Below, in pieces: positions 1 to 64,000 of a stretch of DNA of 64,000 bases; positions within the stretch are counted from its first letter, which is position 1, and each line of letters begins with the position of its first letter. The notes beneath the pieces were generated by a model. The model made no database searches. It saw nothing but the letters and a program-made list of their open reading frames with translations, and had not been told where the DNA came from. Source of the stretch: a virus; IMG/VR virus record IMGVR_UViG_3300033145_000192, positions 96,001-160,000 of that record; one strand, written 5' to 3'. Made by a program: the position numbers and the translations under genes.

Positions 1-408
1 TGCGGTGAGATGTCTAAATGCTGCATCGTGATATACAGAGGCCCTTACGCCCTTAATTCTATAGTTGTGCCTACCATACTTTCTCGCACCTTCAAGCATT
101 GCTAGGCCAAGCTCCAGCATCACACCATTGGATACTGTGCTAATCGGAGCCTTCCTGACACCAACTGCATCCTTCGGATTTGTGTCCTTGATGCTTTGCG
201 ACAACTTGGAATCCCTCATCTCCTTGATGGTTGGTGCGTTCCGCTTATTCTCTTCAATCATCTCTTTACGAGCATGCTCGAATTCTTCCGCAGACATCTG
301 TGGACCTCCACCAAGACACATAGGAATATCTTCATCGTTGTTCACGGGGCCAGGAAGGTCCCTATCCTTCTTCCATCCATACTCACCGTGGGTAAGACCG
401 TCGCCCAT
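1..408 (-). CDS. dATP/dGTP diphosphohydrolase-like protein (DUF5664/dGTP_diPhyd_N family), partial, runs off the left edge
   Basis: Not in the ORF track. ATG at 408 overlaps the TAA of the upstream gene and the frame is open to position 1. Manual translation gives TNPKDAVGVRKAP...LGLAMLEGARKYGRHNYRIKGVRASVYHDAAFRHL, matching the recalled family motif. Confidence 0.72.
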   Translation of the reverse strand, partial: MGDGLTHGEYGWKKDRDLPGPVNNDEDIPMCLGGGPQMSAEEFEHARKEMIEENKRNAPTIKEMRDSKLSQSIKDTNPKDAVGVRKAPISTVSNGVMLELGLAMLEGARKYGRHNYRIKGVRASVYHDAAFRHLTA

Positions 409-986
409 TATACCAACTCCTCAGCTTCAAGGAACTCAGACCAATCGCACACTCTGGTAAACCAGCCTAGCGAATCGTCTAGCTTTCTGTTGTAGGGCGC
501 GTCCATGCAATACACGGTAGCCCTTGTTCCAGTAGTGATTTGCTCGACAGTCTTCGGACTGTCATCAATGAATACGTCCACGCCAAGCTCTTGAATGATT
601 GGGGCCTTATTTCCCTTGGCAAAGATGATGTTGGCCTTTGGAAAGCCAGCTTCTTCGATAGCATCAATCGTGTCTTGTCTGGCATACTCTGGCCTATTTG
701 TGATGAACACAATCTCGTGACCAGCAGCGACAATGATGTCTAGGGCAGCCAGCGTCCCTGGCAGAATTTCTAAGTTCCTGTAGCCATGGCCAGCCATACC
801 AAACCTATCGAACTCTTTCCAGAAAGTAGCTTCTGATAGTCCGTCAATGCACTCATGCCAATAGTATGATGTAATCTCTTCATACTTATACTCAACGCCA
901 CATGTCCTTTGGAGCCATGCGCCGAACAAACTCATGAAGTCGAAACAAACACCATCCAGGTCAACTCCGTATCTCTTCTTTGACAT
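408..986 (-). CDS. 5'(3')-deoxyribonucleotidase (HAD superfamily, NT5C-like)
   Basis: HAD motif I VDLDGV, motif II FITNR, motif IV FIDDSP, and C-terminal DAPYN. Confidence 0.85.
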   Translation of the reverse strand: MSKKRYGVDLDGVCFDFMSLFGAWLQRTCGVEYKYEEITSYYWHECIDGLSEATFWKEFDRFGMAGHGYRNLEILPGTLAALDIIVAAGHEIVFITNRPEYARQDTIDAIEEAGFPKANIIFAKGNKAPIIQELGVDVFIDDSPKTVEQITTGTRATVYCMDAPYNRKLDDSLGWFTRVCDWSEFLEAEELV

Positions 987-1983
987 TGAAAGCCTCTCTT
1001 ATTTCCTCAGTCGTCAAATCCCCTATGTCATTTCTGCCTTCTGGCAAACTGACGACTTCCACATCGAAAAAGTTACTTGCAGTCTTGACTGCCGCGTGCA
1101 TTCCACTAATGCCTGCTGCATCGTTATCTAGGGCAAGCCTTAGTTTGAAAGCCTGCACGTTCATCAAAATCTGCATCTGCTCGTTGTATAGCGTTTTTCC
1201 TAAGACAGCGACAGAATTTCTAACACCCGCATCTTCTAGGCGAAGAACATCAAGCGGGCCTTCACAAACAATGACCTCGCTCAAATCCCTAATGTGGTCC
1301 TTTGCCCTGTCAATGTTAAATAGGTTGTGCTTCGCATCGTAGTCTCTGCTGTGCAACCACTTGGGAGTGTTGCGGGCCTTCCAGTCTTCATAGAGAGTCC
1401 TGCCGGTAAAGCCGACAATCTCTCCATCTATATTGCGAATTGGGAACACCACCCTATTTGACATATACTTACCAGTGCTTTGGCCAACCCCCACATGGTA
1501 TTCTTCGACAATCTCTCTGGAGAATCCTCGCTCTTCTTCAAGATATCCGTGATATTGTAGCGACGACAAACACGTCTCGGGATAAACTTGCTTCCTGCTC
1601 TTTGTCCTCCTTGCCTTGACAACGAATTCTCGGTTCTGTCTTTCATCTCTAATCTTCCTCAATTCCTCTGGGGAGATATCTAGATTTACAAACCCCTTCA
1701 CGTATTCTATTGCTTCGACAAACGAATAGCTCTTCAGCGCCTTAACTAAACCGAAGATATCGGCATCATACTTGGTATGGCAGTGACGAGAAAAGCACGA
1801 CCAGATACAGCGGTCAACGTGCCAACTCCAAGAGTCGTGTCTACTGCTCCCATGAACAGGGCACGGCCCGGTTAGAGAATGATATCTGTCCCTGTATTCC
1901 ACACCGAGGTCATCCAGAATCTCATGTATCTTAGCTGCTGCAAGGTCTTTGATTACTTTAATGGTTTCACTGTCTGCAAACAT
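961..1983 (-). CDS. dnaG: DNA primase (CHC2 zinc finger + TOPRIM)
   Basis: CPVH...WSCFSRHC zinc-binding domain, RVVFPI..GFTGR, TOPRIM CEGPLDV and LALDNDAAG. ATG 1983 chosen from the GAGG RBS (track start 1995). Confidence 0.92.
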   Translation of the reverse strand: MFADSETIKVIKDLAAAKIHEILDDLGVEYRDRYHSLTGPCPVHGSSRHDSWSWHVDRCIWSCFSRHCHTKYDADIFGLVKALKSYSFVEAIEYVKGFVNLDISPEELRKIRDERQNREFVVKARRTKSRKQVYPETCLSSLQYHGYLEEERGFSREIVEEYHVGVGQSTGKYMSNRVVFPIRNIDGEIVGFTGRTLYEDWKARNTPKWLHSRDYDAKHNLFNIDRAKDHIRDLSEVIVCEGPLDVLRLEDAGVRNSVAVLGKTLYNEQMQILMNVQAFKLRLALDNDAAGISGMHAAVKTASNFFDVEVVSLPEGRNDIGDLTTEEIREAFNVKEEIRS

Positions 1984-2023
1984 TTTTAGCCTCAAGTCCT
2001 TTAGAAGTTAAGTCAAGTCCCGA

Positions 2024-3493
2024 CTATTCCTCCCTCGTGTCTCCTAGAAGAGTTGGTGTCTCTTCGTCATTCAGTCTGTCGCGAATCTGTCTGAGGTTCT
2101 GAATACTAGCAGTAATCTCTGAGTTCCTCTTGTCTTCCTTCAACCTGCACGAGCTTCGGTCGAAGTGGAAGTTAATCCAATCATCATAGTCATGCCCTGG
2201 ACCGTGGCGAGCGAGAATGACCTTCGCCATGTGGTCACCTCTCTGGGTGCCGTCCAGTTCAATCTCTTCAGGTCTCTTCTTTCTGAACAGTGTCAATGAG
2301 TCAAGATTATGACTGATTCTATCAGAACCGGCGATTGTGGATACGCTGTCCACCTTCAGTGCTTCGCGATTCAACTGTCCGAATACGAGAATTGGAATGT
2401 TCTCCTGAACTGCTAGGTCATGTAGCGCCGAGATTAGGAATCCCAGCATTTGCCACTCTGCTGCGTTCTTGAGGTCCTTCGGGTTGGACAGCTTGACATA
2501 ATCATACACGACCAGGCATCTTGGCGTTGGGCCTTTCGAACGACCAACATTTCTCCTGACGAACTTGCGAACTACTGGTATGACGTGATTAACACTTCGG
2601 CCAGCGATGTTCTTGTAGAAGAATGGTGCGTCCTTCACCTTTGCGAAGGCTTCCTTGAGTAGCTCAATTTGGTCTGGCTTTGACTTCCATGTTCCGCTCT
2701 CGATTACATCGAACGGGATGCCAGTGAGTAGCGAGCAAATCCTCATCTGTTGGTCACGAAGCAGTAGCTCGGAATCCAGATACAGGACCGGCAATTTGCC
2801 GAAGTCTGCGCTACCCTCTATGGCGACCATAGCCCCAGCATGTGCAGCGATTTGTGATTTACCAGCCTTAGCTCTGGCGAAAATACCAGTGACGGTTCCA
2901 TTCTTGATTCCGCCACAGTCTCTCTGCCATCTCTTGAAGCCGATGTCTAGCGACTGAACGAAGTCCCCATCAGCAAAGCTCTGAATGGTCTCCTCAAATG
3001 TATCTGCTAGGTTCTCTACGTCCTCCTGTCCTTCGTCTATATACTTGATGGTCTTGAAGACATTGTCCTCTACCATGTTCCTAAGTTCGAGTGGACTTCC
3101 ACTGAAGCTCTCGATGTCATCCTTTAGATAATCAAACGTGCCTATCATCTGACGCTTGATGGATGCCATCTTAATAGCGCCAACATGCTTCATTATCGCT
3201 TCGGGATTGATTGAATCTCTAGTGGCTTCTAGCGCCTCAATAAGCGCACCATTTTGTGTAGCTCCCAAGAAATCCTTCAGGCCCTTCTCTTCAGCCTTGC
3301 TAATCAGGACGTAGCTGTCCAGTTTTGTAGATGGGTCTTCGGTGACAATATCACGCATCAGCCCATAAATCATCTGGTTGCCATTGTTAGTGAAGTCATC
3401 TACGTCTAGAATGTCGTCTACTAAAAGCAGCGTATCAGGCTGCTTCAGTAGTATTGCCAATACCGCTCTCTCAGCCCCTATCGCTTGAAGCAT
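2024..3493 (-). CDS. dnaB: Replicative DNA helicase
   Basis: N-terminal AERAVLAILL, Walker A ARAKAGKS, Walker B VVYDYVKL, QLNRE motif, VILARHG. Start 3493 follows a GGAGGG RBS. Confidence 0.93.
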   Translation of the reverse strand: MLQAIGAERAVLAILLKQPDTLLLVDDILDVDDFTNNGNQMIYGLMRDIVTEDPSTKLDSYVLISKAEEKGLKDFLGATQNGALIEALEATRDSINPEAIMKHVGAIKMASIKRQMIGTFDYLKDDIESFSGSPLELRNMVEDNVFKTIKYIDEGQEDVENLADTFEETIQSFADGDFVQSLDIGFKRWQRDCGGIKNGTVTGIFARAKAGKSQIAAHAGAMVAIEGSADFGKLPVLYLDSELLLRDQQMRICSLLTGIPFDVIESGTWKSKPDQIELLKEAFAKVKDAPFFYKNIAGRSVNHVIPVVRKFVRRNVGRSKGPTPRCLVVYDYVKLSNPKDLKNAAEWQMLGFLISALHDLAVQENIPILVFGQLNREALKVDSVSTIAGSDRISHNLDSLTLFRKKRPEEIELDGTQRGDHMAKVILARHGPGHDYDDWINFHFDRSSCRLKEDKRNSEITASIQNLRQIRDRLNDEETPTLLGDTREE

Positions 3494-3851
3494 CGTATGC
3501 CCTCCATTTGGCTTCCCGGACCTTGCGGTCATAAATCTTCTTGTAAAGGTCTATCTTGACCTTAACGGCTTCCGTGAATGGTTTTATTTGATTCAACTTG
3601 ACACGTTCATTCTTGTCGCCATTGAACTGGACACGAGAAAATATCTGGCCCATCTCGGCGTTAAGGAATGTGTAGTATCCGTCTAAAATTACCAGATGCT
3701 CACCGAACTCATCAAGTGACATGCTGCTAATGTCTACTCCAGTTAGGTTCATTGCCTTAGCAATTGGGTCGCTTTCTGGTCGTGATACGAATTGAAAGCC
3801 CACTTTGCTTCTCCACGTCGATATGTGATTTCTAAGTTCTTCACTTGTCAT
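3471..3851 (-). CDS. Hypothetical alpha-helical protein in the replication module
   Basis: 126-aa ORF tightly packed with its neighbours, AGGAGA RBS. No family recognised. Confidence 0.65.
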   Translation of the reverse strand: MTSEELRNHISTWRSKVGFQFVSRPESDPIAKAMNLTGVDISSMSLDEFGEHLVILDGYYTFLNAEMGQIFSRVQFNGDKNERVKLNQIKPFTEAVKVKIDLYKKIYDRKVREAKWRAYDASSDRG

Positions 3852-3896
3852 GCTGCATCTCCTTGCCGTGGATGATTGGGCGAGTCAATTGGAGAG

Positions 3897-4295
3897 TCAA
3901 GGCAGCAGATTTATTATGTTTTCTCTGTCCTCGCCCCACTCGATTTCTATGAGGGTGATTTTGTTTATTTCGCACCACTCCTTCTTTCGCTTGTCCCTGC
4001 CCTGAGATGCCTTGAACGCGGCCTTGTCGTGATGGAAGAACGGGTTGAATGTGTGGTGTTGCGAACCCTGGACTTCAATTGCTAGGAGTCTTCTAGGGAG
4101 AAAGAAGTCTAGCGACAATCCCTCGCCCTTACAGGGGAACTCCTCTAAGATGATGTCGGTCGGATATGTCTCATCGAGGATTTCACCCACCTCGCTTTGA
4201 AACAGTCCCCGACCTTCACCCGCCTCTTTGCGCGGCCACCTGGACGGACGAATGTCTATCTTGTGTTCGCGGCCTCTTGTGTCAAAAAATCGCAC
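3897..4295 (-). CDS. Restriction-endonuclease-fold nuclease (DUF559/Vsr-like)
   Basis: LDFFLP..LAIEVQGSQH and D.RKKEWC motifs. Confidence 0.6.
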   Translation of the reverse strand: MRFFDTRGREHKIDIRPSRWPRKEAGEGRGLFQSEVGEILDETYPTDIILEEFPCKGEGLSLDFFLPRRLLAIEVQGSQHHTFNPFFHHDKAAFKASQGRDKRKKEWCEINKITLIEIEWGEDRENIINLLP

Positions 4296-4300
4296 AGCAC

Positions 4301-5338
4301 TTAGTCAGCAAGAAGTTCTTTGGTTTGCTTGATGATTCCATCTCTAAACTCCTTGTTGTTCCTAATTAGGTCCAACATAAATGCTTCGCGCTTCCTGACT
4401 CCCTCTGGATTCTCCTCGTTAACGAGGGTATACCAGCCCTTGTTGTAGTCAATGATACATAGGTCTCTAGCTAACTGTAGTAGGTCGAGTCCCTTGTCAA
4501 TTCCATGACCATACATAATCGGAACTGATACTTCCCTAAATGGCCTAGCCATGTTGTTCTTCATAACACGACAAATGGTCATCTGGCCAACGATATCACC
4601 CTTAGCATCCTTGATGAGATGAGAGTTCAGTCTCTTCAGCCTAACGATTTGTGATGCCATGTCACCAACAGCCTTACCACCCTTCTTGGTGTCACCAGAG
4701 GCGTAGGGATTTAGATTGGATGTCAGGTGAGAGATAAACAGGATGGTGCAGCGGTTTCTTTCCGCTGGACCAAGCGTCTTTCTGACCATCTTCCAACACA
4801 AGCGAGCTACCAATCCCATTGTTTGCTTCTCTGCACCCTCTGCATCCTCAACTTCTGGAAGCATGGCAGTGATGCTATCAAACACAACGAGACAGCCTGG
4901 GACCTCCGTTACGCACTTATGGACCATGTTTACCGCTTCTTCGCCGGTATCTGGTCTAATACGCACGAACATCTTTCTGGCCTCAGCCTTCTTCAGTCCA
5001 CGAATCATATTGATTTGGGACTCACGCAGCTTACGCTCAACATCGAAATAGAATACTGGCTTGCCCATCTGAATGGCATTTGCCGCAACTTCTAGAGCGA
5101 ATGTGCTCTTGCCAGTTGAGTGGTCACCGTAGATTTCATTAGCGGACCCTTCGATGAACGGAACACCGAGGGCCCAATCTAGCTTGACGGAACCAGTAGA
5201 AATGGACGCAAGGTCGCCGTCCTTGATGTCTGGTCCGACACAGACTTTGCCGGACCACTCCTTGAAAATGCTCTCCTGAAAGCCAATGATATCCTCAAGG
5301 CTTAGGGGCTTAGTGCTTAGGTCTTTTTTCTTCGCCAT
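4301..5338 (-). CDS. recA: RecA/UvsX-type recombinase
   Basis: ISTGSVKLDWALG, Walker A EIYGDHSTGKSTFA, VVFDSITAM, ILFISHL, GGKA. Confidence 0.95.
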   Translation of the reverse strand: MAKKKDLSTKPLSLEDIIGFQESIFKEWSGKVCVGPDIKDGDLASISTGSVKLDWALGVPFIEGSANEIYGDHSTGKSTFALEVAANAIQMGKPVFYFDVERKLRESQINMIRGLKKAEARKMFVRIRPDTGEEAVNMVHKCVTEVPGCLVVFDSITAMLPEVEDAEGAEKQTMGLVARLCWKMVRKTLGPAERNRCTILFISHLTSNLNPYASGDTKKGGKAVGDMASQIVRLKRLNSHLIKDAKGDIVGQMTICRVMKNNMARPFREVSVPIMYGHGIDKGLDLLQLARDLCIIDYNKGWYTLVNEENPEGVRKREAFMLDLIRNNKEFRDGIIKQTKELLAD

Positions 5339-5724
5339 TAAGAGTCTGCTCTGGCGTCAATCTTGAGTCTCTTGGCTCTCAGTTTCTTGCTGCCTGTATC
5401 AAGTAGGGTGGACAGCGGAATATCGAACTGCTCTGCCATAAGGAATGCCACGTTAATGACATCTCCCAACTCTTCTGTCATGCGGCCTAGTGGCGAAACA
5501 CCGGCATCGCGGAGCTTCTTTACCTTCCTGCGGCTACCCTGTTGTGCCAGGATGGCCTCAGAAAGCTCGCCAACCTCTTCTGACAACTTCGTCATGTAAT
5601 ACAGCTTGTTGTTTGGCCTATGGCGGTTCTTCCTGTAGGTCTCAAGCTCATCAATGTATGTGGCCATGTGAAGGGCGGTCTTGGTCTTTTCCTCTAGGTT
5701 GGGCTTAAATGCTTCGTTTCTCAT
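5338..5724 (-). CDS. mazG: MazG-like NTP pyrophosphohydrolase
   Basis: KLSEEVGELSEAI ... EELGDVI acidic metal-binding motifs. Confidence 0.8.
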   Translation of the reverse strand: MRNEAFKPNLEEKTKTALHMATYIDELETYRKNRHRPNNKLYYMTKLSEEVGELSEAILAQQGSRRKVKKLRDAGVSPLGRMTEELGDVINVAFLMAEQFDIPLSTLLDTGSKKLRAKRLKIDARADS

Positions 5725-6157
5725 TCGAGAACTCCTCTAATCTTTCAAATAGCCCCAGTGGCTTCGGGGCCGGTTTTCTATCTGTTCTAAGGTCATCAAC
5801 ATCTTCAGCTACTTCTGGTTTCACTGGGGATGTGTCTTTTAATTCTGCCAGTCGTTCTTTCCTTTCCTTAATCCGTTGAAGCAAGAACTCCACCTTGGCG
5901 TAATCGGTCCAGGTGGTGATATGATTTTCCATGGCAATCAAAAGCACAGCAGGCTCGCCGTATTTCTTGATGAATTTACGGCAAGCCTGTATTTCTCGAC
6001 GGTATCGGAATTTGTATCTGTGTGTTTGCCAGAATTTGGCTGGAAGGCGTAGCCCGTGATTGTCTCGCAAGAACGCAAGCTCTACAAGGTAATTGGAGCA
6101 GTCCTGCTTTGTTCCGGGCGTGCTCAGGGAATTGAATCTAGCTTTTCTTTTCGCCAT
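5705..6157 (-). CDS. Hypothetical protein, first gene of the replication operon
   Basis: 150-aa ORF with AGGAG RBS directly downstream of a sigma70 promoter. Confidence 0.7.
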   Translation of the reverse strand: MAKRKARFNSLSTPGTKQDCSNYLVELAFLRDNHGLRLPAKFWQTHRYKFRYRREIQACRKFIKKYGEPAVLLIAMENHITTWTDYAKVEFLLQRIKERKERLAELKDTSPVKPEVAEDVDDLRTDRKPAPKPLGLFERLEEFSNEKRSI

Positions 6158-6217
6158 TTGCTTTCTCCTTCAGTCTGCACGCTTTGTTTTCGCTCTACGC
6201 TTGTTCCCACTAGAAGT

Positions 6218-6246
6218 AGTATAGTGCGAAGAAGCCGATGGGTCAA
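6218..6246 (-). promoter_or_regulatory. Sigma70-type promoter for the replication module
   Basis: TTGACC (6246-6241), 17-nt spacer, TATACT (6223-6218), intergenic upstream of ORF 6157. Confidence 0.72.
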
Positions 6247-6253
6247 GGCTGAA

Positions 6254-8920
6254 TCAATCACCGAAGGTTACTAGCCCTCCAGCAGCCTTTCCGCCTTCCT
6301 TCAATCCCATTCCCTGATTGCCGTCAGTGCCCTGTAGGCCAATCTCAGGACGAGGCTGAGTCGTGCCCTCTGGGTTAGTGTCATCGCTAGGTCCAGTATC
6401 ACTGCCAGTTCCGCCACTTGTGCTCTTACCAGAGCTTCCGCCCTTACACGTAATGAGCTTTGGCTTACCGGAACATGGGTCGTGAAGCAGGATAATGCCG
6501 CAGTCGGGTGGGTCTGGAGGTGGAACTTTAGGTTCTCTTGGAACGGTGCCAGGAGTTTGGCCTCCACCGGCCACTGACCCAGGCCCACTCTTACCGCCGC
6601 CTGTAGTAGAACCACCTCCGGTATCAGGTGGGTCATCTGGAGTATCGGTTCCACCCTTACCAGTTCCTCCGCCAGTGCTAGCATCTTGCTCAACTGTAGG
6701 AGCGGTGGCTGTTGTTGGTGTTACCGATGTTGCACCAAGCTCATTTAGCTGTTCGTTAATAGCACCGACTGTTTCAGCAGTGGCATCGTTAAATGCACCA
6801 GCTAGGCCATTCAGTGCTGCCTGTTGTTTCTTATGACCTTCACCGACAGCGTCATCAACATCCTTTGGAGTGGCAAAACCATCTTGGCCATTAACGAGTC
6901 CGATATCATCAATGCCACCATCTCCACCAGTTAGCTCATTGACCAATGAATCGAGTGCCGCCTTATTCTTCTTGCAACAATCCTCTGCACTCTCCTGTGC
7001 TTCCTTATCACCTCCAAGTGCATTTTCGGCATCGTCAAGTGCTTCATCTGCGTTTGCGTTTGCTTCCTCTTGCTGGTCCTTTGCAGCCTTCTCCTCATCA
7101 GTTGGATGTGGTGGACCAGCCTTTCCTTGCTCGTCTTCCCAATCCTTCTTAGCATCTTCTGCTTCCTGCTGGCCCTCTCTCGCTTCCTCAACCGTATCGG
7201 TCGCAGTCGCTCTAGCAGCTTCAGCGGTTTCTTGTGCAGCATCATCTACTCTCTGTGCTGCATCCTTCTTTGCTCTAGCATCTGCCGATGTTTCGCCAGC
7301 TTCGGCCAAAGCAGCTTCAGCATCTCTCGCATCTCTTCTCGCGTTCATTCTATCAGCGGAACTCAAATCCTGGTCCGCAGCCCTCGCTTCAGCATCATTT
7401 AGTGCTGCATGAGCGGTTTCAACTGCATCATATGCCTCAGAATATTCTGCATTAGCATCTGCTAGGTCATCTGATGTTTCGTTAGCATAATCAGTGGCGG
7501 TCTTTACGGTATCCAAAGCCTCTTCAACTTTGAATAGGTCTTGTCCGTATTCAGCCTGCTTCAGCCACGCTTCATCCTTTGCTGAATCAAGTGCTTCATT
7601 TCCACTGTCACCAATGGCATCAATCGAGTCAGCAGCCTCACTTACCTCTTCGGCCACGTCACCCATCTTCGCTGCGGCACCTCCTAGTTTCCCTGGGTCG
7701 TTTGTTCCGCCCTTTGCAAAACCGTGGAGCTTTAGAATCAACTCACATACTTCGCAAATCTTACGAGCAAGCGAGATGTCATTAGTGAATGTGCGGTCCC
7801 AATAAATCTTCTCGGTTCCGCTACAGATGTCGTGCTGGACTACTGGAGACCATACGCCACCTTCGAACTTCATCTCTCCAATGATATCTACCTTTGGATT
7901 GTATGGGTTCTTGGTGAAGTTAATTGGACCGTCCCTGGTCATATCCATATGGAACCAGACTTCAGTCTTAAGTTCGATGGTAGACATGGATGTGGTTTCG
8001 CTACCGCATGTTACTGGACAGGTTGGAGTTCTGTGAATGAGGAATATATCAGCCATCGCGCCAGCACACTTATAGTCGTCATCATACCACTTGTGAAGCA
8101 GGGTGGTGCAAATCTCAGCAGATGTAATCCTGTCTGTGTTATCTCCAATGACACCAGCAAAGTCGCAAGTTTTTCTTACCCACCAGGCTTGCTCTAGGCG
8201 ACCCTTCAAAAATGGGAATCCACACGTAGTATCTGAATTTGTCGCAAAGACAAGTGTCCCTTCGTTCTTCCAGCTTAGTGGCTGGTCAACGATTAGGTCA
8301 TTGAATGCTCTCCAGCAATGTCTCTTGCTGTCCCATCGCATATCAACTGGGCCAAACTTCCAGCTTGAAGCGTCTAGCTTGTGCTCATCGTCATTTTTTC
8401 GTTTATCCACTGGGTCTGGGTCAGTTGGTCGTATACCAATTGACTTGCCCCAGCCAGCCATTTGAATAGGCCCACGCACACCAATACTACGCACCTCGTC
8501 GTAATTGGATACCTTCGCCTCACCCCTAGCAGTCTTTACCTTGTTCTTCGAAACCAGAAATTGAATTTGTTGATTTCCACCCGGACTCTCATAGAGATTA
8601 AGATTCTCTCCAGTCGGGATTCCAGCAAATGCACCACCAAGGTCAGCAGCATTCCATGCTGCACTAGTCATCTCCCAGCCAGGAAGGAGCGTGAGGAAGG
8701 AGTCCATAGATGCGCCAAATGTCGCGCCCCATGCATCGTCACTATAACCAAATGCTCCAGGTGGAGTTGGCGTAATAAGCATAGGAGGGCCATCTAGGGT
8801 TTTCTTGCCATTAGACGTTCCAGTTACCCTACTAGCCTCTTGGCCAGAAAGTGCGTATGTCTGGATTGGATAGTTCTTTTTCTTTAGCCTATCCTTATTC
8901 CTTACTTCTTTCCTAGTCAA
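6254..8920 (-). CDS. Large virion/tail-associated protein with an Ala/Asp/Glu-rich coiled coil and a Gly/Thr/Pro-rich C-terminus
   Basis: Last gene of the tail block. Likely TTG start at 8920 after GGAGGAG, overlapping the upstream TAG (track start 9046). Confidence 0.6.
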   Translation of the reverse strand: MTRKEVRNKDRLKKKNYPIQTYALSGQEASRVTGTSNGKKTLDGPPMLITPTPPGAFGYSDDAWGATFGASMDSFLTLLPGWEMTSAAWNAADLGGAFAGIPTGENLNLYESPGGNQQIQFLVSKNKVKTARGEAKVSNYDEVRSIGVRGPIQMAGWGKSIGIRPTDPDPVDKRKNDDEHKLDASSWKFGPVDMRWDSKRHCWRAFNDLIVDQPLSWKNEGTLVFATNSDTTCGFPFLKGRLEQAWWVRKTCDFAGVIGDNTDRITSAEICTTLLHKWYDDDYKCAGAMADIFLIHRTPTCPVTCGSETTSMSTIELKTEVWFHMDMTRDGPINFTKNPYNPKVDIIGEMKFEGGVWSPVVQHDICSGTEKIYWDRTFTNDISLARKICEVCELILKLHGFAKGGTNDPGKLGGAAAKMGDVAEEVSEAADSIDAIGDSGNEALDSAKDEAWLKQAEYGQDLFKVEEALDTVKTATDYANETSDDLADANAEYSEAYDAVETAHAALNDAEARAADQDLSSADRMNARRDARDAEAALAEAGETSADARAKKDAAQRVDDAAQETAEAARATATDTVEEAREGQQEAEDAKKDWEDEQGKAGPPHPTDEEKAAKDQQEEANANADEALDDAENALGGDKEAQESAEDCCKKNKAALDSLVNELTGGDGGIDDIGLVNGQDGFATPKDVDDAVGEGHKKQQAALNGLAGAFNDATAETVGAINEQLNELGATSVTPTTATAPTVEQDASTGGGTGKGGTDTPDDPPDTGGGSTTGGGKSGPGSVAGGGQTPGTVPREPKVPPPDPPDCGIILLHDPCSGKPKLITCKGGSSGKSTSGGTGSDTGPSDDTNPEGTTQPRPEIGLQGTDGNQGMGLKEGGKAAGGLVTFGD

Positions 8921-11219
8921 AGCTACCTGCTCCTCCGGAGGTTGCAGAAGTGTTGGAACTTCCACGACCACCAAGCTGTCTTGAAATCGTTGTTCTGTGT
9001 CTTTCGATGAACTCAACCGTATTCTGAGGTAGAGTTCTAGCCCCACCTCTTCTAGCGAACAAACTGAGCGAAGCTAGTTCCCCTCTACTAAGTTCACCGA
9101 AGCGCCTCAAGAAGCTAGAAAGCCTATACGTGGTTGTTACCTGGCCTTGCAAGCCAATTGAGATGTCGTTAATGTTTGAGTTCTGACCAATTGATTCACC
9201 GATTGAGTAAAGCGGGAAGCCTTCAATCGTAACATCTGCACTCTCTACAGTCTTCACTTTGCTTGACGAGTTGTCAACCTTAAGTTGCATAGCATCGAGC
9301 ATTACAGTAAAGCCACCAAACTCCCATGGAGCAAAGCCATCATCCTGTGTGATGTCAAGACGACCCTGTGAATCCTTGTCGATGTTACTGGCAAACACTG
9401 GTCCATATCTCGTAAACCTAGACCTAGTAGGGACATAGACATACACTGGCTGATATACCTTGGCATGGACTTCAGAATATGCTCCCTCTGTGCCATGCAT
9501 ATGTCCACGCATTTGACGTGTAGACTTGGCTTCGTCTCTAGTAGAACCAAACATTGTCTTGTGTGTTGTTCCTGTCGCACCAGATTCGATTTCTTCGGGA
9601 ATTTCCTGTGTTTCTGGGATGTAGTAAATGACTGGATTGTCAATCTTAACAATGTTTCCTTCTTCAATTGTAGCAGATACATACAGCTTGTTGTTCTTGA
9701 TGATATAGTCTGCCTTGTCTGCTTGAGTAAGCTGCTCATCAATATCAAACTGAGTCCTTAGTTCGAGTGGCAATGCCTGGGCTGCGTTCTCGCCCTTACC
9801 AAAAGCAAAGTAGCCACCAAATCCTACTACTCCACCAGGAGGAGGTGGAACTGTAAGCGCACCGCTATCCTCATACTGAACGTATGCACGAGTCTTGCCT
9901 TGACTGTTTCTAAAGTATTCGTTCGGGTCATTGTTGCCAGAGACGGTGTCCACGGTCCATGCGGCCTCAATGTAGTCAACATCTACTGCTTGCTGGAACA
10001 AGAATCTTTTGCCGTAAGTGGCTTCAGCAGCACCCTTTAGCTTTTCGTATATCTTGCCCTTCTTTGCAAAGTCCTCATCACTCTCTTCCAGTGCATCAAC
10101 ATCGACACCATTTTGAGTCTTTACGTCTGCACTGCTATCGCCGGTTACAGTAGGCTTTGCATTTAGACTCGACAAGCTGTAGCGAGAAAAATCCCCATTG
10201 GTCTTAACCCAATACTGCCAACCATCCTTTGTCCCCAATACAATCCTCATTTCCGCCTCGGTCATGAAGTATTTATTTGAGCCACCTTCATCAGACAGGT
10301 CAATTGGGTTGTTTGCCGCGCCAGTGATATTTAGTTGTCTCATCTGCTCTAGTGGAGCACCATACAGAACGGCACAAGCCAATTCGTTCCTAAGCTCATA
10401 TCCTCTTTTGGCACTGAGAATCAATCCAGAATGCGCTGCCAGGAAGTCATCTAGGGACAAATCTACATTATCGAATCTGCGGTCAATGACGTGAATCGTT
10501 ACATCAATGACATCGTCGGTCTTATTTCTCTCAGACGTGACATACCAATCAAAGGCGTAGCGTTGTGCAAGCTCCTGAACGAAATCCGCAAGAGACAATA
10601 GATTGGAGTTAATGCGGTGGCCAGTATCAACTGCTGCCGAAACCTCATCTAGATTGAACCTATACCTCTCACCGAATGCCTTTGGAACAATCGACGTTAC
10701 TTTGAACTCCCAGCCAACATCTGTAACTATGCCTCCAGTAAATGTCTTAGCAATCTTCTCATATGTCATTCCAGACTGGTTCCATCCAGACAGGTTGATT
10801 CCACTATTGTCGTAGTCGTCATATGCGCCAAACACATCGGCCAACGAACATCCAGTTTCATCTACTTCCTCTACTGCATTCCTGAAACCAGGAGCGATAA
10901 TCATTGGGATACTCTGCATAATCTCGCGTGGGTCTGAAACATTTACAGTAATCGCCCTGCCGGAGATATTTCTGACATCCTCATCATATCCAGTTACTAT
11001 ACCAGTGAATCTGAACCTAGAGCCAACCTGAATGGTAGTATATTCGCCCATCGCTGGTGCAGAAAATGTTACTTGTGGAGTGACATTTAAGTCCTCAACC
11101 AAAGTGACTTGGCATGAACTTGGTGACTGTTGTAAGCCAAGGCTTGATGAAACATGTATGACATATGCTCCGTAGAGCGTTACCGGATTGCCACCCAATC
11201 CTAAATCAGTAGCCGTCAT
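8913..11219 (-). CDS. Tail tip/hub-like structural protein
   Basis: 768 aa, beta-rich, located downstream of the tape measure and RBP genes. Function inferred from synteny. Confidence 0.55.
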   Translation of the reverse strand: MTATDLGLGGNPVTLYGAYVIHVSSSLGLQQSPSSCQVTLVEDLNVTPQVTFSAPAMGEYTTIQVGSRFRFTGIVTGYDEDVRNISGRAITVNVSDPREIMQSIPMIIAPGFRNAVEEVDETGCSLADVFGAYDDYDNSGINLSGWNQSGMTYEKIAKTFTGGIVTDVGWEFKVTSIVPKAFGERYRFNLDEVSAAVDTGHRINSNLLSLADFVQELAQRYAFDWYVTSERNKTDDVIDVTIHVIDRRFDNVDLSLDDFLAAHSGLILSAKRGYELRNELACAVLYGAPLEQMRQLNITGAANNPIDLSDEGGSNKYFMTEAEMRIVLGTKDGWQYWVKTNGDFSRYSLSSLNAKPTVTGDSSADVKTQNGVDVDALEESDEDFAKKGKIYEKLKGAAEATYGKRFLFQQAVDVDYIEAAWTVDTVSGNNDPNEYFRNSQGKTRAYVQYEDSGALTVPPPPGGVVGFGGYFAFGKGENAAQALPLELRTQFDIDEQLTQADKADYIIKNNKLYVSATIEEGNIVKIDNPVIYYIPETQEIPEEIESGATGTTHKTMFGSTRDEAKSTRQMRGHMHGTEGAYSEVHAKVYQPVYVYVPTRSRFTRYGPVFASNIDKDSQGRLDITQDDGFAPWEFGGFTVMLDAMQLKVDNSSSKVKTVESADVTIEGFPLYSIGESIGQNSNINDISIGLQGQVTTTYRLSSFLRRFGELSRGELASLSLFARRGGARTLPQNTVEFIERHRTTISRQLGGRGSSNTSATSGGAGSFD

Positions 11220-11228
11220 TTACTTCTC

Positions 11229-13187
11229 CTATAGGTATAGCCACGAAACACTGCGCGTGAACACATTGGTTTGTCTGTTGAAACCGTAAGTGTCGGCAAT
11301 TTTGAATACCGCCGAGGATTCTGGCTTTTCACCTCTTGAATCATCAGTTGGTGTGTTGTTGATGATTATGTTCGATTCAGCCAAGCCTATATCTATTAGC
11401 AAGTTGCTATTTGTTGTGCTTCTTGTGCATGCATCTGTCTGTGTTTTCATCGTGAAGTTGATTGTCAATTGCTTTTGTTTTCCTGTAACCGTTTCTTGGT
11501 CCTGAAGAATCGGTCCACTAGCCTTGCCAGGGACTTGCATAACAGCAACTACGCTAGCTGGCAGCGTGTAGCTGACATCAATAGTTTCCTTCACAATGTT
11601 CTCGTTTTGTGTTAGGAATCTACTAGTGTAAGTCCTGCCATATGTGATTGTTCCGCCGAACTGATTATAGCCAAATGACCTTGACACTGGTTCGCTCAAT
11701 ACGCATGTTCCGGTTGGGACAATCTGCGCTACACGAGACGCAATAAGCGGCTCAACAGTTCCGTAGTATGCACCAGATGCATTTGCGAACCTGACACTGC
11801 TCTTTGTTCCGGTTTCTACTCCGTGGCCCTGGACCGTTCCATTGATAGTAACGGATGTTTCTGAAGAATCGGTCTGTTGCTGTCTGGATACCTCGTATGT
11901 TTCCGTCCATAGTGCAGTCGTTTGGTCCACGAATGCACGAGTTAGACTGAAGCTCTTAACCGCATCATCTCTTTGTGTGCTGACACTCATAAGGTTGCCA
12001 GACAATGATGCTGAGAATTCTGGCGTTGCGGAGTCAATTGGATAGTTATTCGCAAAACAGTATTGAACAACGGGTTCAATCGTAGCTGTGCTACCACGTC
12101 TAATTTGTGCAGATGTCGTTACGGTCTGAACAACGCTTCCATCTGCTCCTCGTTCTATGGACCTCGAAATAGAACGACCTTCGATGTCATCTCCGGATGG
12201 AATTGTGACAATCGTATACTGGATAGTTCCAGCGAATCTGTTATCTGTTCTAGCTTTGCTACCAATTCCTGTAGTTTCTCCGAATCCAATTGCAGGACTA
12301 ATTGTATTATCGAAAGCACTTACTGCATTTGCATACTTATCAAACGTAGTGTCGCCATATCCTTGAATGGAACCATTGACACTTAGAGTTTCTACTAGGG
12401 CCTCATTGGCGTCAAGCTCCCAAGAATGCTCGATTGTCCTGTCGTCCTTGTAGTTTCCAGAGGCAAGAATCCACGTCTCTGTTATGTCATACGCACCAGC
12501 GGTTAAATCACTATTCTCCTGCAACAAATGGTTGTAGTGCGATAGTGTGTTCACGTCCACCATAGCCTGGACATATGGCGCAACGACGAACGCGGCCTGT
12601 GTTTTGTCTAGCCCAACCCTGGTTAGAACAAAGTCCTTTGCGTTCTGGTTTGCTGTCTTGTTGAGTGATGGCTCGCTAAATCCTATGGCGTTTACTGTAT
12701 GCACAACTGAGACTGTATCGTCTATCTCTTGGTTGAATGCCCATGTCTCGTTGTATTCTCTTACCTTCTGGTTGAGTGAGAAGTCCTCCTCGAACTCAAA
12801 AATTACATTATACTTCCTGTGATGGACAATTTGGCTTTCCTCAAAGCTAAGGGACATAACCTTTGGCTTTATCGAAATGACTGGATAGCCGCTGGCATCA
12901 ACAATTAGCAAGTCCCCGTAATCCTCTGAGAGAGCGGAGTTTAGCTGGTCGCTCTTTCTGTCTAGAAGTTCAATGCATGATGCAGCATCTTGAACACCAG
13001 ATAGTGCTGGCATATCAGGAAGCAAGTATCCATTGAAGGTTAGAGTTGTAACGGCTCCAAGCCTAGTATCAGCAGTCTTTAGATATTCCTTAGACTCTGC
13101 TAGGAGAGGAACTGGTTCAAAGCAATATGTCGCACCATCGGATACCCTTGTGTAGAACATCCTTGTGCCTGAGTTGAAATCAACCAC
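11229..13187 (-). CDS. Tail structural protein (distal-tail-like)
   Basis: 652 aa, Thr/Ser/Val-rich, with internally repeated T.TING..QG.G segments. Function inferred from synteny. Confidence 0.55.
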   Translation of the reverse strand: MVDFNSGTRMFYTRVSDGATYCFEPVPLLAESKEYLKTADTRLGAVTTLTFNGYLLPDMPALSGVQDAASCIELLDRKSDQLNSALSEDYGDLLIVDASGYPVISIKPKVMSLSFEESQIVHHRKYNVIFEFEEDFSLNQKVREYNETWAFNQEIDDTVSVVHTVNAIGFSEPSLNKTANQNAKDFVLTRVGLDKTQAAFVVAPYVQAMVDVNTLSHYNHLLQENSDLTAGAYDITETWILASGNYKDDRTIEHSWELDANEALVETLSVNGSIQGYGDTTFDKYANAVSAFDNTISPAIGFGETTGIGSKARTDNRFAGTIQYTIVTIPSGDDIEGRSISRSIERGADGSVVQTVTTSAQIRRGSTATIEPVVQYCFANNYPIDSATPEFSASLSGNLMSVSTQRDDAVKSFSLTRAFVDQTTALWTETYEVSRQQQTDSSETSVTINGTVQGHGVETGTKSSVRFANASGAYYGTVEPLIASRVAQIVPTGTCVLSEPVSRSFGYNQFGGTITYGRTYTSRFLTQNENIVKETIDVSYTLPASVVAVMQVPGKASGPILQDQETVTGKQKQLTINFTMKTQTDACTRSTTNSNLLIDIGLAESNIIINNTPTDDSRGEKPESSAVFKIADTYGFNRQTNVFTRSVSWLYL

Positions 13188-13198
13188 TTTGTCTCTCC

Positions 13199-16100
13199 TT
13201 ATACTTCATCGTTGAAGCAAGTAGTTGGAAGAGTATACGTTGGAATTGATACCAGAGGAACTGTGCCATGAGAGCCGCAGATTCCATCTTGAACACCAAA
13301 CAAGACTCCGTTAATTTGACTGTTAGGTGCTTGAGCACCAACCATGAACGAGTTGATAGAGCCACTGCCAATTCCGCTGATACCAGCTATGTATCCGTTA
13401 ATCTCTTCCGTTGCAAATCCCTGTATGTATCCGTTTATGTTACCAGAACCAAATTCTGCACCCTTCAGATATGCAAAGACTTCAGAAAGTTCCTTACTGT
13501 TTACATACCCGTTAATTGCCCCACTCACGCCAGTATTGAACAAGAACCCCTTGATGTATCCGCTAGGTCTTCCTTGACAAACGGCCATGTATGCGTGAAT
13601 TGAGCCTTGGCCCTCTACTCCGCTTATGTATGCATGTATGATGCCTGTGACGCTGGCAAATGACTTCATGTATCCAAGGATGTTACCAGAGCCGCCGTAT
13701 CCTCGAACATATGCATTGATTTCTTCGTATGACCCAGGTGGACCATAGACGTATGCGTTGATTGTTCCGCTCGCCATGCCTCCATTTAAGAAGCCGTTGA
13801 TTACTCCGCTATCTGTTACCCAGGCTCCTGCAACGTAGCCATCAATTGTTCCAGTTATCGAGCCTGAGCTATACGCTCCAGCGTATCCATAAATTTGCGA
13901 TTGCTTATTACCAAGAAGGTATGCACAAATTGAGGATATATCTCCAGACTGAACAGCGACATATGTGTTGATAGAACCTGTTGGATACGAGACTAAACCA
14001 GAGCCTCCAAGGACATACCCTTGAATCTTTCCTTCAGCGGGGCCCAACATGTATCCATGAATGTTGGAGTAGGCATTTGGTTGACCTTCCATATAGCCAT
14101 GGAAGAACGGGAAGAACATATAAGCAGACGTATATCCAAGAACATTCTGATGTATGGCCTTATGAAGCGTTCCATAGATTCCAGTCGGTGTCGTATATGA
14201 ATTCTCTCCTGTGATAAAACCATTGATGGTTGGCGTAGGAGGTGCATCAATTCCTCGGACATTATCAATCCATACAATTCCTCTTTCCCCCGCACTGGTG
14301 CGAGGTGGGTTTACGGTTCCTCTCTTGTAGACCCATTTTATTGTATTAAGTCCGGTTGGCACCGCAAAGCTGACATTATACCAGTCACATTGGCTCATGA
14401 AACAATTGCCTTGAGCCCAATAGTTGACTACCTCGGTTTCTGCACCAGCGTAATCGGTATGGAAGATTTTGAAATAGTCGTCCTCCGGACCACCCATGGT
14501 TCCAGAACCCAACATGTCATATCTTACATCAAATCCGATTGTCCTTCCTGGGTCTCCATTCTCGTTGAACTCGTTCTCCGCAACATGAACATCGACTTCT
14601 AGGATACCTGATGTTCCTAGCGGTGCGCCGACAGTTCTGCCACGCAACGTCGTTGGGTGTTGCCAGCCAGATTCAACTGTTCGCATAACAAAGCCATCAT
14701 AGCGACCTTGTGCAGCTTGATTAAATACTCCACCCTCCTGTAGTCCCTTCTGTGGTGGAAGTGTGGTTAGTCTACTTGTGCGAGACATGTCTCCACTAGC
14801 GCGGACAAACCAGTTCCAGTCTCCGGAACGTCTCCACCCTGGAGGAACCTCTCCTTCCCTGAATGACCTGAAAGTTTCTGTGATTGTTCTGACGACTGGT
14901 TGGGCGACATCGAATCTTCGCGTCCATGCAAGCCAATCTGCACCGGCTTCTTTGCCAGTTAGCCATTCTCCCTTTGTGGTATGTGGTCCATAAACTCGGA
15001 TTTGTCTGAATGAGTGGCCAAATGTGCTAGTCCATTGATACTTCAAATACTTACACACAAATGCTTCCATGTGCCAATTCTGATGTATAGAGTCGTCTCT
15101 TAGAGGCAAACTCCTATCTGCTGTGATTTTTGATATAGCCTTATCGCTTTTTGTTCCAGTATCATCGGCAACTTGCGCAAACACAGTTCGATAATCGACA
15201 TCATCTAGGGATGCAAGAAGGTGATAATCTCCAAGTGTTGCAGACAGCGAACCACGCTGAAATAGCAATTCTGCCCTAGTGATAACTACTGGTTTGGAGA
15301 ATTCAATAATGAGCCAGTCATTAGTATTTACGTTAAGCGAAGTGGTAATATCATCGTCGAACAACTTCCAGGCTGGTTCATCATCAAAGATGCCCATTCC
15401 ATGTCTGGCAATACCAGTGAAGATTGGGTTTGTGCCAGATGGTGGCTGTGTAAGCATAAACTCATAGCTTGGTAGCGCGAAAGGCCCAGTGGCTCTAACT
15501 GATTTATCATAGTCCCAGCAGACTAGCTTTGCTGTTCCAGACGGAGAAACAGAATCTCCTAGTGTAGCAATAAGCTCTGGCTTTGGGCAGCCCTGTGTTT
15601 GGTCAACAGGGTGATGTAGTGCCTGGAAGCCTCTCCAGAATAGCTGGAACTTATGTCCCTTTTCTCTAATGTCGCATCCACAGTTGTCCGTCCATGCCAT
15701 TGCTTCAGACACTAGGCCAGATGCAGGCTGAGATAGTTCGGATATTCTCCATCCTGTAAATGAAGTTGTGTTAGTAACGCCACCCTTAGTGTTCTGGCAT
15801 TCGGGCGTAATCTTCATTCTTGAAATGCGCTGAACGCCATTGCCGTCTAGGTCTTGGAAGTAGACGTGCATTACGCCTTTTTCATTACACCAGGAGATGT
15901 CCGTATTTGTTCCTCCGATTGTCCTCCTGTTTTTGTTCAGGTATGCACCAGCCACTCCGGGAATACCAGAGGCAACACCCCACAGGGGCCACCCTTCCGG
16001 TGCTCTCCTGCGCGTTCCCTGCGTTCCAACATATGTGCTGTCCATACGAGCGAAGAACGAGCCATTGCCCATAGGTTCGCTGCCGTGACAGTAACATTCA

Positions 16101-16987
16101 ATTCCACTTACATTTGGAACGATAACTGGCCAGTTGTATCCTACGTCTGGGTCTGTTGGGATAGTTCCGCTACACCATGACATGCCTGGACCATATGGAT
16201 ATAGCCCACTTCCTTGGTTGGTAGCCAGTGGAGCGCCAGCGCCCGTCTTAGTTTCATTCCATCCGCCCCAGAATCCCCATCCGCGAGTAGCGTATGCAAT
16301 TGTTCCACTAGTAGATGTCCACGATAGGGACACAACGCGATTTGATGGGAACGAAGCGTGAGTGTGGCCCCAGATTGGATAGCCGCCATCTTCGCCTGGC
16401 TGCGGAACGCCCCATGCAGTAGCGACTCCAGCGTCCTTCTTTGGATTTGACTTGAAGTCTCCACCGGCAGTTCTTCCTAGATACCAACATTCAATGGTGT
16501 TGGCTACGGTCTTAACAGCCATGCGGACTGCCGGGAATGACGTGCTGATATCAGACGACATTGGACCAGCACTCCATAGCAGTGAGCCCATCATTCCACT
16601 AGGGCCTGCTGCTGGAGATGTCTCGAATGAAACTCTGCCATCGCCCACAGTAAGGTCCCAGCCTTCGCCTACCTTCTTTGCGAACTTATAGCAGCCAGAG
16701 CTAGCATACTGGAATAGACAGTGGATGTTACCCTTATTGTCCATCACTGTATCGAAGTTATCTGCCTGAGAGAAGTCGTCACACGAGAATAGGAACTTTG
16801 CATCGTCCCAGGTAACTCCAGAGTCAGCAGACCTTACATAATCAACCTCATAGTTGCCAGAGGCATATGCCAGGAATACTTCTCCAGAGTTGGGGTCTTG
16901 CCAAAAGGCCCTTCCCCACGATGGCAGACTTATCCCTGGGACGTTTGTCACGCCTGCTGTTGCTTTAATAAGGTTTGAGTAAGCCAT
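13199..16987 (-). CDS. Multidomain receptor-binding/tail protein (Asp-box propeller, F5/8-type C/CBM32-like domain, C-terminal I-N-G-Y repeats)
   Basis: Asp-box RSADSGVTW; discoidin-like WLIIEFSKPVVIT...YHLLASLDD...KYLKYQW...QIRVYG; jelly-roll TIKWVYKRG...VWIDNV; about 20 C-terminal repeats. Confidence 0.65.
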   Translation of the reverse strand: MAYSNLIKATAGVTNVPGISLPSWGRAFWQDPNSGEVFLAYASGNYEVDYVRSADSGVTWDDAKFLFSCDDFSQADNFDTVMDNKGNIHCLFQYASSGCYKFAKKVGEGWDLTVGDGRVSFETSPAAGPSGMMGSLLWSAGPMSSDISTSFPAVRMAVKTVANTIECWYLGRTAGGDFKSNPKKDAGVATAWGVPQPGEDGGYPIWGHTHASFPSNRVVSLSWTSTSGTIAYATRGWGFWGGWNETKTGAGAPLATNQGSGLYPYGPGMSWCSGTIPTDPDVGYNWPVIVPNVSGIECYCHGSEPMGNGSFFARMDSTYVGTQGTRRRAPEGWPLWGVASGIPGVAGAYLNKNRRTIGGTNTDISWCNEKGVMHVYFQDLDGNGVQRISRMKITPECQNTKGGVTNTTSFTGWRISELSQPASGLVSEAMAWTDNCGCDIREKGHKFQLFWRGFQALHHPVDQTQGCPKPELIATLGDSVSPSGTAKLVCWDYDKSVRATGPFALPSYEFMLTQPPSGTNPIFTGIARHGMGIFDDEPAWKLFDDDITTSLNVNTNDWLIIEFSKPVVITRAELLFQRGSLSATLGDYHLLASLDDVDYRTVFAQVADDTGTKSDKAISKITADRSLPLRDDSIHQNWHMEAFVCKYLKYQWTSTFGHSFRQIRVYGPHTTKGEWLTGKEAGADWLAWTRRFDVAQPVVRTITETFRSFREGEVPPGWRRSGDWNWFVRASGDMSRTSRLTTLPPQKGLQEGGVFNQAAQGRYDGFVMRTVESGWQHPTTLRGRTVGAPLGTSGILEVDVHVAENEFNENGDPGRTIGFDVRYDMLGSGTMGGPEDDYFKIFHTDYAGAETEVVNYWAQGNCFMSQCDWYNVSFAVPTGLNTIKWVYKRGTVNPPRTSAGERGIVWIDNVRGIDAPPTPTINGFITGENSYTTPTGIYGTLHKAIHQNVLGYTSAYMFFPFFHGYMEGQPNAYSNIHGYMLGPAEGKIQGYVLGGSGLVSYPTGSINTYVAVQSGDISSICAYLLGNKQSQIYGYAGAYSSGSITGTIDGYVAGAWVTDSGVINGFLNGGMASGTINAYVYGPPGSYEEINAYVRGYGGSGNILGYMKSFASVTGIIHAYISGVEGQGSIHAYMAVCQGRPSGYIKGFLFNTGVSGAINGYVNSKELSEVFAYLKGAEFGSGNINGYIQGFATEEINGYIAGISGIGSGSINSFMVGAQAPNSQINGVLFGVQDGICGSHGTVPLVSIPTYTLPTTCFNDEV

Positions 16988-19900
16988 TAGCCGCCTCCGT
17001 TACCACCTGTATTTGGAAAATCACCAGGAGAAATCATGCCTGCCTTAATAAGTGGTGCCGCTATCTTCATAATCTGCTGTCTAATCATCTCCACTGTTGC
17101 CTTATCATCAAAGTGCTTTGCCAATTGTTCAGTCAACTGTCTTGCAAATTCATCACCACTGATTGCATTTCCAACGCTGATTTCAATATCGTGCTTCATC
17201 TTGGGCACATCAATGAAAATCTTCGAGCCCTCTAGCTCTGCGTTAATCTTTTCTCCAAATACCGTGCCCCAGTTACTTATGTCCTTGAATGTGATGTCGT
17301 TTGCTTCTTTCCATGCTTCTCTGATTGTTGTATTTAGTCTCTCCATGGCTTCTGGAGTAAACAGGTCGAAGTTCTTCGTAATTGAATCAATCTTCTCGAT
17401 GATTTGCTTGTTCGTGTCTTGGCCACGGCTGATTCCTTCATTCAGTCTGCCAATTGACTCAGCGAATCCTTCAGTCAATATCCTCTGCATATTACGCGCA
17501 GCATCTTCCGATACCTTCGTGGTGTTATTACTCAACTGCTCAGAAAGCTTCAAGAACTTGTCAACTGCATCGGCAGCCTGACCCTTTGTCTTGATGCCTC
17601 TAGCTACATCACCAAATCCCTGTGAACCTAGAAGCTGTCTTGTTCTTTCAACATTGATATGTCTACGTCCACGCTTGCCTTCGCCACGAACACCCTTTAG
17701 GTCCTTGACAAACGAGGTATCTCTTCCGCCTCTTTGTTGTAGTAGTCCTCTAAAGCTACTCTCAACGGCTTCCTTGCCACCTTCCTGTGCCATTAGGTGC
17801 TTGTAAATTGCGCGTCCTTGTCCACGCTTGCCGCCCCCATGAACCTTGAGACTTTGACGCTTCAGCCTTCTTAGCAGATTACGCTGCTCTCTAGTTCCTC
17901 CGCTATCCGAAATCTTACGCTCAAGCTCCTTTATGCGTGGGTCAATTAGTCTAACTCCTCCACCTCCGATGGTAGGACGAACTGTTTTCTGTAGCCTTGA
18001 CAAGACTCCACCCATACCCTGCTTGAATTGTCCACCACCCATTCCGCCAGGAGCAGTTAGGGCACCAATTCCACTTGGCCTCTTACCCATTCCAGTGATT
18101 TCTCCAAGGACCCTTGCGAATTCCTTGAGCTTCGGAGTGGCTTCATCCATACTGCCAGCCAATTTATCAGTAGAGCCCTTCAGCTTCTCCTTCTTAGGGT
18201 CAACTGCGGGTAGGTCTCCAATTGTGCCACTAGAGATGATTCCCTGAACATAGTCGATGGTTTCCTTGGTTGCAGTCTTATTCCTGATGTCCTTCATCAT
18301 CTTCTGGATTCCAGCAACGGTTTCCATTTCCTTCTTGTAGCTGGCCTTTCTCTTCTCATCTCTCTCTGGGTCTCTCTTATAGCCGGAGTCTCTGAAGTCT
18401 TGCTGCAATTGGCCTCTTACATCCCACTGCTTGTGCCTGAAGCCCTTAAGTGCCTCCCATACCTTCTCACTTCCCTTTACTCTACCCTCTGGACCAAGTA
18501 TTTTACCATACGCTGCTGTGGTGAGTCTAGCACGGTTAAGTGCATCAATACCGGTCTTTAGCTTGTCCATGTCTGTAGTAAGCTGGGCTCTAGAACCCTG
18601 TAGCGCCTTGATAATATCGGTCCTTTGCTGCATTGCAATCTGAGCATCTAGGGACGCAACCTTCAATAGCTGCTGCTGAATGTTGGCATCGAACTCGTCT
18701 ATTGCGATAATCCTGTCTTGCTTTTCCTTAATCTGCTTCTGGATTTCTGCGATGCGAGCGGCTTCCTTCTCTCTCTGCTTTCCAATCTTTTCTGGTGAGA
18801 ATATCTGTAGTTGACTGAATAGCTGTAGTAGCTCCTTATTGCCAACTCCACTTACTAGCTCTGGTCCACCAAATCTATCTTGTGACTGCATACCCTGAAG
18901 GACACGAAGTAGGACTTGGCTGCCGCCCTGCTCCCTTACTCTCTTGATTCTGCCACCAAGCTGTCCCAGCCCCTCCTTACCAACACCCTTGATACCGCTA
19001 ACAAAGGCTTTGGCCAGGTTCATGTTCTTGATAGCTTCTTTGAACTTATCTGGACTTTCGAGAAGTAGACGGCCAAACTCAGCCTGCTGATTACGCCTTT
19101 GGGCATATAGCTGATTTTCCTGCTGCATACGCGTTTGGAGAGCGCCTATTTGCTGCTGTAGGGCGACCTTTCTAATCTCTATTTCGCGCTGAGTGCTCCT
19201 TACTCTAAGTTCTACATCGGAACGTAGTTCGGCTGCGGCCTGCCTTTCATTAGCAAGCTTGAATCTGATAAGTCCTGTTTCTTCGTCAACAACCGTTTGG
19301 TTTGCCTTAACGCCTGCTACCTTGATTGCCTTAGATAGCGCACCTATCATTTGACCTAGGCCAGCAGTTCCGCCAACGCCTGGACCAACAGTTCCAAGCT
19401 GCCTACCGGCTCCATGCTGGATAGCAGCCAATTGCTGCGCGGCTCCACGCCTGATTTCAGTTAGTCTACGCTCTACGCTTGCACCACTGGTCTCAAGTAG
19501 CTGTAGTTGCTTACCTGACATGTCAGAGATTTTCTTAACAAGCGCACTGCCTATGGTGGCAAATACTGAAGCTAGTCTTTCCTGTGCTCCTATTACATTT
19601 TCGAACGCACCAGCAGCATTAGAAGCGGCCTCTTCCCATGCCTGAATCTGGTCGAGTGTCTTGTCCTTAGACCACTCTACCATATCCATTTGGGCCTTCA
19701 TCTCAGCCGCTAGCATATTGTGCTTGGCGTCCTCAATTTGCTTCGCAGTCTTCTTACTGCTAGCCTGAAGACGCTTGGCTTCTTCGCTACTCTCAGCCGT
19801 AGTTGAATCTAGTAGTCCCTTTTGTATCGTCAACGACTCAATTTGTCTCTTGAATTCACCCTTGTCAAACTTTAGAGTAGCGCCGATTGCACTTCTGCCA

Positions 19901-22527
19901 CCAACACCAGCCATCATTCCCTGTTGAATTACACTTCGCTGCTTCGCAAGGTTATTGTCTTCCTCTTGGATACGTAGGATGCGCTCTAGAACAACGAGTC
20001 TTTCTTGTTCTACTTCCGCCATTTTTCCTACGGTTTCAAATCCAAGCTGCTTCAACTTGGCATACTTAGATTCCATTGCTTTTCTGAGGGTTACCTGATA
20101 GGCTGCGTCAGCTTCGCCCTCGGCAATTTGCAAGCCTATACGCTCAATGTCCTTAAGGATTTTGGCTCTTCGTTTTGCAGCATCTACCGCAGCAGCCGCC
20201 CTTTCGGCGTCATTCTTTGCTTCCTTAGCAACCTGCTGTCTAGTAGTAAGTTCGGCCTTTAGCTCCTCTAGCCTTTGCTTCTGTTGCCCAGTTAGACGGT
20301 CACCGTCCTTTACCTGGGCATTCATCCACTTGAATAGCGCCTTTGCCTTAGCTACTCCTGGGTCCTTGTTTTCAATTGCAGTTAGTTTATCTAGCTGCTC
20401 TTGTGTAGCTTCGCCACTGGCCTCAATTACCCTCAATCTTTCGATTTCGGCAGTTGGCTTAATCATTCTTCTGGCTTGCTTGACGAGTTGTAGTGACTCT
20501 CCTATCTTCTTAAGGTCATTTGCCTTCTTTGTAGCTTCATCGAATTGTTCCTCATACTTACCAATGGCGAACCCAAAGCCTGCTCCAACGGCAGCACCAA
20601 CAATGGCTCCGATAGGTCCACCAAGCATAGCGCCCATACCAGCGCCTCTGGCGGCTTCTCCTAGGCCCTTACCTAGTCCCTTACCTGCGGACTTGGATAC
20701 AGTTTCTTCTAGAGGACCAGAGATAGCAGTAAGCGCCATACCAGCGACCATACTGCCCATACCTGGCATCATCCTGCCCATACCAGAGCCCATGCCACCA
20801 AAGCGGCTAGCAATGCCACGACCAGCGCCAGCAACTCCACGGCCTGCCATTCTGGCACCAAAGCCGCCAACCTGTCCTGCTCCTCTTAGGAAACCACCAG
20901 CCCTGCTGCCCATAACAGCACCACCGGCTCTTCGTCCAACGTCAGCTACTCTTCCTCCGACTGCACCAAAGCCACCAGCGATACGGCTACCAAATCCGCC
21001 AACGGCACTCATGCCACGACCGAGTGTGCTTCTCTGTCTCTGCATAGCTCCTAGGCCAGTAGCCATTGGGGCTTGTGCTCCAATTGCTGCGCCACCCATT
21101 GTTCTGGCAGATTGTGCTACCTTGTTGCTAAGGTTTTGAATACCTACGCCAAGCCTACTCTTGTTAATCTTGTCTGCTGTGGAACTAACACTGGCCCCAA
21201 AGGACTTAAGTGGCTGCTTGACATTCTTATTGAAATCACCCGCTCTACTCTTGTCAAAGTCCGCAGAACGAGCCAGTGCTCTCTTCGTGATATCAGCCTG
21301 TGCTCCAGTGCTGGCACGAGTTGTTAGCCTTTCTCCACTGCGCATAATGGCAGAGGTTGGGTCACCAGTTACGGTTTGGCCTCTGCGTCTCATGGCAGAA
21401 AGCTTGCTTGCAGCCCTCTGTGTTGGAGATACAGTGTGTCCAGCCTGTGACCTTAGTGCGACTCTCATAGGGTCGTTAGCTGGCATTGATGATAGTTGTC
21501 TCATACCAGGAGTTGTCATTGCTGGCATTGGCATTGGCATGCCTGGCATTGGTGCCATCATACCTGGTAGTGGTGTAAGTCCACCTCTTACCTTCTTCAA
21601 TGCCTCTGTGGATTGCCACTGCCTCATTCCTGCTAGAGCTGGATATTGCATTGGCATTGTTCTGTCTGCACCAGCGCCGATACTGCGAAGACCTCCTCTT
21701 ACTCCTTGAAGTGCGGAAACCTGTCCAGCAATTGGCGCACCCTGTCCGACTCTCGTTGGTCTTCCGGCAAACATGTTTCCACGAACATTCGGTCCACCGA
21801 ACCACGCCTTTGTTGCTTTGGATGCAGTAGATGCTGGGGCATTAGGATGCATAGGCTGTGAGTATGGCAACATACTCTGTCTTCTTTGTTGCCTCTGCAT
21901 GCCCAGGACTTCTCTATCCTGACGCCTATAGTTTAGGTTTCCAGGTGCGCTTCCTAGTGGACGACCAGCCATTTGCCTTGTTGGCGTTCCTGCTGGCTGT
22001 AGTCTACTACTTGCCTTACCCGTGAAGAATACTCTTGTTCCTAGTGACGCAGAGCTAGCTGGAGCCTTTGGGTCTAGGTGTGAAGGTAGACGTGGGCCCT
22101 GCATTGCCCCAGTTGTTGGGAATGTTCTAGTAGCTCTTGTTGTTCCGGACCTTAGCATTGCGGAGCTTACCGCTGGGGAAAGACCTCTTCCTCCCATATT
22201 TCTGGCAACTGCCGCTTCTCTTGCAAAGTCTCTTCCAGTTCCTAGGCCAGAGAGTTGGAGCTTCCTTTGTCCACCCCACGATGCACCCTCGATTTGTCCA
22301 CCACTTCTAGTAGGACCTATTCTGCGTCTACCACCTAGAGGAAGTGTTGGTAGAGGGAGTTGTCGTTGTCCAGCAGCGGCAAGGAAATCCTTTGAATAAC
22401 CAGAACTGCCAGGACTAAGTAGACGACCACCCACTCCGGGATGTTGGCCACCACCACCAAGCCATCCTCTTGTAAAGCCGGGACTAGGTAGCTGACCACC
22501 TTGGGCACTTGGAATTGGACCCAACAT
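16987..22527 (-). CDS. Tape measure protein, C-terminal portion (-1 frame relative to the N-terminal portion)
   Basis: 1846 aa of coiled coil and a Gly-rich hydrophobic segment. The frame stays open upstream of this ATG to about 22768 and has no strong RBS. Confidence 0.75.
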   Translation of the reverse strand: MLGPIPSAQGGQLPSPGFTRGWLGGGGQHPGVGGRLLSPGSSGYSKDFLAAAGQRQLPLPTLPLGGRRRIGPTRSGGQIEGASWGGQRKLQLSGLGTGRDFAREAAVARNMGGRGLSPAVSSAMLRSGTTRATRTFPTTGAMQGPRLPSHLDPKAPASSASLGTRVFFTGKASSRLQPAGTPTRQMAGRPLGSAPGNLNYRRQDREVLGMQRQQRRQSMLPYSQPMHPNAPASTASKATKAWFGGPNVRGNMFAGRPTRVGQGAPIAGQVSALQGVRGGLRSIGAGADRTMPMQYPALAGMRQWQSTEALKKVRGGLTPLPGMMAPMPGMPMPMPAMTTPGMRQLSSMPANDPMRVALRSQAGHTVSPTQRAASKLSAMRRRGQTVTGDPTSAIMRSGERLTTRASTGAQADITKRALARSADFDKSRAGDFNKNVKQPLKSFGASVSSTADKINKSRLGVGIQNLSNKVAQSARTMGGAAIGAQAPMATGLGAMQRQRSTLGRGMSAVGGFGSRIAGGFGAVGGRVADVGRRAGGAVMGSRAGGFLRGAGQVGGFGARMAGRGVAGAGRGIASRFGGMGSGMGRMMPGMGSMVAGMALTAISGPLEETVSKSAGKGLGKGLGEAARGAGMGAMLGGPIGAIVGAAVGAGFGFAIGKYEEQFDEATKKANDLKKIGESLQLVKQARRMIKPTAEIERLRVIEASGEATQEQLDKLTAIENKDPGVAKAKALFKWMNAQVKDGDRLTGQQKQRLEELKAELTTRQQVAKEAKNDAERAAAAVDAAKRRAKILKDIERIGLQIAEGEADAAYQVTLRKAMESKYAKLKQLGFETVGKMAEVEQERLVVLERILRIQEEDNNLAKQRSVIQQGMMAGVGGRSAIGATLKFDKGEFKRQIESLTIQKGLLDSTTAESSEEAKRLQASSKKTAKQIEDAKHNMLAAEMKAQMDMVEWSKDKTLDQIQAWEEAASNAAGAFENVIGAQERLASVFATIGSALVKKISDMSGKQLQLLETSGASVERRLTEIRRGAAQQLAAIQHGAGRQLGTVGPGVGGTAGLGQMIGALSKAIKVAGVKANQTVVDEETGLIRFKLANERQAAAELRSDVELRVRSTQREIEIRKVALQQQIGALQTRMQQENQLYAQRRNQQAEFGRLLLESPDKFKEAIKNMNLAKAFVSGIKGVGKEGLGQLGGRIKRVREQGGSQVLLRVLQGMQSQDRFGGPELVSGVGNKELLQLFSQLQIFSPEKIGKQREKEAARIAEIQKQIKEKQDRIIAIDEFDANIQQQLLKVASLDAQIAMQQRTDIIKALQGSRAQLTTDMDKLKTGIDALNRARLTTAAYGKILGPEGRVKGSEKVWEALKGFRHKQWDVRGQLQQDFRDSGYKRDPERDEKRKASYKKEMETVAGIQKMMKDIRNKTATKETIDYVQGIISSGTIGDLPAVDPKKEKLKGSTDKLAGSMDEATPKLKEFARVLGEITGMGKRPSGIGALTAPGGMGGGQFKQGMGGVLSRLQKTVRPTIGGGGVRLIDPRIKELERKISDSGGTREQRNLLRRLKRQSLKVHGGGKRGQGRAIYKHLMAQEGGKEAVESSFRGLLQQRGGRDTSFVKDLKGVRGEGKRGRRHINVERTRQLLGSQGFGDVARGIKTKGQAADAVDKFLKLSEQLSNNTTKVSEDAARNMQRILTEGFAESIGRLNEGISRGQDTNKQIIEKIDSITKNFDLFTPEAMERLNTTIREAWKEANDITFKDISNWGTVFGEKINAELEGSKIFIDVPKMKHDIEISVGNAISGDEFARQLTEQLAKHFDDKATVEMIRQQIMKIAAPLIKAGMISPGDFPNTGGNGGG

Positions 22528-22610
22528 GCCACCGGCAGGACCACGGGTTCCGCCTGCTCCTGGGAGTCGTGCAGTTCCAGCAGTAAATCTTCTGAAGTCA
22601 CGACCGGCAA

Positions 22611-24368
22611 TTAGTGACCCGCCGCCACCACCGATGAAAGGTCCAGCGCCAAATCCTGCTCTACCGGCTCCAGCAGCGCCACCGCCGCCTCCACCTCTTC
22701 CACCGCCTCCACCGCGATAATGCCGCCTCTTACCATACCGGCTGGTCCACCAGCGGCAGATATTCTTCTAGAGCCAGATTCGATTACTCTTTGCTGCCCA
22801 ATGATGTCATTGAGGGCTGCGGAAACTTCCTTGACTGACCTTACTGAATCTCTCAAGCCTGCTACGAAATTCCATACGGCCCTTACAATCGTAACGCCGA
22901 TTGTTATTCCAATCGCAGTAAGTATTGTCGAGTTACTAGCAATGAGACCTATCGTAGACTTGAATCCATCTACCATGGCTGTAGCGCCAGAAATCACCAT
23001 CTTCAAGAAGGTTCGCGTTTCTTCAGAGTTTACTAGAGAAACGAACGCTGCCTTAAGTCTGTTGATAGAACCCTGAAGACTGTTAGCCAAGTCCTCATTC
23101 TTACGCATTACGGCAATCGTGCTTTCGACTGCGAACTTGACTCTCTCCTCTTCATCACCAAACTTCTCAACGGACTCTCTTAGTTTGTCGATGTTTAGGG
23201 CGTAGGCAAGTGTCTGTTCGATGTTTCTACCACCAAAAGCTCGCGCCAACTGCTCGGAGATAGCGGTTCCAGCAGTATCACGGATTCTCTCTAGGATATC
23301 TAGGATGACTGTTAGTCCCTTGATTTGGCCGCTAGATGGGTCAATGACCTCAATGCCACTGATTTCCTTAATCATCTTCTGGTTCTTTGCGGCGAATGTA
23401 ACCATTCTCCTAAGACCAGTTGATAGGCGGCTTACGCTAGCACCAGTTACGTTGAAGCCTGTGGCGATGAATGCCATAGTCTGGTCTAGGTTAATGTTTT
23501 GAACATTCCTGAAAGCCGAACCGACTCTACGCGTTGCCTCCATCAATTCCTTGGCGTTAGCAATGGTCCTACTGGACGTGGCAGCTAGCTGGCTAGAAAT
23601 CTTGGTGAAGATGCCCATTTCCGTAGAGGCATCCTTGGCCACACCGATGTATTGGAGCTTAATGGCTGTAAGGCTACGAACGGCATCGGTAGCACTCAAT
23701 AGTCCATCCTCAAGACGAACTAGAGTCGTTACGGCATTTAGGAACTCGCTACTTGCGGTAGCCGTAGAGGAGCCCAGCTTTGTTGTCACTCCAATTAGTT
23801 GTTGACCAACACGAGCGGTCGTTAGAACGGCGTCAGTAACATCATCTAGGGAAAGACCAAGTTTCCTAGAAGTATTGATGATTAGGTTGATACCTGCCGA
23901 AGTCTTCTTTGCTTCAGACCCTAGCTTTGCGAATGCCTTTGCCGTTGTTCCCAGTCCTGCCATTGCATCAGAAAGTCCCGCAACATCACGCGTAAGACCT
24001 TTGGTTGCTTTACTTGTTTCAATGAATACGCGGCCTCCACCAGCGAAGAAAGATAGCCTGCGAGCCTGAGTATCAAGCTTGATGATTTGCTGAACAGCAG
24101 ACTTTAGCGCACCAATAGTAGCGAAGATGGCGGCGGCTGGAGCAGTCCAAGCCATTAGCCTCTTGGCAGCAAACTGGACCTGTCTACCAAACTGGAACGC
24201 ATTAGACGTTCCTTGCTTGATAGCCTTGTTCAAGTTTACCTGGTTTTTGGTTACTCTATCAATCAGTCTAGAGCTTTGGCCCATGAATATCCTGTTGATA
24301 TCCATTTGGGCTCTTTTAATTGATGATGGAGTGATGCCAACACTAAATTGAATGTCATCTCTGGGCAT
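22611..24368 (-). CDS. Tape measure protein, N-terminal portion
   Basis: AGGAG RBS. Ala/Thr/Ser-rich helical repeats and a TP901-type core (LMEATRRVGSAF...ATGFNVTGASVSRLSTGLRRM) downstream of the tail tube and chaperone genes. Confidence 0.8.
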   Translation of the reverse strand: MPRDDIQFSVGITPSSIKRAQMDINRIFMGQSSRLIDRVTKNQVNLNKAIKQGTSNAFQFGRQVQFAAKRLMAWTAPAAAIFATIGALKSAVQQIIKLDTQARRLSFFAGGGRVFIETSKATKGLTRDVAGLSDAMAGLGTTAKAFAKLGSEAKKTSAGINLIINTSRKLGLSLDDVTDAVLTTARVGQQLIGVTTKLGSSTATASSEFLNAVTTLVRLEDGLLSATDAVRSLTAIKLQYIGVAKDASTEMGIFTKISSQLAATSSRTIANAKELMEATRRVGSAFRNVQNINLDQTMAFIATGFNVTGASVSRLSTGLRRMVTFAAKNQKMIKEISGIEVIDPSSGQIKGLTVILDILERIRDTAGTAISEQLARAFGGRNIEQTLAYALNIDKLRESVEKFGDEEERVKFAVESTIAVMRKNEDLANSLQGSINRLKAAFVSLVNSEETRTFLKMVISGATAMVDGFKSTIGLIASNSTILTAIGITIGVTIVRAVWNFVAGLRDSVRSVKEVSAALNDIIGQQRVIESGSRRISAAGGPAGMVRGGIIAVEAVEEVEAAVALLEPVEQDLALDLSSVVAAGH

Positions 24369-24382
24369 TTAATTCTCCTACG

Positions 24383-24428
24383 AAAAAAGACCATGTGCGC
24401 AGTTAATTATCTGAGCAACATGGCCTTT
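24383..24428 (-). terminator. Intrinsic terminator-like hairpin upstream of the tape measure gene
   Basis: AAAGGCCATGT...ACATGGTCTTT stem followed by TTT. Confidence 0.5.
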
Positions 24429-24450
24429 AGTTTAGTCCGTTTGAGAGGAT

Positions 24451-25230
24451 TTAGTCTTTGGATGCAGCCTTCTTTTTTCTCTTCTTAGCCTTTTTAGGCT
24501 TTGCTTCTGGTTCCGGTTCATCAGCTTCGGCCTCTACTTCTGCCTCTGCTTCTGCTTCTTTTGCTGCTTCTTCTGCTTCTATCTTTACTCGTTCTTCCTC
24601 GGCCACTCGTTCTGAATAGGCTGTTAGCCACCTGTTCTCAGAATAGATTTGGCTAAGGTCGCTTGGAAGCTCTTCACCCATGGTGACCTCTAGGGATGCG
24701 ATTACCGTCTCCATATAGGAGTCCCTAGCTGCCTGCTCCTCGGCACGACTTTTGAAATCCTCTACACTCTTATATACACGAGAACCAGTTGTCTTGTGAT
24801 AGATACATTGGGTAACCAGGAATTGGTTACGCTCTTCTCCACCAACAGATTCACATGTGTTCTCGGCAATAGAGACAATGGGGTCGTTATGATTCTGGAG
24901 TTCGGTTCTAAGCACAACAAGCTCTTCACAGATAGCCTTTGCTGCTTCATCCCCAAGCTCTTCTTCTCCATCCTTCAGTTTGGCTTCTAGATTTCCAATC
25001 TGGAGTTGGAGCACTGCTGCCTCACGCTCCTTATCGTCATCCCAAATGCCACGCTCACGTAGAATCTTTTCTACCTCAACGCTGGTCAGGATGCCATCCC
25101 TAAAGCATTTCGAGAATGTCTTTTTGAAAATCAACTCTGCCGCGTTAAGCGAACCTTGACTTGGTGGACGGAATTCCAAAACCAAATCGTTTCCATTCTC
25201 ATCCTTCGTGGTGAAAACCCTAATCCTCAT
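24451..25230 (-). CDS. Putative tail assembly chaperone
   Basis: 259 aa, acidic and helical, immediately upstream of the tape measure gene. Function inferred from synteny only. Confidence 0.45.
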   Translation of the reverse strand: MRIRVFTTKDENGNDLVLEFRPPSQGSLNAAELIFKKTFSKCFRDGILTSVEVEKILRERGIWDDDKEREAAVLQLQIGNLEAKLKDGEEELGDEAAKAICEELVVLRTELQNHNDPIVSIAENTCESVGGEERNQFLVTQCIYHKTTGSRVYKSVEDFKSRAEEQAARDSYMETVIASLEVTMGEELPSDLSQIYSENRWLTAYSERVAEEERVKIEAEEAAKEAEAEAEVEAEADEPEPEAKPKKAKKRKKKAASKD

Positions 25231-25241
25231 CCTATCCTCCG

Positions 25242-25541
25242 TTATTCTGGTGGCGGGATAATCTTGAAATCAATGTGATAGTTCAAGAACTCAATGTTGT
25301 ATTGATTATCCAACTCAGATTCCATGTTCCGAATTTGGTCGTTACCAATATTCAATATCTTAGACCTCAGCTTCCTGAAGGTCTCCTCTTCCAGTGCTCC
25401 GTCTGCCCTCTCTTTATCAAGGGCATCTAGAACTCCTACATAAATACGTTTCATCTTGTGACGGACGCTAGCCTTCAACTTCTTCTTGGACTTGTCAGAC
25501 CAATTGTCTGTTTTTTTCTCGATGTGTTTACCAAGCCTCAT
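25242..25541 (-). CDS. Hypothetical protein
   Basis: 99 aa, start coupled to the upstream stop (TGATG overlap). Confidence 0.65.
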   Translation of the reverse strand: MRLGKHIEKKTDNWSDKSKKKLKASVRHKMKRIYVGVLDALDKERADGALEEETFRKLRSKILNIGNDQIRNMESELDNQYNIEFLNYHIDFKIIPPPE

Positions 25542-26740
25542 CAGATTGTCCCTCCTGGGAACTGCTTGAAGGCGTTCCGACCACCTTGTCGCCCGCCTCG
25601 TCGTTGTCCACCACGGCTCTTCTTATCCAAAACAGCATCGGTAGAACCGATTATTCTTCGCGCACCACGATTGTTTCGTGAACGCAAGTCCTTTTCGTTC
25701 AATACCTTCTTATCTCGGATATGACCAAGCTCCTTCATTTTGAACTTACGAGTATTAGGTGAGTTTAACTCATCAACAACGGCTGTGTCTGGTGCGTTAG
25801 GGTTGATGTCCGGGTTGGTTACGATGAACACTTCACCGTGTCGTGCTACCTCTTGCGATACCTTAACGCCACGTCCGACATCTTCTCTAGTTCCAGAAGT
25901 CCTAGACTTTCTCTTCTTGCGTTGCTTATCTTGCACCTCGAACCAAGCATCCAATTTAGCATCATTTTCAATCACCTCCTCTGGTGGAGGCTCTGGAGAT
26001 TCGTATACAGAGTCATATACCTGACTCCAGTATAGTAGATTTTGTTGGTCATTGTCCAACTCAATAATCGGTTTTCCAAACAAACTATCTATGTTGCTCT
26101 TTGCACCATTCCACCTAAAGCGCCAGTGGGAACTTCTAGCAACCTCTCTTGTTTCACTAATAGGAACAGTGGTATCTTCGGCTAACGCAATTATCAACCC
26201 ACCAATTAGAGTTATATCGGTTTCGTTTAGGAAATCGTCCCACGTTTCCCATAACCTCTTGTCGTTCTCATCATACGATAAGCAGTAGGCTAGTGCAAGA
26301 CTTCTGACTTCTTCTGCATATACTTCTGCCGAAGCGGCAAACATCGACCGCTTCTTTTGTTCTAGTTCTTTTAGTGCGCGGCCTTGGGCTTCAATAACCT
26401 TGGCAGTTCTCTTGAAAACTCTTGAATTCTTCTTCGCACCTGTGATTTCTTCCCCAAGCTCCTTGATGCGCTTTTTGGACCGCTTAATGGCATCGTCCTC
26501 ATGTGGACCCCATAGCTCTCGCTCATTTAGAATTCGCTTAAGCTCAAAGCGACCCAAAACACCAGTAGACATAGCTTCCTTGAGCGCCTTATCATAAATG
26601 AAAGACACAAAGCCTTTTTGTCTACTATTTGGGGATTTGAGTATGACAATCTTTTTCTTGCCATATTCATTTTCGATGTAATTATACCTGGAGCCCCACG
26701 TAATCCTAGCAATCCTATCCTCAATCTCCTCTGGAGACAC
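25541..26740 (-). CDS. Hypothetical protein, possible tail assembly chaperone
   Basis: 399 aa between the tail tube and tape measure genes. LYWSQVYDSVYESPE.P...D..LDAW resembles chaperone-type ORFs. Confidence 0.5.
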   Translation of the reverse strand: MSPEEIEDRIARITWGSRYNYIENEYGKKKIVILKSPNSRQKGFVSFIYDKALKEAMSTGVLGRFELKRILNERELWGPHEDDAIKRSKKRIKELGEEITGAKKNSRVFKRTAKVIEAQGRALKELEQKKRSMFAASAEVYAEEVRSLALAYCLSYDENDKRLWETWDDFLNETDITLIGGLIIALAEDTTVPISETREVARSSHWRFRWNGAKSNIDSLFGKPIIELDNDQQNLLYWSQVYDSVYESPEPPPEEVIENDAKLDAWFEVQDKQRKKRKSRTSGTREDVGRGVKVSQEVARHGEVFIVTNPDINPNAPDTAVVDELNSPNTRKFKMKELGHIRDKKVLNEKDLRSRNNRGARRIIGSTDAVLDKKSRGGQRRGGRQGGRNAFKQFPGGTI

Positions 26741-26758
26741 ACCACCCCCTTATAGGGT

Positions 26759-26781
26759 AAAGGGGCGAGCAAGCCCGCCCC
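26759..26781 (-). terminator. Terminator-like hairpin after the tail tube gene
   Basis: GGGGCGGG-CTTG-CTCGCCCC followed by TTT. Confidence 0.5.
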
Positions 26782-26802
26782 AGACCTTTCCTTAACCAGA
26801 CC

Positions 26803-27960
26803 TTATAGGAACACCTCGTGCGAGATTGTCAAATCGTTGAAGGTGCTGTAGTTGTAAGTCACGCTCATGTTGTCGCCACCAGCTTCTCCACCCGTTAGGT
26901 CGATAGACTGCAAACGACTCTTGTTTCCAAGGTTAATCCTCAAACCCTCGCAGAGCTTGATGATGATTTCCTGGTCAGCAGTGTTCTCGGCTACAACGCA
27001 GTTCACTGCCTCGTAGGAGATAGCATCGACCAAGTCACCCTGGGAAGTAATTGCCTCAATGGCGCACGTTACCTCAACTGGATAGGAAACATACTTGAAG
27101 AACGGACGCTTGGAGCCAAGCTCAAAGATGTCCTCACGTCCAAGGTCACAGGAAATTGTGATGCCCTGAATGTGCTCGCTGATGTTTGTCAATGTTCCGG
27201 ACGCACTGACGCCAGGAATATCGGTTGGTAGGCGAGATACAACTAGGTCGAAGCCTTCGCGTCTTTCGACACCAGAACCGATTGTCGTAGCGGACTCACC
27301 ACCACTCGTTGTGAATGGAGTAATTCCACCAGGATTAGGAGCCAAGATACCACTTGGGTAACCTAGCTGCGTCTGCGTGCTTCCACCATCTCCAACACCG
27401 CTACCTCTTAGTAGGTTAGTTGGAAGTGGGTCTCCACCCTCAAAGTTGGACCAAATCTTGTCATTACCAACTAGGGTGACAGACTCGGTGAAGTTTCCGT
27501 CAACTGGGAACGAGTAGTTGATGGAGCTTAGATACATACCGGAACCGTATGCCATAGATAGTGGCGTTCCAATTGCGCTCGTCTGAGTATCCGCATAGAT
27601 AGGAACGGCAATGTCTGCTCTATAGCTGGCAGTTCTCCCGATAAGAGTCGAAGTTCCACGAGGACCAGTAGTCATGAACCATAGAGGCTTAGTTCCATCA
27701 AGAACCTTCTCAATGGTGAACTCAATCTCTGGCTCAAGCTCTACATACTCGTATAGCTGGATTTGACCAAGCTGGAATACTTGTTCGAAGTTGAATGTCG
27801 TTGTCATTCCAACGGACTGAACGCCGCGTGGGATATCCCAGCGGCCAGAAGGAGCAACGTCAACTCCTGCGATAAGTGGAACTACTTCGTTTGTGGGTGT
27901 AGTCCCATTTTCCTTAATTGCTACACTGTGAATAGCGTAGAATACTCTATTGTTAGGCAT
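26803..27960 (-). CDS. Major tail (tube) protein
   Basis: 385 aa, beta-rich, with its own promoter motif upstream and a terminator downstream. Lies between neck genes and chaperones; repeated EDIFELG/EQVFQLG pattern. Confidence 0.6.
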   Translation of the reverse strand: MPNNRVFYAIHSVAIKENGTTPTNEVVPLIAGVDVAPSGRWDIPRGVQSVGMTTTFNFEQVFQLGQIQLYEYVELEPEIEFTIEKVLDGTKPLWFMTTGPRGTSTLIGRTASYRADIAVPIYADTQTSAIGTPLSMAYGSGMYLSSINYSFPVDGNFTESVTLVGNDKIWSNFEGGDPLPTNLLRGSGVGDGGSTQTQLGYPSGILAPNPGGITPFTTSGGESATTIGSGVERREGFDLVVSRLPTDIPGVSASGTLTNISEHIQGITISCDLGREDIFELGSKRPFFKYVSYPVEVTCAIEAITSQGDLVDAISYEAVNCVVAENTADQEIIIKLCEGLRINLGNKSRLQSIDLTGGEAGGDNMSVTYNYSTFNDLTISHEVFL

Positions 27961-28013
27961 TTTCTACTCCCTCCGAATTAGGACTGCTGATGTCTAAAAC
28001 CACTGGCTACTTG

Positions 28014-28023
28014 ATTATACACC
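28014..28023 (-). promoter_or_regulatory. Candidate late promoter motif GGTGTATAAT
   Basis: One of 7 intergenic RGTGTATRW copies; upstream of the tail tube gene. Confidence 0.6.
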
Positions 28024-28029
28024 AAACAC

Positions 28030-28950
28030 CTAAAAGTTCGGATATACTCTAGCATTAAAATTGACTCTGGTGCGCTCTATCTCAAACAAAGGCATATCCT
28101 TCGTCGGACCAGTTTGGTCTAGATAGATTCGTCTCCAAAAATATTGGCCATTCACATCAGCCAAGGTTGAGTAAGTTGTGAAATTTGGATTGCGTTCCCC
28201 TCTACTTAAGAGTGGATATTGAGCCGTATTGAAGTCGATTCCAACGAGCACTTGTCTTTGTTCATCCGCAAGGATATCCTCAATCATATCCCTTTGGAAA
28301 TCATCGTGTGCCCATACATGGAATACACCAAAATAATCGGCAACTAGTGACCTCCAACCGAGTTCGTATCCAAACGACGTTCTGGTCAATATATCAATGA
28401 ATACGGCAGGAAGCGTCCTTGTATCTGATGTAGGATAACTCTCTACACCAGTTTGGGCCGGGTTATCTTTCATCGAAGTCTCTATTTGCAATGGCATGTT
28501 TTCATTATTGAATGCATTGGCGAAATCAACAGTGACTTCTTTGAATGAGTAGTTTGCTTGAACAACTGGGCTGCCCGTTAGTGGACTATCGAAAATCACT
28601 CTTCCATTTGGAAAATCAATTATGTGCGCGTATGTCCCAGTTGTCTGTGTCGTCTGATAAAACGTCCCGTCTACTATAACACCAGAAGAGACAACCGGAG
28701 GCGAGATAATTCCGGATTCGATAGGAATGATACCGCTCTCATAGACCCAGCCTTTGTATGGACTTTGGAACACAGTTCCGTCAACAGGAAATGTGGGGTC
28801 TTGGGATGGCATCAAACGACTTATGTCATTTCCATACACATCCGTAGTTCCAGATGCAATAGTGGTGAAGAGTCCATGTCTGAGGAATAGGTCATTTAGC
28901 CACAACTCAAGGTTTGACTTTAGCAATGCTTTCTTGCCCATTGTAGCCAT
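28030..28950 (-). CDS. Neck/tail terminator-like structural protein
   Basis: 306 aa, located just upstream of the tail tube gene. Confidence 0.5.
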   Translation of the reverse strand: MATMGKKALLKSNLELWLNDLFLRHGLFTTIASGTTDVYGNDISRLMPSQDPTFPVDGTVFQSPYKGWVYESGIIPIESGIISPPVVSSGVIVDGTFYQTTQTTGTYAHIIDFPNGRVIFDSPLTGSPVVQANYSFKEVTVDFANAFNNENMPLQIETSMKDNPAQTGVESYPTSDTRTLPAVFIDILTRTSFGYELGWRSLVADYFGVFHVWAHDDFQRDMIEDILADEQRQVLVGIDFNTAQYPLLSRGERNPNFTTYSTLADVNGQYFWRRIYLDQTGPTKDMPLFEIERTRVNFNARVYPNF

Positions 28951-29591
28951 TATGCACCCCTCCTAGGTATAATCTTGGCACCGCGAGACTTAATTGCTCT
29001 AACGGCGTCAGCACGAACCTCGTCCATTGTGTCTAGTAGCCTCATCACCTTCGGTAGAAATACCCATAGACCGCCTCGAATCATTATGCCAGCACCAGTT
29101 CTCGACGTTTTTGGAATCGGCTGATGTGCGCTGAACCTTGCACCAACAACAGTCTGACCATCAATGAACCACTCCATCCATGGGATATTGGTGAAGATTG
29201 TATTTGATACTTCGATATTGCATTCTGGTGCATCAAACCATCTATCAGTATTTAGCTTTATCGAAACAGTTCCATTTCCTCCTATACCAGCAACAACTTT
29301 TATCGTCATGACTGTTGTAGGATGTTTTGGAGATAGCAATTTCCATGCAGCTTGGGTCTTGTCACGCCTAATCGCGCCCCCCATTCCGATACCCAACTGT
29401 GCAGCCTCATCGTCTGTTGGAATGAATCTCTCCTTATTTCTGGTTATAGTTCGGTCAACAGAATCTTCTACATATGGCTGTAGGTTTGCGAAGTTGTTCT
29501 TGAATTTTCTACGAACGAGTTGCCCAAAAAGACTCTTGGCCTTTTCTACTGTTCCTCGCACGATTTTGAATTCAATAAGTCTTTCAGCCAC
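28950..29591 (-). CDS. Neck/head-tail joining protein
   Basis: Likely GTG start at 29591 overlapping the upstream TAG (track start 29708). Ends in a TAATG overlap. Confidence 0.5.
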   Translation of the reverse strand: MAERLIEFKIVRGTVEKAKSLFGQLVRRKFKNNFANLQPYVEDSVDRTITRNKERFIPTDDEAAQLGIGMGGAIRRDKTQAAWKLLSPKHPTTVMTIKVVAGIGGNGTVSIKLNTDRWFDAPECNIEVSNTIFTNIPWMEWFIDGQTVVGARFSAHQPIPKTSRTGAGIMIRGGLWVFLPKVMRLLDTMDEVRADAVRAIKSRGAKIIPRRGA

Positions 29592-30109
29592 TACTTGTCC
29601 ATCTTTCTCCATGTAGCTTGAACATAATAGACGGTTCCACCAAATGCACGCTTCTCTAGGTCTCCAATTAGCTTGTAGTTCTCTCCATCTATAGTTGCTC
29701 CAATGCACTTCTGCAAATGCACATATGACGCAATAACCGTCTTTGTAATCAAGACGCGCTGAGATATTCTTCCTGCTGGAGTATCCTGTCCACCACTATC
29801 GGCACTCTCTAGCTTCATCTCTTCATGGCGGATATTTGCAGTATATGAGGTTTGCCTTTGCTCTAGCATGAACCCCTCGCCCTTACAGGCTCCACAAATA
29901 CCACCAGTGGCGCTCATGTGTTTCTTATAGGTCGAGTTGTATCTACACGAACCTACACATGCAGACTTTAGTGGCGGAAGGTGAAGCGTAATCGCTCTTC
30001 CTCCTTGCATTATGGTATCCATAGCAATGCGCCACTTTGTCTTCAAACTAGACATCAAGTTAGGCATCGAATTGCCGTGAAAGCCTTCGCCATTAGTAAT
30101 TACGCCCAT
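29591..30109 (-). CDS. Head-tail connector/closure-like protein with a Cys cluster
   Basis: 172 aa with CVGSC and CGACKGEG. Function inferred from synteny. Confidence 0.5.
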   Translation of the reverse strand: MGVITNGEGFHGNSMPNLMSSLKTKWRIAMDTIMQGGRAITLHLPPLKSACVGSCRYNSTYKKHMSATGGICGACKGEGFMLEQRQTSYTANIRHEEMKLESADSGGQDTPAGRISQRVLITKTVIASYVHLQKCIGATIDGENYKLIGDLEKRAFGGTVYYVQATWRKMDK

Positions 30110-30117
30110 GACAACTC

Positions 30118-30498
30118 CTAGTAGATAAGTCTGCCTATAGTGCCACTCATGTTATACAGGTTTATCGCCTCCTTGAGTTCGGCACACGGACTATTCATGC
30201 TATCAAAGAATGAGCCACGCGCTACGGATTGGCCACGGGTGTCGAGCTTCTGCTCACCGTCCACTGCAAGAAGCCCAGCAGTGCCGTCTGTTAATTCCTG
30301 CTGGAATTCTCTAGAGGCTATCATGCACTCTGCCTGGAGAAGAACGATGTCTTCCAGGTCGTCATTGTCAGGCGACATGACGCCGCTTGCATTTACGGTT
30401 GTCTGATTTGTTGTGCCGGTCAAGTGTAGCCGACGATTTACTCGTCTTGATGCCTTCTGCAAGATGGCAACTAGCACGGCATTTGTGAAACGGGCCAT
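30118..30498 (-). CDS. Head-tail adaptor-like protein
   Basis: 126 aa, helical, AGGAGGAGG RBS. Function inferred from synteny. Confidence 0.5.
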   Translation of the reverse strand: MARFTNAVLVAILQKASRRVNRRLHLTGTTNQTTVNASGVMSPDNDDLEDIVLLQAECMIASREFQQELTDGTAGLLAVDGEQKLDTRGQSVARGSFFDSMNSPCAELKEAINLYNMSGTIGRLIY

Positions 30499-30530
30499 AT
30501 CTTCCTCCTCCTGCGATAGAGTCTTAGAAT

Positions 30531-30540
30531 ATCATACACT
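30531..30540 (-). promoter_or_regulatory. Candidate late promoter motif AGTGTATGAT
   Basis: RGTGTATRW copy upstream of ORF 30498. Confidence 0.55.
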
Positions 30541-30573
30541 TATCTGGGGTGTAAGACATGAGCCACATTCTAT

Positions 30574-32313
30574 TTAGAAGTTTGTGCCGTAATATGGGGC
30601 GTTTTCGGTCACCGCATCATCTGCCCTTGAGTAGTAAATCCAAATTCTAGCATCCCTGAATGGTTCACCACCAGCCTTTGCCCTGAACTGATACCCACGG
30701 TCATCAATAACTTCATTCTCATTGATGAGTCCAACCTGCCAAAATTGTAGTCCACTACCAATGTGATTTGTTAGGTCCGTAATAGCGATGTCATTTAGAT
30801 ATTCGGGAGCCCAGTTAAGAGTCTGAGCGTGGTTTGAATATCTTTTGAATTCCAATCCACTGCCTATTTCTGTGAACGAAGTCCATGGGTCAGAACCAGA
30901 AACTTCGCACCAAATACCACCCAATCTGGTCCAATCCAGTGCATTGTAAACACTTACGTTATATGTCTCAAATAGAATCTTGGTGATATTAGCATTGTCT
31001 GGCAGTTCAGTGATATCAAAAATGCAAGCAGAACGATACAGAACAGTGGCATCCCTGCCGACAAACTCGGAGGCATCAGCATCCCACCTGTTACCAATGT
31101 CGTAACTCGTAGTATGCACTCCAGTTATGACTGTTAGGTGGTCAAGTCCCTCGTCCCATGGACCGTCAACGAAGTCGTCAGTAGTATTTACTTCGAACGT
31201 ATGGTCATAGCTCTTGTGAGCAGCAGTATTTTGTAGAACCAAGCACACACCAAAGCGGTCTGTTTCATCATCATTAACTACGCTGAATATCGCATTGTCT
31301 ACTGTCGTAGCCAACTTCAGTCCTGTGCCTAGAAATGCGGCTTCTTCCTGTGAGTGCGCAGGGTGCGTGTCTGAATCATCATTGCTTTGTGGAAGACGAC
31401 AGAATTGTCCAGCATAATACTCAAGTGGCAATAGTCCATATTCAATAGCCGCACCAGCCACAAGACAGTCAATCTGACAACGATATTCTCCTTGTGGCCA
31501 TTCTACGCCTGGAAGACCAGACATACTTACTGCATCATATGCAACTCCACCAACTGCTGCGGGAACCGTAAGAGCCTTGGTTCTTTCTGTAATACTGTCG
31601 GCATGTTTTGTGATGTATTCTGTATAGATGCCAGTATGCGCTGAAACACCAGCAGCATATGTTCCACCACGAATATACATGGTCATTGTTCCGCTAGGAA
31701 CGCTATACCTTCCTTGTGAGCGTTGGCCCAGCAATTTTCCAGTTACATCAAGCTCTGATTCTGGAAGATGCTCAGTCCACTGTCTCCAGCTTATCTCCTC
31801 TGTTGCTCCATCGTGTGTAGAAAGCAACTCATTGTCATCAACTTGCTTACCGTGACGAATCAATTCAGGAGCAGGAAGCTTGAAATCAGTCCACTTTTTG
31901 AATATAGTTTTTTCTGGAATGCCACTTTTTGTAAGTCTAGCAACAGCCTTTTCTTCAGCATAGACTACACGCGACTGATTGGTATTGATTGCTCCACCAA
32001 GCCTTGCATCTGGAGCTAGGGGGCGAAATGTGATTTCTGTAGCATATCGCTCGCCAATTGGGTTTGTTCTGGGGTCGTCATCCCAAATTGTGGCCCTACA
32101 CCCTCCGTCCATTGTATGCTCCACATAGTAATGGTCGGCACCCATTATGACACCTTGGATATTTAGCGAATATACCCATCCGGCATCGTTATCTATAGAA
32201 AGACTTACAGGTGGAGTAGGGTCCACCTTGAATGGCGTGTTAGCCCACTCTGAACTATCTATTTGTTCCCACCCAGACGGGGTTGCCCTCGTCCACTGAA
32301 CCAATACCTTCAT
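30574..32313 (-). CDS. Virion protein with a C-terminal DNRLRE/CBM96-like domain
   Basis: YRSACIFDITELPDNANITK...ARIWIYY resembles the DNRLRE-type R..+.FD+..+P..A.I...P.L.+.Y pattern. Confidence 0.5.
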   Translation of the reverse strand: MKVLVQWTRATPSGWEQIDSSEWANTPFKVDPTPPVSLSIDNDAGWVYSLNIQGVIMGADHYYVEHTMDGGCRATIWDDDPRTNPIGERYATEITFRPLAPDARLGGAINTNQSRVVYAEEKAVARLTKSGIPEKTIFKKWTDFKLPAPELIRHGKQVDDNELLSTHDGATEEISWRQWTEHLPESELDVTGKLLGQRSQGRYSVPSGTMTMYIRGGTYAAGVSAHTGIYTEYITKHADSITERTKALTVPAAVGGVAYDAVSMSGLPGVEWPQGEYRCQIDCLVAGAAIEYGLLPLEYYAGQFCRLPQSNDDSDTHPAHSQEEAAFLGTGLKLATTVDNAIFSVVNDDETDRFGVCLVLQNTAAHKSYDHTFEVNTTDDFVDGPWDEGLDHLTVITGVHTTSYDIGNRWDADASEFVGRDATVLYRSACIFDITELPDNANITKILFETYNVSVYNALDWTRLGGIWCEVSGSDPWTSFTEIGSGLEFKRYSNHAQTLNWAPEYLNDIAITDLTNHIGSGLQFWQVGLINENEVIDDRGYQFRAKAGGEPFRDARIWIYYSRADDAVTENAPYYGTNF

Positions 32314-32323
32314 TTGTTCTCCA

Positions 32324-32965
32324 TTATGTCGTCTGGAAGTCTAGACTCTGCACGGCATAATAGTCTGTTCCATCATAGTAGAATGAGATGATATCAATAG
32401 CGCCACTGCCCGTAGTAATTGTTGGTGCAGTTCCTCCTGGGAAAAGCACTGCGGCTGGGGATGAGGCATCCCACGTTGGAGCGGTAAAAGCTCCCATTTG
32501 AACTACCTTGAGCAAAAAGTTGCCTGGGCCTGGAGGGGCCGTAAATGCAAATAGACAGTCCTGGTCCAATAGCACCCTTTGCTTCTGGCCATTGTTCCAG
32601 TCGATAGCGCACGTTGAATGCGCTAGTCCGTGGTCATATTCAGCATCAAATGTAGCGGTGTGCAGGTCGCTCATGTTGTCGTTGTCGTCCAACAAGACGC
32701 TGCTTCCTTGAAGGTTGCGGCCCGACGTTGTGTTGAATCTAGGAATTGCGTTATCTAATGAATCTATCTGTTCATTTCCTACGTTACCTGTTGCTGATGC
32801 TGTCGCTTCGTTCTTCCACCTTGGGACAAGGTCCACGTTCATATACAGAATTTGGTTCTCGTTGCCTGGAGGCACAGACTGGGCCGTCCCACCATCATCG
32901 TAGTAATAGATAACTCCACTTGTTCCTGCCGCAGCTTCTCCACTATGAGTCATACGATGTTCCAC
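32324..32965 (-). CDS. Small fibre/decoration protein (modular family member 1)
   Basis: C-terminal IDWNNGQKQ...FPGGTAPTITTG...DIISFYYDGTDYY domain typical of phage fibre proteins. Shares a DNAI.R module with 34589-35164. Confidence 0.6.
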   Translation of the reverse strand: MEHRMTHSGEAAAGTSGVIYYYDDGGTAQSVPPGNENQILYMNVDLVPRWKNEATASATGNVGNEQIDSLDNAIPRFNTTSGRNLQGSSVLLDDNDNMSDLHTATFDAEYDHGLAHSTCAIDWNNGQKQRVLLDQDCLFAFTAPPGPGNFLLKVVQMGAFTAPTWDASSPAAVLFPGGTAPTITTGSGAIDIISFYYDGTDYYAVQSLDFQTT

Positions 32966-33636
32966 TCCGTCCCATTATACAGCATGGAATATGCCTGGTA
33001 GTTGTTTATCATTACGACGCTACTAAGGCCATCAATGGTCTTCCCTGGAGCCAGAATGGTAATGTTGTTCGCCTTTGCATCGCCCTTTCCATCTTTAACC
33101 AAAACTTCTTGGCCCACCTTTGGTGTCACTGGAAGATTAACGGTTGTGATGCCAGCAATAGATTTGTTGATAATGACTTTTCTACTACTAGAAGTGAGGT
33201 CTACTGATGCGCCAGCAGTAACAATTAGCGGGGTGAATATACAATGCTCTACCCAGTCGGGGTCGAGTCCATCATTGCCTAGGACTTTGCCAGATTCGCC
33301 AATCGGCTTACGCGCCCACTTTGAGGCAGCAGTTACAGCTAGCAAGTCTCCACGAGTAACGGAATCAATGACAGAGTCGGAGTGCGACAAACTTAGGATG
33401 TCGTGACCACTAACCGCAACTGGCTGTGGAGACCACCTTGTTCCATCCCAGGTAAGGGCATACCCAGTAATTGGAGATTCAGATGATACTGGATTTTGCT
33501 GAATAGCAAGCACGACAAGGTTGTCGAGCACGCCCGATACGTCGCCCCTTGCTTCTTCCCATCCAACCCTGCCGACACCGCCGCCTATGTTAAGCGTTAA
33601 TACGGTGCCGCTGGGTGCTGTGCCATACCATGTCAT
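32950..33636 (-). CDS. Small fibre/decoration protein (member 2)
   Basis: C-terminal LP..P..G....VKD..G.A..N.IT...IDG...YNGTEW domain shared with the next two genes. Confidence 0.65.
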   Translation of the reverse strand: MTWYGTAPSGTVLTLNIGGGVGRVGWEEARGDVSGVLDNLVVLAIQQNPVSSESPITGYALTWDGTRWSPQPVAVSGHDILSLSHSDSVIDSVTRGDLLAVTAASKWARKPIGESGKVLGNDGLDPDWVEHCIFTPLIVTAGASVDLTSSSRKVIINKSIAGITTVNLPVTPKVGQEVLVKDGKGDAKANNITILAPGKTIDGLSSVVMINNYQAYSMLYNGTEWNIV

Positions 33637-33721
33637 AGCCCGCCCTATCTAGGCAATATGCCCATTCCGCAATAAAAGCCATTGCATTTACCAAACGAGA
33701 ACCAGGTAGATTATCTGTAGG

Positions 33722-34573
33722 TTAGATAATGCTCCACTGAGTTCCGTTATACATCAGGGTCAGGGCTGAGAAGTTGTTTCTCATAATGACAGTCGCATTT
33801 CCGTCAATGTCGTTTCCATTTCCATCGACAGTAATTGCGTTTGACTTGGCATTTCCGTTGGCATCCTTCACAATGTGCAACTCTCCACTTACTGGAGCAG
33901 CAGGCATCGTAATTGTGATTGCTTCGGAGTTCTTTACAGAAACAATGTAGTCGGCTACTGTGACAGTATATGCGCCAACCGTGTCTGTGTCCCTGATAAT
34001 CTGTCCACCATTCAGAACTAGGTTATCATTCGCACCGTCTAGTGTCAACATCTCGTTGCCACCAGCGGTTCCAATTAGCGTGTTGGCTGTCTCAGCAGAC
34101 CAGCCTGTGTCTACATCACCAACAAATGTCATTGAAGGTGCGGCAGAGGTTCCTAGAGCGAATGGAGTTACTGCGCCTAGCTGAGTCCACTCTACATCAG
34201 AGCCGCCAGCATAAAGGACGTATCCCTCTGTGCCCTTCTCATACTCTTCCCACTTAGGAGTAGAGTTCGCTCGAATGATGGCACCCTGAGTCGGGCTATC
34301 AACATCAGTATCCGAGTGTGTTGCGCTCAATAGGTTGTGAGCGCCACCAGCGCCACCTGAGTCAGTAACCGGCGTCCACTGTCCACCAGTGAATACCAGA
34401 ATTTCAGTTTCGCGTGGTGGAGTTGGGCTAACTGGAGACTCTTGAATACCAGAAACTACTGTTACTCCAACAGTTCCGGTAACATCACCGATTAGCTCGC
34501 TATACAATACTAGGTTCTCGTCCCCCATCGCGTGAAGGAGTTCACCACTACTGGCTACGCCAATCCAAGTCAT
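33722..34573 (-). CDS. Small fibre/decoration protein (member 3)
   Basis: Paralogous N-terminus (MTWIGVASSG vs MTWYGTAPSG) and C-terminal YNGTQW domain. Confidence 0.65.
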   Translation of the reverse strand: MTWIGVASSGELLHAMGDENLVLYSELIGDVTGTVGVTVVSGIQESPVSPTPPRETEILVFTGGQWTPVTDSGGAGGAHNLLSATHSDTDVDSPTQGAIIRANSTPKWEEYEKGTEGYVLYAGGSDVEWTQLGAVTPFALGTSAAPSMTFVGDVDTGWSAETANTLIGTAGGNEMLTLDGANDNLVLNGGQIIRDTDTVGAYTVTVADYIVSVKNSEAITITMPAAPVSGELHIVKDANGNAKSNAITVDGNGNDIDGNATVIMRNNFSALTLMYNGTQWSII

Positions 34574-34588
34574 AATATGCCCCCTAGG

Positions 34589-35164
34589 TTATATCACGTT
34601 CCATTCAGTTCCATTATAGACAAACGTGAATGCTTGATAATTCTGTGTTATCACAAAAGAGTTAAGGCCATCAATTGTTCCAGCGGACGCTCGAATAGTG
34701 ATGTTGTTCGTAAACGCATCGCCCTTAGAGTCTTTCACTACTACCATTCTACCAGCGCCGGGTGATGATGGCAATATCACAATCGTTGCCGCGCCAATAG
34801 TTTTGTTCACCATGATTATATCGTCGGCAGGAGTTCCAGCAATATTACCGCCAGCAGTTACAATTCTTATGTTTCGCTTCAGATATCCGTTTAGCTTGAT
34901 TCCACCAGGAGTTATGATGTTTCCATTATCGTCCAGCGTAGCTAGACTATTCTGAATTTGCTCCCCTGTGATTCCATCCCATCGGACAATCGCGTTATCA
35001 GTAGATACACTAGGAGTAGTTACTCCGCCAGAAGCAACCACTGCTCCGTCGTCAGAAATATCAGTTCTTAGGTCATCTACTAGACCAGCATCATCGGTGA
35101 TTGTGCCAGATATGGCTACAAGCTCATCTCCAACGTCTGTTCTAAGGTCAGCCAGTAGATTCAT
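34589..35164 (-). CDS. Small fibre/decoration protein (member 4)
   Basis: Carries the same C-terminal YNGTEW domain plus the DNAI.R module. Confidence 0.65.
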   Translation of the reverse strand: MNLLADLRTDVGDELVAISGTITDDAGLVDDLRTDISDDGAVVASGGVTTPSVSTDNAIVRWDGITGEQIQNSLATLDDNGNIITPGGIKLNGYLKRNIRIVTAGGNIAGTPADDIIMVNKTIGAATIVILPSSPGAGRMVVVKDSKGDAFTNNITIRASAGTIDGLNSFVITQNYQAFTFVYNGTEWNVI

Positions 35165-35183
35165 GCATCTTACTCCTTACCTT

Positions 35184-35193
35184 AATATACACC
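35184..35193 (-). promoter_or_regulatory. Candidate late promoter motif GGTGTATATT
   Basis: RGTGTATRW copy upstream of ORF 35164. Confidence 0.55.
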
Positions 35194-35208
35194 CGCATAG
35201 AGTTGTTG

Positions 35209-35565
35209 TTAGTTCGTCAATCTGGCTATCACGCTCCTGCGCAACGCCATTTTTTCCGATGTTGATGGCTTGTTCCTTCCTACGTGGTAGTCTATACCAA
35301 ATGCACATGCGATTTCAACAAGGATGTCGAAGTCTACTAGGTGCATCATAGATATTCTAAACGATACTGCTGGAATGTCAACGCTAAACATTTCCTTGAC
35401 GATTTCCGGAGTGTATGTTGCGTCTTCTAATACATCTCTGTTTTCCCTATACAAAGAAATAGGGATATCAGTAGGCCCGTAGCGGCCATAATCGAAATAT
35501 CTACCATAGACTCTATATTTACCTACGGTTGTATACCCCATAGGCTCTTTTAGGTAAACTAGCAT
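35209..35565 (-). CDS. Hypothetical protein
   Basis: ORF downstream of the capsid terminator. Start uncertain (35565 or 35541). Confidence 0.55.
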   Translation of the reverse strand: MLVYLKEPMGYTTVGKYRVYGRYFDYGRYGPTDIPISLYRENRDVLEDATYTPEIVKEMFSVDIPAVSFRISMMHLVDFDILVEIACAFGIDYHVGRNKPSTSEKMALRRSVIARLTN

Positions 35566-35579
35566 TTTAATCCAAATAG

Positions 35580-35613
35580 AAAAGGCAGACACAGAGTCGA
35601 GTCTGTATCTGCC
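35580..35613 (-). terminator. Intrinsic terminator after the major capsid gene
   Basis: 12-bp stem GGCAGATACAGA/TCTGTGTCTGCC, 6-nt loop, then TTTT. Confidence 0.8.
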
Positions 35614-35640
35614 CCCTCATATTTTCGGCTGACCTTCGAT

Positions 35641-36645
35641 TTAGAAGGAGCCTAGGATTACTCTACGGTTATCGAGAACGGCGAAGCCATGCTCCATCCA
35701 TCCGTAGATACCTGCCCTTTGCTGACGGTGTAGGTGCTCGTCCTCAAAGGTCTGTAGCTCCTGGCGAATTGGCTGGACAAAGCTGTCGTTGGTGCTTAGG
35801 TCGAGACCTACAACGAACTCTTGGTCACCAGCACTGATTGCTGTTACGGAGCGGGCTAGCGTGGTGTCTAGGTAAGTCTGATACTCTTGACCGACACCAA
35901 ACTCGGTCATGAAGTGTAGCTTGGTTCCATATAGGATTCCAACGCTTCTTCCAGAGCTAGTTAGAATCTCACGGCGAGTTACCTCGTCGATTTCGGAGAT
36001 GTCCCATGCTCTTAGGTCCTCCATAGCCTCCATAGAGACGAAGAGGTCAGTAAGCATACCAGCCTGGCCGTTTCCACCAGCGTTACGCGTCATGGCAGTC
36101 TGCATACGGGAGACAAGCTCCTTAGTAAACTGACCAGCGGCAGCGCCAGTATCAGCGACAACAAGACCACGAGCGTCGGCGGCTGCTAGAAGCGTGTGCC
36201 ATCCATCCTCGTTAATCTTGCGGACAAAACCCATCTGGTAGACGCGGATTGCGCGACTTACGACATCGAAGCGGGCATCGCGGGCGTAGCGTAGGCTCCA
36301 GTCAATTGCGTTAGCAATCTGGAAAGTAGGAACCCATAGCTCATCGCCTTCGACGTGACGCTCTGGAACCTTGCCCTGCTTAGGCAAAGTGATGGCGGTG
36401 AAGTCGAGGTCTTCTGTGCCTGGACGGACGAAATCAAGCGGATAGTTTGCCTGGGCACCTGGGGCTAGAACTTCACGACGGAAGATTCCACCTAGGTTGT
36501 CCTCGTCAAAGATACCCTGACGAAGAGGCTCACTTAGAGCAGCGGCAAAAGCCTTTTGTGCTGCCATAGCCACTTGGACGTTATCAGAAGCGGTTGCTCT
36601 TAGTAGGGCAATCTGTTCTGGTGTTAGCTTAATCAATGCACTCAT
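35641..36645 (-). CDS. Major capsid protein (HK97-fold by context)
   Basis: 334 aa, follows the protease/scaffold and decoration genes. C-terminal GIYGWMEHGFAVLDNRRV; strong terminator downstream. Confidence 0.82.
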   Translation of the reverse strand: MSALIKLTPEQIALLRATASDNVQVAMAAQKAFAAALSEPLRQGIFDEDNLGGIFRREVLAPGAQANYPLDFVRPGTEDLDFTAITLPKQGKVPERHVEGDELWVPTFQIANAIDWSLRYARDARFDVVSRAIRVYQMGFVRKINEDGWHTLLAAADARGLVVADTGAAAGQFTKELVSRMQTAMTRNAGGNGQAGMLTDLFVSMEAMEDLRAWDISEIDEVTRREILTSSGRSVGILYGTKLHFMTEFGVGQEYQTYLDTTLARSVTAISAGDQEFVVGLDLSTNDSFVQPIRQELQTFEDEHLHRQQRAGIYGWMEHGFAVLDNRRVILGSF

Positions 36646-36668
36646 ATTGTTTTCCTCCTAAGCCCTTC

Positions 36669-37124
36669 TTATAGGTCGATGTGGACTAGCGCGTAGCCGT
36701 TAGCGTTAGCAACCGTCCTGAAGTAACCGACTAGAGGAGAGTTCTTACCGGATGCACCATCAAGCGCCAACGTGGTGGAAATGTATCCACTTGCGCCGAG
36801 ATAAGCTGGATTACCAGCTACAGGTGTTCCGATTAGAAGATTCGTCTCATAATCGCCCTTTGCTCCAACGCCGACTACGCTGCCGACATCAGACACGTTA
36901 CGGTTCAGGAACTCACCGTGACGGTCATAGTTCATATTCTCAACGTCGTCGAGAAGAATACCAACTGGATATACATTCAAACCTGTTGCGGTTGCAAGAC
37001 CTGTTACTTCACCAGCAGCGGTCGTTCCTGCGTCGATGCAAACAATCTTGCCTCTTTCCGCAACCTCATTCAATGCAAAGTGGACTTCTGTCCAAATTTG
37101 CTGTCTTCTTGGTGCTAGAGCCAT
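36669..37124 (-). CDS. Head decoration/cement protein
   Basis: 151 aa, Gly/Ala/Thr-rich beta protein immediately upstream of the major capsid gene. Confidence 0.6.
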   Translation of the reverse strand: MALAPRRQQIWTEVHFALNEVAERGKIVCIDAGTTAAGEVTGLATATGLNVYPVGILLDDVENMNYDRHGEFLNRNVSDVGSVVGVGAKGDYETNLLIGTPVAGNPAYLGASGYISTTLALDGASGKNSPLVGYFRTVANANGYALVHIDL

Positions 37125-37136
37125 GTTAAATCCTCC

Positions 37137-38735
37137 TTAGTTGTCTTCACTGCTTGGCTTGTGAGCCTTAAGCATTGTGGTTACTAGACCAGCATAAGCG
37201 TTTTCAAAGTCCATAGGTGTTGGAGCTTCTCCAGCGGATGGAGCGGCTTCAGCAACTACATTCTCAAGAATAGACGCATCGGTTTCACCCTCTCCGTCAT
37301 CATCTTCACTTTCGTCCTCATCAGCGGCACTTGCCTCTGCTGGAACTTCCGGCTTTGCTGGAACTGTTGCAAGCGCAACCGTCTCCTTGTAATCCTCAAG
37401 GAATGCTGCAAAAGCCTCGTCATCCATATGCTCGGCGGAAGAAAGAATCTTCTGTGCCTTCGCATCAATCATGTCTGTGTTCTCGTCAGTGCGTAGACCA
37501 GAAAGAACCTTGTCAATCTCTGACAATCTGTCTCTCGTCTTCGCCTCTGCGGCCTGTGCTGCTAGCTTTTCGTTAGCTTCGGCTAGCTGCTTCTTAAGCT
37601 CGTCGGTTTCTAGGTTGCTGGCTGAGATAGCCTCAACAAGAACTCCGAAGAACTCCTCGGCCTTTGCACTTGCTAGCTTCTCACCGACTCCGGGAAGAAC
37701 CTTATCAAGCGCCTGTGCGCCCTTAACAAATGCACTGGTAATGTTCTCGACTTGCTTCTCAAGCTCTACCTTCTCAGCCACAGCGGCGTCCTTCTCACTG
37801 GCAGTAGTCTTAACTTCTGCTCGGAGAGTAACAGCTTCTTCTGTAGCGGCAGTATACTTGTCGAGAGGGACTCCAGCGCCGGTCTCTGCGTTGTTAGTAT
37901 CACTCATTGTGTCTGAATCCTTCCTTGACTCTTTAACAGTCTGACTATTACTCCCCAAGTCACCAATAACATTGTTGGCAATTGCTTTTACGCTTGCCTC
38001 ATTGGCTCCCATAGGTGTGTGAGTTACCGATTGAATAACAGATGGTTCGTTTGCTGGTCTTTCTACTATTCCTTTACCGCCAAAAACTATGTTTCTCAGT
38101 ATTCTCTTTACGGTAGAACTTCCAAATGAACCGTTTCCGCCATTAGCCTTAAGGCTGTCGTCCAAGAAGGCCGTATCTTCGTTTCTAGCAATGACCTTGC
38201 TACCTACTAGGTAATCATAGTCACTAAACCATGCTTCCATCGAAACGAAAAGTCTACCTTCTTCTGCGCCTTTTTCAATTCTAGCAGCAACCGTAGGAAA
38301 CAAAGCCTTCCAAATCACGGATTCATCCACGACATGGAATTGAGTTGGAACCTCGAAATCTACTGCTGACGCCTTATCTTCAGAAATCACAACACCGTCG
38401 TTATCAGTAACGTATGCATTATACATTACACCAATTGTCTGGTTATCAACGACGACTTTTCCTGGATTTTCTTTTTGTTCGGACTCTGTTAATTCTCTAC
38501 CCGTATTATGCTCCCAATCAACAGGCTTAAGTGCTGGCGTGGCGCGGGCTTTCCATGTCTCTTCTGGTAAGAATACATCATCGTTCAGGTTTGAACCAGT
38601 GCTAACTAAAACAGACTTCATATAGAGAAGGTCTGGCTGTGCAACTACCGCCATCCCACCAACAGTTTTATGCTGTGTTTGTGGTGATGCGATTACTTGA
38701 CACGGCACTAGCAATCTGGTTTTGAACTGTTCCAT
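37137..38735 (-). CDS. Prohead protease-scaffold fusion
   Basis: N-terminal globular domain (NLNDDVF, VDWEH, VSMEAW, GKGIVERPAN) and an acidic coiled-coil C-terminus. ATG 38735 follows GGAG. Confidence 0.7.
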   Translation of the reverse strand: MEQFKTRLLVPCQVIASPQTQHKTVGGMAVVAQPDLLYMKSVLVSTGSNLNDDVFLPEETWKARATPALKPVDWEHNTGRELTESEQKENPGKVVVDNQTIGVMYNAYVTDNDGVVISEDKASAVDFEVPTQFHVVDESVIWKALFPTVAARIEKGAEEGRLFVSMEAWFSDYDYLVGSKVIARNEDTAFLDDSLKANGGNGSFGSSTVKRILRNIVFGGKGIVERPANEPSVIQSVTHTPMGANEASVKAIANNVIGDLGSNSQTVKESRKDSDTMSDTNNAETGAGVPLDKYTAATEEAVTLRAEVKTTASEKDAAVAEKVELEKQVENITSAFVKGAQALDKVLPGVGEKLASAKAEEFFGVLVEAISASNLETDELKKQLAEANEKLAAQAAEAKTRDRLSEIDKVLSGLRTDENTDMIDAKAQKILSSAEHMDDEAFAAFLEDYKETVALATVPAKPEVPAEASAADEDESEDDDGEGETDASILENVVAEAAPSAGEAPTPMDFENAYAGLVTTMLKAHKPSSEDN

Positions 38736-38759
38736 TTTGTATTCTCCGGACCTTACTGA

Positions 38760-38769
38760 TTTATACACC
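38760..38769 (-). promoter_or_regulatory. Candidate late promoter motif GGTGTATAAA
   Basis: RGTGTATRW copy upstream of the protease-scaffold gene. Confidence 0.6.
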
Positions 38770-38774
38770 AAGTC

Positions 38775-39512
38775 TTACGACTTCCGATAATGACTTCTAA
38801 ACTCCTCGCGCTCATTTTCTGTATAGAAGTGCTTGGCTAGTTTGCTATTAAGCATCTTGCGCATAAATACCTGTGACAAGGTCAATTCTGCCCTGTATTT
38901 GTATAATGCTTCAGGCCCACGATTCTTTTGATATATGCTCCCGATTGAATCTACTTCCAAAAAGTTCTTAATCATGCCGCGCCAATGCTTGACATCTTCT
39001 AGACGAAGAATCATCGCTTCGACGTTTCCTGCACTTATGATACTACACCTACGGTCAAAGTCAAACGGAAGGCTATATGCATCTATGCCGAAATCTCTCA
39101 GAAGGTGAGTATCCAACCAATTTAACGACCATTCCGAATTGTGGAAATCCTCCATGACCTTTACTGGGGGATGTCCGACGAACATCTTCTGATACATCTT
39201 CCAGTGATGGAAAACTCCAGAAATCATGCGCTCGACTGGATTACGAACCGCTGTAATTAGTTTGATTGGTGGCTTATTGTCGATAATCCACTTCAATCGC
39301 TCGGCCTTAGCTTTTGGTATTGAGCGAAGCTTATGTGGGCGAACGAGCCCGTCTATTATTCCTAAGTCGGGCGTATGTGCGCTAAAGAATTTTGCATTAC
39401 GCATCTGTTCTTCGGTCGTTGGACGCCCACCGAAGCAAGATTGAATTGACGAGACGAGGGTGCTCGAACCAACCTTGCCCATCGTATATACGATTACGTA
39501 ATTATAGGACAC
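38775..39512 (-). CDS. Sulfotransferase-fold protein of the NKWYS / putative capsular polysaccharide synthesis family
   Basis: 5'-PSB-like YTMGKVGSSTL, 3'-PB-like ITAVRNPVERMISG, WLD..L..DFGID.Y..PFD, ILRLED. Confidence 0.68.
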   Translation of the reverse strand: MSYNYVIVYTMGKVGSSTLVSSIQSCFGGRPTTEEQMRNAKFFSAHTPDLGIIDGLVRPHKLRSIPKAKAERLKWIIDNKPPIKLITAVRNPVERMISGVFHHWKMYQKMFVGHPPVKVMEDFHNSEWSLNWLDTHLLRDFGIDAYSLPFDFDRRCSIISAGNVEAMILRLEDVKHWRGMIKNFLEVDSIGSIYQKNRGPEALYKYRAELTLSQVFMRKMLNSKLAKHFYTENEREEFRSHYRKS

Positions 39513-39897
39513 TGTCCGGTTTCTCTGGAATCAAGTCTGTTCCACTGTTATCATCATCTTCAGGGTGATGGTGCCAACCAAGACCACTGAAATCGTGGTA
39601 ATGGCCACCATCAGCCAGGACCATACCCTCAAGGTTGCCATGGACGTGCTCGCCCTCTGGATTTATGAACGTATGACGATGCTCACCATCAATAGTGTCA
39701 TCTATGTTATGCCTGTGCTTGCCAGTGGCATTATCTTCATCATGGATGTGATACCCAGGACTAGAGAAGTCCTTTTCGGCGTTCCACTGTTTTTCTAGGA
39801 GTGCCTCTTCTTCAGGCAATAGGGCTCTAGTATATCTCCTAGTGATGTCGGCAAATGCCTCACTTAGTAGTTTTTTTTCTTGCTTGCTTAGTGCCAT
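39502..39897 (-). CDS. His-rich (GxHxH repeat) protein
   Basis: HIH, GKHRH, GEHRH, GEHVH, GGHYH and GWHHH repeats. Start 39897 follows AGGAG. Confidence 0.65.
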   Translation of the reverse strand: MALSKQEKKLLSEAFADITRRYTRALLPEEEALLEKQWNAEKDFSSPGYHIHDEDNATGKHRHNIDDTIDGEHRHTFINPEGEHVHGNLEGMVLADGGHYHDFSGLGWHHHPEDDDNSGTDLIPEKPDSVL

Positions 39898-40297
39898 CGT
39901 TTTTTCTCCTGGTCGTTTTATTCTTACTGCCCTTTGGTCGGCCCCTCTTCTTCTTAGGAGTCTCACCAGTGTCCTTAATTACACCAGCAGTAGGATTGTC
40001 TAGTGGAGTTTTCGCCACGGGCTTGGGCTTATGAATCAGCTTCTTCACATCGGTAGATGCGTTTACTACTGGCTTGCCTTCCTTCGGGCTAATGTTCCGT
40101 CTCTTTGGCACACCTGGCTGAAAATTGAGACTTCTCGCCATCTTTGGCTTATTGACCCTGAAATTGTCTACCTTTGCAGGAGGGATGGGCTTTCCATCCT
40201 CATCTACATCAGCTAGCCTAGAAAGTTCTTCCCGAGCCCTACGTCTTTCAAAATACTTCTTGCTCAAGTCCTCGTAAATGTCCTTACCCTTTGGCAT
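39860..40297 (-). CDS. Basic Lys/Pro-rich protein with an AT-hook
   Basis: TPKKKRGRPKGSKNK near the C-terminus; highly basic. Confidence 0.7.
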   Translation of the reverse strand: MPKGKDIYEDLSKKYFERRRAREELSRLADVDEDGKPIPPAKVDNFRVNKPKMARSLNFQPGVPKRRNISPKEGKPVVNASTDVKKLIHKPKPVAKTPLDNPTAGVIKDTGETPKKKRGRPKGSKNKTTRRKNDGTKQARKKTTK

Positions 40298-40307
40298 TGT
40301 CCTCTCC

Positions 40308-40317
40308 TTTATACACC
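40308..40317 (-). promoter_or_regulatory. Candidate late promoter motif GGTGTATAAA
   Basis: RGTGTATRW copy at the portal stop, upstream of the AT-hook gene. Confidence 0.55.
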
Positions 40318-42531
40318 TATCCGATAACTCGCAATAGCCGTAGCCATAGCCAGCTTCTTGTCCTTCAATGTTGGTCTAGATTTCTCAGCAATGACTTCCG
40401 CATAGCGACTAAAGATAATAGGATGATATCCCCTAGTCGATTCATTAGCAAGAACTTCTAGAACTCTCTCAGTAGTTATCTCGTCTTCTAGGTATGAAGC
40501 AACGCCGAATGCAATGCGCTCGATACCTGTTCTATCGGTCTTTGTCAAAGACTTCTTGTATTTCTTCCCCGTGGTCTTCAATATCATCTTGGTGACGATA
40601 TCGTAAACCTCTTCTACTCTGTCCAGTTCATTCGCCTTGGTTGTCTCCCAATCAAGCAGCCATCCCATGCCCTTCGGCTTGGTTTCTCTTGGCTTTTGTT
40701 TGATGTCGGTAGTTCCACCTGGTCTTCCAACTGGTGGCCTATTTCTATTCTGAGGCTTGCCTGGCTTATTCAGCGTAGGCATGCCTTCCTGCTCTTCCTC
40801 GTATTGTTCTGATAGAGGGTCAGTGAATGGGCCGTGCTTGATAAGCAATTCAGACTTCTCCCTAATTGCCTTCTCATCACGCATACGCTCAAGCTCAATC
40901 TCAAAGTCCTCACCAAATGCCTCAAGGACTGCCTCAATGGAGATGATGTTTCTGTCTAGCAGACCCATAATGAGTTGCTTCTCAGCCTTCTCGTCACGTA
41001 GCGACATTCTTCCGAACTTAACCTTCGGAACGTCCCTATGGCCCATCGTATCGGCAATCATCTTCAACTGGCTGTTAATCCAGCGTGTGACGGTTTGGCG
41101 ACCTTCCTCAAGACGCTCAAGCAAAGTTCGCACACCAAGGAAGCCTGTGCTAAAGCTAGCTCCAGTAGTTCCTCCTAGGAGAGTATCTGGGACGCCGAGG
41201 CCACGAAGAATGTCTCTATCAACTGCCTCATACTTGGCAACATTCAGGATTCTATCTACTGGTGGGTAGCTACTCTCAATAGAGATGGCATCATTCCATA
41301 CCATGTTCATTGCGGCACTTGGAGTTCTCAAGAACTCAGCGAATGCTCTAAAATGCTCCTCTGGTGGAATAAAACCGTTCTTGAAGTCGCCAATCTTGAA
41401 AATAGTGACTGCGTTAATTACGCTATCACATACGCTCATATCCATCTGGCGCAGTCTGTTCTTGTAGTAGATATCAGACATTACTGGCCATAGAAGTGGG
41501 TCAGCCCAATCCTCGTGGTCGTCCTTCATATAGTGGAGTGTCCACAGCTTTGCTGGGTCAACATCTACTATTAGTGGGTTCTTCCCCTTCTTTGATAGCT
41601 TCTTAAACTCGGGTGGTAGATTGATTTCGGTTTTGTCTAGGAAGTCGATTTCGTGCGTTGAGTTATACTGCCCAGTGTCGATATCGTTTGCTGTCAATGG
41701 GTCTAGGATAAAGACCCACTTTGACTCTCCGAAATACTTGGTGCCACGAAGGTCCATCTGGAATGGGTTGAGCATAGTATAGCGCCATGGAATTTGCTTA
41801 TCGCCAGGCTTCTTTCCAGATTGGTCGTCAACGTGCTGATTCTTGTCGTCTTCCGCCGGGTCATTTACATCACCACGGACTTCAACAAATCCCTTCAGTG
41901 ATTTTGTTCCCTTTGCTCTCTTCATCTTATTGTAGGCTGATTCGTTGATTGTGCCATGTGTTGTGTAGATGAATACGTTGGCATACTTGTAGTAGTATCG
42001 AAGGATATCCTTTACTCTACCTGCAAGGTCTACGTGCTCGGCCCATCTTTTGTAGAACTTCTCAACGGCCTTGCTTGGGTGCTTGATGGTTAGTCCTTCT
42101 GAAGCGAAGTTAGCCATCAGGTCAATTACGTTCTTAGCTACGCCAAATCCCTTATATGCTTCAACACATAGACCCATCTTGTAGTGGGCCATTCTGGCTC
42201 TAGAACTGAACGCGCTCATGCTCCCTTGGATTCGGCTATTACTGCCAGACAATCCACTGAACTGACTACCTCCACCAAACATGCCGTTAAAGTTCTGTGG
42301 CATCAACCAAGAAAGTGGCCAATTTTGCAGACCATCCATTCCGAAGTTCTGTCCGGTGTCTCCACCTATGTTGACGCCACGCCTTTGAATGTTTGCAGCA
42401 TCGGCCCTAAACGCATCTACAGTTTCTCTATTGGCCTTAATGGCACCAGAAAGCGAACCCTCCAACTGTTTCAAAACAGATGGGCTCAAGCCTATAGTAT
42501 TGATGCCTAGTTCTACTCTGTTATCTGACAC
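40309..42531 (-). CDS. Portal protein
   Basis: 740 aa directly after TerL. Helical core (VAKNVIDLMANF, DILRGLGVPDTLLGG, GLLDRNIISIE) and a charged disordered tail. Confidence 0.8.
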   Translation of the reverse strand: MSDNRVELGINTIGLSPSVLKQLEGSLSGAIKANRETVDAFRADAANIQRRGVNIGGDTGQNFGMDGLQNWPLSWLMPQNFNGMFGGGSQFSGLSGSNSRIQGSMSAFSSRARMAHYKMGLCVEAYKGFGVAKNVIDLMANFASEGLTIKHPSKAVEKFYKRWAEHVDLAGRVKDILRYYYKYANVFIYTTHGTINESAYNKMKRAKGTKSLKGFVEVRGDVNDPAEDDKNQHVDDQSGKKPGDKQIPWRYTMLNPFQMDLRGTKYFGESKWVFILDPLTANDIDTGQYNSTHEIDFLDKTEINLPPEFKKLSKKGKNPLIVDVDPAKLWTLHYMKDDHEDWADPLLWPVMSDIYYKNRLRQMDMSVCDSVINAVTIFKIGDFKNGFIPPEEHFRAFAEFLRTPSAAMNMVWNDAISIESSYPPVDRILNVAKYEAVDRDILRGLGVPDTLLGGTTGASFSTGFLGVRTLLERLEEGRQTVTRWINSQLKMIADTMGHRDVPKVKFGRMSLRDEKAEKQLIMGLLDRNIISIEAVLEAFGEDFEIELERMRDEKAIREKSELLIKHGPFTDPLSEQYEEEQEGMPTLNKPGKPQNRNRPPVGRPGGTTDIKQKPRETKPKGMGWLLDWETTKANELDRVEEVYDIVTKMILKTTGKKYKKSLTKTDRTGIERIAFGVASYLEDEITTERVLEVLANESTRGYHPIIFSRYAEVIAEKSRPTLKDKKLAMATAIASYRIGV

Positions 42532-42572
42532 ATCTCACCTCACGATTGGATTGCAACTGCATTACTAATCCT

Positions 42573-42582
42573 ATCATACACC
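42573..42582 (-). promoter_or_regulatory. Candidate late promoter motif GGTGTATGAT
   Basis: RGTGTATRW copy upstream of the portal gene. Confidence 0.6.
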
Positions 42583-44370
42583 CTAGAGCCTAGAAGCCCA
42601 ACCACCAATATTGGGAACTACCTGTCTGGCCCCCATTGCGGTAAATGACCTCGCGGCATAAGAGGAAAGAAGCATTGCAGAATACCTGTCCTTCCTTTGA
42701 TATGTCTTGAGTGTCCCTTGCTGTGCAGAAGGCAAATCGGGCGTATCAAAGTGCTGAACGCCAGTCTTTGTTGAAGTTACGACAATCATGCACATCTCAT
42801 TGATTTGCTCATCAATCTCACTCCATACATCTTCATGTTCCGCCTCAGAGAGTCCATCTCTTGAACGATTCGGGAACAAGCACCTGTGGTGTTCGATATC
42901 TGCTAGAAGTCCATAGTTCGCTTCGCCAATCCATGTTGGAGTAAAGTTGACCATTTCAAGAATATGGCGACCTTCATATCTCGCGGACTCGTCATCATCA
43001 AAGCGCCAAATCGGGGCCTCTCCAGGCTGTAGCATATTTGGGTCGCACAGCAAATCCTCAATCGTTGTTCCTCCACCACCAGCATCCATCGCGATGTGGA
43101 CGATGTTGAACTTGCTTAAAACGCTCCTTACTCTCCTGGTAGCCTCTGGCCACCTTTTACCGTTCATGCTTTCGCAATATACATTTCTGTAGGAACCGTC
43201 TTTCATCATCTTCACAACGCTAATTGCGAAGTTGTCGGTCTTACGAGCAGGGTCAATTCCCATAACGTAGTTGAATCCTGGGGTTCCCTTTGTCTCAATG
43301 CAGAATCCAGGCTTTGGTGTAGAGTCGTTAATTGCGCTACGTCTTATGAAGCCATCTGAGTCTGTAGGGAAGACACATTCATATTCCATTTGGAACAGGG
43401 CCTTTGGCATTGTTAGCTTGGCCTGTGCAATTTGTTTCTCATCCATGAACGAGCGAGGAAGTGCTTGGTATGGGATTTGGATTATAGCATAGTCTCGATA
43501 ATCAAGCGCACCATCCATAAGTGGGTCATCTTCTTCGAAATCGAGGTCTTTGCCTATTACCTTGCCATCTCCAATTATCTTGTTATCTATGAGATACTTG
43601 TGAGCTAGGTAAACCTTGTAGAAGTGGTTGAACTGAAAATTGGCAGTTCCACTGTAGACAATTTGGTTGCCTTCAGTTTGCTGTCTATCCTTCTCCTCCA
43701 TCCTGCCTTCTCTAATTGCCACCTCTTCCTTGTGGGTCTGCTTTGCTGCTTCAATGGGGTTTGCAGCTACAGCGGCGAAACCTCTAACAACGACCTGGAA
43801 GATTTCTGGTGGGATGGATGCAAACTCGTCCGTAAGGATATGCGTTGCACGAATACCACGGATTTTCTCACCATTGCCTAGCGGCAAGGCTTGGATTGTT
43901 GAATAGCCACAAGTCAACTTACGAGAATCACTTGGCTTCTCTGGGGCTCTTGAACAAGCTGCCCTGAAAATTGGTGAGTAGTTGTAAAGCTGCTCAATGT
44001 ATTCAAAGACCAATTTCGACTGCCTGAACGAAGCGGCCACAATCACAATCTTCGACCCAGGCGTCAGCATGGCGCGTAAAACCGCGTAGACCGCTAGCAT
44101 AAACGTCTTGCCACCACCACGGGTCATCAGTAGGATAGGGAAGGTCTTGCCCCACAGCGTTTCTAAAATTACGCTCTGGAATGGAGCTAGCTGGAGCGGC
44201 TGGCCACGCCACATTAGTAGATGGTAGGCAGCCCACGTCAGGTTCTCCAAACAAATGGCAGCGAACTCATCATATGGGTCAGAGTATTTACCAAGATTCT
44301 CATAGAACGGATTTGTGAGTCTTGTTCCTTTTTCTATTTCATATGTGATTGGGAGTCTAATGCTTTTCAT
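42583..44370 (-). CDS. terL: Terminase large subunit
   Basis: Q motif PFQ, Walker A TRGGGKT, Walker B ILTDEF, coupling motif SGTA, RNase H-like MGIDPA and KDRYSA. Confidence 0.93.
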   Translation of the reverse strand: MKSIRLPITYEIEKGTRLTNPFYENLGKYSDPYDEFAAICLENLTWAAYHLLMWRGQPLQLAPFQSVILETLWGKTFPILLMTRGGGKTFMLAVYAVLRAMLTPGSKIVIVAASFRQSKLVFEYIEQLYNYSPIFRAACSRAPEKPSDSRKLTCGYSTIQALPLGNGEKIRGIRATHILTDEFASIPPEIFQVVVRGFAAVAANPIEAAKQTHKEEVAIREGRMEEKDRQQTEGNQIVYSGTANFQFNHFYKVYLAHKYLIDNKIIGDGKVIGKDLDFEEDDPLMDGALDYRDYAIIQIPYQALPRSFMDEKQIAQAKLTMPKALFQMEYECVFPTDSDGFIRRSAINDSTPKPGFCIETKGTPGFNYVMGIDPARKTDNFAISVVKMMKDGSYRNVYCESMNGKRWPEATRRVRSVLSKFNIVHIAMDAGGGGTTIEDLLCDPNMLQPGEAPIWRFDDDESARYEGRHILEMVNFTPTWIGEANYGLLADIEHHRCLFPNRSRDGLSEAEHEDVWSEIDEQINEMCMIVVTSTKTGVQHFDTPDLPSAQQGTLKTYQRKDRYSAMLLSSYAARSFTAMGARQVVPNIGGWASRL

Positions 44371-44858
44371 AACAACTTGTCTGTATGATATTTGAACATC
44401 TTCGACATAAGCCTTCTGACGTATGCCCTGGCTCTATCTTGCCTTCCGGCAAAGACTACATGAAGATTGTGTTTTACTTGTAGTGAAATAAGCTTCGCAT
44501 GCACATTGTTCACTGGAACCTGTGAATAGCTGTATCCTCTATCGACATCTGCGAGTGACCCTTCGATTACAAGGAACTTAATCCTGTGGTCCTTGGCTCT
44601 CTCCATCTCTCGCAAGAACCGCTGATAATTCTTCTGTGGTCCAAGCGTGCCCCACAGGTCACCTATGGTCTTACGCTCAATCATCAGGATATCTTCCATG
44701 CCCTCGACTGTATAGTCTCCAACATCGAGCTTCTTAACCTTCTGGCCATAGCAATTCGCTGAAGCCCTAAAGTTCCAGCCCTTGCCCTTCTGCTCTCGGG
44801 TGTCTCTGATAATCCTGAATTTCTTCGGCGGCACGAAGCCTTCTTTTACAGTCGCCAT
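44367..44858 (-). CDS. Stand-alone ERCC4 (XPF/Mus81-type) nuclease
   Basis: IIRDTREQ, LDVGDY, IERKTIGD (ERKxxxD) and LVIEG. Confidence 0.8.
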   Translation of the reverse strand: MATVKEGFVPPKKFRIIRDTREQKGKGWNFRASANCYGQKVKKLDVGDYTVEGMEDILMIERKTIGDLWGTLGPQKNYQRFLREMERAKDHRIKFLVIEGSLADVDRGYSYSQVPVNNVHAKLISLQVKHNLHVVFAGRQDRARAYVRRLMSKMFKYHTDKLL

Positions 44859-44903
44859 AACTGAACCTACCCTTCTTGTTTCCTAACCATCTAGCTTGAC
44901 ACT

Positions 44904-45083
44904 CTAGAATCGTGCCCTTCCGTCTGGACTTTTTCCTTCTAAAATGCGGCATATCTCACGCTTCCCTTGCGCTCTGCGGCGCTTCGATGTAAGTCGTTTG
45001 GTCCCATGACGCTTTCTAACGTGGCCCGCCCATTCGCCATTCAAATAGGAATTCAGCTTACTACCAACGTCAATTCGCGACAT
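44904..45083 (-). CDS. Small basic protein (59 aa), below the ORF-track cutoff
   Basis: MSRIDVGSKLNSYLNGEWAGHVRKRHGTKRLTSKRRRAQGKREI...; AGGGG RBS; start follows the upstream TAA directly. Confidence 0.55.
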   Translation of the reverse strand: MSRIDVGSKLNSYLNGEWAGHVRKRHGTKRLTSKRRRAQGKREICRILEGKSPDGRARF

Positions 45084-45084
45084 A

Positions 45085-45837
45085 TTATTCCCCTAGTAGA
45101 AAATCCATCTTACTCATATCGGCTTTGCACTTATTAGTGAAGTAACTCATCATGCCCGCTGTATTTCCAGCCTTGTTTCTATTTCTCGCATCAAGTAGCG
45201 AAGACACCATTCCTGTAATAGTTATCTTCTCTTCCCTATTGGCCTTGAGTCTTTGTTCTCTGGTAAGGTTCATGTCTTTGTGGTATTTAGCGTAGCGGCC
45301 CTCGGCATCATTTAGGTCTTTGTATAGATACTGAGGAGGTGGACGCTTGTCCTCATCATCACTTCCCCTGTATGCAGTTACGGCCTCAGCTATCTGTTCT
45401 TGAATTCGAAGAATTTGAATCTCCGTCATGAGCATGTTATGCAAAATTTCTTCTTCTTGCAATGTTATGCTATCGACATTGTCCAAGAACTCGATGTATT
45501 TGTGCTTATAGTATGGAAGCTCATCGTCAATTAGAATCTTTAGCAAGAACGGATACCTGTGGTTCTTGTCGAACTGACTCTTGTAGAAGGCAATTCTATC
45601 GTCCTTTGATAGTGTTGCGAGCGAATACTCTGTTGGATTGGCAATTACTGCGGCCTTCTGGGTTTTCTTTGCTGGCCTACCAGCCCTCTTTGAAAGTCCC
45701 AGAGCTTTACGTCTGCGAGCTACAGACTCAGTCGTTCTACCAATCTCTTTGGCTATTTGTTCATCAGTGGTAGTCTGCCACTTATCACGGATTATTTGGT
45801 CTTCCCAGCCCTTGAAGTGGTGTTTCTTCTTCGACAT
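45085..45837 (-). CDS. Terminase small subunit candidate (N-terminal HTH)
   Basis: HTH-like TDEQIAKEIGRTTESVARRRKALGL plus coiled coil; upstream of TerL. Confidence 0.5.
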   Translation of the reverse strand: MSKKKHHFKGWEDQIIRDKWQTTTDEQIAKEIGRTTESVARRRKALGLSKRAGRPAKKTQKAAVIANPTEYSLATLSKDDRIAFYKSQFDKNHRYPFLLKILIDDELPYYKHKYIEFLDNVDSITLQEEEILHNMLMTEIQILRIQEQIAEAVTAYRGSDDEDKRPPPQYLYKDLNDAEGRYAKYHKDMNLTREQRLKANREEKITITGMVSSLLDARNRNKAGNTAGMMSYFTNKCKADMSKMDFLLGE

Positions 45838-45919
45838 GTCTCACTATCTCCTATCAACCTACCTGTTACCTTCTCATTGTAGCAGAAGTATCGGATGTTT
45901 CTACCTGCTACTACACCAC

Positions 45920-45957
45920 AAAAAAAAGGACGCATGCCACAAAATGACAGCGTCCTT
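45920..45957 (-). terminator. Intrinsic terminator
   Basis: AAGGACGC...GCGTCC stem followed by T8. Confidence 0.75.
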
Positions 45958-45980
45958 AATTGTTTGGTAAAGTTGTTTGA

Positions 45981-46616
45981 TTAGGCGGGAAACCTCACTC
46001 TTCTCTTATCTATGCAATCCATCAATTTGGCCATGTCACAATGCAGAAATCTTGCAATCCTGCCAAATTCGCCCACGTCCTTGTCTATCAGTTTTTCGAA
46101 GCAAACTCTTAGGTGAGGATGTCTAGGAAGTATGCCTTCTCTCTCAAGCAAGACCTTGTCCTGTAGGAAGAGTCTATGGTTGCACATTTCCGCTGTTTTC
46201 TTATCAAGCTCCTCTTGCGTAAATGGAGGGACATCAGCACGTCTAAGAACTTGTCCTGCCACATTTCTACTACAGATACTTTTTCTTCTATTGGCTCTTA
46301 TCCTGTCTGGTGCAAGAATCTTGACATCAAACTTTTCAGCCAAGAGAGGTATCCAGTCGTAAAATCCAATAACCTTGGCACAACTCATCCCCTCTTCTTT
46401 AATAACTCTCCAAGCATGCTCAACATTGCCTGGAAGTTTTCCAAACAAAGGATGCTCATTCCTCCCAGCCCTTTTGTCAAGCGGTTGTCTGTGGCATCTT
46501 CCTGCACAATATCCAGCAGCTTGAGCTATATCCATGCATAGGCTGGTGCCAGTTCTTGGAGCACCATATACTACGATGAACGTCTCGACCTCACGTCTGC
46601 TCTGTAAATCGTCCAT
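45981..46616 (-). CDS. Sulfotransferase-like P-loop protein
   Basis: VYGAPRTGTSL 5'-PSB-type loop and C-terminal LRVCFEKLI...RIARFL typical of sulfotransferase family 3. Confidence 0.62.
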   Translation of the reverse strand: MDDLQSRREVETFIVVYGAPRTGTSLCMDIAQAAGYCAGRCHRQPLDKRAGRNEHPLFGKLPGNVEHAWRVIKEEGMSCAKVIGFYDWIPLLAEKFDVKILAPDRIRANRRKSICSRNVAGQVLRRADVPPFTQEELDKKTAEMCNHRLFLQDKVLLEREGILPRHPHLRVCFEKLIDKDVGEFGRIARFLHCDMAKLMDCIDKRRVRFPA

Positions 46617-46984
46617 GGCTCTCCTGGGTCTTTGCAGTATCTCGTTATGCTGCTTTTGTCTGACCCAAGCTCATGAATCATTGCCAGTCCACCTTGAGCA
46701 TATCCAACACATATGCATGCTCCACTGGTAGCTCCAGTAGACCATATCTTTTTCTTTTGGATGTAGCCTTCTTGGTTTTTTGGCAGCTTGACTTCTAGCC
46801 CACCTATTTGGACGCGCAGTTGAGTAATCGAGAGGTCGTTTTCCTCAAGATACTCACTCAAACGCTGCCAGGTGGGCCTATCTTTTCTTGAGTCTTCGAA
46901 GATTGTTTCTCCGTTAGACAATGAAGCAATCCACCGATTTTTCGGCACGAACTTATCCGCACTTCTAGAAAGTGCAATCTCCAT
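46571..46984 (-). CDS. Hypothetical protein
   Basis: 137 aa with a GAAGGTG RBS. Confidence 0.6.
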   Translation of the reverse strand: MEIALSRSADKFVPKNRWIASLSNGETIFEDSRKDRPTWQRLSEYLEENDLSITQLRVQIGGLEVKLPKNQEGYIQKKKIWSTGATSGACICVGYAQGGLAMIHELGSDKSSITRYCKDPGEPWTIYRADVRSRRSS

Positions 46985-46998
46985 ATATCACCTTCGGC

Positions 46999-47595
46999 TT
47001 ATAGGAATTCAGTCTCAAAATAGAAGCCAATGTTGGTCTTCTCACCAATGCTCGTTGGTGTTGCGGACAAAGCGATGAAGAAGTCGTGCGTGGTAAAGTC
47101 CGCTGTAATCTGGTCGTAAAGACTAAGCGTCGAACCTGAACCGGCAATTGTTGACCAGTTCGTATTACCAGAACCTCTATCGCCCGTAAGGAACTTGCGA
47201 ACCTCGGCTGCCCTAATTGTCACGCCACTTGGGTTGTTGTCAATATCCACACGGTCGAACGCTCTTAGCGATGCATTCTGCGTCTGGATGGCGTTGTCAG
47301 TTACCAACGTAATCTTGAGCGTTGTCTCGTCGTTGTCAACTTCCCTAAGCTCAGTAGCCGTTAGCTCACCGGCAACATAAGCGCCGGATACATTGGCATA
47401 ACGCAAGTTAGGTAGCGCACCACCATTTGACGTTCCATTCTGATTTGTTCTGAATGAAGTGTTGTTGTATTCCCCAACTCGAATCGAGAATCCGAAGTTC
47501 GAGCCGAAGAATCCTAGAGTGTTAAGTCCACCAGAAGCGGCTGGTAGAATTTCTGGGCTGCCGTCTCCAGCATACCATCTAATTGTAGTTGCCAT
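46999..47595 (-). CDS. Putative virion structural protein
   Basis: 198 aa, Gly/Thr/Asn/Ser-rich beta composition, ending in aromatic YFETEFL. Confidence 0.5.
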   Translation of the reverse strand: MATTIRWYAGDGSPEILPAASGGLNTLGFFGSNFGFSIRVGEYNNTSFRTNQNGTSNGGALPNLRYANVSGAYVAGELTATELREVDNDETTLKITLVTDNAIQTQNASLRAFDRVDIDNNPSGVTIRAAEVRKFLTGDRGSGNTNWSTIAGSGSTLSLYDQITADFTTHDFFIALSATPTSIGEKTNIGFYFETEFL

Positions 47596-47685
47596 TGTTA
47601 CCTCTCTGTGTCAATGAATTGTCCTATGACAGATTATCGCCACTCAACGCTATGAAGGTTAACAACCCAGCAATACATCAAGTAA

Positions 47686-48363
47686 TTAAGCCAGCAGCTT
47701 TTTAACAAACGACTGGATTTTCCTTTTGTCCTTCTTAGGGACCTTTTTTCCTTGGCCTTTCAGCATCTTGCACAATGATTCCTTCAGGTCTGGAGATATC
47801 GAGTCAACGACATACTTCTCCAAGTCTTTATACTCCAATTCCTCCTCGAATCGAGCATGTTTTATTGTATCTCCTAGCATATCAATGGGTATGGGATGGA
47901 GAATCCGCAGCTTCCTTTGGAGGTTAGCTTGGAATTTCTGCCACCTGGCATAGTCCTGAGTCTTTTTGAATTCAAGCATCTCGGCAGGAGTCATACCATC
48001 TAAGTTCACACGAACTGGTGGGGACGTGCGTAGATAGTTGTCTCGCTTGAGGTTCTTTAATCCGTTATCGACACATCGCCCAAAGAAATTCTTCCAGCGG
48101 TCAGCCTTGACCCTAGTAGAATCAAAATGTTCGATTGCCTTAAAGCAAATCAGACGTATCTCCTGAGCAATGTCGTCAGGTGCCCAACAGCCAAATGCAT
48201 ATGAATGAGACTTGGTTCTAACAAGATACTCTACGATATCAGTGATATCGCTGTATTCAATCCTTGTCTTTACCGTCTCCGTCTTCAGCATCTCCGGACT
48301 TATCTCCTCCGTCGTCTTGTCCTTCTTGTCCTTCTTCGTATTCACCAATTGTATTTCTCTCAA
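47686..48363 (-). CDS. Phage-encoded sigma70-family (region 2) transcription factor
   Basis: DDIAQEIRLICFKAIEHFD...NFFGRCVDNGLKNLKRD matches the region 2 pattern D..QE.....KA...FD. Start uncertain. Confidence 0.68.
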   Translation of the reverse strand: MREIQLVNTKKDKKDKTTEEISPEMLKTETVKTRIEYSDITDIVEYLVRTKSHSYAFGCWAPDDIAQEIRLICFKAIEHFDSTRVKADRWKNFFGRCVDNGLKNLKRDNYLRTSPPVRVNLDGMTPAEMLEFKKTQDYARWQKFQANLQRKLRILHPIPIDMLGDTIKHARFEEELEYKDLEKYVVDSISPDLKESLCKMLKGQGKKVPKKDKRKIQSFVKKLLA

Positions 48364-48464
48364 TCAGTTCGGCTTCGCTCAATCCTGCGACAGCCTTACG
48401 TTGCACTTTTCTAAGGTCCGGGGACTTTTTAACAGTGACAGACGATTTTACGACAATCTTCTTT

Positions 48465-48704
48465 TCATTCATTTCTTATCCTGTCGGTTTGCTTTTGTGC
48501 TTCTGCTTCAGTGATTTTGACTATTTCGCCACCACATCCAATAGCAACATTCTGTCCGTATTCCGCGCCTTTTCGATATACCGTTCGATACTCGACAAAC
48601 GCACCACAGATGTCTGGACTACCAGCACCCGCAAACATATGACCGCACTTAATGCATCGGAAAAACATCACTTCCTCCATGTTCAACAAACCTTTGTCGT
48701 TCAT
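48465..48704 (-). CDS. Small Zn-ribbon protein
   Basis: CIKCGH...C...CGG. ATG 48704 lies just downstream of the RNR stop. Confidence 0.55.
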   Translation of the reverse strand: MNDKGLLNMEEVMFFRCIKCGHMFAGAGSPDICGAFVEYRTVYRKGAEYGQNVAIGCGGEIVKITEAEAQKQTDRIRNE

Positions 48705-48714
48705 AACAGCTTCC

Positions 48715-50715
48715 CTACTTAATTGGGCAGCTTCCTCTTGAGCACTTTTGCTCAGGGTCGATAACCAACTTCTTACCATCGTAAGCTTCATATGACTCGC
48801 GAGTTATTTCTGTATAGGGAGGCTGTGGTCTGCCCCCGGCTCCCACCAACACGGTGGTCCCCTTGAGCTTTGGAAGGAACTTAATTACCGTGTGGTAAAG
48901 CTCCTTCTCAGTTGTAGCAGGAGTTAGGTTGACTGTCAAGGAAATTGAATTGTCAGCCCACTCACGCTGCAACATAGCCTGAATCGCGAGGGTGTCATGC
49001 ATCGAAATGTCGTGCTGTCCCTCAACGATGTCTTCTGCATCGTAACCTAATTCAGAAACTTCGTCAACAAGCGGGTGCTTACAAACATGCTTGGCAATGA
49101 TTGTGTTTATACCCTCTTCCTTGTTAATACACTCTTCGAACTCTATCCCGTCACTCATAAGTTTTGGAATGTTAGGGTCGTCCTTTTGATAACGCACGCG
49201 TTGCTCATAGTATGGGAACAGTAGAGCCTGGCCACCCTCGGTTGCTCCAGCCAATTTTGCAATTGTGCCAGTTGGAGCTAGGGTGGTGTTCTTGATTGGA
49301 GCAGGAATTCTAAGCTCATGGGCATATTCCATGCCGGTCTTTTTCACTACTCGGTAGAACTGACGCAGCGTGCTATGCACCTCTGGGTCATTGTGGCAAT
49401 CGCTATACTTCTTGCCTTGCTTGCACAGCCAACCCTGGAAGCCAAAGAACCCGACACCAATGCGCCTGTTGCGATTAACTACGGCACGCTGCCATGGCGA
49501 ATAGATATCGCCAAAGGTAGCACGAATAAGGAAGCGAGTCATCATCATAAATGCTCGCTTTGCTCCTTCGACATTGTCGTGGAATTCTGATAGGTTGATA
49601 TGTCCTAGGTTGCAATTGCCAAATGGGAGAGCGAAAATCTCACCACATGGATTTGAACTTACGACCTCTTCGGTCTCACCGTGTTGCGCCAAAGACATAT
49701 TGCAGAAGCCTGGCTCGCCACTGACATACATCGACTCGATGCATTTCTTATAAACCAGCCTGGCGTGCTTGTCGCCCTTCTTGAATAGTCTGAAGAAGGA
49801 ATTGTCAACACCTACCGAGATGTTTGTTGTCCAATGAGAGACCCTGGCATTGTCGCCCTTACAGTGAATGAACTCAAAGATGTCCGGGTCCTTCCAATGC
49901 TTAATTGACATACGGGCACTACGACGGACATTGCCAGCAACTACGCACACTGCAATACGGTGGTCAATCTCCATGTGGTCGAGAGATGTGAGCCTCTGGC
50001 CCACTTTGCTACTCAACAATTCAGCAACGCCCTGAAGCATTCGGATAAGAGCCTCTGGCCCCGAAGCGGTGCCGCCAAATGACCTAATAGGGGAACCATA
50101 GGGTCTTACGCGGCTCATATCAAATACAAGCGGCTGTGGGTTCTTGGCAAATGCCTGCTCCAAAACCAAAATAAGAGCCTCTACCCAGCCCTCACGACTA
50201 TCCTCGACAGGAATACATCCATCCCAAGTATGGTGATAATCAGTAGATAGAGTATCCCCAATGCGCTCGTGGTCAGCATGCTTAGAGTCGCATACGATGT
50301 GAACATCGAGCTTGTTCTTAATAGGAGGATATTTCTTGATGAACCTGTCGGAGTAGTTAGCACCGACGCCACCACCCTTCATAAGCTCATCGAACATGAA
50401 GGAATAGTGGTCGGCCATATTATCACGCCAACCAGAGACGTGACAATTAAACAAGAACTGACGACCTTTGACGCCACTAACCCACAGGTGACGGCCTGCG
50501 GGTAGTGCCTTAAAATCCATGAATAGGTCAACCAAATCTTGGCGTTCGTTCCTGCGCCAGAATTTTTTGTCTACTAGAGCAAGATTACCGTCTACGACAC
50601 GTTCAACTGTCTCTGGCCATGTCTCGTTTGAGCCGTCTGGTTTCCTCCTACTATACGTTCTTTCATAAACTTGCTTCCCTATCGGACCCCACTTAATCTG
50701 CTGCATAGTAGGCAT
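48715..50715 (-). CDS. nrdJ: Class II (adenosylcobalamin-dependent) ribonucleotide reductase
   Basis: LPAGRHLW, FNC, GNVRRSA, SSNPCGEI, CNLGHINL, RRIGVG, TTLAPTGT and C-terminal CSRGSC. Single subunit, no glycyl-radical motif. Confidence 0.93.
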   Translation of the reverse strand: MPTMQQIKWGPIGKQVYERTYSRRKPDGSNETWPETVERVVDGNLALVDKKFWRRNERQDLVDLFMDFKALPAGRHLWVSGVKGRQFLFNCHVSGWRDNMADHYSFMFDELMKGGGVGANYSDRFIKKYPPIKNKLDVHIVCDSKHADHERIGDTLSTDYHHTWDGCIPVEDSREGWVEALILVLEQAFAKNPQPLVFDMSRVRPYGSPIRSFGGTASGPEALIRMLQGVAELLSSKVGQRLTSLDHMEIDHRIAVCVVAGNVRRSARMSIKHWKDPDIFEFIHCKGDNARVSHWTTNISVGVDNSFFRLFKKGDKHARLVYKKCIESMYVSGEPGFCNMSLAQHGETEEVVSSNPCGEIFALPFGNCNLGHINLSEFHDNVEGAKRAFMMMTRFLIRATFGDIYSPWQRAVVNRNRRIGVGFFGFQGWLCKQGKKYSDCHNDPEVHSTLRQFYRVVKKTGMEYAHELRIPAPIKNTTLAPTGTIAKLAGATEGGQALLFPYYEQRVRYQKDDPNIPKLMSDGIEFEECINKEEGINTIIAKHVCKHPLVDEVSELGYDAEDIVEGQHDISMHDTLAIQAMLQREWADNSISLTVNLTPATTEKELYHTVIKFLPKLKGTTVLVGAGGRPQPPYTEITRESYEAYDGKKLVIDPEQKCSRGSCPIK

Positions 50716-50722
50716 ACATCTC

Positions 50723-51401
50723 CTAACGTAAGTCTTTGATATCACCTCTTAGAAACTTCTTGAGAGATGACTTCTTATTTGTTCTATGGTCTACAACCAG
50801 GTCTTTGCGCTCGCAATAGGTTCTAACTTTGTCCCCTCTTGCCCCTCTACCGACCTGGCTTTTCCTCTTGGCGTTCTTTTTATCTTTGTTGCGTCCCCGT
50901 TGGGCACTAAATAACTTAGCCCGCATGGCGTTCAGGGCCAACGCCTTATTGCGTCCCTGCCTGCGGCCATACTGGGCTATAACTACCATTCCTGTTGGGA
51001 TGTGGGTTAGTCGAACTGCACTGTCAGTTTTATTTTTATGCTGTCCACCAGGTCCGCTACCTCTAAAGAAAGTAAATCTGAGGTCTTGTGGTCTAAGTGC
51101 CACTTCAGTCTTTTGCTGGTGTTGTAAGACAGCAACGGTAATAGTGCTTGTATGAACTCTTCCCCTGCGCTCTGTAGGCGGGACTCTTTGGTATCTGTGG
51201 ACCCCTGCCTCGTGACTGAAAACTTCATTTGCTCTCCTTCCTCCTACTTCTAGGACGACATATGATGCGGCGCGGTCGAGCAATTCAATGCTAAAGATGC
51301 TCCTTAGCGGCGACCTTCCTGAATACGTTCTCGAACTTGACAACCAAGTCCTTGGCGTCTGCACCACCAGCGGCGGCGCGAATCTCAATCGTTACGTTCA
51401 T
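50723..51401 (-). CDS. Class I peptide chain release factor, RF1-like (PxT), lacking domain 1, translated through a programmed +1 frameshift (about 225 aa)
   Basis: RBS GAGGAG then ATG 51401 gives MNVTIEIRAAAGGADAKDL...KEHL-TAG (RF IRAGxGG motif). The +1 frame continues SIELLD...EAGVHRYQRVPPTERRGRVHTS...GSGPGGQHKNKTDSAVRLTHIPTG...DKVRTY...DHR. Confidence 0.92.
51290..51305 (-). promoter_or_regulatory. prfB-type +1 ribosomal frameshift cassette AAGGAG-CAT-CTT-TAG-C
   Basis: Internal SD, 3-nt spacer, CUU shift codon, stop and C: the same geometry as E. coli prfB AGGGGG-UAU-CUU-UGA-C. Confidence 0.88.
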
Positions 51402-51409
51402 TATCTCCT

Positions 51410-51811
51410 CTATTCCTCACTCCAGAAACAATCGTCGTCAATCATCTCTTCGACTGTAGTGTCTCCTTGATTCAAACTGTCTTCAATGCGGGCATCCCAG
51501 ATGTCAAAGTCAACGAACTGGTTGCGCCTTAGATAAAACAAAAAGTTGCGCACGTTCTTCACCATTAGATAGTCAGCATCCATGCCGCCCCTATGCGCGT
51601 TCCAATAGTATTCGATGAAGTAGGCATACCTTGTGCATCTCAGTATACATACGTCGGGACCGTTAGACAACATGAAGAAAACCATGTCGCCAAATTCTTC
51701 GGCATTGTCGCGGACGGGACCAATTACAAGGCCCATCTTTTCCGCAGCGTTGCCAACTTTTGTTGCTCTTTTGAGTGTCTCAATTGAAAACTTCGGCTTG
51801 TCCACTTTCAT
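51410..51811 (-). CDS. Hypothetical protein
   Basis: ATG 51811 after a GGGAGGA RBS; first gene of the minus-strand block. Confidence 0.65.
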   Translation of the reverse strand: MKVDKPKFSIETLKRATKVGNAAEKMGLVIGPVRDNAEEFGDMVFFMLSNGPDVCILRCTRYAYFIEYYWNAHRGGMDADYLMVKNVRNFLFYLRRNQFVDFDIWDARIEDSLNQGDTTVEEMIDDDCFWSEE

Positions 51812-51823
51812 TCCTCCCACCTT

Positions 51824-51833
51824 TCTATACACT
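51824..51833 (-). promoter_or_regulatory. Candidate promoter motif AGTGTATAGA
   Basis: RGTGTATRW-like copy at the head of the minus-strand block. Confidence 0.45.
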
Positions 51834-52023
51834 TAGAGCAGACCATCCCCTATAGGCGAACATCATGGTTGCCCTCTAGTAGTAGAAGAGTCTCTACAAA
51901 CCAGGAAGTCAAGGGGCCGAATTGAAGATTCTGCGGCGAATTAAAATCTGACGAAGCTGCTTGACTTTTCATTTGTTGCTCACTCTTATGACTGTAGAGC
52001 ACCAAGATGTGTGAGGAGGACAG

Positions 52024-52323
52024 ATGAAAGTTACTTATCAACTGGGATGGATGAAACGTGGTAGGACACCTGGAATGTTCAGGGCCATGGTTCATGAAAT
52101 CGGGACACCTAACTGGGTCGAGAGACTCATAGGGAAGGACAATTACACAAAGAGCGACGAGTATATTGGGCACAACATGTGGTTTCGTGACGGGACCAAA
52201 GTTAGGGCTAAAGTAGCCCTGGAGGAGTTTCTGAGTAAACGAACGATGTATGCTGATGCCAAACGCGGGGGAGGTATCAAGTGTGCGCTACAGTTCAACA
52301 TGATTACATTCAAGCGAGGCTAG
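52024..52323 (+). CDS. Hypothetical protein
   Basis: GAGGAGG RBS, 99 aa. Confidence 0.7.
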   Translation: MKVTYQLGWMKRGRTPGMFRAMVHEIGTPNWVERLIGKDNYTKSDEYIGHNMWFRDGTKVRAKVALEEFLSKRTMYADAKRGGGIKCALQFNMITFKRG

Positions 52324-52386
52324 TGCTGACCACTTGGCCCGTATGGTATAAGATAGGCAAGCATTGGATTTTAAGGGAGGAGGCCC

Positions 52387-52698
52387 ATGATGTCTGGCAA
52401 TTTGAAAGAATTCAAGGAAAATGTGACGAGTGACCTAGGCGACCTGACCGCTGTGCAACTCAATGCGCTTTACGGCGAAGTGCTGAAGGAATACGCGGGA
52501 AGGCTGTGCGGCGAAGCCAAGAGGCAAGAGGGCGTAGAGGTCAGGCTGTCAGCCGAAGTTGTTGTTGGTGCTGTTTGTTCTGTGGTGATGAGCACCGAGC
52601 ATTTGATTACTCACACCGCTAGTCCGGTCCAACTGTTTCACAAAGGCGGCGATGACCCACTTTACGTAGACACGCGAGAGCCATACGGCGGATGCTAG
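52387..52698 (+). CDS. Hypothetical protein
   Basis: GGGAGGAGG RBS, 103 aa. Confidence 0.65.
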   Translation: MMSGNLKEFKENVTSDLGDLTAVQLNALYGEVLKEYAGRLCGEAKRQEGVEVRLSAEVVVGAVCSVVMSTEHLITHTASPVQLFHKGGDDPLYVDTREPYGGC

Positions 52699-52716
52699 TA
52701 AGAGAGGAACGAAGTT

Positions 52717-52959
52717 ATGTGCCATGGAAGAGCTTCTAGGTATGATATTATTGCCGCAATGGGCTGTAACGCAGACAAAGGCTGCGCCGGTAGTTGTGGA
52801 GGGAGTGAGGGAGGAAGCGAAAAATGCGGCGACAAGTGCAAGTGCAAAAAGCAATGTGTCTGTGAGCATTTGGTAATGGTCAATAGAGGATGTCAGTGTG
52901 GTGCCGTGAAGGCGGCGAAGGAATGTAAAGAAAAGGGCGAGTGCAATGATTGCACCTAG
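52717..52959 (+). CDS. Cys-rich metallothionein-like protein
   Basis: 14 Cys in 80 aa with CxC and CxxxC clusters; GAGAGGA RBS. Confidence 0.6.
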   Translation: MCHGRASRYDIIAAMGCNADKGCAGSCGGSEGGSEKCGDKCKCKKQCVCEHLVMVNRGCQCGAVKAAKECKEKGECNDCT

Positions 52960-53293
52960 CGGAGTCGCAAAGTGGGACGGAAGAAAGACACGAGTTCCTC
53001 GTAGATGTATGGCATGTGGGCAAGAGCATAACATCATACCAGGGTCAGGAGGATTTTACATAGAGCCTAATGAGCGCGGAGAAATGAATCATGATTGTGT
53101 GATTGCCATGCGGCAGGCATGTTGGGATAGCTGGACTGAAGTTATTACGAACCTGTATGGCGTGCCAGGAAGGGAATTTCCTAACTCACCCGTAATGGTA
53201 GCGTCGGAACGTAATTGGCGCGAAGATACCATCTTGCCTATAAGGGGATTTGATTACCGACCAGGAATGGGACCTAGCGGTGTGCTTGAATGA
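52946..53293 (+). CDS. Hypothetical protein with CxxC
   Basis: 115 aa, overlaps the previous stop; CMACG motif. Confidence 0.55.
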   Translation: MIAPSGVAKWDGRKTRVPRRCMACGQEHNIIPGSGGFYIEPNERGEMNHDCVIAMRQACWDSWTEVITNLYGVPGREFPNSPVMVASERNWREDTILPIRGFDYRPGMGPSGVLE

Positions 53294-53595
53294 TTAGGTG
53301 AAACACCTATTATTTGGGGCCTACACTATATCAGGGCCCCGCCGTAAGTCCTTTGTTTTCGACCACCGCTCTAAGTTCAATAATACCAGGGGGTTACGTA
53401 AAGCCTTTGTTTCCGACCCTTTCTTTTCATTTCACCGCCCCCATGAAATGAAATGCTTATCTCCTTTGTTTGCGACCGCCCGATTTCTGGCACCCCCAAC
53501 CCCTTGCCCTGTAAGGGTTTACGGCGGTGACCGTTTTCCGGCACCCCCAACCGCCCGATTTCCGTCGCCCCGCACCGAAAACAAAGGAGTTATGA

Positions 53596-53613
53596 CTGGC
53601 ACGGGACGTGCTA
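53596..53613 (+). promoter_or_regulatory. Sigma54-like -24/-12 element
   Basis: CTGGCACGGGACGTGCTA, GG-N10-GC. Confidence 0.6.
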
Positions 53614-53836
53614 TAGGTAGGGTGGCGGCGCGGGGTCGGGTGCGACCCAAAAGCGTCCCGCTCTTTGACAATTCGGCTCATTTGCGTGTCACGGTGGGGG
53701 GCCTTGCGCCTCATTTGTGACGCACGGACCACGTCGAGAGACGTATCTGGAACCGAGACCCGCCGGAGGCTGAGACGCTTCTGACACCTACGGGGGCGGC
53801 AGGAGGGACGCAAATGAGACGGCCTTGAAACGCAAC

Positions 53837-53898
53837 GGGTCGCCCTGAAGGCAGGGAGTCGCAAATGCGACGAATCCGGTTCGAATCCGGAACGACCC
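53837..53898 (+). ncRNA. tRNA-like cloverleaf with a canonical T-loop
   Basis: GGGTCG/CGACCC closing stem, CCCTG/CAGGG arm, GTCGC/GCGAC arm, TCCGG-TTCGAAT-CCGGA. Confidence 0.55.
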
Positions 53899-53958
53899 AT
53901 GACACGTTTCACCATGCGTCTCACAGAAAGGGACGCAAATGACACGAAGGAGGAGGAG

Positions 53959-54189
53959 ATGAAACGAATGCGGCCTGTCACTGAGACGATGGCACGCATC
54001 TGCGACGAATGTGACGGGTTGGGTTTCGTTCCGCGACACTCAACTGGAACGAAAGTGACACTGGTCGAGGCGCATACGGCACAGAAATGCGACGAATGCG
54101 ACGGCTTCGGGCTGGTGGCACGCAAGCGAGACGAATCCACCCTGACTGAGACGATTCTGCGACTCAAAACCCTCTACGAAACGAACTGA
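53959..54189 (+). CDS. Small protein with two CxxCxGxG (DnaJ-type Zn finger) motifs
   Basis: CDECDGLG and CDECDGFG; GGAGGAGGAG RBS. Confidence 0.65.
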   Translation: MKRMRPVTETMARICDECDGLGFVPRHSTGTKVTLVEAHTAQKCDECDGFGLVARKRDESTLTETILRLKTLYETN

Positions 54190-54198
54190 GAGACGGAA

Positions 54199-54708
54199 AT
54201 GACACGCTTCTGGACCATTGCCCACGACGATAAGGTTTCAAATGCGTCCCACGAACACCTAACCCTTGCGTTTCACGACGATGGGACGATTGCGGTTCGA
54301 ACCAAGACCGTCTCAGAAGGGGCTCATATGCGTGACACTTACGAGTCATGCGGCTCCTACGGTCGGTGGGATACGGGTCACCGTTGGGTCGAATTCGACT
54401 CAAGCTGCACCGCATTTGACATGGCTTCGGTTGCCATGCAACGCGAGTGGAACGTAACGGTTCTCAACTGCAACGCAAGTGACTCGGATTGGGGTCACAT
54501 CAGTTTCATCGAGTGCGACGGAAACGTCACCGACCCGGATACGTTGCGCGGCATGGGACGCAACAAAGACGCGGACGCCGATGAGACGAGTGCGACACGC
54601 AAGCGGAACGGAAACAGCCTCATGCGGTTCGGCGGGTGGAACGCAACGCGGGTCGTAAATGACAAGGCTCTGGCACGAGCCAAGGCTGCCGACGCGGCAC
54701 GCAACTGA
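54199..54708 (+). CDS. Hypothetical protein
   Basis: 169 aa, directly follows the previous ORF. Confidence 0.6.
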   Translation: MTRFWTIAHDDKVSNASHEHLTLAFHDDGTIAVRTKTVSEGAHMRDTYESCGSYGRWDTGHRWVEFDSSCTAFDMASVAMQREWNVTVLNCNASDSDWGHISFIECDGNVTDPDTLRGMGRNKDADADETSATRKRNGNSLMRFGGWNATRVVNDKALARAKAADAARN

Positions 54709-54750
54709 CACGAACGGTGCTCGGGGCGGGTTCGACTCCCGCCCGTGTCA
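54706..54750 (+). ncRNA. Acceptor/T-arm minihelix-like element
   Basis: TGACAC/GTGTCA stem stacked on GGGCGGG-TTCGACT-CCCGCCC. Confidence 0.6.
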
Positions 54751-54807
54751 TTTCGGTTTCACCATACGTGCCACCCAGAGGCACGCAAACAGAACGGAAG
54801 TTTCAAA

Positions 54808-55026
54808 ATGAAGAACATTCACGACCTGCGAGACGCATTCGACACGATTCAGGCTGCGGCACGAGACGGAAAACGAGCCTGCAACGGATTTGAGACGCTA
54901 GAGGCGTCCTGCGTGTTGGACCACGATATGCTGGCCAGCATACTCCTGAGCGTTGAGGAGCAGTTGCGTCTCATTGCGGACCACGCGAACCGGAGCCTGG
55001 GACAAACCGCTATCCGAATCGACTGA
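54808..55026 (+). CDS. Hypothetical protein
   Basis: 72 aa starting MKNIHDL. Confidence 0.55.
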   Translation: MKNIHDLRDAFDTIQAAARDGKRACNGFETLEASCVLDHDMLASILLSVEEQLRLIADHANRSLGQTAIRID

Positions 55027-55052
55027 CACGCATCTGAGACGGACGGCTTCTA

Positions 55053-55081
55053 GGGTCGTAGGGTTCGATTCCTTACGACTC
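55053..55081 (+). ncRNA. T-loop hairpin
   Basis: 11-bp stem GGGTCGTAGGG/CCTTACGACTC with a TTCGATT loop. Confidence 0.6.
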
Positions 55082-55136
55082 ACTTGCGGTTCACAATCCG
55101 TGAAACGCACAACTGCCTGGTGGCAAAGGATTTAGC

Positions 55137-55730
55137 ATGAACGTCAGAAAGAACGCGCTTCGTCTCATGGTCGTCCGCAACGCAACTGAGACGGAGTTCG
55201 CTGCCCAGTTCGCCTACCGCACCGCACCGCTCGGCTCGACGGGACGCAAATGGGACGCAATGATGGACGACGGCTGGTGGAGGGGCGACGGTAACGAGTG
55301 GGTCAAGGTCTACAAGGGTATCAGTGAAACGCATTTGAGCCCGGACGACTACAACTACCTCTCGTGGGACGAAATTGACTCGATTCTGCGACGAGAGACC
55401 ATTCGGTGCGTAAGCGTGTCAACGACTCGTCTGCGGCGTGTTCGGTCTCACTTGCGTATCACCGAGGCGTCGTCCTTCGGTGGCAACGTGGCCCGCAGGG
55501 TTCGGTGGCTCAAGGACATGCGGGACGAAGCGGAGCGAAACGCATTTGAGGCGAACGTCCTGCTCTGCTCCGATATGGACCAGTTGGCCGTAACTCCCGG
55601 CGACGAGTGGGATTACACCTACAACCCCGAGACCTACGGTTGGGACCACAGCGAGCCGTCCGGGTCATTTGCGTTCCAGAACCGTGCCAGCCACGAGTTG
55701 ACCTTCGACGACATGGACGACTGCTTCTAG
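55137..55730 (+). CDS. Hypothetical protein
   Basis: 197 aa, AAGGA RBS. Confidence 0.62.
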   Translation: MNVRKNALRLMVVRNATETEFAAQFAYRTAPLGSTGRKWDAMMDDGWWRGDGNEWVKVYKGISETHLSPDDYNYLSWDEIDSILRRETIRCVSVSTTRLRRVRSHLRITEASSFGGNVARRVRWLKDMRDEAERNAFEANVLLCSDMDQLAVTPGDEWDYTYNPETYGWDHSEPSGSFAFQNRASHELTFDDMDDCF

Positions 55731-55749
55731 CAGACACGCATTGGTGACG

Positions 55750-55778
55750 GAGGCGGTAGGTTCGATTCCTGCCGTCTC
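55750..55778 (+). ncRNA. T-loop hairpin
   Basis: 11-bp stem GAGGCGGTAGG/CCTGCCGTCTC with a TTCGATT loop. Confidence 0.6.
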
Positions 55779-55833
55779 ATTTGCGTCTCAATTATGGGAC
55801 GCTTAACGGCCTGGTGGCCAAGGTGACACGCAT

Positions 55834-56073
55834 ATGAGTATCTTCCTGAACGGCGAGGCGTATGAGCAGGACATGGCCGAGACTGTCGTTGAAACGCAAG
55901 TGGAACGATACACCGGCAACTGGGAAATGAAGGACGGCAGCCAGCCCGTTGGCATGGTGACCGGAATGAGACGGAAGGACAGTTTGTCCCGTTTGCGTCT
56001 CACCGACTCCCAGGCCAAGTTCTTCCTCAGCGACACTCACTGGGATATCTACTGGGAGGTGTTCACCGACTGA
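55834..56073 (+). CDS. Hypothetical protein
   Basis: 79 aa, AAGGTG RBS. Confidence 0.6.
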   Translation: MSIFLNGEAYEQDMAETVVETQVERYTGNWEMKDGSQPVGMVTGMRRKDSLSRLRLTDSQAKFFLSDTHWDIYWEVFTD

Positions 56074-56151
56074 TACGCATTTGAAACGAACCAACGTCGG
56101 TTTGTTTCAGAGGGATAGACGGTTCGATTCCGTTTGTCTCTTTTGCGTCTC
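56074..56151 (+). ncRNA. Three-way junction element with a T-loop hairpin
   Basis: ACGCA/TGCGT closing stem, TGAAACGAACC/GGTTTGTTTCA hairpin and AGGGATAGACGG-TTCGATT-CCGTTTGTCTCT hairpin. Confidence 0.6.
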
Positions 56152-56184
56152 ACAATGAGGCGCAGCAATGCCTGGAGGCACGCA

Positions 56185-56415
56185 ATGAACACGTATCTGC
56201 TCACGGTTTGGGACGGAAGCAACGCAAATGGGCTCGGCCAGACCTACAATCTGGGGCGCAGCAACGGGCTCTACACCCCGATTCAGCAGGCTGGAACGAT
56301 TCTGGCACAGTGGCACGCAAATGGCACGAACGAGTGGACGTGCAACGATAACGGGGCGTGGGAGAACCTGGAGACGGGCCACAAGGCGCAACTGAGCCGA
56401 GTGCTGGGCCGCTAA
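56185..56415 (+). CDS. Hypothetical protein
   Basis: 76 aa starting MNTYLL, GGAGG RBS. Confidence 0.62.
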   Translation: MNTYLLTVWDGSNANGLGQTYNLGRSNGLYTPIQQAGTILAQWHANGTNEWTCNDNGAWENLETGHKAQLSRVLGR

Positions 56416-56464
56416 ACGCAAGTGAGACGAATCAACTTCTAGCCTGAAACGCAAAGGAAACGAA

Positions 56465-56689
56465 ATGCTGAAAAGTGAACTGATAGAGGAAAACAAGCGG
56501 CTGCACGATACCGTCGATTACCTTCGGTCGCAGTTGCGTCTCATACCGCACAGTCGTTTCGAGAAGTATCGGCACGCAAAGGACACGAACGAGACTCTGG
56601 CCTACCGCAAGTGCGCCCAAGAGGTAGACTCGCGCTGCCTCGCCGCACTGAGCCACGCAACTGACATACAAGACGGTTGCACCGACTAG
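56465..56689 (+). CDS. Hypothetical coiled-coil protein
   Basis: 74 aa, AAAGGA RBS. Confidence 0.6.
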   Translation: MLKSELIEENKRLHDTVDYLRSQLRLIPHSRFEKYRHAKDTNETLAYRKCAQEVDSRCLAALSHATDIQDGCTD

Positions 56690-56708
56690 GCGACACGCAT
56701 TTGAGACG

Positions 56709-56734
56709 GACCTGAGCATGTCGTTAAACTGCTC
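56709..56734 (+). ncRNA. Compact H-type pseudoknot
   Basis: GACCTGAGCATGTCGTTAAACTGCTC: S1 GAC/GTC, S2 GAGCA/TGCTC. Confidence 0.45.
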
Positions 56735-57378
56735 GGTTTCTTTTGCGTCTCACAACTGGCCAGGCCAGGGGGCAGTCTGTCTATAATGAATCAGCGAACG
56801 ACACGCAAATGCAACGTATCTTCTCTAGCAGTTACGAATGACACGCAAATGCTACGAATGCTTTCGTTTCACCATACGTCTCACGAGAATCCGCCCGAGG
56901 TGTTCACGCATAAGGAGTAAATGACACGCAAATGAGACCCACTACATATGGTATGCTATTTGTTATGACACGCAAATGAAACGCTGTTGTTCCCTACGGG
57001 GAGATTGGCATGATTCCAACACAACTAAAGGAGTTACAAATGAGACGCAAATGCAACGAGCACCTGCGCCATTCTAATACACCCCCCATATGTAGTGGGT
57101 TGGCACGCAAGAGAGACGCAACGAGCCTATGAAACGCATTTGTGACATAAAATCAATTCGTTTCACTATACGTCTCACGGAAAGCCGCCCGAGGTGTCTG
57201 GGGAGAGGGAGGAAACGCAAATGAGACGAGAGCCGCAAATGAGACAAAAGCCTCCGCTGCGCTGCGTCATGCTTCTTTTCATTTCACCTTGCAACGCATT
57301 TGTGGAGCAAGGCTACCTAAAGGCTTTACAGCGTTTCACTTACGTCTCAGATGTTGCACCGTATGTGACACGAAGACT

Positions 57379-57396
57379 TTGGCACGGGATTTGCTT
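57379..57396 (+). promoter_or_regulatory. Sigma54-like -24/-12 element
   Basis: TTGGCACGGGATTTGCTT, near-perfect consensus. Confidence 0.6.
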
Positions 57397-57488
57397 AGGG
57401 GGCGGCTGGCGGCTGGCCGACGTAACTCTATACGCCACGTCTAAGCCATTGTGCCCACTAGCTTTATGAACTCAGTGGACCTTGGGGT

Positions 57489-57506
57489 CTGGCATGGCAT
57501 TCGCTT
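57489..57506 (+). promoter_or_regulatory. Sigma54-like -24/-12 element
   Basis: CTGGCATGGCATTCGCTT. Confidence 0.45.
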
Positions 57507-57635
57507 AGTGAGACGTATCTGACCCATGACACGCATAACTCCTTTGTTTTGGCAATGAGACGTATTGTGGTGTCCAGCCGGACACTGTAGCCAAATGGAC
57601 ACCACTGGAATCATTAGAGTTACGTCAAATACCCT

Positions 57636-57653
57636 CTGGCATGGGACGTGCTA
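57636..57653 (+). promoter_or_regulatory. Sigma54-like -24/-12 element
   Basis: CTGGCATGGGACGTGCTA, nearly identical to the 53596 copy. Confidence 0.58.
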
Positions 57654-57885
57654 TAGCTTCCCTGTCGGCCAACGGCAACACGGGAGGAAAGGTAAGGTAT
57701 CACGGGGGTTACGGGTGTCATTGTGATACCCTCCCATGATACTAACCCTAGACTCGCCAGCATATTCGGGAGGTAAGCCTAACCCCTATTCGCAGGAATC
57801 GTGTCAAAACGGTCCCGAGCGAGCCATAAATGAGACGGATTGTCGCCAAAAGGCTACAGCGTCCACGCAACGGGGGGAGTTAGGT

Positions 57886-57903
57886 TTGGCATTCGGCGTG
57901 CTA
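57886..57903 (+). promoter_or_regulatory. Sigma54-like -24/-12 element upstream of the large ncRNA candidate
   Basis: TTGGCATTCGGCGTGCTA. Confidence 0.55.
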
Positions 57904-57914
57904 CTGTGTTCCGT

Positions 57915-58800
57915 AACGCTAACTTGAGAGGGTAAAGCGAGCCACTATACCGCCCCATAAACGGGATTCCGACTGATAGCGGGATAATGATTCTATCAGG
58001 GTTTTATACTAACCGGCGTTAAAAGCGTTGGACGTATTGTGGACCTTAGCACGATACGTAGGGTTCCCCTGGCGGGGAATACAAAGGTTGTATGGTCTAC
58101 TGTGCAAGGTAGCTTAAGCCATACAACCGGGGGCGGTAAGCCGAGATACTGGCTTGCTCAATGTCGTAAGACTGCCCTGTAAAAGCGACGGCGCTTGCCC
58201 AAAGTATTTAGGCTTTAACCTATAAGGTTGCGGTAGGGGTTGGAATCAGGATACCCTGAGCGAGTAGACTAGGTTAGAGTTTCTGCCATGCGGGCGACAA
58301 GCCGATTGTTAAGCGGCTCGCGTGGATAGGTTGGCAAACCTATAACCCTGTTTTGGTGGGGTATATGGTGAGCTATGGCCGACTGTTGGGAGCGTGGCGC
58401 AAGCTACGCCAGTCGGTTATCTCGCTAGTCTGTGCAAGCGGACCTTGTATATCCTTTTAATGAACGGGGCCTAGCCCGAAACGTCCGTTTCCGTTAGCTA
58501 GACACGGTTTCGCCTCTATTCGCCTATATCCGTGAGTCGTTTAGACTCGTGGGCTACCTAACTTGGTAGGTTACAGGATACCGCAAGGTCTCCCCAATAC
58601 CGTAAACCCAGGGGCCTACAGGATAGCGGGCGATTGGCGATAACACGGTCCATAATGCGTTGATACCAAGGGACTCCAAACGGAGTTATTAAATCCCGTG
58701 AACGGTTTATGCCGGAAACAATGGCTTATTAGGGCAGGGTTCAAGGGGTCATATCCCCTGGCAGGGTTTTTGCCGCCACCATTCGGGAGGCGGCTTTTTT
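57915..58800 (+). ncRNA. Candidate large structured ncRNA (about 880 nt)
   Basis: No credible ORF. At least 15 stems with G-U pairs, several GNRA loops and nested multistem junctions, bounded by a promoter motif and a terminator. Confidence 0.68.
58772..58800 (+). terminator. Intrinsic terminator
   Basis: GCCGCC-ACC-ATTC-GGGA-GGCGGC followed by TTTTTT. Confidence 0.8.
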
Positions 58801-58814
58801 CGTGGGAGTGTATC

Positions 58815-59009
58815 GTGTTCAAGTTCTCGATTCGTTCGGCTCGCTCGGGTGGCGAGACCGAGGTATTCTCAATGGTCCCGTTCTGCGGGGTCAAGGTCGC
58901 CTTGGGCGGAAACGCCCCCAAGGCAAACTGCGTCCGAAACGGCGCGGGCTACGTCTACGTGGGACGGCGCAAGCGGTCGCAAATGCGCTCAGGCCGCACG
59001 CGGGTCTAA
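58815..59009 (+). CDS. Small basic hypothetical protein (64 aa)
   Basis: GGGAG RBS and GTG start (VFKFSIRSARSGG...RTRV), in the frame of track ORF 58698..59009. Confidence 0.55.
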   Translation: MFKFSIRSARSGGETEVFSMVPFCGVKVALGGNAPKANCVRNGAGYVYVGRRKRSQMRSGRTRV

Positions 59010-59034
59010 CTCCCTCGCATTGGTATTGGTCGCT

Positions 59035-59104
59035 ATGCCACTGGCCTAAAAGTAAGGCGCTCGCCGCAAAGGCGGGAGGTATGGGTGCAAATCCCATGTG
59101 GCGT
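59035..59104 (+). ncRNA. tRNA-shaped cloverleaf with non-canonical loops (nominal anticodon CAA)
   Basis: Stems 7/4/5/5 bp, 7-nt loops, 4-nt variable loop; U8, A14, G53-C61 and U54-A58 kept; no D-loop GG, no U33, no CCA. Confidence 0.65.
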
Positions 59105-59138
59105 TTTGTTCCGTTCGTTTCTTCTACTAGGAGTGATT

Positions 59139-59420
59139 GTGTTCAAGCCCGACGAGTCCAAGGCTGAGGAAAACTCGGCCATTCTCAGGACCGAGACCGT
59201 TCCCGGTATCGGTTCGGTTCTCGTGTTCACCGACAGCGCGGCGCGTGACGCATACGGCAAGTATGTGGAGCCCGAGGGTTTCGCGGACGAGGGTTCGTTC
59301 GAGGAAATTCTCTTCGACAAGCACGGGGAAATGGTGCTCACCTACCGCGACGACCCCCGTGGTATCGACGAGTATCTGGAGGAGCCCGCAATGGTGACTC
59401 GGTTCTGGGGTCGCAAGTAG
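59139..59420 (+). CDS. Hypothetical acidic protein
   Basis: AGGAG RBS and GTG start (VFKPDESK...). Confidence 0.6.
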   Translation: MFKPDESKAEENSAILRTETVPGIGSVLVFTDSAARDAYGKYVEPEGFADEGSFEEILFDKHGEMVLTYRDDPRGIDEYLEEPAMVTRFWGRK

Positions 59421-59460
59421 CGGGACCAATACTCCCGCAAACCTAGCCTGCTCGGGCTAT

Positions 59461-59545
59461 CCGCGATAACTGAGCGGCTGGGCTACGCTTTACGAGGGGA
59501 AGGGAATGATAGCTCCCTACTCGGGTTCGACTCCCGAGATTGCGG
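59461..59545 (+). ncRNA. tRNA-like cloverleaf
   Basis: CCGCGAT/ATTGCGG acceptor, AGCG/CGCT D-like arm with TGG, AGGGA/TCCCT arm, TCGGG-TTCGACT-CCCGA; followed by T5. Confidence 0.58.
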
Positions 59546-59648
59546 TTTTTCGGTTTGTTTCGTCTCACGTTGGGACGATTTTGAGACGGAGTGTAGCCCG
59601 CTGGAAACAGTCGGGCTTGCTTTGTTTCGGAAGCAAACGAGTTACGCT

Positions 59649-59666
59649 TTGGCACGTCGGGTGCTA
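59649..59666 (+). promoter_or_regulatory. Sigma54-like -24/-12 element
   Basis: TTGGCACGTCGGGTGCTA, about 55 nt upstream of ATG 59722. Confidence 0.6.
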
Positions 59667-59721
59667 TAGGTTGGTCGTCAAGTTCAACCGAATGTAGCAA
59701 GCACAAGGGAGGGAGGGGCAT

Positions 59722-60432
59722 ATGAAACGTCGCAAGCGCAGCGGGCGAACGACTCACAAACGGGCGTGGCATAGCGCGGCGAAAGCCCCCCGTGGCAAGC
59801 CGTGGGCAAAGGTCGATACCTTGCTGGAACGGCTCAAGGCAGAGCACAGTTTCAAGGCTATGGCTCTCCCCGTGTTTCAGACGCTCTGGACACTCCAGCG
59901 TGACAACGGCTGGAAGGGAAACGCTGTTACCCAGTTCGTTTGGGAGCAGTATCGTCGGCGCACGGAGTATATGCCCTACGTCCGGGACGGCCTGGATATG
60001 GGGGACGTGCTCGCTGCGGTAGACGGGCAGGCTTTCCCCAACTGGCTTGACGCATACGCTGAGAAGCACGGTTCGGGCCAGCGCAAGTATGGGGAGTCAA
60101 AGGGAGAGATTATCCCTGAGACGAAACCTACTCGGTTCAAGGTCCGTGGAAAGCCCAAGCCCAAGGTTGAGGCTCCCAAGGTCGAAACCCAGGCAGAGCG
60201 GTGGAAGCGTATCGGAGACGAGCGGCGAGCGGAAAACGCCACGGCTGAGGAACAGTCGGGTATCCGCCAGAAAGCCTGGCTCCGCGACAGAGACATTGAG
60301 GACATTTGGCGACTCATATCCAAGGGAGAGTTTCCCCTGGGGACCGTCGCTTTTGACGCAGAACTGAAACGGCGTGCAAACGAGCGGGAACAGGCCCGAC
60401 AGCACGCGGTTTTGTTCGACCACGGGCGGTAG
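59722..60432 (+). CDS. Hypothetical basic protein
   Basis: 236 aa, GGGAGGGAGGGG RBS. Confidence 0.7.
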   Translation: MKRRKRSGRTTHKRAWHSAAKAPRGKPWAKVDTLLERLKAEHSFKAMALPVFQTLWTLQRDNGWKGNAVTQFVWEQYRRRTEYMPYVRDGLDMGDVLAAVDGQAFPNWLDAYAEKHGSGQRKYGESKGEIIPETKPTRFKVRGKPKPKVEAPKVETQAERWKRIGDERRAENATAEEQSGIRQKAWLRDRDIEDIWRLISKGEFPLGTVAFDAELKRRANEREQARQHAVLFDHGR

Positions 60433-60451
60433 AACCGCCATAGGAGTTTTC

Positions 60452-61102
60452 ATGGCAAAGGCCAAGTTCGATTTCATTGGTATGGTCATGGACGCTCCCG
60501 AGGACCAGCGGGCTGGTATGTTGGAGCAAATGGCCAACATGACCAGCACCCCGGTTTCCGAGCTTTCGGAGCAGTTGGACAGCCGACTGAACAAGCGGAA
60601 GGAAACTGAGGAGCAGAAGGCTCGACGTTTGGAGCGCGAGGAGCGTAACAAGCGGGTCGAGACTGTTACCGCTACGGTGGAGTCGCTGCGCGACGATATC
60701 GACGGTCTGCGGGTGGCGTTCGAGGAGGTTTCGGAACTGGAGGGGCAGATTGTCCTGAGCGGTTTCGACAGCGATACCCTCGTGTTCACGGTCGGCGGGC
60801 TCAAGGTGAGCAAGCGTGGTGGCGGAACTGGCGGCGGAAAGCCTGCCGCGAATCAGCCGCGCCCCTACGTTTCGGACGGCGAGCGTATCTTGGGCCAGTT
60901 GCCCAAGTGGGCTGAGGAAAACGTCGGCCTGGCTGAGTTGGAGGAGCTTTCCGAGGAGCACGAGATTGACCTTTCGTATTCCGCAAAGACGGGCAAGCTC
61001 GGTTCCAAGAATCTCGCCAAGTTGCTGCTCAAGGCAGAGCTTATCGAGAAGAGCGAGGTAACTGCTGAGGAGCAGGCCGCGTTCGAGGCGACTCGGGACT
61101 AA
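60452..61102 (+). CDS. Hypothetical protein: coiled-coil N-terminus, Gly/Lys linker, C-terminal domain
   Basis: AGGAG RBS, 216 aa starting MAKAKFDF. Confidence 0.72.
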   Translation: MAKAKFDFIGMVMDAPEDQRAGMLEQMANMTSTPVSELSEQLDSRLNKRKETEEQKARRLEREERNKRVETVTATVESLRDDIDGLRVAFEEVSELEGQIVLSGFDSDTLVFTVGGLKVSKRGGGTGGGKPAANQPRPYVSDGERILGQLPKWAEENVGLAELEELSEEHEIDLSYSAKTGKLGSKNLAKLLLKAELIEKSEVTAEEQAAFEATRD

Positions 61103-61144
61103 CAAGGTCCAATGCGCTGGCATACCGCCTCATAGTATGCCGCT

Positions 61145-61192
61145 GCCTTATCTCCGACTGGCGGGGTTTACGGGTCCGACTCCCGATAAGGC
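61145..61192 (+). ncRNA. Minimal three-arm tRNA-like element
   Basis: GCCTTAT/ATAAGGC acceptor, CTCCG/CGGGG arm and CGGG-TCCGACT-CCCG. Confidence 0.5.
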
Positions 61193-61195
61193 TGT

Positions 61196-61278
61196 CGTTG
61201 CTGGTCTAGTAGAATGACGCCCGCTATCAAAGAGCATAGCTCTTATGCGGGAGATATGGGTTCATGTCCCATGCAACG
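61196..61278 (+). ncRNA. tRNA-like cloverleaf with an elongated anticodon arm
   Basis: CGTTGC/GCAACG acceptor, D-arm GTC-TAGTAGAAT-GAC, CCCGC/GCGGG stem extended by AAGAGC/GCTCTT, ATGGG-TTCATGT-CCCAT. Confidence 0.6.
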
Positions 61279-61362
61279 CGCTACACAAGCCAGTAGGTAG
61301 AACCCCGCGTGGGGTATCACGCCGTATGGCTGTTTCTTTCACTCCAGCAAATAGGAGGGCAA

Positions 61363-61569
61363 ATGCCCCACCCCGCAATCATGGCTCCGCGTCCGACCGT
61401 TTGTTTCAAACAGGGAAACCGAGTCTACTCGGTCACTCGGATTCGAGAGGGCAAGGTTGAGGCGAGTTTGACGCTCAATGGGCGTAGGCTTCGCGGTCGG
61501 CCCAAGTTCTTCAAGCCTGCCGAGATTTGCACGTTTGGCGTGCGGAATATCGTTCGGCGGGGTAACTAG
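61363..61569 (+). CDS. Small basic hypothetical protein
   Basis: AGGAGGG RBS, 68 aa starting MPHPAIM. Confidence 0.6.
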   Translation: MPHPAIMAPRPTVCFKQGNRVYSVTRIREGKVEASLTLNGRRLRGRPKFFKPAEICTFGVRNIVRRGN

Positions 61570-61846
61570 ACAGCCTCAGTTTGTAGGCGGCGCGGGAATG
61601 GGGGTTTCAAGTATAGGCTGGCCCCCTCGCCCCGTATTCCCTGGGGAGGGTAAAGAATCCATGCGTATCAGGGCTGTTTGAACGGGGGGCTTCGGCCCCC
61701 TTCGTAATGTAGCTAGGCAGTTTGTGCGGCGCACCATGTCGGAATTGGATTGGGTGCGAGCGTATTGCGCGTGAATGGGGCGCATACAATACAAACTCTC
61801 TAACGGTCCCAAGCCCGTGTAAATACAGAGGGAGGAAGGAATAACC

Positions 61847-62155
61847 GTGAGTAGCCCGTCATACTACCTTTTCCGAATAAGCCTGCCGCCGCATTTGGTG
61901 GGCGGGCTTGACCCGATTGTGCTTATCCCCGCCCCAAACGGCGAGGATTCCGAGCATAGTGGGGATACGGTGTTCCATAGGGACGGGACGGTAACGTGCC
62001 TGCGGGATATGGTGCGTTTTCGTGCGGCTCACGACGAGGTAAGGGAGCATATCGGGGACGGCCAATGGATTGGAACCGTCTGCCTGTATGACGATACTCT
62101 GGAGGACCTTGTGAGGTTTATCCAGAACGGCTTTCGGTGGCACGTTTCACCGTAA
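61847..62155 (+). CDS. Hypothetical protein
   Basis: GTG start after a GGAAGGA RBS. Confidence 0.62.
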   Translation: MSSPSYYLFRISLPPHLVGGLDPIVLIPAPNGEDSEHSGDTVFHRDGTVTCLRDMVRFRAAHDEVREHIGDGQWIGTVCLYDDTLEDLVRFIQNGFRWHVSP

Positions 62156-62212
62156 GTAACCCGCAGAAATCAACAAACAACGGCTAGGCCGCACGTCTCA
62201 TAGGGAGTAAGT

Positions 62213-62467
62213 ATGCGGAATCCAGGGTGTTTTGGCGATTGGCGCAACCTACTCAGCGCGGAACGCGGTGAGATTGGTATGGATTGGCCCTATACGTTCA
62301 AGGGAACGGTGGCCAGTATCAGCGCGGTTACTGGGGCGGCGCTTGTCGCCAGTGTCCCTAACGCCGAGCCGCTGGATAACAAGTTCTGGCTGTGCATAGA
62401 GAACGGGCGCGTTTTCTTGTATACCCACGATTGCGACGTTCGGCTGATTGTTCTGGAGGAGGAGTAG
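62213..62467 (+). CDS. Hypothetical protein
   Basis: GGGAG RBS; alternative start at 62279. Confidence 0.55.
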   Translation: MRNPGCFGDWRNLLSAERGEIGMDWPYTFKGTVASISAVTGAALVASVPNAEPLDNKFWLCIENGRVFLYTHDCDVRLIVLEEE

Positions 62468-62470
62468 CCT

Positions 62471-62683
62471 ATGTATGAGGAGTTTATTGCCGCAATGGCA
62501 AAGGCTACTCAGCGAGCTAATGACCTAGCAGGGCTTGAGGACGCGGTCGCGCTTATGCGACGGCTCTACGTCATACGCCCCACCGAAGCGAATACCATTC
62601 GCCGGGAGTATCAGGAAGTGGTGGCCGAGTTTCATAGGTCGCCGCTTTACGTGGCTTGGAAGAAACAAAGCGAGGGGAGTTAG
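62471..62683 (+). CDS. Hypothetical protein
   Basis: GAGGAGGAG RBS, 70 aa. Confidence 0.62.
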   Translation: MYEEFIAAMAKATQRANDLAGLEDAVALMRRLYVIRPTEANTIRREYQEVVAEFHRSPLYVAWKKQSEGS

Positions 62684-62684
62684 A

Positions 62685-62987
62685 GTGGCGAAACTGATTG
62701 AGGTAAAGGTCGGACAGATTTGGCGAGCCCGCGTTAGCGGAAATTTCGTGGACGTGGAGGTTATCGCCATTCACAAGCCCGACAATTACGGCGGTCGTCG
62801 GCAGAAAACGAAGCTCACGCTGCATAACCTCAAAACGAAGCGCCAGATTGAGCGCACCCCTGCTTTCCTGCGGCGTAAGGTCGCGAATAGCAGGGTCGAG
62901 GGAAATATCCGAGTGACCCCCAAGGCCGCTCTGGATATCAGGATTCAGGAGTTGCCGAACTGTCTCGGTTTCGCAGGGGAACGCTAG
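62685..62987 (+). CDS. Hypothetical basic beta-barrel (SH3/KOW-like) protein
   Basis: GTG start after GAGGGGAG; VKVGQIWRARVSGNFVDVEVIAI. Confidence 0.58.
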   Translation: MAKLIEVKVGQIWRARVSGNFVDVEVIAIHKPDNYGGRRQKTKLTLHNLKTKRQIERTPAFLRRKVANSRVEGNIRVTPKAALDIRIQELPNCLGFAGER

Positions 62988-63015
62988 AAAACACGGTCTG
63001 GAGTATTGCGCCGTA

Positions 63016-63153
63016 GGCTTGACAAACCGGCGTTGGTAGAAATACCACGGGGACTCCAATCCTGCCGGTTATTGGTCCCGAGGTAGCTAGGAGTTTGGTG
63101 AAACTTACTCTGTTTGAAACTACCCGAGAGAAAGTATCGGGTATAGTCAAGCC
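63016..63153 (+). ncRNA. Multistem structured RNA candidate upstream of the YkgJ-like gene
   Basis: GGCTTGAC/GTCAAGCC closes four internal hairpins, one with a GAAA tetraloop. Confidence 0.5.
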
Positions 63154-63192
63154 CCAGACAAATTCCACAACTGATTGCCAGGAGAGCAAAAC

Positions 63193-63924
63193 GTGAACGA
63201 TATCACCACAAACAAGGGTTCCGAGTGTTCGTGCGGAGACTGCCAGAGCATGTGTAACCGTCCATGCTGGCCGACGCCCGAGGAAGCCAAGCGGCTTATC
63301 GAGGCGGGCTTTGGCGACAAGCTAATGCTCGACCATTGGGTCGGAAACCCGAAGGACGACGACGTGGATTGGGAGGATTACTGCGGCGATACCAGAATCC
63401 TCAGCCCCGCGTGCCAGGGTAGCGAAAAGCGCCGAGCGCCGTTCTGGCCCGAGGGACGTTGCACCATGCAAAACGAGCAGGGGCTTTGCCGCCTGCATAC
63501 GTTCGAGGGGCTGAAGCCCATTGAGGGACGTTTGGCCGCTTGCCATGACGGTCCCGACGATACCCCGTCAAACCTCCACCAAGAGGTTGCGAAGCTCTGG
63601 GCTAACCCCGAAGCGCAGAAGCTCTGCGACGAGTGGGACGATATGGTGAACGAGGATACTCTGCCTGCCCTGAAGGACGAGTATCGCGAGAGTGAGCCCG
63701 AGGTTTACTCCGTGGACGACGAGGTTGAGGTAAAGCGAACTAACGGGGAGTGGACCAGGGGGACTATTCACCGGATTCAGCCGCTCGGATACGTCTACGG
63801 CAACGTCTACACCGTAAAGGTGGCGTTGGACGAGGAGCACTATATCAATGCTCGGGGATACTATCCCCCGCAGAAGCACGGTTACAAGTGCAACATACCG
63901 CCGACCGATATTCGGCGCGTGTAG
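63193..63924 (+). CDS. YkgJ-like (CxxCxxC, zinc/Fe-S-chelating) protein with a C-terminal Tudor/SH3-like domain
   Basis: CSCGDCQSMCNRPC...CTMQNEQGLCRLH...KP. AGGAGAG RBS with GTG start. Confidence 0.62.
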   Translation: MNDITTNKGSECSCGDCQSMCNRPCWPTPEEAKRLIEAGFGDKLMLDHWVGNPKDDDVDWEDYCGDTRILSPACQGSEKRRAPFWPEGRCTMQNEQGLCRLHTFEGLKPIEGRLAACHDGPDDTPSNLHQEVAKLWANPEAQKLCDEWDDMVNEDTLPALKDEYRESEPEVYSVDDEVEVKRTNGEWTRGTIHRIQPLGYVYGNVYTVKVALDEEHYINARGYYPPQKHGYKCNIPPTDIRRV

Positions 63925-63927
63925 CGA

Positions 63928-64000
63928 ATGGACAATATCCGAACCGACTACCTGAGCGACGTGTTCTATCCAGAGACGTTCAAGGCGGCGGTCGATAAGG
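63928..64000 (+). CDS. Start of a further ORF (partial)
   Basis: MDNIRTDYLSDVFYPETFKAAVDK, open to the window edge. Confidence 0.5.
   Translation, partial: MDNIRTDYLSDVFYPETFKAAVDK

Follow-up and report, generated by a model that had tools for sequence, protein, structure and literature searches.

A gene on the minus strand of an uncultured phage genome is laid out in two overlapping reading frames, which together encode an RF1-type release factor of 225 residues that has no domain 1. Taken as a whole, the arrangement is probably that of a factor made only by way of a +1 frameshift of the prfB type, with an output tied to termination at UAG; considered alone, the programmed +1 frameshift is very probably real, as judged from the conservation of its signals in related genes. 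To our knowledge, a stop-codon-gated +1 frameshift in a release-factor gene has for forty years been a textbook property of RF2 alone. The autoregulatory +1 programmed frameshift of prfB was reportedly described by Craigen and Caskey in 1986.

The window, i.e. the 64-kb stretch of DNA that was analysed, represents bases 96001-160000 of a complete phage genome of 177,375 bp with direct terminal repeats and a GC content of 48.4%. A megablast search with the 5-kb region against cultured and GenBank phages gave no match. The large terminase gene is located at 42583-44370 (-), and tblastn with the terminase returned only Bacillus and Microcystis phage matches, all at less than 29% identity. Directly after the release-factor gene lies a gene for a class II (B12-dependent) ribonucleotide reductase (48715-50745, -), whose start overlaps the release-factor stop, and the same order of the two genes is kept in the closely related record L001. 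Between 56500 and 58600 (~2 kb), adjoining divergent gene arms, none of the frames contains an ORF that reaches 100 aa. ARAGORN called a tRNA-Leu(CAA) at 59035-59105 and an odd tRNA-Asp(ATC) at 61195-61281, both on the plus strand; Rfam at gathering score gave no tRNA anywhere in the window, these spots included, and the two calls may be tRNA-like elements rather than working tRNAs.

The features of the gene are compiled in Table 1. The preliminary description had placed here a ribosome-binding site, an ATG at 51401, a 36-residue frame with IEIRAAAGG, and an AAGGAG separated by a 3-nt spacer from CTT TAG C; each was found at its given position. Frame 0 from this ATG includes IEIRAAAGG and ends in GCT AAG GAG CAT CTT TAG C. 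The cassette (GGAGNNNCTTTRRC) has a single occurrence in the 64-kb window, where chance would give 0.13. The joined product, P0001, was made by reading the gate as one four-base step (TAGC = Ser), and its junction peptide is KEHL-SIELLDR. No significant RNA structure was detected around the frameshift site (z -0.55), Rfam at gathering thresholds had no match within the 64-kb window, and the promoter and terminator scan gave no decisive signal.

Table 1. Positions, in window coordinates, of the features of the short RF1 gene
Feature	Position	Strand	Remark
Initiation Shine-Dalgarno GAGGAG, for ATG 51401	51405..51410	-	sequence read directly
Stop TAG of the upstream 140-aa ORF	51412-51410	-	overlapped by GAGGAG of the short RF1 gene (ORF list)
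Frame-0 segment, 36 sense codons + TAG	51291..51401	-	first strand and helix of release-factor domain 2; contains EIRAAAGGADA
GGADA stretch in the frame-0 segment	51368-51354	-	
Internal SD-like stimulator AAGGAG	51300..51305	-	ends 3 nt short of CUU, 6 nt short of the stop
Spacer CAT	51299-51297	-	between AAGGAG and CTT
Slippery P-site codon CTT (Leu)	51294..51296	-	proposed +1 re-pairing on UUU
Gate: in-frame TAG (51293-51291) + C (51290)	51290..51293	-	weak termination context
+1 codon AGC = Ser37	51292-51290	-	
Back-up frame-0 stop TGA	51285..51287	-	one codon past the gate TAG
+1-frame segment, 189 codons + TAG (50725-50723)	50723..51292	-	rest of domain 2, domain 3 (GGQ), domain 4
PPT tripeptide (PxT, RF1 type)	51173..51181	-	inside HRYQRVPPTERRGRVHTS
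GGQ catalytic motif	51041..51049	-	in GPGGQHKNKT

By sequence comparison, P0001 is made up of release-factor domains 2, 3 and 4, and domain 1 (roughly 105 residues) is absent, since matches to the RF1 model and to RF1 structures begin only at domain 2. The NCBIfam RF1 model is matched at positions 105-334 of 347 with 221.8 bits, below its equivalog cut-off of 400, and scores fall progressively from RF1 to RF2, PrfH and ArfB. The PrfH model TIGR03072 gives 92.9 bits and does not reach its cut-off of 166.65, and the match to the ArfB model (37.7 bits, cut-off 100) is confined to residues 97-132. Pfam PCRF (PF03462, 2.5e-19) is matched across the junction at positions 101-194, covering residues 2-89 of P0001, and the RF-1 domain (PF00472) at 1.6e-29. 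The best PDB matches are RF1 proteins, with the RF1 of T. maritima aligned over residues 90-315 (E 2e-48, 219 residues) and no gap at the junction, so that the earlier statements that the +1 frame holds the rest of the factor, PPT and GGQ included, and that domain 1 is missing are both borne out. This alignment is enough to establish the fold, and in it the frame-0 segment corresponds to residues 90-125 of T. maritima RF1. The frameshift site, codon 37, falls at the Trp of the conserved G-W segment of RF1. P0001 begins about five residues ahead of the EIR strand and is 39% identical to an Acinetobacter RF1 over residues 113-340.

A complete domain 2 is obtained from neither frame alone. The GG-x-acidic stretch of frame 0 is what we take, from RF1 structures, to be the tip of helix alpha-5 that contacts U1 of the stop codon, and because these residues lie in frame 0, both frames are needed for one functional fold. 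The upstream 140-aa ORF was considered as a detached domain 1 and was rejected, as it has no Pfam or PHROG match and no similarity to RF1. The decoding elements of RF1 are retained in the short factors, namely the Gln of HRxQR, PxT in most members, GRVHTS, and the acidic residue after GG. The short factor is predicted to read UAA and UAG and not UGA, because the RF1 determinants (Gln of HRxQR, PPT, GRVHTS) are invariant or nearly so.

Relatives of the short RF1 in IMG/VR, as detected by a profile scan, number 274. In 54 of the best 80 of these, the EIR motif lies one frame behind GGQ, with the frame-0 stop exactly 31 codons past the Glu. Among Myxococcota, about 60 chromosomes and MAGs have the same arrangement, Nannocystis exedens DSM 71, N. 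punicea and Minicystis rosea among them, as do further metagenome contigs. A set of 112 distinct homologous sites was assembled from IMG/VR phages, metagenomes and Myxococcota chromosomes; in this set the cassette is positioned exactly 31 codons past the Glu of the EIR motif. At 111 sites the slip codon is CTT and at one it is TTT, the dominant stimulator is GGAGG, GGGAG or GGAG with a 3-nt spacer, and the gate stop is followed by C at 88 of the 112 sites. L001, the relative with 86% identity, has an identical AAGGAG-CAT-CTT-TAG-C; at the same codon, a relative with 41% identity (L002) has GGAGG-TCA-TTT-TAG-C and the 485-kb GenBank phage LR745208.1 has GGAGG-GGT-CTT-TGA-C. The cassette is accordingly a genuine prfB-style one, with Shine-Dalgarno, 3-nt spacer, CUU, stop and C kept in the relatives. 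Where the cassette lies, relatives without an interruption have Gly-Leu-(Glu/Asp/Asn), and the cassette is therefore equivalent to one extra T past the Leu codon; comparison of the sequences indicates that this extra T is maintained by selection. Over the 36 frame-0 codons, the window gene and L001 differ by nine synonymous and six non-synonymous changes.

Some IMG/VR relatives carry in-frame stops in place of the frameshift (L008/L009, L038, L059, L071/L074, L014, L024, L041). The short-RF gene of L008 contains both TGA at codon 37 and TAG at codon 45, and the sister genes L014 (TAG) and L024 (TGA) have an in-frame stop at the codon where others shift. Such stops may be read-through gates, because L008 defies any single change of the code. 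In another group (L048, L060-L084 and L158), an in-frame TGA is located at the conserved Trp position of RF1 (GGC TGA); this clade is in keeping with phages in which TGA is read as Trp (code 4) and an RF1-type factor is encoded, a combination reported for recoded phages.

In the proposed mechanism, a ribosome would translate 36 codons up to CUU-UAG-C, where AAGGAG would pair with the anti-Shine-Dalgarno of 16S rRNA while the P site is occupied by CUU and the A site by UAG-C. With slow termination at UAG, the peptidyl-tRNA-Leu would move from CUU to UUU and the +1 frame would be translated onward. As shifting competes with termination, the output would fall as the capacity for UAG termination rises, i.e. 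a UAG-sensitive output would follow from the frameshift mechanism itself. The faster UAG is terminated in the infected cell, the less factor would be made, and shifting would respond to RF1 activity, since the rate of UAG termination depends on host RF1. A product that reads UAG, as its residues predict, would add negative feedback on its own synthesis, closing a loop on UAG, and the short factor would supplement UAG/UAA termination in a phage in which about a quarter of the genes end in TAG. Direct self-feedback on UAG in the window phage is plausible from these features, and we regard it as close to an even call.

The phage genome uses the standard code, as its long ORFs are intact under table 11, and TAG ends 23-28% of the ORFs, whichever length cut-off is applied. 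Outside the window, at genome positions 23699-49252, ARAGORN detected a tmRNA together with some 42 tRNAs in an array; suppressor anticodons are absent among these tRNAs, and one of them is a tRNA-Leu(GAG), the reader of the CUU slip codon. The translation toolkit of the phage comprises the tRNAs, the tmRNA, the short RF1 and an IF3 C-domain gene. The whole 177-kb genome was scanned for prfB-like cassettes, defined by [C/T]TT plus a stop, a Shine-Dalgarno 2-6 nt upstream, an upstream start and at least 60 open +1 codons. Only two were found, in the short RF1 gene and in the IF3 C-domain gene; both have TAG-C, and none has TGA or TAA. The IF3 gene, also outside the window (genome positions 30900-31176, +), encodes the C-terminal domain only (PF00707, 57.7 bits) and can be translated through only by a +1 shift at TTT-TAG-C, which lies six codons past the ATG and has GAGGAG upstream (cassette at genome position 30915: ATG-ACG-AGG-AGC-AGC-TTT-TAG-C). 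In its closest relative (L199, 57% identical) the shift is kept as TTT-TAA-C, which indicates that gate stops drift in this gene too. No IF3 C-domain gene was found in the records with TAG-gated release-factor relatives, and no release-factor gene in the records with IF3 C-domain relatives; these records are mostly fragments. The TAG-ended ORFs and the two TAG-C cassettes are consistent with a UAG theme in this phage. A UAG-sensing regulon, in which feedback through the short RF1 would govern the amounts of both the factor itself and the IF3 fragment, and in which short RF1s of huge phages and Myxococcota would be auxiliary terminators switched on by slow termination at the gate stop of their lineage, is a tentative and rather doubtful extension.

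Within the family the gate stop is TGA at 77 sites (69%), TAG at 31 and TAA at 4. The homologue comparison suggested in the preliminary description therefore came out in two parts: SD-NNN-CTT-stop predominates across the 112 sites, and the stop is TAG in only 31 of them. Behind all gates lies a common factor with HRWQR-V/I-PPTE...GRVHTS, its Gln invariant, and the tree groups the short factors in a clade of their own adjacent to RF1 (SH-aLRT 99). The type of gate stop changes at least 11 times on this tree, and well-supported branches alone force at least four changes; even sister genes differ (L033 TAG and L057 TGA; L029 TGA and L086 TAG). No covariation was seen between the columns of the decoding loop and the gate stop (mutual information <= 0.06), and of all protein columns only residue 37 varies together with the TGA or TAG of the gate, its codon sharing bases with that stop. 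Stop usage and GC of flanking genes gave no clear difference between TAG-gated and TGA-gated genes, in small samples. The third position of the tripeptide varies in the family, with Thr or Asn, more rarely Ser, Gly, His or Leu, and some members have SPT.

If the gate were meant for titration of the factor's own codon, TAG (or TAA) would be expected universally, as TGA is in prfB. Most relatives, as far as sequence can tell, have an RF1-type factor gated by a stop that RF1 should not read, and because this holds at 77 of the 112 sites, self-titration is not the rule of the family. The idea of a mirror image of RF2 autoregulation, put forward in the preliminary description, stays plausible for the window phage, where UAG sensing is coherent, but does not extend to the family with its mixed gates; self-feedback is weakened by the majority of TGA gates, the flips between sister genes and the lack of a covarying residue. 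Possible roles of the gate are a trans-sensor of host capacity or a fixed attenuator, a broader codon reading by the factor, or an indirect homeostasis in which RF1-type capacity relieves RF2 of UAA.

That the frameshift is real, and the gate acts as a trans-sensor or fixed attenuator through a host factor (RF1 here, RF2 in most relatives) rather than by self-feedback, is a possibility of some weight, although we lean away from it. The short factor might then be made at a set low ratio, or when the termination capacity of the host drops; behind TGA the logic would perhaps be indirect, with scarcity of RF2 leading RF1-type capacity to take UAA and so freeing RF2 for UGA. Such a gate would account for the predominance of TGA though all members retain RF1-type decoding residues, for the repeated changes of stop on the tree, and for the rarity of TAA, provided that only a weak stop can serve as the gate. 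By way of TAA, TAG can turn into TGA and back with the gate never opened, and the rare TAA sites look like intermediates; the +1 codons AGC, AAC and GAC predicted by this interchange are seen. Both cassettes of the window phage are TAG-C, however, and its factor is predicted to read UAG, in which case some self-feedback is automatic if the product is active. The data do not separate a sensor or attenuator from self-feedback. It is unlikely that the short factor is not a canonical UAG/UAA terminator and instead reads all three stops or rescues stalled ribosomes, with any gate stop reporting its activity. TGA, TAG and TAA gates on one protein type, the variable third tripeptide position with SPT in some members, the loss of domain 1 (as in PrfH) and the tmRNA of the phage are in line with such a role, but the decoding elements are kept exactly as in RF1, with PxT in most members, the PrfH and ArfB models score far lower, and an RtcB-like partner is absent. 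No RtcB-type partner was found near the phage gene, whose neighbours in the window are an unknown ORF, the class II ribonucleotide reductase and the terminase; the Myxococcota gene neighbourhoods sampled had no conserved partner and no RtcB, the matches being SnoaL, ADH and DACNV. The likeness to PrfH noted in the preliminary description accordingly holds for the missing domain 1 and not for the protein models, nor for the PDB matches (E 8e-13 for PrfH against 2e-48 for RF1).

A broken gene (pseudogene or assembly indel), two separate genes, or TAG recoded as an amino acid would each be a very improbable explanation. Gene callers would split the gene, and a TTG-started ORF of 221 aa is listed in its +1 frame. 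Against this, the one-base offset, CTT-T-stop and the Shine-Dalgarno recur at the same codon in the 112 distinct sites, and the upstream frame 0 is conserved and homologous to RF1. Because the cassette is conserved at the same codon across the family, chance, indel error, pseudogene and split gene are excluded; the preliminary description had named uninterrupted homologues without a cassette as the sign of an indel error, and what the homologues have instead is the cassette at one fixed codon. Recoding of TAG is countered by the TGA one codon later in frame 0, because of which read-through cannot give the long product, and by the intact long ORFs under table 11, the use of TAG as a common terminator and the absence of a suppressor tRNA; transcriptional slippage is countered by the absence of a homopolymer run at the site. 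Conservation effectively refutes this group of explanations, and a programmed +1 frameshift in an RF1-type gene is the reading followed below.

On that reading, a prfB-type cassette arose elsewhere, in an RF1-type gene, and has been kept in more than 100 phage and myxobacterial genes with UAG, UGA or UAA as the gate. The short RF1 gene would offer a natural UAG-responsive frameshift switch, the family would allow a direct test between self-feedback loops and sensors of host termination capacity, and the protein would be a natural minimal release factor without domain 1. The family also calls for care in annotation, as frameshift-gated short RF1 genes are split or cut short by gene callers. More broadly, it suggests that large phages monitor and adjust the translation termination of their hosts.

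No published description of a frameshift-gated short RF1 family was found, nor any described equivalent, in agreement with the preliminary description; the literature searched mostly excluded subscription journals, and absence is not proven. A review of release-factor evolution mentions neither phages nor frameshifts, and GeneTack and PRFect list CUU-stop shifts for prfB only. Among termination and rescue factors, ArfB consists of the GGQ domain and a basic tail, with no codon-reading domain, whereas the short factor has domains 2 and 4. PrfH (RF-H) is likewise an accessory release-factor homologue without domain 1 (PMC1586002), but its decoding region is divergent and it has an RtcB partner, whereas the short factor retains the decoding residues of RF1 and has no RtcB next to it. 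In the PrfH paper, authors and reviewers alike treat RF1 genes as free of frameshifting and domain 1 as dispensable for function (PMC1586002). With prfA the short factor shares the PCRF and RF-1 domains, PPT, GGQ, the Gln of HRxQR and GRVHTS; it differs in having no domain 1, in scoring below the NCBIfam equivalog cut-offs and in its requirement for a frameshift.

Recoded phages encode RF1 or RF2, for which no frameshift gate was reported (Borges et al., bioRxiv 10.1101/2021.08.26.457843). Those factors, like the short RF1, are phage-borne class-I factors thought to tune termination during infection, and the clade of the short RF1 includes code-4 relatives that have an in-frame TGA in place of the conserved Trp; the window phage differs in using the standard code without a suppressor tRNA. 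A viral termination-factor gene gated by recoding is also described for Mimivirus and Megavirus, whose eRF1-like gene needs a frameshift and a read-through (PMC3521657); it is of eukaryote type, with another mechanism and other signals, and is evolutionarily unrelated.

The closest counterpart is prfB, the RF2 gene, whose autoregulatory +1 frameshift at SD-N3-CUU-UGA-C was surveyed in PMC12421855 and PMC3711429. The survey of 2025 found no TAG among 8,164 prfB motifs, which serves there as an argument for autoregulation, and no programmed shift in prfA, in line with the preliminary description, by which RF1 genes are not generally known to frameshift (PMC12421855). The two systems share an SD-like stimulator separated from CUU by 3 nt and from the stop by 6 nt, the CUU to UUU slip, an in-frame stop followed by C, the lack of a downstream RNA structure, and the placement in a gene for a class-I release factor. 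They differ in the gate, which is UAG in the window phage and UGA in prfB, and in the position of the site, at codon 37 in domain 2 here and at about codon 26 in domain 1 of RF2. The factor itself is of the RF1 type without domain 1, and across its family the gate stop is untied to the predicted specificity.

What the first reader, a model, noticed from the sequence alone, without database searches (positions are those of the whole stretch)
53837..61278. About ten tRNA-like or T-loop RNA elements punctuate the early genes
Seen: nearly every spacer carries a hairpin with a T-loop (TTCGAAT, TTCGACT, TTCGATT, TGCAAAT, TCCGACT, TTCATGT), at 53875, 54724, 55053, 55750, 56111, 59081, 59521, 61171 and 61256. 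They range from bare T-hairpins through acceptor-T minihelices to full cloverleaves, and none is a canonical tRNA with CCA. Known: RNase P and RNase Z recognise the acceptor/T-arm, mitochondria use tRNA punctuation to cut polycistronic RNA, and phage tRNAs can counter anticodon-nuclease defences. Inference: a system of tRNA mimics for transcript processing or stabilisation, or decoys for tRNA-targeting immunity.
Basis: partly seen in the sequence, partly recalled or inferred. Interest (0 to 1): 0.85.

Follow-up and report, generated by a model that had tools for sequence, protein, structure and literature searches.

The report
tRNA-like cut marks between phage genes
Nine small RNA folds that copy the top half of a tRNA sit between the small genes of an uncultured phage; a relative has a self-cutting ribozyme in one of the same gene gaps, so the folds most likely tell the host's tRNA-trimming enzymes where to cut the long message into single-gene pieces.

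Summary
Confirmed: nine T-loop hairpins (0.12 expected), all intergenic and on the + strand of a 177-kb phage. Eight have orthologues in a relative at 84% identity: of 129 base pairs, 17 are kept by changes on both sides and 5 break (null 2 and 35). None has a conserved canonical anticodon. Missing CCA means nothing, since 0 of 41 ordinary tRNA genes of this phage encode it. Distant relatives fill the same gaps differently. One swaps the loop for AGCGUAA, a T-loop of real viral tRNA genes. Another has a GNRA hairpin plus a complete type III hammerhead cutting 61 nt before the start codon; elements E1-E4 end 54-58 nt before it. A twister ribozyme fills the next gap. Best reading (0.62): host RNase Z, perhaps with RNase P, cuts there, leaving single-gene mRNAs with hairpins at both ends. 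No cut is shown, no reads were obtained, and the host is unknown. Anticodon-nuclease decoys are unlikely. I found no paper on such elements in phages, but this scan has reported the same kind, ribozyme swap included, in about a dozen other genomes.

The parts
53837..53899 (+). E1: compact cloverleaf (6-bp acceptor plus one mismatch, two short arms with 4-nt loops, 5-bp T-stem, discriminator A) in the operon leader; no anticodon loop
   Evidence: three double changes in the acceptor against phage B; the two small arms are invariant, and one is a palindromic copy of the DNA array motif; T-loop element also in this slot of phage F (L032:305-341)
54706..54750 (+). E2: 7-bp acceptor beginning at the upstream stop codon, 12-nt GG-containing linker, 6-bp T-stem
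   Evidence: three double changes; weak Rfam mascRNA match, E=4
55053..55082 (+). E3: continuous 11-bp hairpin with T-loop (minihelix-like), followed by hairpins at 55086-55108 and 55114-55125 and the RBS
   Evidence: the same slot in phage F is a 12-bp hairpin with an AGCGUAA loop (L032:1067-1097)
55750..55779 (+). E4: continuous 11-bp hairpin with T-loop, followed by hairpins at 55783-55802 and 55808-55819 and the RBS
   Evidence: four double changes; the same slot in phage E is a GNRA hairpin plus a type III hammerhead (L031:1574-1655)
56082..56143 (+). E5: 10-11-bp hairpin (56082-56109) stacked on a 13-14-bp T-loop hairpin (56110-56143), followed by hairpins at 56144-56164 and 56170-56179
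   Evidence: phage E has a 15-bp hairpin without T-loop here
59035..59105 (+). E6: full tRNA shell with variant elbow (G55 T-loop, AG instead of GG in the D-loop) and a non-conserved, non-canonical anticodon loop; U-rich trailer
   Evidence: with phages B, C and E9: 98.7% of cells paired, 11 of 20 pairs with double changes
59461..59546 (+). E7: degenerate cloverleaf ending a transcription unit (U-tract, then a sigma54-like promoter at 59650); weakest case, two acceptor pairs broken in phage B
61119..61193 (+). E8: D-armless three-way junction (6-7-bp acceptor, one variable arm, 4-bp T-stem; 61145-61193) behind a conserved hairpin (61119-61141)
   Evidence: fold kept in phages B, C, D; loop is canonical in B, AGCAUAA in C, UCCGUAA in D
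61196..61279 (+). E9: E6-like shell with a hairpin inserted in the anticodon arm and A58 lost; absent from phage B
61699..61839 (+). Type-P1 twister ribozyme with an 89-nt P3 insertion, filling the next spacer; predicted cut after 61705
   Evidence: Rfam E=0.0025, below gathering; all core elements located and conserved in phage B with changed P1
53600..57400 (.). Array of an 11-bp-period 14-nt DNA motif, both orientations, through genes and spacers; copies flank E2-E5
   Evidence: 41 of 57 genome-wide close matches lie in 2.3% of the genome
53597..53612 (+). sigma54-like promoter motif upstream of E1 (others at 57380, 57490, 57637, 57887, 59650)
   Evidence: conserved in phage B; consensus match only

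Best explanation
The elements are RNA processing signals (phage t-elements). Shown: they are + strand RNA structures under selection for an acceptor/T-arm fold, not for decoding, and they sit just after stop codons. Inferred: the host's CCA-less tRNA maturation enzymes, which the phage already needs for its 41 CCA-less tRNA genes, read the T-loop and the roughly 12-bp stack. RNase Z cuts 3' of the discriminator. The upstream mRNA then ends in a stable hairpin, and the downstream mRNA starts 0-5 nt before a second hairpin, 41-58 nt ahead of its start codon. RNase P may also cut 5' and release the element, most plausibly for the cloverleaf shells E1, E6, E7 and E9. The result is single-gene messages with protected ends, the job done by hammerhead and twister ribozymes in equivalent gaps.
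For: Enrichment 9 vs 0.12, strand-specific. Against phage B: 129 pairs, 51 substitutions, 17 double changes kept, 5 broken; simulation gives 2.0 and 34.8, none of 20000 runs as extreme; 26 G-U against 2 C-A cells, so + strand RNA. T-loop positions 54-58 change once in 40 (P about 0.01). E6 shell is kept in phage C with a fully replaced acceptor. Phage F keeps a T-loop in the E1 slot and has AGCGUAA on a 12-bp stem in the E3 slot; 42 of 84 viral-contig hits of that loop are tRNA genes, 41 with U33 and 30 with CCA. Phage E has a complete type III hammerhead before the g5 homologue and a second one downstream, both cutting 61 nt before the ATG, against 54-58 nt for E1-E4 and 53 nt in phage F; predicted downstream products have the same two-hairpin layout. 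Twister in the next spacer. No phage RNase P RNA, RNase Z-fold protein, RNase III or CCA enzyme found. [quoted passage not shown]
Against: No RNA end was observed and the host is unknown. The ribozyme swap rests on one contig and one strictly matching gap; neither hammerhead reaches Rfam's gathering score or was assayed. The E5 slot of phage E has a hairpin with neither T-loop nor intact ribozyme, phage F has no hairpin before g5, phage D's E8 loop lacks the U54-A58 pair, and the window's own module at 56694-56749 has a hairpin without T-loop, so cutting is not needed at every gap. Stems of E3-E5 are 11-14 bp, not a strict 12. E9 is absent from phage B and E7's acceptor has two broken pairs there. 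I drew the helices while seeing both sequences, so the simulated null is generous, and one E2 double change also moves both strands to the DNA array consensus.
Confidence: 0.62

Rival explanations
1. Uncut stabilisers: the hairpins block 3' exonucleases or insulate ribosome-binding sites, and the T-loop is a favoured cap or a landing site for an elbow-binding protein.
For: Hairpins persist without T-loop in phage E and at window 56694-56749; all lie right after stop codons.
Against: A plain stabiliser needs no T-loop, yet the loop is conserved while stems turn over and is swapped for another tRNA T-loop. Where phage E has a GNRA cap before g5, it also has a ribozyme.
Confidence: 0.15
2. Decoys for tRNA-targeting defence: the RNAs, free or excised, titrate enzymes that read the T-loop, elbow or CCA end.
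For: Such enzymes exist: Cash cleaves a UUC motif in T-loops (PMC13462974); Cas12a3 binds T-arm and acceptor and cuts CCA tails (PMC12851939). The phage carries RNA repair genes (two RNA ligase matches, PNK3P, RlaP), a hint of tRNA conflict.
Against: No conserved canonical anticodon loop, so PrrC-, RloC- or AriB-type enzymes are poor targets (PMC12409363). One copy per gap inside mRNA, interchangeable with a ribozyme, fits a cis role. A cleavable decoy inside mRNA would damage the phage's own message. The phage has 41 real tRNAs.
Confidence: 0.1
3. Decaying tRNA genes with no present function (applies mainly to E6, E7, E9).
For: E9 has lost A58 and is absent from phage B; E7's acceptor has two broken pairs in B; the genome is rich in tRNA genes.
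Against: E6 keeps all four stems through many double changes in three phages while only its anticodon loop drifts; E2-E5 are not truncated tRNAs but regular spacer modules with covarying stems.
Confidence: 0.07
4. DNA-level features: by-products of the palindromic array motif, or recombination (att- or attC-like) sites for gene shuffling.
For: E1's third arm and E2's acceptor are built from array-motif copies; A/B similarity breaks off at the E1 3' end, resumes at E2, and E9's indel starts right after E8.
Against: G-U pairs on the + strand only; T-stems covary outside the motif; E6-E9 lie outside the array; no tyrosine integrase found; the g2 genes of A and B are diverged homologues, not swapped cassettes.
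Confidence: 0.06

Closest known systems
t-elements of plant mitochondria (Forner et al. 2007, PMC1920247)
   Same: Non-canonical cloverleaves and acceptor-like stem-loops with a perfect T-arm, next to genes, without decoding role; ends coincide with mRNA ends, attributed to RNase Z and RNase P.
   Different: Organellar, with mapped ends. Here a dsDNA phage, one element per gene gap, down to bare 11-14-bp T-hairpins, no ends mapped.
Clustered hammerhead ribozymes flanking single genes in prophages (Perreault et al. 2011, PMC3088659)
   Same: One cut signal per gap among small unknown genes; a relative of this phage has two type III hammerheads in such gaps, and this phage has a twister in one.
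   Different: E1-E9 have no catalytic core and would need host enzymes.
RNase III processing of the T7 early transcript (PMC4858673)
   Same: A host nuclease cuts a polycistronic early RNA at intergenic structures into mono- and dicistronic mRNAs.
   Different: RNase III reads long double helices; these elements carry tRNA T-loops and acceptor geometry.
RNase P model substrates (AT1 hairpin) and phage P1/P7 C4 precursor (PMC11143913)
   Same: [quoted passage not shown]
   Different: The model substrates carry the 3' RCCA that pairs with the RNase P RNA; these elements have none. C4 is a trans-acting antisense RNA.
mascRNA/menRNA (Rfam RF01684)
   Same: Small tRNA-like fold without functional anticodon inside a long transcript (own knowledge: cut out by RNase P and Z).
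   Different: Vertebrate nuclear RNA; the E2 match is far below the family cut-off (22.7 vs 42.5 bits).

Membership tests
Functional tRNA gene | Four-arm cloverleaf | tested here: not met
   Only E1, E6, E7, E9 have four arms; E2-E5 and E8 do not
Functional tRNA gene | 7-nt anticodon loop with U33 and a conserved anticodon | tested here: not met
   E6 has G33, a 6-nt loop in B and a GAAA tetraloop in C; E1 4-nt loop; E9 carries an insert; 39 of 41 true tRNAs of the genome have U33
Functional tRNA gene | Encoded CCA (not defining in this genome) | tested here: inconclusive
   0 of 41 canonical tRNA genes encode CCA
t-element (tRNA-like processing signal) | Conserved T-arm on an acceptor-like stem, no decoding | tested here: met
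t-element (tRNA-like processing signal) | Located at gene boundaries on the transcribed strand | tested here: met
   the first element of each spacer starts -3 to 42 nt from the stop codon, all + strand
t-element (tRNA-like processing signal) | Transcript ends map to the element's 5' or 3' end; cleavage by RNase P or Z | not testable with these tools
Self-cleaving ribozyme (hammerhead, twister) | Catalytic core | tested here: not met
   No hammerhead core in E1-E9 or their spacers in A, B, C, D, F; cores present only in phage E and in the separate twister
Intrinsic terminator | Hairpin followed directly by a U-tract | tested here: inconclusive
   U-rich trailers after E2, E6, E7 only; terminator-like sites 14 vs 11.4 expected; not met for E1, E3-E5, E8, E9
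Anti-defence tRNA of the T5/PARIS type | Translating tRNA with the targeted anticodon and a cleavage-resistant anticodon arm | tested here: not met
   No conserved canonical anticodon; target described in PMC12409363
Integron attC or tRNA-derived att site | Cognate tyrosine recombinase and repeated identical core | tested here: not met
   No PF00589 match; stems differ between copies
mascRNA/menRNA | Rfam score above gathering | tested here: not met
   22.7 vs 42.5 bits

The most novel reading that the evidence does not exclude
Phages convert an ordinary intergenic hairpin into a host-enzyme cut site just by capping it with a tRNA T-loop, and trade this with hammerhead ribozymes inside one conserved three-hairpin spacer, so a bare 11-14-bp T-hairpin is a natural minimal RNase Z substrate in bacterial mRNA. 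The excised or CCA-tailed pieces may also titrate T-loop- or CCA-directed defence enzymes.
Probability: 0.35. Interest if true: 0.75.

Novelty: new variant of a known kind. Interest (0 to 1): 0.55.

Why it matters
tRNA punctuation of mRNA is established for organelles; my literature searches found no description of it between phage genes, and the role of self-cleaving ribozymes in phage operons is still called open (PMC6765202). This locus gives a cheap test of both: matched spacers in which a T-loop hairpin, a variant T-loop and a hammerhead replace one another, with predicted cut positions a few bases apart. If true, host tRNA maturases are general phage mRNA-processing enzymes and 30-nt T-hairpins are portable processing parts. 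Novelty within this scan is low: the same kind has been noted in about a dozen other genomes.

Tried and rejected
No relatives found in viral or metagenome collections with g12 or its alignment, a module pattern or a 19-mer; the five metagenome hits of the 19-mer were chance. No cultured phage is close: terminase 26-29% to Bacillus phages, region blastn empty. Host not identified: RF1-like search gave uninformative hits. The ten genes of the region have no family apart from a weak zinc-finger match in g1. No TROVE/Ro60 or RtcB in the genome, so a Y-RNA partner or RtcB link has no support. Gene-cassette swapping between E1 and E2 rejected: g2 is homologous in A, B and F. DNA for two distant g12 homologues was unavailable and one was not on record. 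Ten literature searches found no paper on phage intergenic t-elements or on the A54-U58 T-loop; Fremin et al. 2023 (PMC10690425) list viral tRNA-like candidates without function. The library lacks most subscription papers. No covariance model was built: too few independent orthologues.
Full report
Setting. The window is bases 96001-160000 of a complete 177,375-base phage contig. The genome carries over 40 ordinary tRNA genes and a tmRNA about 100 kb away, a terminase and portal, and no close cultured relative. The finding lies just right of the strand switch near 52 kb, among small genes of no known family. Sigma54-like promoter motifs lie at 53597, 57380-57887 and 59650. 'Early' is plausible but untested, and the host is unknown.

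Observation. A scan for 7-nt T-loops closed by G-C on stems of at least 4 bp finds nine on the + strand of 53.8-61.3 kb and none on the - strand; shuffles give 0.12, at most 2. I call them E1-E9. They fill the operon leader and 7 of the 8 spacers of 90-310 nt; short spacers have none. They form a series: bare 11-14-bp hairpins (E3, E4, E5), acceptor plus linker plus T-arm (E2), a D-armless junction (E8), a compact cloverleaf (E1) and full shells (E6, E7, E9). ARAGORN and Rfam call E6 a tRNA, but it has G33 where 39 of 41 true tRNAs of the genome have U33. The absence of CCA says nothing: none of those 41 genes encodes it.

Covariation. Cluster look-ups gave a relative, phage B (L002, L008; 84% identity). 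Eight elements have orthologues; E9 is missing. Of 129 pairs, 95 are unchanged, 12 keep pairing by one change, 17 by changes on both sides, and 5 break. Placing the same 51 substitutions at random with the region's spectrum gives 2.0 double-kept and 34.8 broken pairs; none of 20000 runs came near. There are 26 G-U cells and 2 C-A cells, so the structure is + strand RNA. T-loop positions 54-58 change once in 40 (P about 0.01). Caveats: I drew the helices seeing both sequences; E1's two small arms never vary and one is a palindromic copy of the DNA array motif; two of the five breaks are in E7's acceptor. E6 is also in a distant phage C (L012) with a fully replaced acceptor and a GAAA loop in place of the anticodon; with E9 as fourth row, 98.7% of cells pair and 11 of 20 pairs show double changes. 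Selection is on the shell and elbow, not on decoding.

Distant relatives. Phage F (L032; g2 42%, g4 38%, g5 48% identical) keeps an acceptor/T-arm with a canonical T-loop in the E1 slot, ending 53 nt before the start codon. In the E3 slot it has a 12-bp hairpin capped by AGCGUAA. Phage C has the near-identical AGCAUAA in the E8 slot. I tested whether AGCGUAA is a T-loop: of 84 distinct viral-contig hits, 42 are ARAGORN tRNA genes, 41 with U33, 30 with CCA and 41 with AG instead of GG in the D-loop. So one tRNA T-loop replaces another at the same gap, which a plain stabilising hairpin would not require. E6 shows the same pairing of G55 with an AG D-loop.

Phage E (L031; g5 50% identical) has no T-loop element. 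The gap before g5, the E4 slot, holds a 12-bp GNRA hairpin followed by a complete type III hammerhead (GUC site at 1605, 6-bp stem I, intact core, 4-bp stem II, 5-bp stem III). A second hammerhead lies at 2303-2360 (Rfam E=4e-4, below gathering). The same pattern finds none in either strand of the 177-kb genome or in B, C, D, F. Both would cut 61 nt before the next ATG; E1-E4 end 58, 57, 54 and 54 nt before theirs, E5 41 nt. The RNA left downstream has the same layout for E3-E5 and both hammerheads: a hairpin at or within 3 nt of the new 5' end, a second short hairpin, then the ribosome-binding site. In the window, the one long spacer without a T-loop holds a type-P1 twister with an 89-nt insertion, conserved in B. 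Against a strict rule: E's E5 slot has a 15-bp hairpin with no T-loop or ribozyme, F has no hairpin before g5, D's E8 loop lacks the U54-A58 pair, and window 56694-56749 is a module without T-loop.

Mechanism. Shown: conserved + strand acceptor/T folds after stop codons, no decoding, exchangeable with another T-loop and, at one matching gap, with a ribozyme. From the literature: RNase P, tRNase Z and the CCA enzyme accept acceptor/T minihelices (PMC3714273); RNase Z handles CCA-less precursors through the elbow (PMC4810234); RNase P cleaves acceptor/T hairpins and is impaired by tetraloop replacement (PMC11143913). The phage's CCA-less tRNAs need such host enzymes, and no phage-encoded versions were found. 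Inferred: a 3' cut by RNase Z at each element, leaving the upstream message with a 3' hairpin and the downstream message with a 5' hairpin, as the hammerhead would. RNase P may excise the fuller shells. I put this at 0.62. Uncut stabilisers get 0.15. Decoys get 0.10: anticodon nucleases are poor candidates (PMC12409363), but T-loop and CCA-directed effectors exist (PMC13462974, PMC12851939) and the phage has RNA repair genes. Decayed tRNAs get 0.07 and DNA-level explanations 0.06.

Comparison and novelty. It works like plant mitochondrial t-elements (PMC1920247), prophage hammerhead arrays (PMC3088659) and T7 RNase III punctuation (PMC4858673). It meets the structural and positional criteria for t-elements; the defining test, mapped ends, could not be run. 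It fails the tests for functional tRNA, ribozyme, mascRNA and att site. No Rfam family other than tRNA (E6 only) passes its cut-off and I found no paper on it in phages. Earlier agents of this scan reported the same kind, including the ribozyme swap, in about a dozen other genomes; these are unchecked notes and not independent evidence. What this locus adds is the graded series in one region, the bare T-hairpin class, the T-loop-for-T-loop swap and the matching cut-to-start distances. Verdict: real, a new variant of a known kind, interest 0.55.

Noticed in passing
window 61699-61839 (+); L008:4961-5099: Type-P1 twister ribozyme with an 89-nt P3 insertion, missed at Rfam's gathering threshold, conserved in phage B with altered P1.
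   Followed up: yes
L031:1599-1655 and 2303-2360 (+): Two type III hammerheads whose stem III and GUC site are built from inverted copies of the DNA array motif; the hairpins after E3-E5 look like their stems I and II without the core.
   Followed up: partly
L033-L132 (viral contigs): AGCGUAA (A54, G55, U58) is the T-loop of many full viral tRNA genes, mostly tRNA-Asp(GUC) and tRNA-Met, with AG in place of GG in the D-loop; no paper found.
   Followed up: partly
window 53600-57400; L002, L031, L032: Dense 11-bp-period DNA motif array in both orientations, through coding and non-coding DNA, conserved in distant relatives; probably a protein-binding array.
   Followed up: partly
window 57900-58800; L008:1350-2240; L012:1-1000: About 900 nt without a credible gene, highly conserved in phage B and partly in C, ending in a terminator; no Rfam match. 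Candidate large non-coding RNA.
   Followed up: no
window 53597, 57380, 57490, 57637, 57887, 59650; genome 160694: Cluster of sigma54-type promoter motifs: 7 of 12 genome-wide matches lie in 11 kb, all on +.
   Followed up: partly
genome 160387-160516, 167260-167335, 173030-173125, 7507-7661, 24125-24207: Further tRNA-like shells with T-loops outside the window, some with large inserts; the family extends beyond the finding.
   Followed up: no
genome 27676-27747, 41649-41722, 42357-42430: Several tRNA-Leu genes only 72-74 nt long, that is without the long variable arm usual for tRNA-Leu.
   Followed up: no
L016, L017, L018, L021: RNA repair and host-like genes: two RNA ligase matches, PNK3P, RlaP, PARP with WGR, peptide deformylase, IMPDH/GMP reductase, L7/L12-like, sigma70.
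   Followed up: no
L012:4494-4740: Three consecutive tRNA-like elements with T-loops in phage C, in the region matching the twister and downstream genes.
   Followed up: no

Follow-up and report, generated by a model that had tools for sequence, protein, structure and literature searches.

A large structured non-coding RNA of ~888 nt is encoded on the + strand of a phage genome, at positions 57913-58800 of the 64,000-nucleotide stretch analysed here (the window), with a probability of about 0.93. It belongs to an apparently undescribed family of large structured phage RNAs, the candidates of the survey PMC10690425 standing outside the comparison. An earlier note made from the sequence had proposed a large RNA with its own promoter and terminator at this place, and covariation, asymmetry between the strands, conservation above that of the flanks and a promoter box kept in relatives bear this out. 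The features are listed in Table 1.

The window covers positions 96001-160000 of a complete 177,375-bp virus genome with direct terminal repeats, from an uncultured phage. The genome encodes a major capsid protein, terminase and portal, together with a class II ribonucleotide reductase and a release-factor-like protein (RF-1 and PCRF domain, window 50723-51388, - strand). The closest cultured phage by capsid has just 25% identity, and the closest record (95% capsid identity) stops at about window position 57372, immediately short of the RNA. The RNA lies ~6 kb past a switch of coding strand and GC skew near 52 kb. ARAGORN returned 45 tRNA calls and a tmRNA on the genome, nearly all distant from the RNA locus; the tmRNA and ~42-43 tRNA genes are found at genome positions 23699-49252, outside the window, in a cluster ~105 kb from the RNA.

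Directly upstream is a short-repeat array that reaches 24 copies in one 5-kb bin, where nearly every other bin has 0-3. Comparable CGCAAATG-type arrays precede the same slot in relatives L111, L202, L204 and L093. Array coordinates in relatives are L204:600-1900, L202:1650-2450, L093:10250-11000 and L220:300-980, the repeats of L220 being ACGGAAATG-like. The dense array is a possible origin, entry or protein-binding array. Downstream, 235 nt past the RNA, starts a tRNA-shaped element (Rfam tRNA model, 42.5 bits; ARAGORN, Leu(CAA)), the T-arm of which is preserved in L111, L113 and L177 while its anticodon loop differs. A second such shell occupies 59461-59545; in both the T-arm is kept and the anticodon loop is variable or missing. 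The strongest local fold of the scan (z = -7.4 in a 120-nt window) was seen at 59560-59679, around the next sigma54 box, and related sequence is present at L113:1814-1907. A related phage carries a Twister-P5 ribozyme at L091:9580-9640 (53 bits). The 236-aa and ~216-aa proteins encoded further downstream matched no Pfam or PHROG family.

Table 1. Features of the RNA locus and its surroundings (window coordinates)
Feature	Position	Strand	Remarks
Short CGCAAATG-type repeat array	53600..57400	.	Directly upstream of RNA; context
Second sigma54-type box (57637-57652) and conserved hairpin of ~80-100 nt	57637..57760	+	Separate element
Promoter-upstream DNA module	57800..57886	+	Possible activator site; outside RNA
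Sigma54-type -24/-12 box	57887..57902	+	GG...GC spacing exact; predicted +1 at ~57913
Large structured non-coding RNA gene, ~888 nt	57913..58800	+	Fold, covariation, conservation, homologues
5' conserved module, including helix H1 (57973-79/57993-99)	57946..57999	+	Conserved 13-nt loop; sequence kept in L113
Variable hairpins H3 and H4	58032..58079	+	Covariation in L111
Middle module	58322..58421	+	GGCA-capped hairpin with 3' AA bulge, AGCTATG linker, GNRA-capped rod H8/H9
Core module, ~45 nt	58665..58706	+	Outer stem, AA/GNGAA internal loop, GG-CC stem, hairpin, A-rich 3' bulge
Conserved 3' motif, CTGGCAGGG-like	58753..58770	+	50-61 nt past core
Intrinsic terminator hairpin and T run	58772..58800	+	Identical in L111
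tRNA-shaped element	59035..59105	+	Anticodon loop non-canonical, variable
Gene pair, 236 aa and ~216 aa	59722..61102	+	Marks RNA slot in relatives; context

The predicted fold of the RNA has an energy of -359 kcal/mol, compared with -308 +/- 8 for shuffled sequences (z = -6.14; none of 20 shuffles equalled it) and -296 for the - strand. All 17 of the arm pairs and hairpins listed in the earlier note were found in the sequence at 57915-58800. G-U pairs make up 44 of the 297 pairs of the + strand fold, and GNRA hairpins of at least 4 bp number three on the + strand versus none on the - strand (P = 0.03); together with loop swaps in a homologue, these agree with the earlier reading that such pairs and loops reflect selection at the RNA level. 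Local folding in the 3' half is weak, with z about 0 in 120-nt windows at 58540-58720. The stretch had been described as free of credible open reading frames, and this holds: the longest ATG-initiated ORF is 31 aa, no ORF is conserved, stop-free stretches reach 63 codons at most, and the alignment with a homologue of 90% identity carries frame-breaking indels of 1 nt and 19 nt. Longer than 500 nt, non-coding and with many covarying helices, the RNA has the general character of a large ornate phage non-coding RNA.

Homologous loci were reached via the 236-aa and 216-aa proteins. The closest homologue (L109-L111) has 90.3% identity over the RNA as against 74.8% over the next ORF, 74.6% over the tRNA-like element and 71.4% over the repeat array; the range for array, spacer, tRNA-like element and next ORF is 71-81%. 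The alignable sequences number four, and covariation was tested on a pair of sequences and not family-wide. The structure was predicted from the window alone (172 confident pairs), and the 66 substitutions separating it from L111 were re-dealt to obtain a null expectation. Among the changed pairs 19 were kept, 4 were broken and 7 had double changes, compared with 9.6, 14.8 and 0.39, respectively, under the null (permutation, P about 2e-4 or less). The frequent change types, C-G to U-G and A-U to G-U, would be mismatches on the opposite strand. Helix H3 is the clearest instance of variation with the structure retained, all 10 of its pairs being preserved in L111 with four double and three single changes. 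GNRA loops were also gained or swapped in L111, from TGGC to GAAA (in H4) and from GCAA to GAAA. Selection on the + strand fold is supported by these sequence comparisons. Folding against shuffles and covariation among homologues, both suggested as checks in the earlier note, thus came out in favour of the RNA.

Not every helix proposed earlier survived this comparison. The 3' arm of the long-range AGACTAG/CTAGTCT pairing is missing in L111, and the TCAGG/CCTGA stem is broken there, while both sides of the competing pairing 58236-39/58253-56 have changed. As described, a hairpin is present in the window at 58428-58443; L111 has lost it entirely, and so it appears dispensable.

Comparison of the sequences supports an organization in which the 5' module, middle module, core and 3' motif are fixed, whereas the hairpins between them are able to change, grow or be deleted. 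In L113 helix H1 has two double changes and one deleted pair, and L113 and L177 contribute double changes in H1, H8, the core and the terminator. In the middle module 94.6% of cells are paired and four pairs have double changes. Its hairpin with the AA bulge is tetraloop-receptor-like and may resemble the IC3 tetraloop receptor. A model of the middle module ranked L220:1862-1940 first and L093:12517-12628 second in 96 kb (E = 0.06 and 0.07). The core, with covarying stems, was found in the window, L111, L113, L177, L202, L093 and L220, which represent six lineages. A structural descriptor of the core, tuned on the very sequences it finds, gave a single additional match in 2 Mb of other loci, and 5.3 Mb of shuffled genome also produced one. 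With a core model trained on four close sequences, L202 being left out, the top match in 96 kb was in L202 (E = 6e-4); further matches lay within the RNAs of L093 (E = 0.5) and L220 (E = 1.2). The 3' motif recurs in L111, L113, L177 and L202, and in a similar form in L220; in L093 it was looked for and not found. The core lies 164-379 nt after the middle module. L220, which has the middle module, the core and the 3' motif, shares its module order with the window, L113 and L177. L093 departs from it: its middle-module match follows the core, and may reflect a rearrangement or a similarly shaped second module. A candidate long-range helix, 58284-88/58720-24, shows one double change in L113 and L177 by eye.

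Of the more distant members, L113 was recognized with E = 1.6e-11 (fold z = -3.35) and L177 in the 3' half with E = 2e-28. Loci with remoter relatives of the 216-aa gene leave 1-3 kb of this slot free of genes. In L202 a 940-nt fold (z = -6.9) is accompanied by a sigma54 box and a terminator; a 1-kb fold (z = -5.1) is present in L093 (in G008), and a weaker one (z = -2.2) in L220. None of the distant slot RNAs aligned over its whole length to the RNA of the window, and the very distant links consist of short modules with modest E-values from rough models (0.06-1.2 for L220 and L093). L204 holds a different ORF-free structured stretch of 1.3 kb (L204:2220-3515; z = -4.3; five GNRA hairpins), with a sigma54 box before it and a tRNA-Glu after it, in which no Rfam match and neither the core nor the middle module was found. 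Slot, promoter type and a downstream tRNA or tRNA-like element are common to the relatives, tRNA matches being present downstream in L177 and L093. The core was absent from the other 27 capsid relatives searched. Models of the modules (R1, R2) gave no further members in 23-28 related viral records; as they failed to detect even G008 in genome-scale searches, little weight attaches to these blanks. Viral, metagenome and genome collections scanned for exact motifs returned chance or coding matches only, besides the L093 locus. Motif matches in Verrucomicrobia and Acidobacteria were rejected as homologues, the cluster having the appearance of one shared coding sequence. The 216-aa protein used as query in viral contigs yielded no homologue locus. 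Judged from these comparisons, this is a real family with a patchy distribution, and its slot can be taken by another large RNA.

The sigma54-like box that had been noted at 57888 was located at 57887-57902, with GG and GC at the same spacing in L111, L113 and L202. The genome contains nine strict boxes of this type, eight on the + strand, where ~0.3 would be expected by the author's arithmetic, and five of the nine lie within window positions 53596-59649. Box positions include 53596, 57379, 57636, 57886 and 59649 in the window and 2172, 78050 and 160693 in the genome; some boxes have a common upstream module, and similar boxes are carried by the related phages L094, L202 and L204. The module upstream of the RNA promoter has 93.8% identity in L111, and copies resembling it stand ahead of protein genes in L113, L177 and L094 and are also present in two other places in L109. 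No sigma54 gene was found in the genome and no activator above the cut-off, so use of the boxes would need a host protein or an unrecognized phage protein. The element with the second box is a candidate small RNA or 5' extension of the large RNA; its hairpin element (57666-57760) is strongly conserved at L113:21-90, and the long hairpin is predicted alike in all three sequences compared. At the 3' end, the strong terminator proposed at 58772-58800 is confirmed as a hairpin with a T run, the stem of which covaries in L177 (7-bp version). It was missed by a simple scanner, probably owing to its bulged loop. The terminator is weak or absent in L113, and the L202 RNA ends in a different one.

At the Rfam gathering level no match was obtained in the RNA unit, only in the downstream tRNA-like element, and a 3-kb scan at E up to 10 added a weak PAGEV match and terminator-like noise only. 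The models of GOLLD, ROOL, OLE, HEARO, RNase P and introns, which had been named for comparison, were all without match; where the earlier note had left the choice between GOLLD, ROOL or OLE and a new class, the new class is favoured and the known families failed to match. With the RNA as BLAST query, cultured phages, plasmids and 29 viral records related by capsid yielded no match, and literature searches turned up no such RNA besides GOLLD, ROOL and OLE. Membership of PAGEV was rejected: the score of 17.3 bits compares with a gathering threshold of 61.1, the word is lost in L113 and there is no plasmid match. Database matches of the PAGEV-like word are coding DNA, and the match is due to chance.

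GOLLD and ROOL form protein-free cages via A-minor contacts and kissing loops, and are found in phages near tRNAs; GOLLD is conserved at its 3' end and variable at its 5' end, while raiA RNA is a monomer (PMC12286853), so that size by itself does not imply a cage. With neither sigma54 nor a recognizable activator encoded by the phage, host RpoN polymerase would transcribe the RNA described here within the phage's sigma54-box region. The docking sites, working via A-minor contacts, would be the unpaired A-rich loops and bulges in the core together with GNRA loops and the bulged helix that looks like a receptor, and docking would yield a compact and probably multimeric particle, as in GOLLD and ROOL; a contact joining multimers was not identified in the RNA. 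Most speculatively, together with the neighbouring tRNA shells it might act in infection as an abundant decoy or scaffold, tying up host RNA-sensing, nuclease or translation factors. A single folded molecule working as a GOLLD/ROOL-like scaffold, and belonging to neither family, is given about even odds, on the basis of the contact types proposed for it, the phage and tRNA setting and the conserved 3' versus variable 5' part. The decoy role specifically, directed at host defences that target RNA and the author's preferred function, is put forward tentatively. More doubtful as a whole is the widest formulation, a new giant phage RNA family (0.7-1 kb) with a few docking modules of changeable order and mostly a sigma54-type promoter, its slot filled by a different large RNA in other phages, forming a new RNA-only particle that counters host defence.

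Were the unit instead a cassette or precursor holding several small RNAs independent of one another, with processing as for the tRNA shells nearby, the variable spacers between middle module and core, the inverted position of the middle-module match in L093, and the tRNA-shaped element after and separate hairpin before the unit would be accounted for. A single promoter and a single terminator enclose the unit, however, identity to L111 is uniform at about 90% with poorly conserved spacers absent, module order is shared by the window, L113, L177 and L220, and the candidate long-range helix shows its double change in L113 and L177, which together make a cassette unlikely. Partnership in a ribonucleoprotein with a phage protein (e.g. 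the 236-aa or 216-aa product) or a host protein, as for OLE and HEARO, is judged rather improbable: the gene pair does lie 0.7-2 kb downstream of the RNA in most loci examined, but because the loci were found via those proteins the linkage is partly built in, and the genes have their own sigma54 box, no known family, and also adjoin the unrelated L204 RNA.

Large ribozymes typically have such a size, GNRA loops and a helix of the receptor-like kind, and a catalytic RNA, intron-derived or RNase P-like, processing phage tRNAs or tRNA shells would suit a genome with so many tRNA calls and a tmRNA. Its chances are small, given that the group I intron, group II intron and RNase P models had no match at E up to 10 in the RNA or its homologues, that the unit is intergenic with its own promoter and terminator and no flanking exon, and that very few nucleotides are invariant among distant members. 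Similarly slender is the case for a role with the repeat array in DNA replication, entry or packaging (primer RNA, R-loop or single-stranded DNA structure), despite the position just past a dense array and ~6 kb from the skew switch and the weak match to PAGEV, a plasmid-origin motif; the strong terminator speaks against priming, the GNRA loop swaps point to RNA, and the PAGEV-like word is absent from L113 and matches coding DNA in databases. A very distant member of GOLLD or ROOL missed by the models is highly improbable. Length and setting are similar and the GOLLD model spans only 416 positions, but GOLLD (RF02032) and ROOL (RF03087) remained without a match up to E = 10 in this genome, G008, the 3-kb scan or five homologous loci, the ROOL search having had no positive control that responded. 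The GOLLD/ROOL-like scaffold outside both families remains the preferred reading.

Few bacterial or phage RNA classes longer than 600 nt have been described, and for the phage ones, GOLLD and ROOL, cage structures are known and the function is not. An independent family with natural variants (deletion of a whole hairpin, loop swaps, a 45-nt core retained in very distant members) offers a comparative test of which parts are required, and cryo-EM has a ready target in the RNA. A second, little-described feature is the presence of a set of sigma54-type boxes in a phage without its own sigma54 or activator gene.

Among known systems, PAGEV (RF03037) shares one short word in a hairpin loop (17.3 bits, E = 0.24) and differs in being plasmid-borne and 185 positions long. 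OLE, raiA and HEARO are bacterial RNAs that are likewise large and structured, with a function that is unclear or linked to a protein; the present RNA differs from them by its lack of an Rfam match and by being encoded on a large phage genome, and a scan of the flanking proteins for the OLE and HEARO partners (OapA, IscB/HNH) gave no Pfam family. ROOL (RF03087; PMC5737381, PMC12286853) is, like this RNA, large, ornate and phage-associated with few invariant nucleotides, and some ROOL 5' ends hold a GGCAAAACCUA word resembling the middle hairpin; ROOL is ~580 nt long with six multistem junctions along with three pseudoknots, whereas the RNAs here are about 730-990 nt and too few for pseudoknots to be called. 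GOLLD (RF02032; PMC12286853) is an RNA-only 14-mer cage; this RNA differs in having no model match, other conserved motifs and a sigma54-type promoter, and in having a tRNA shell as neighbour, the phage tRNA cluster being ~105 kb off. The likeness to GOLLD lies in a length of ~800 nt or more (888 nt here), encoding by a phage, proximity to tRNA genes (here the tRNA-like element downstream), many helices and a best-conserved 3' part.
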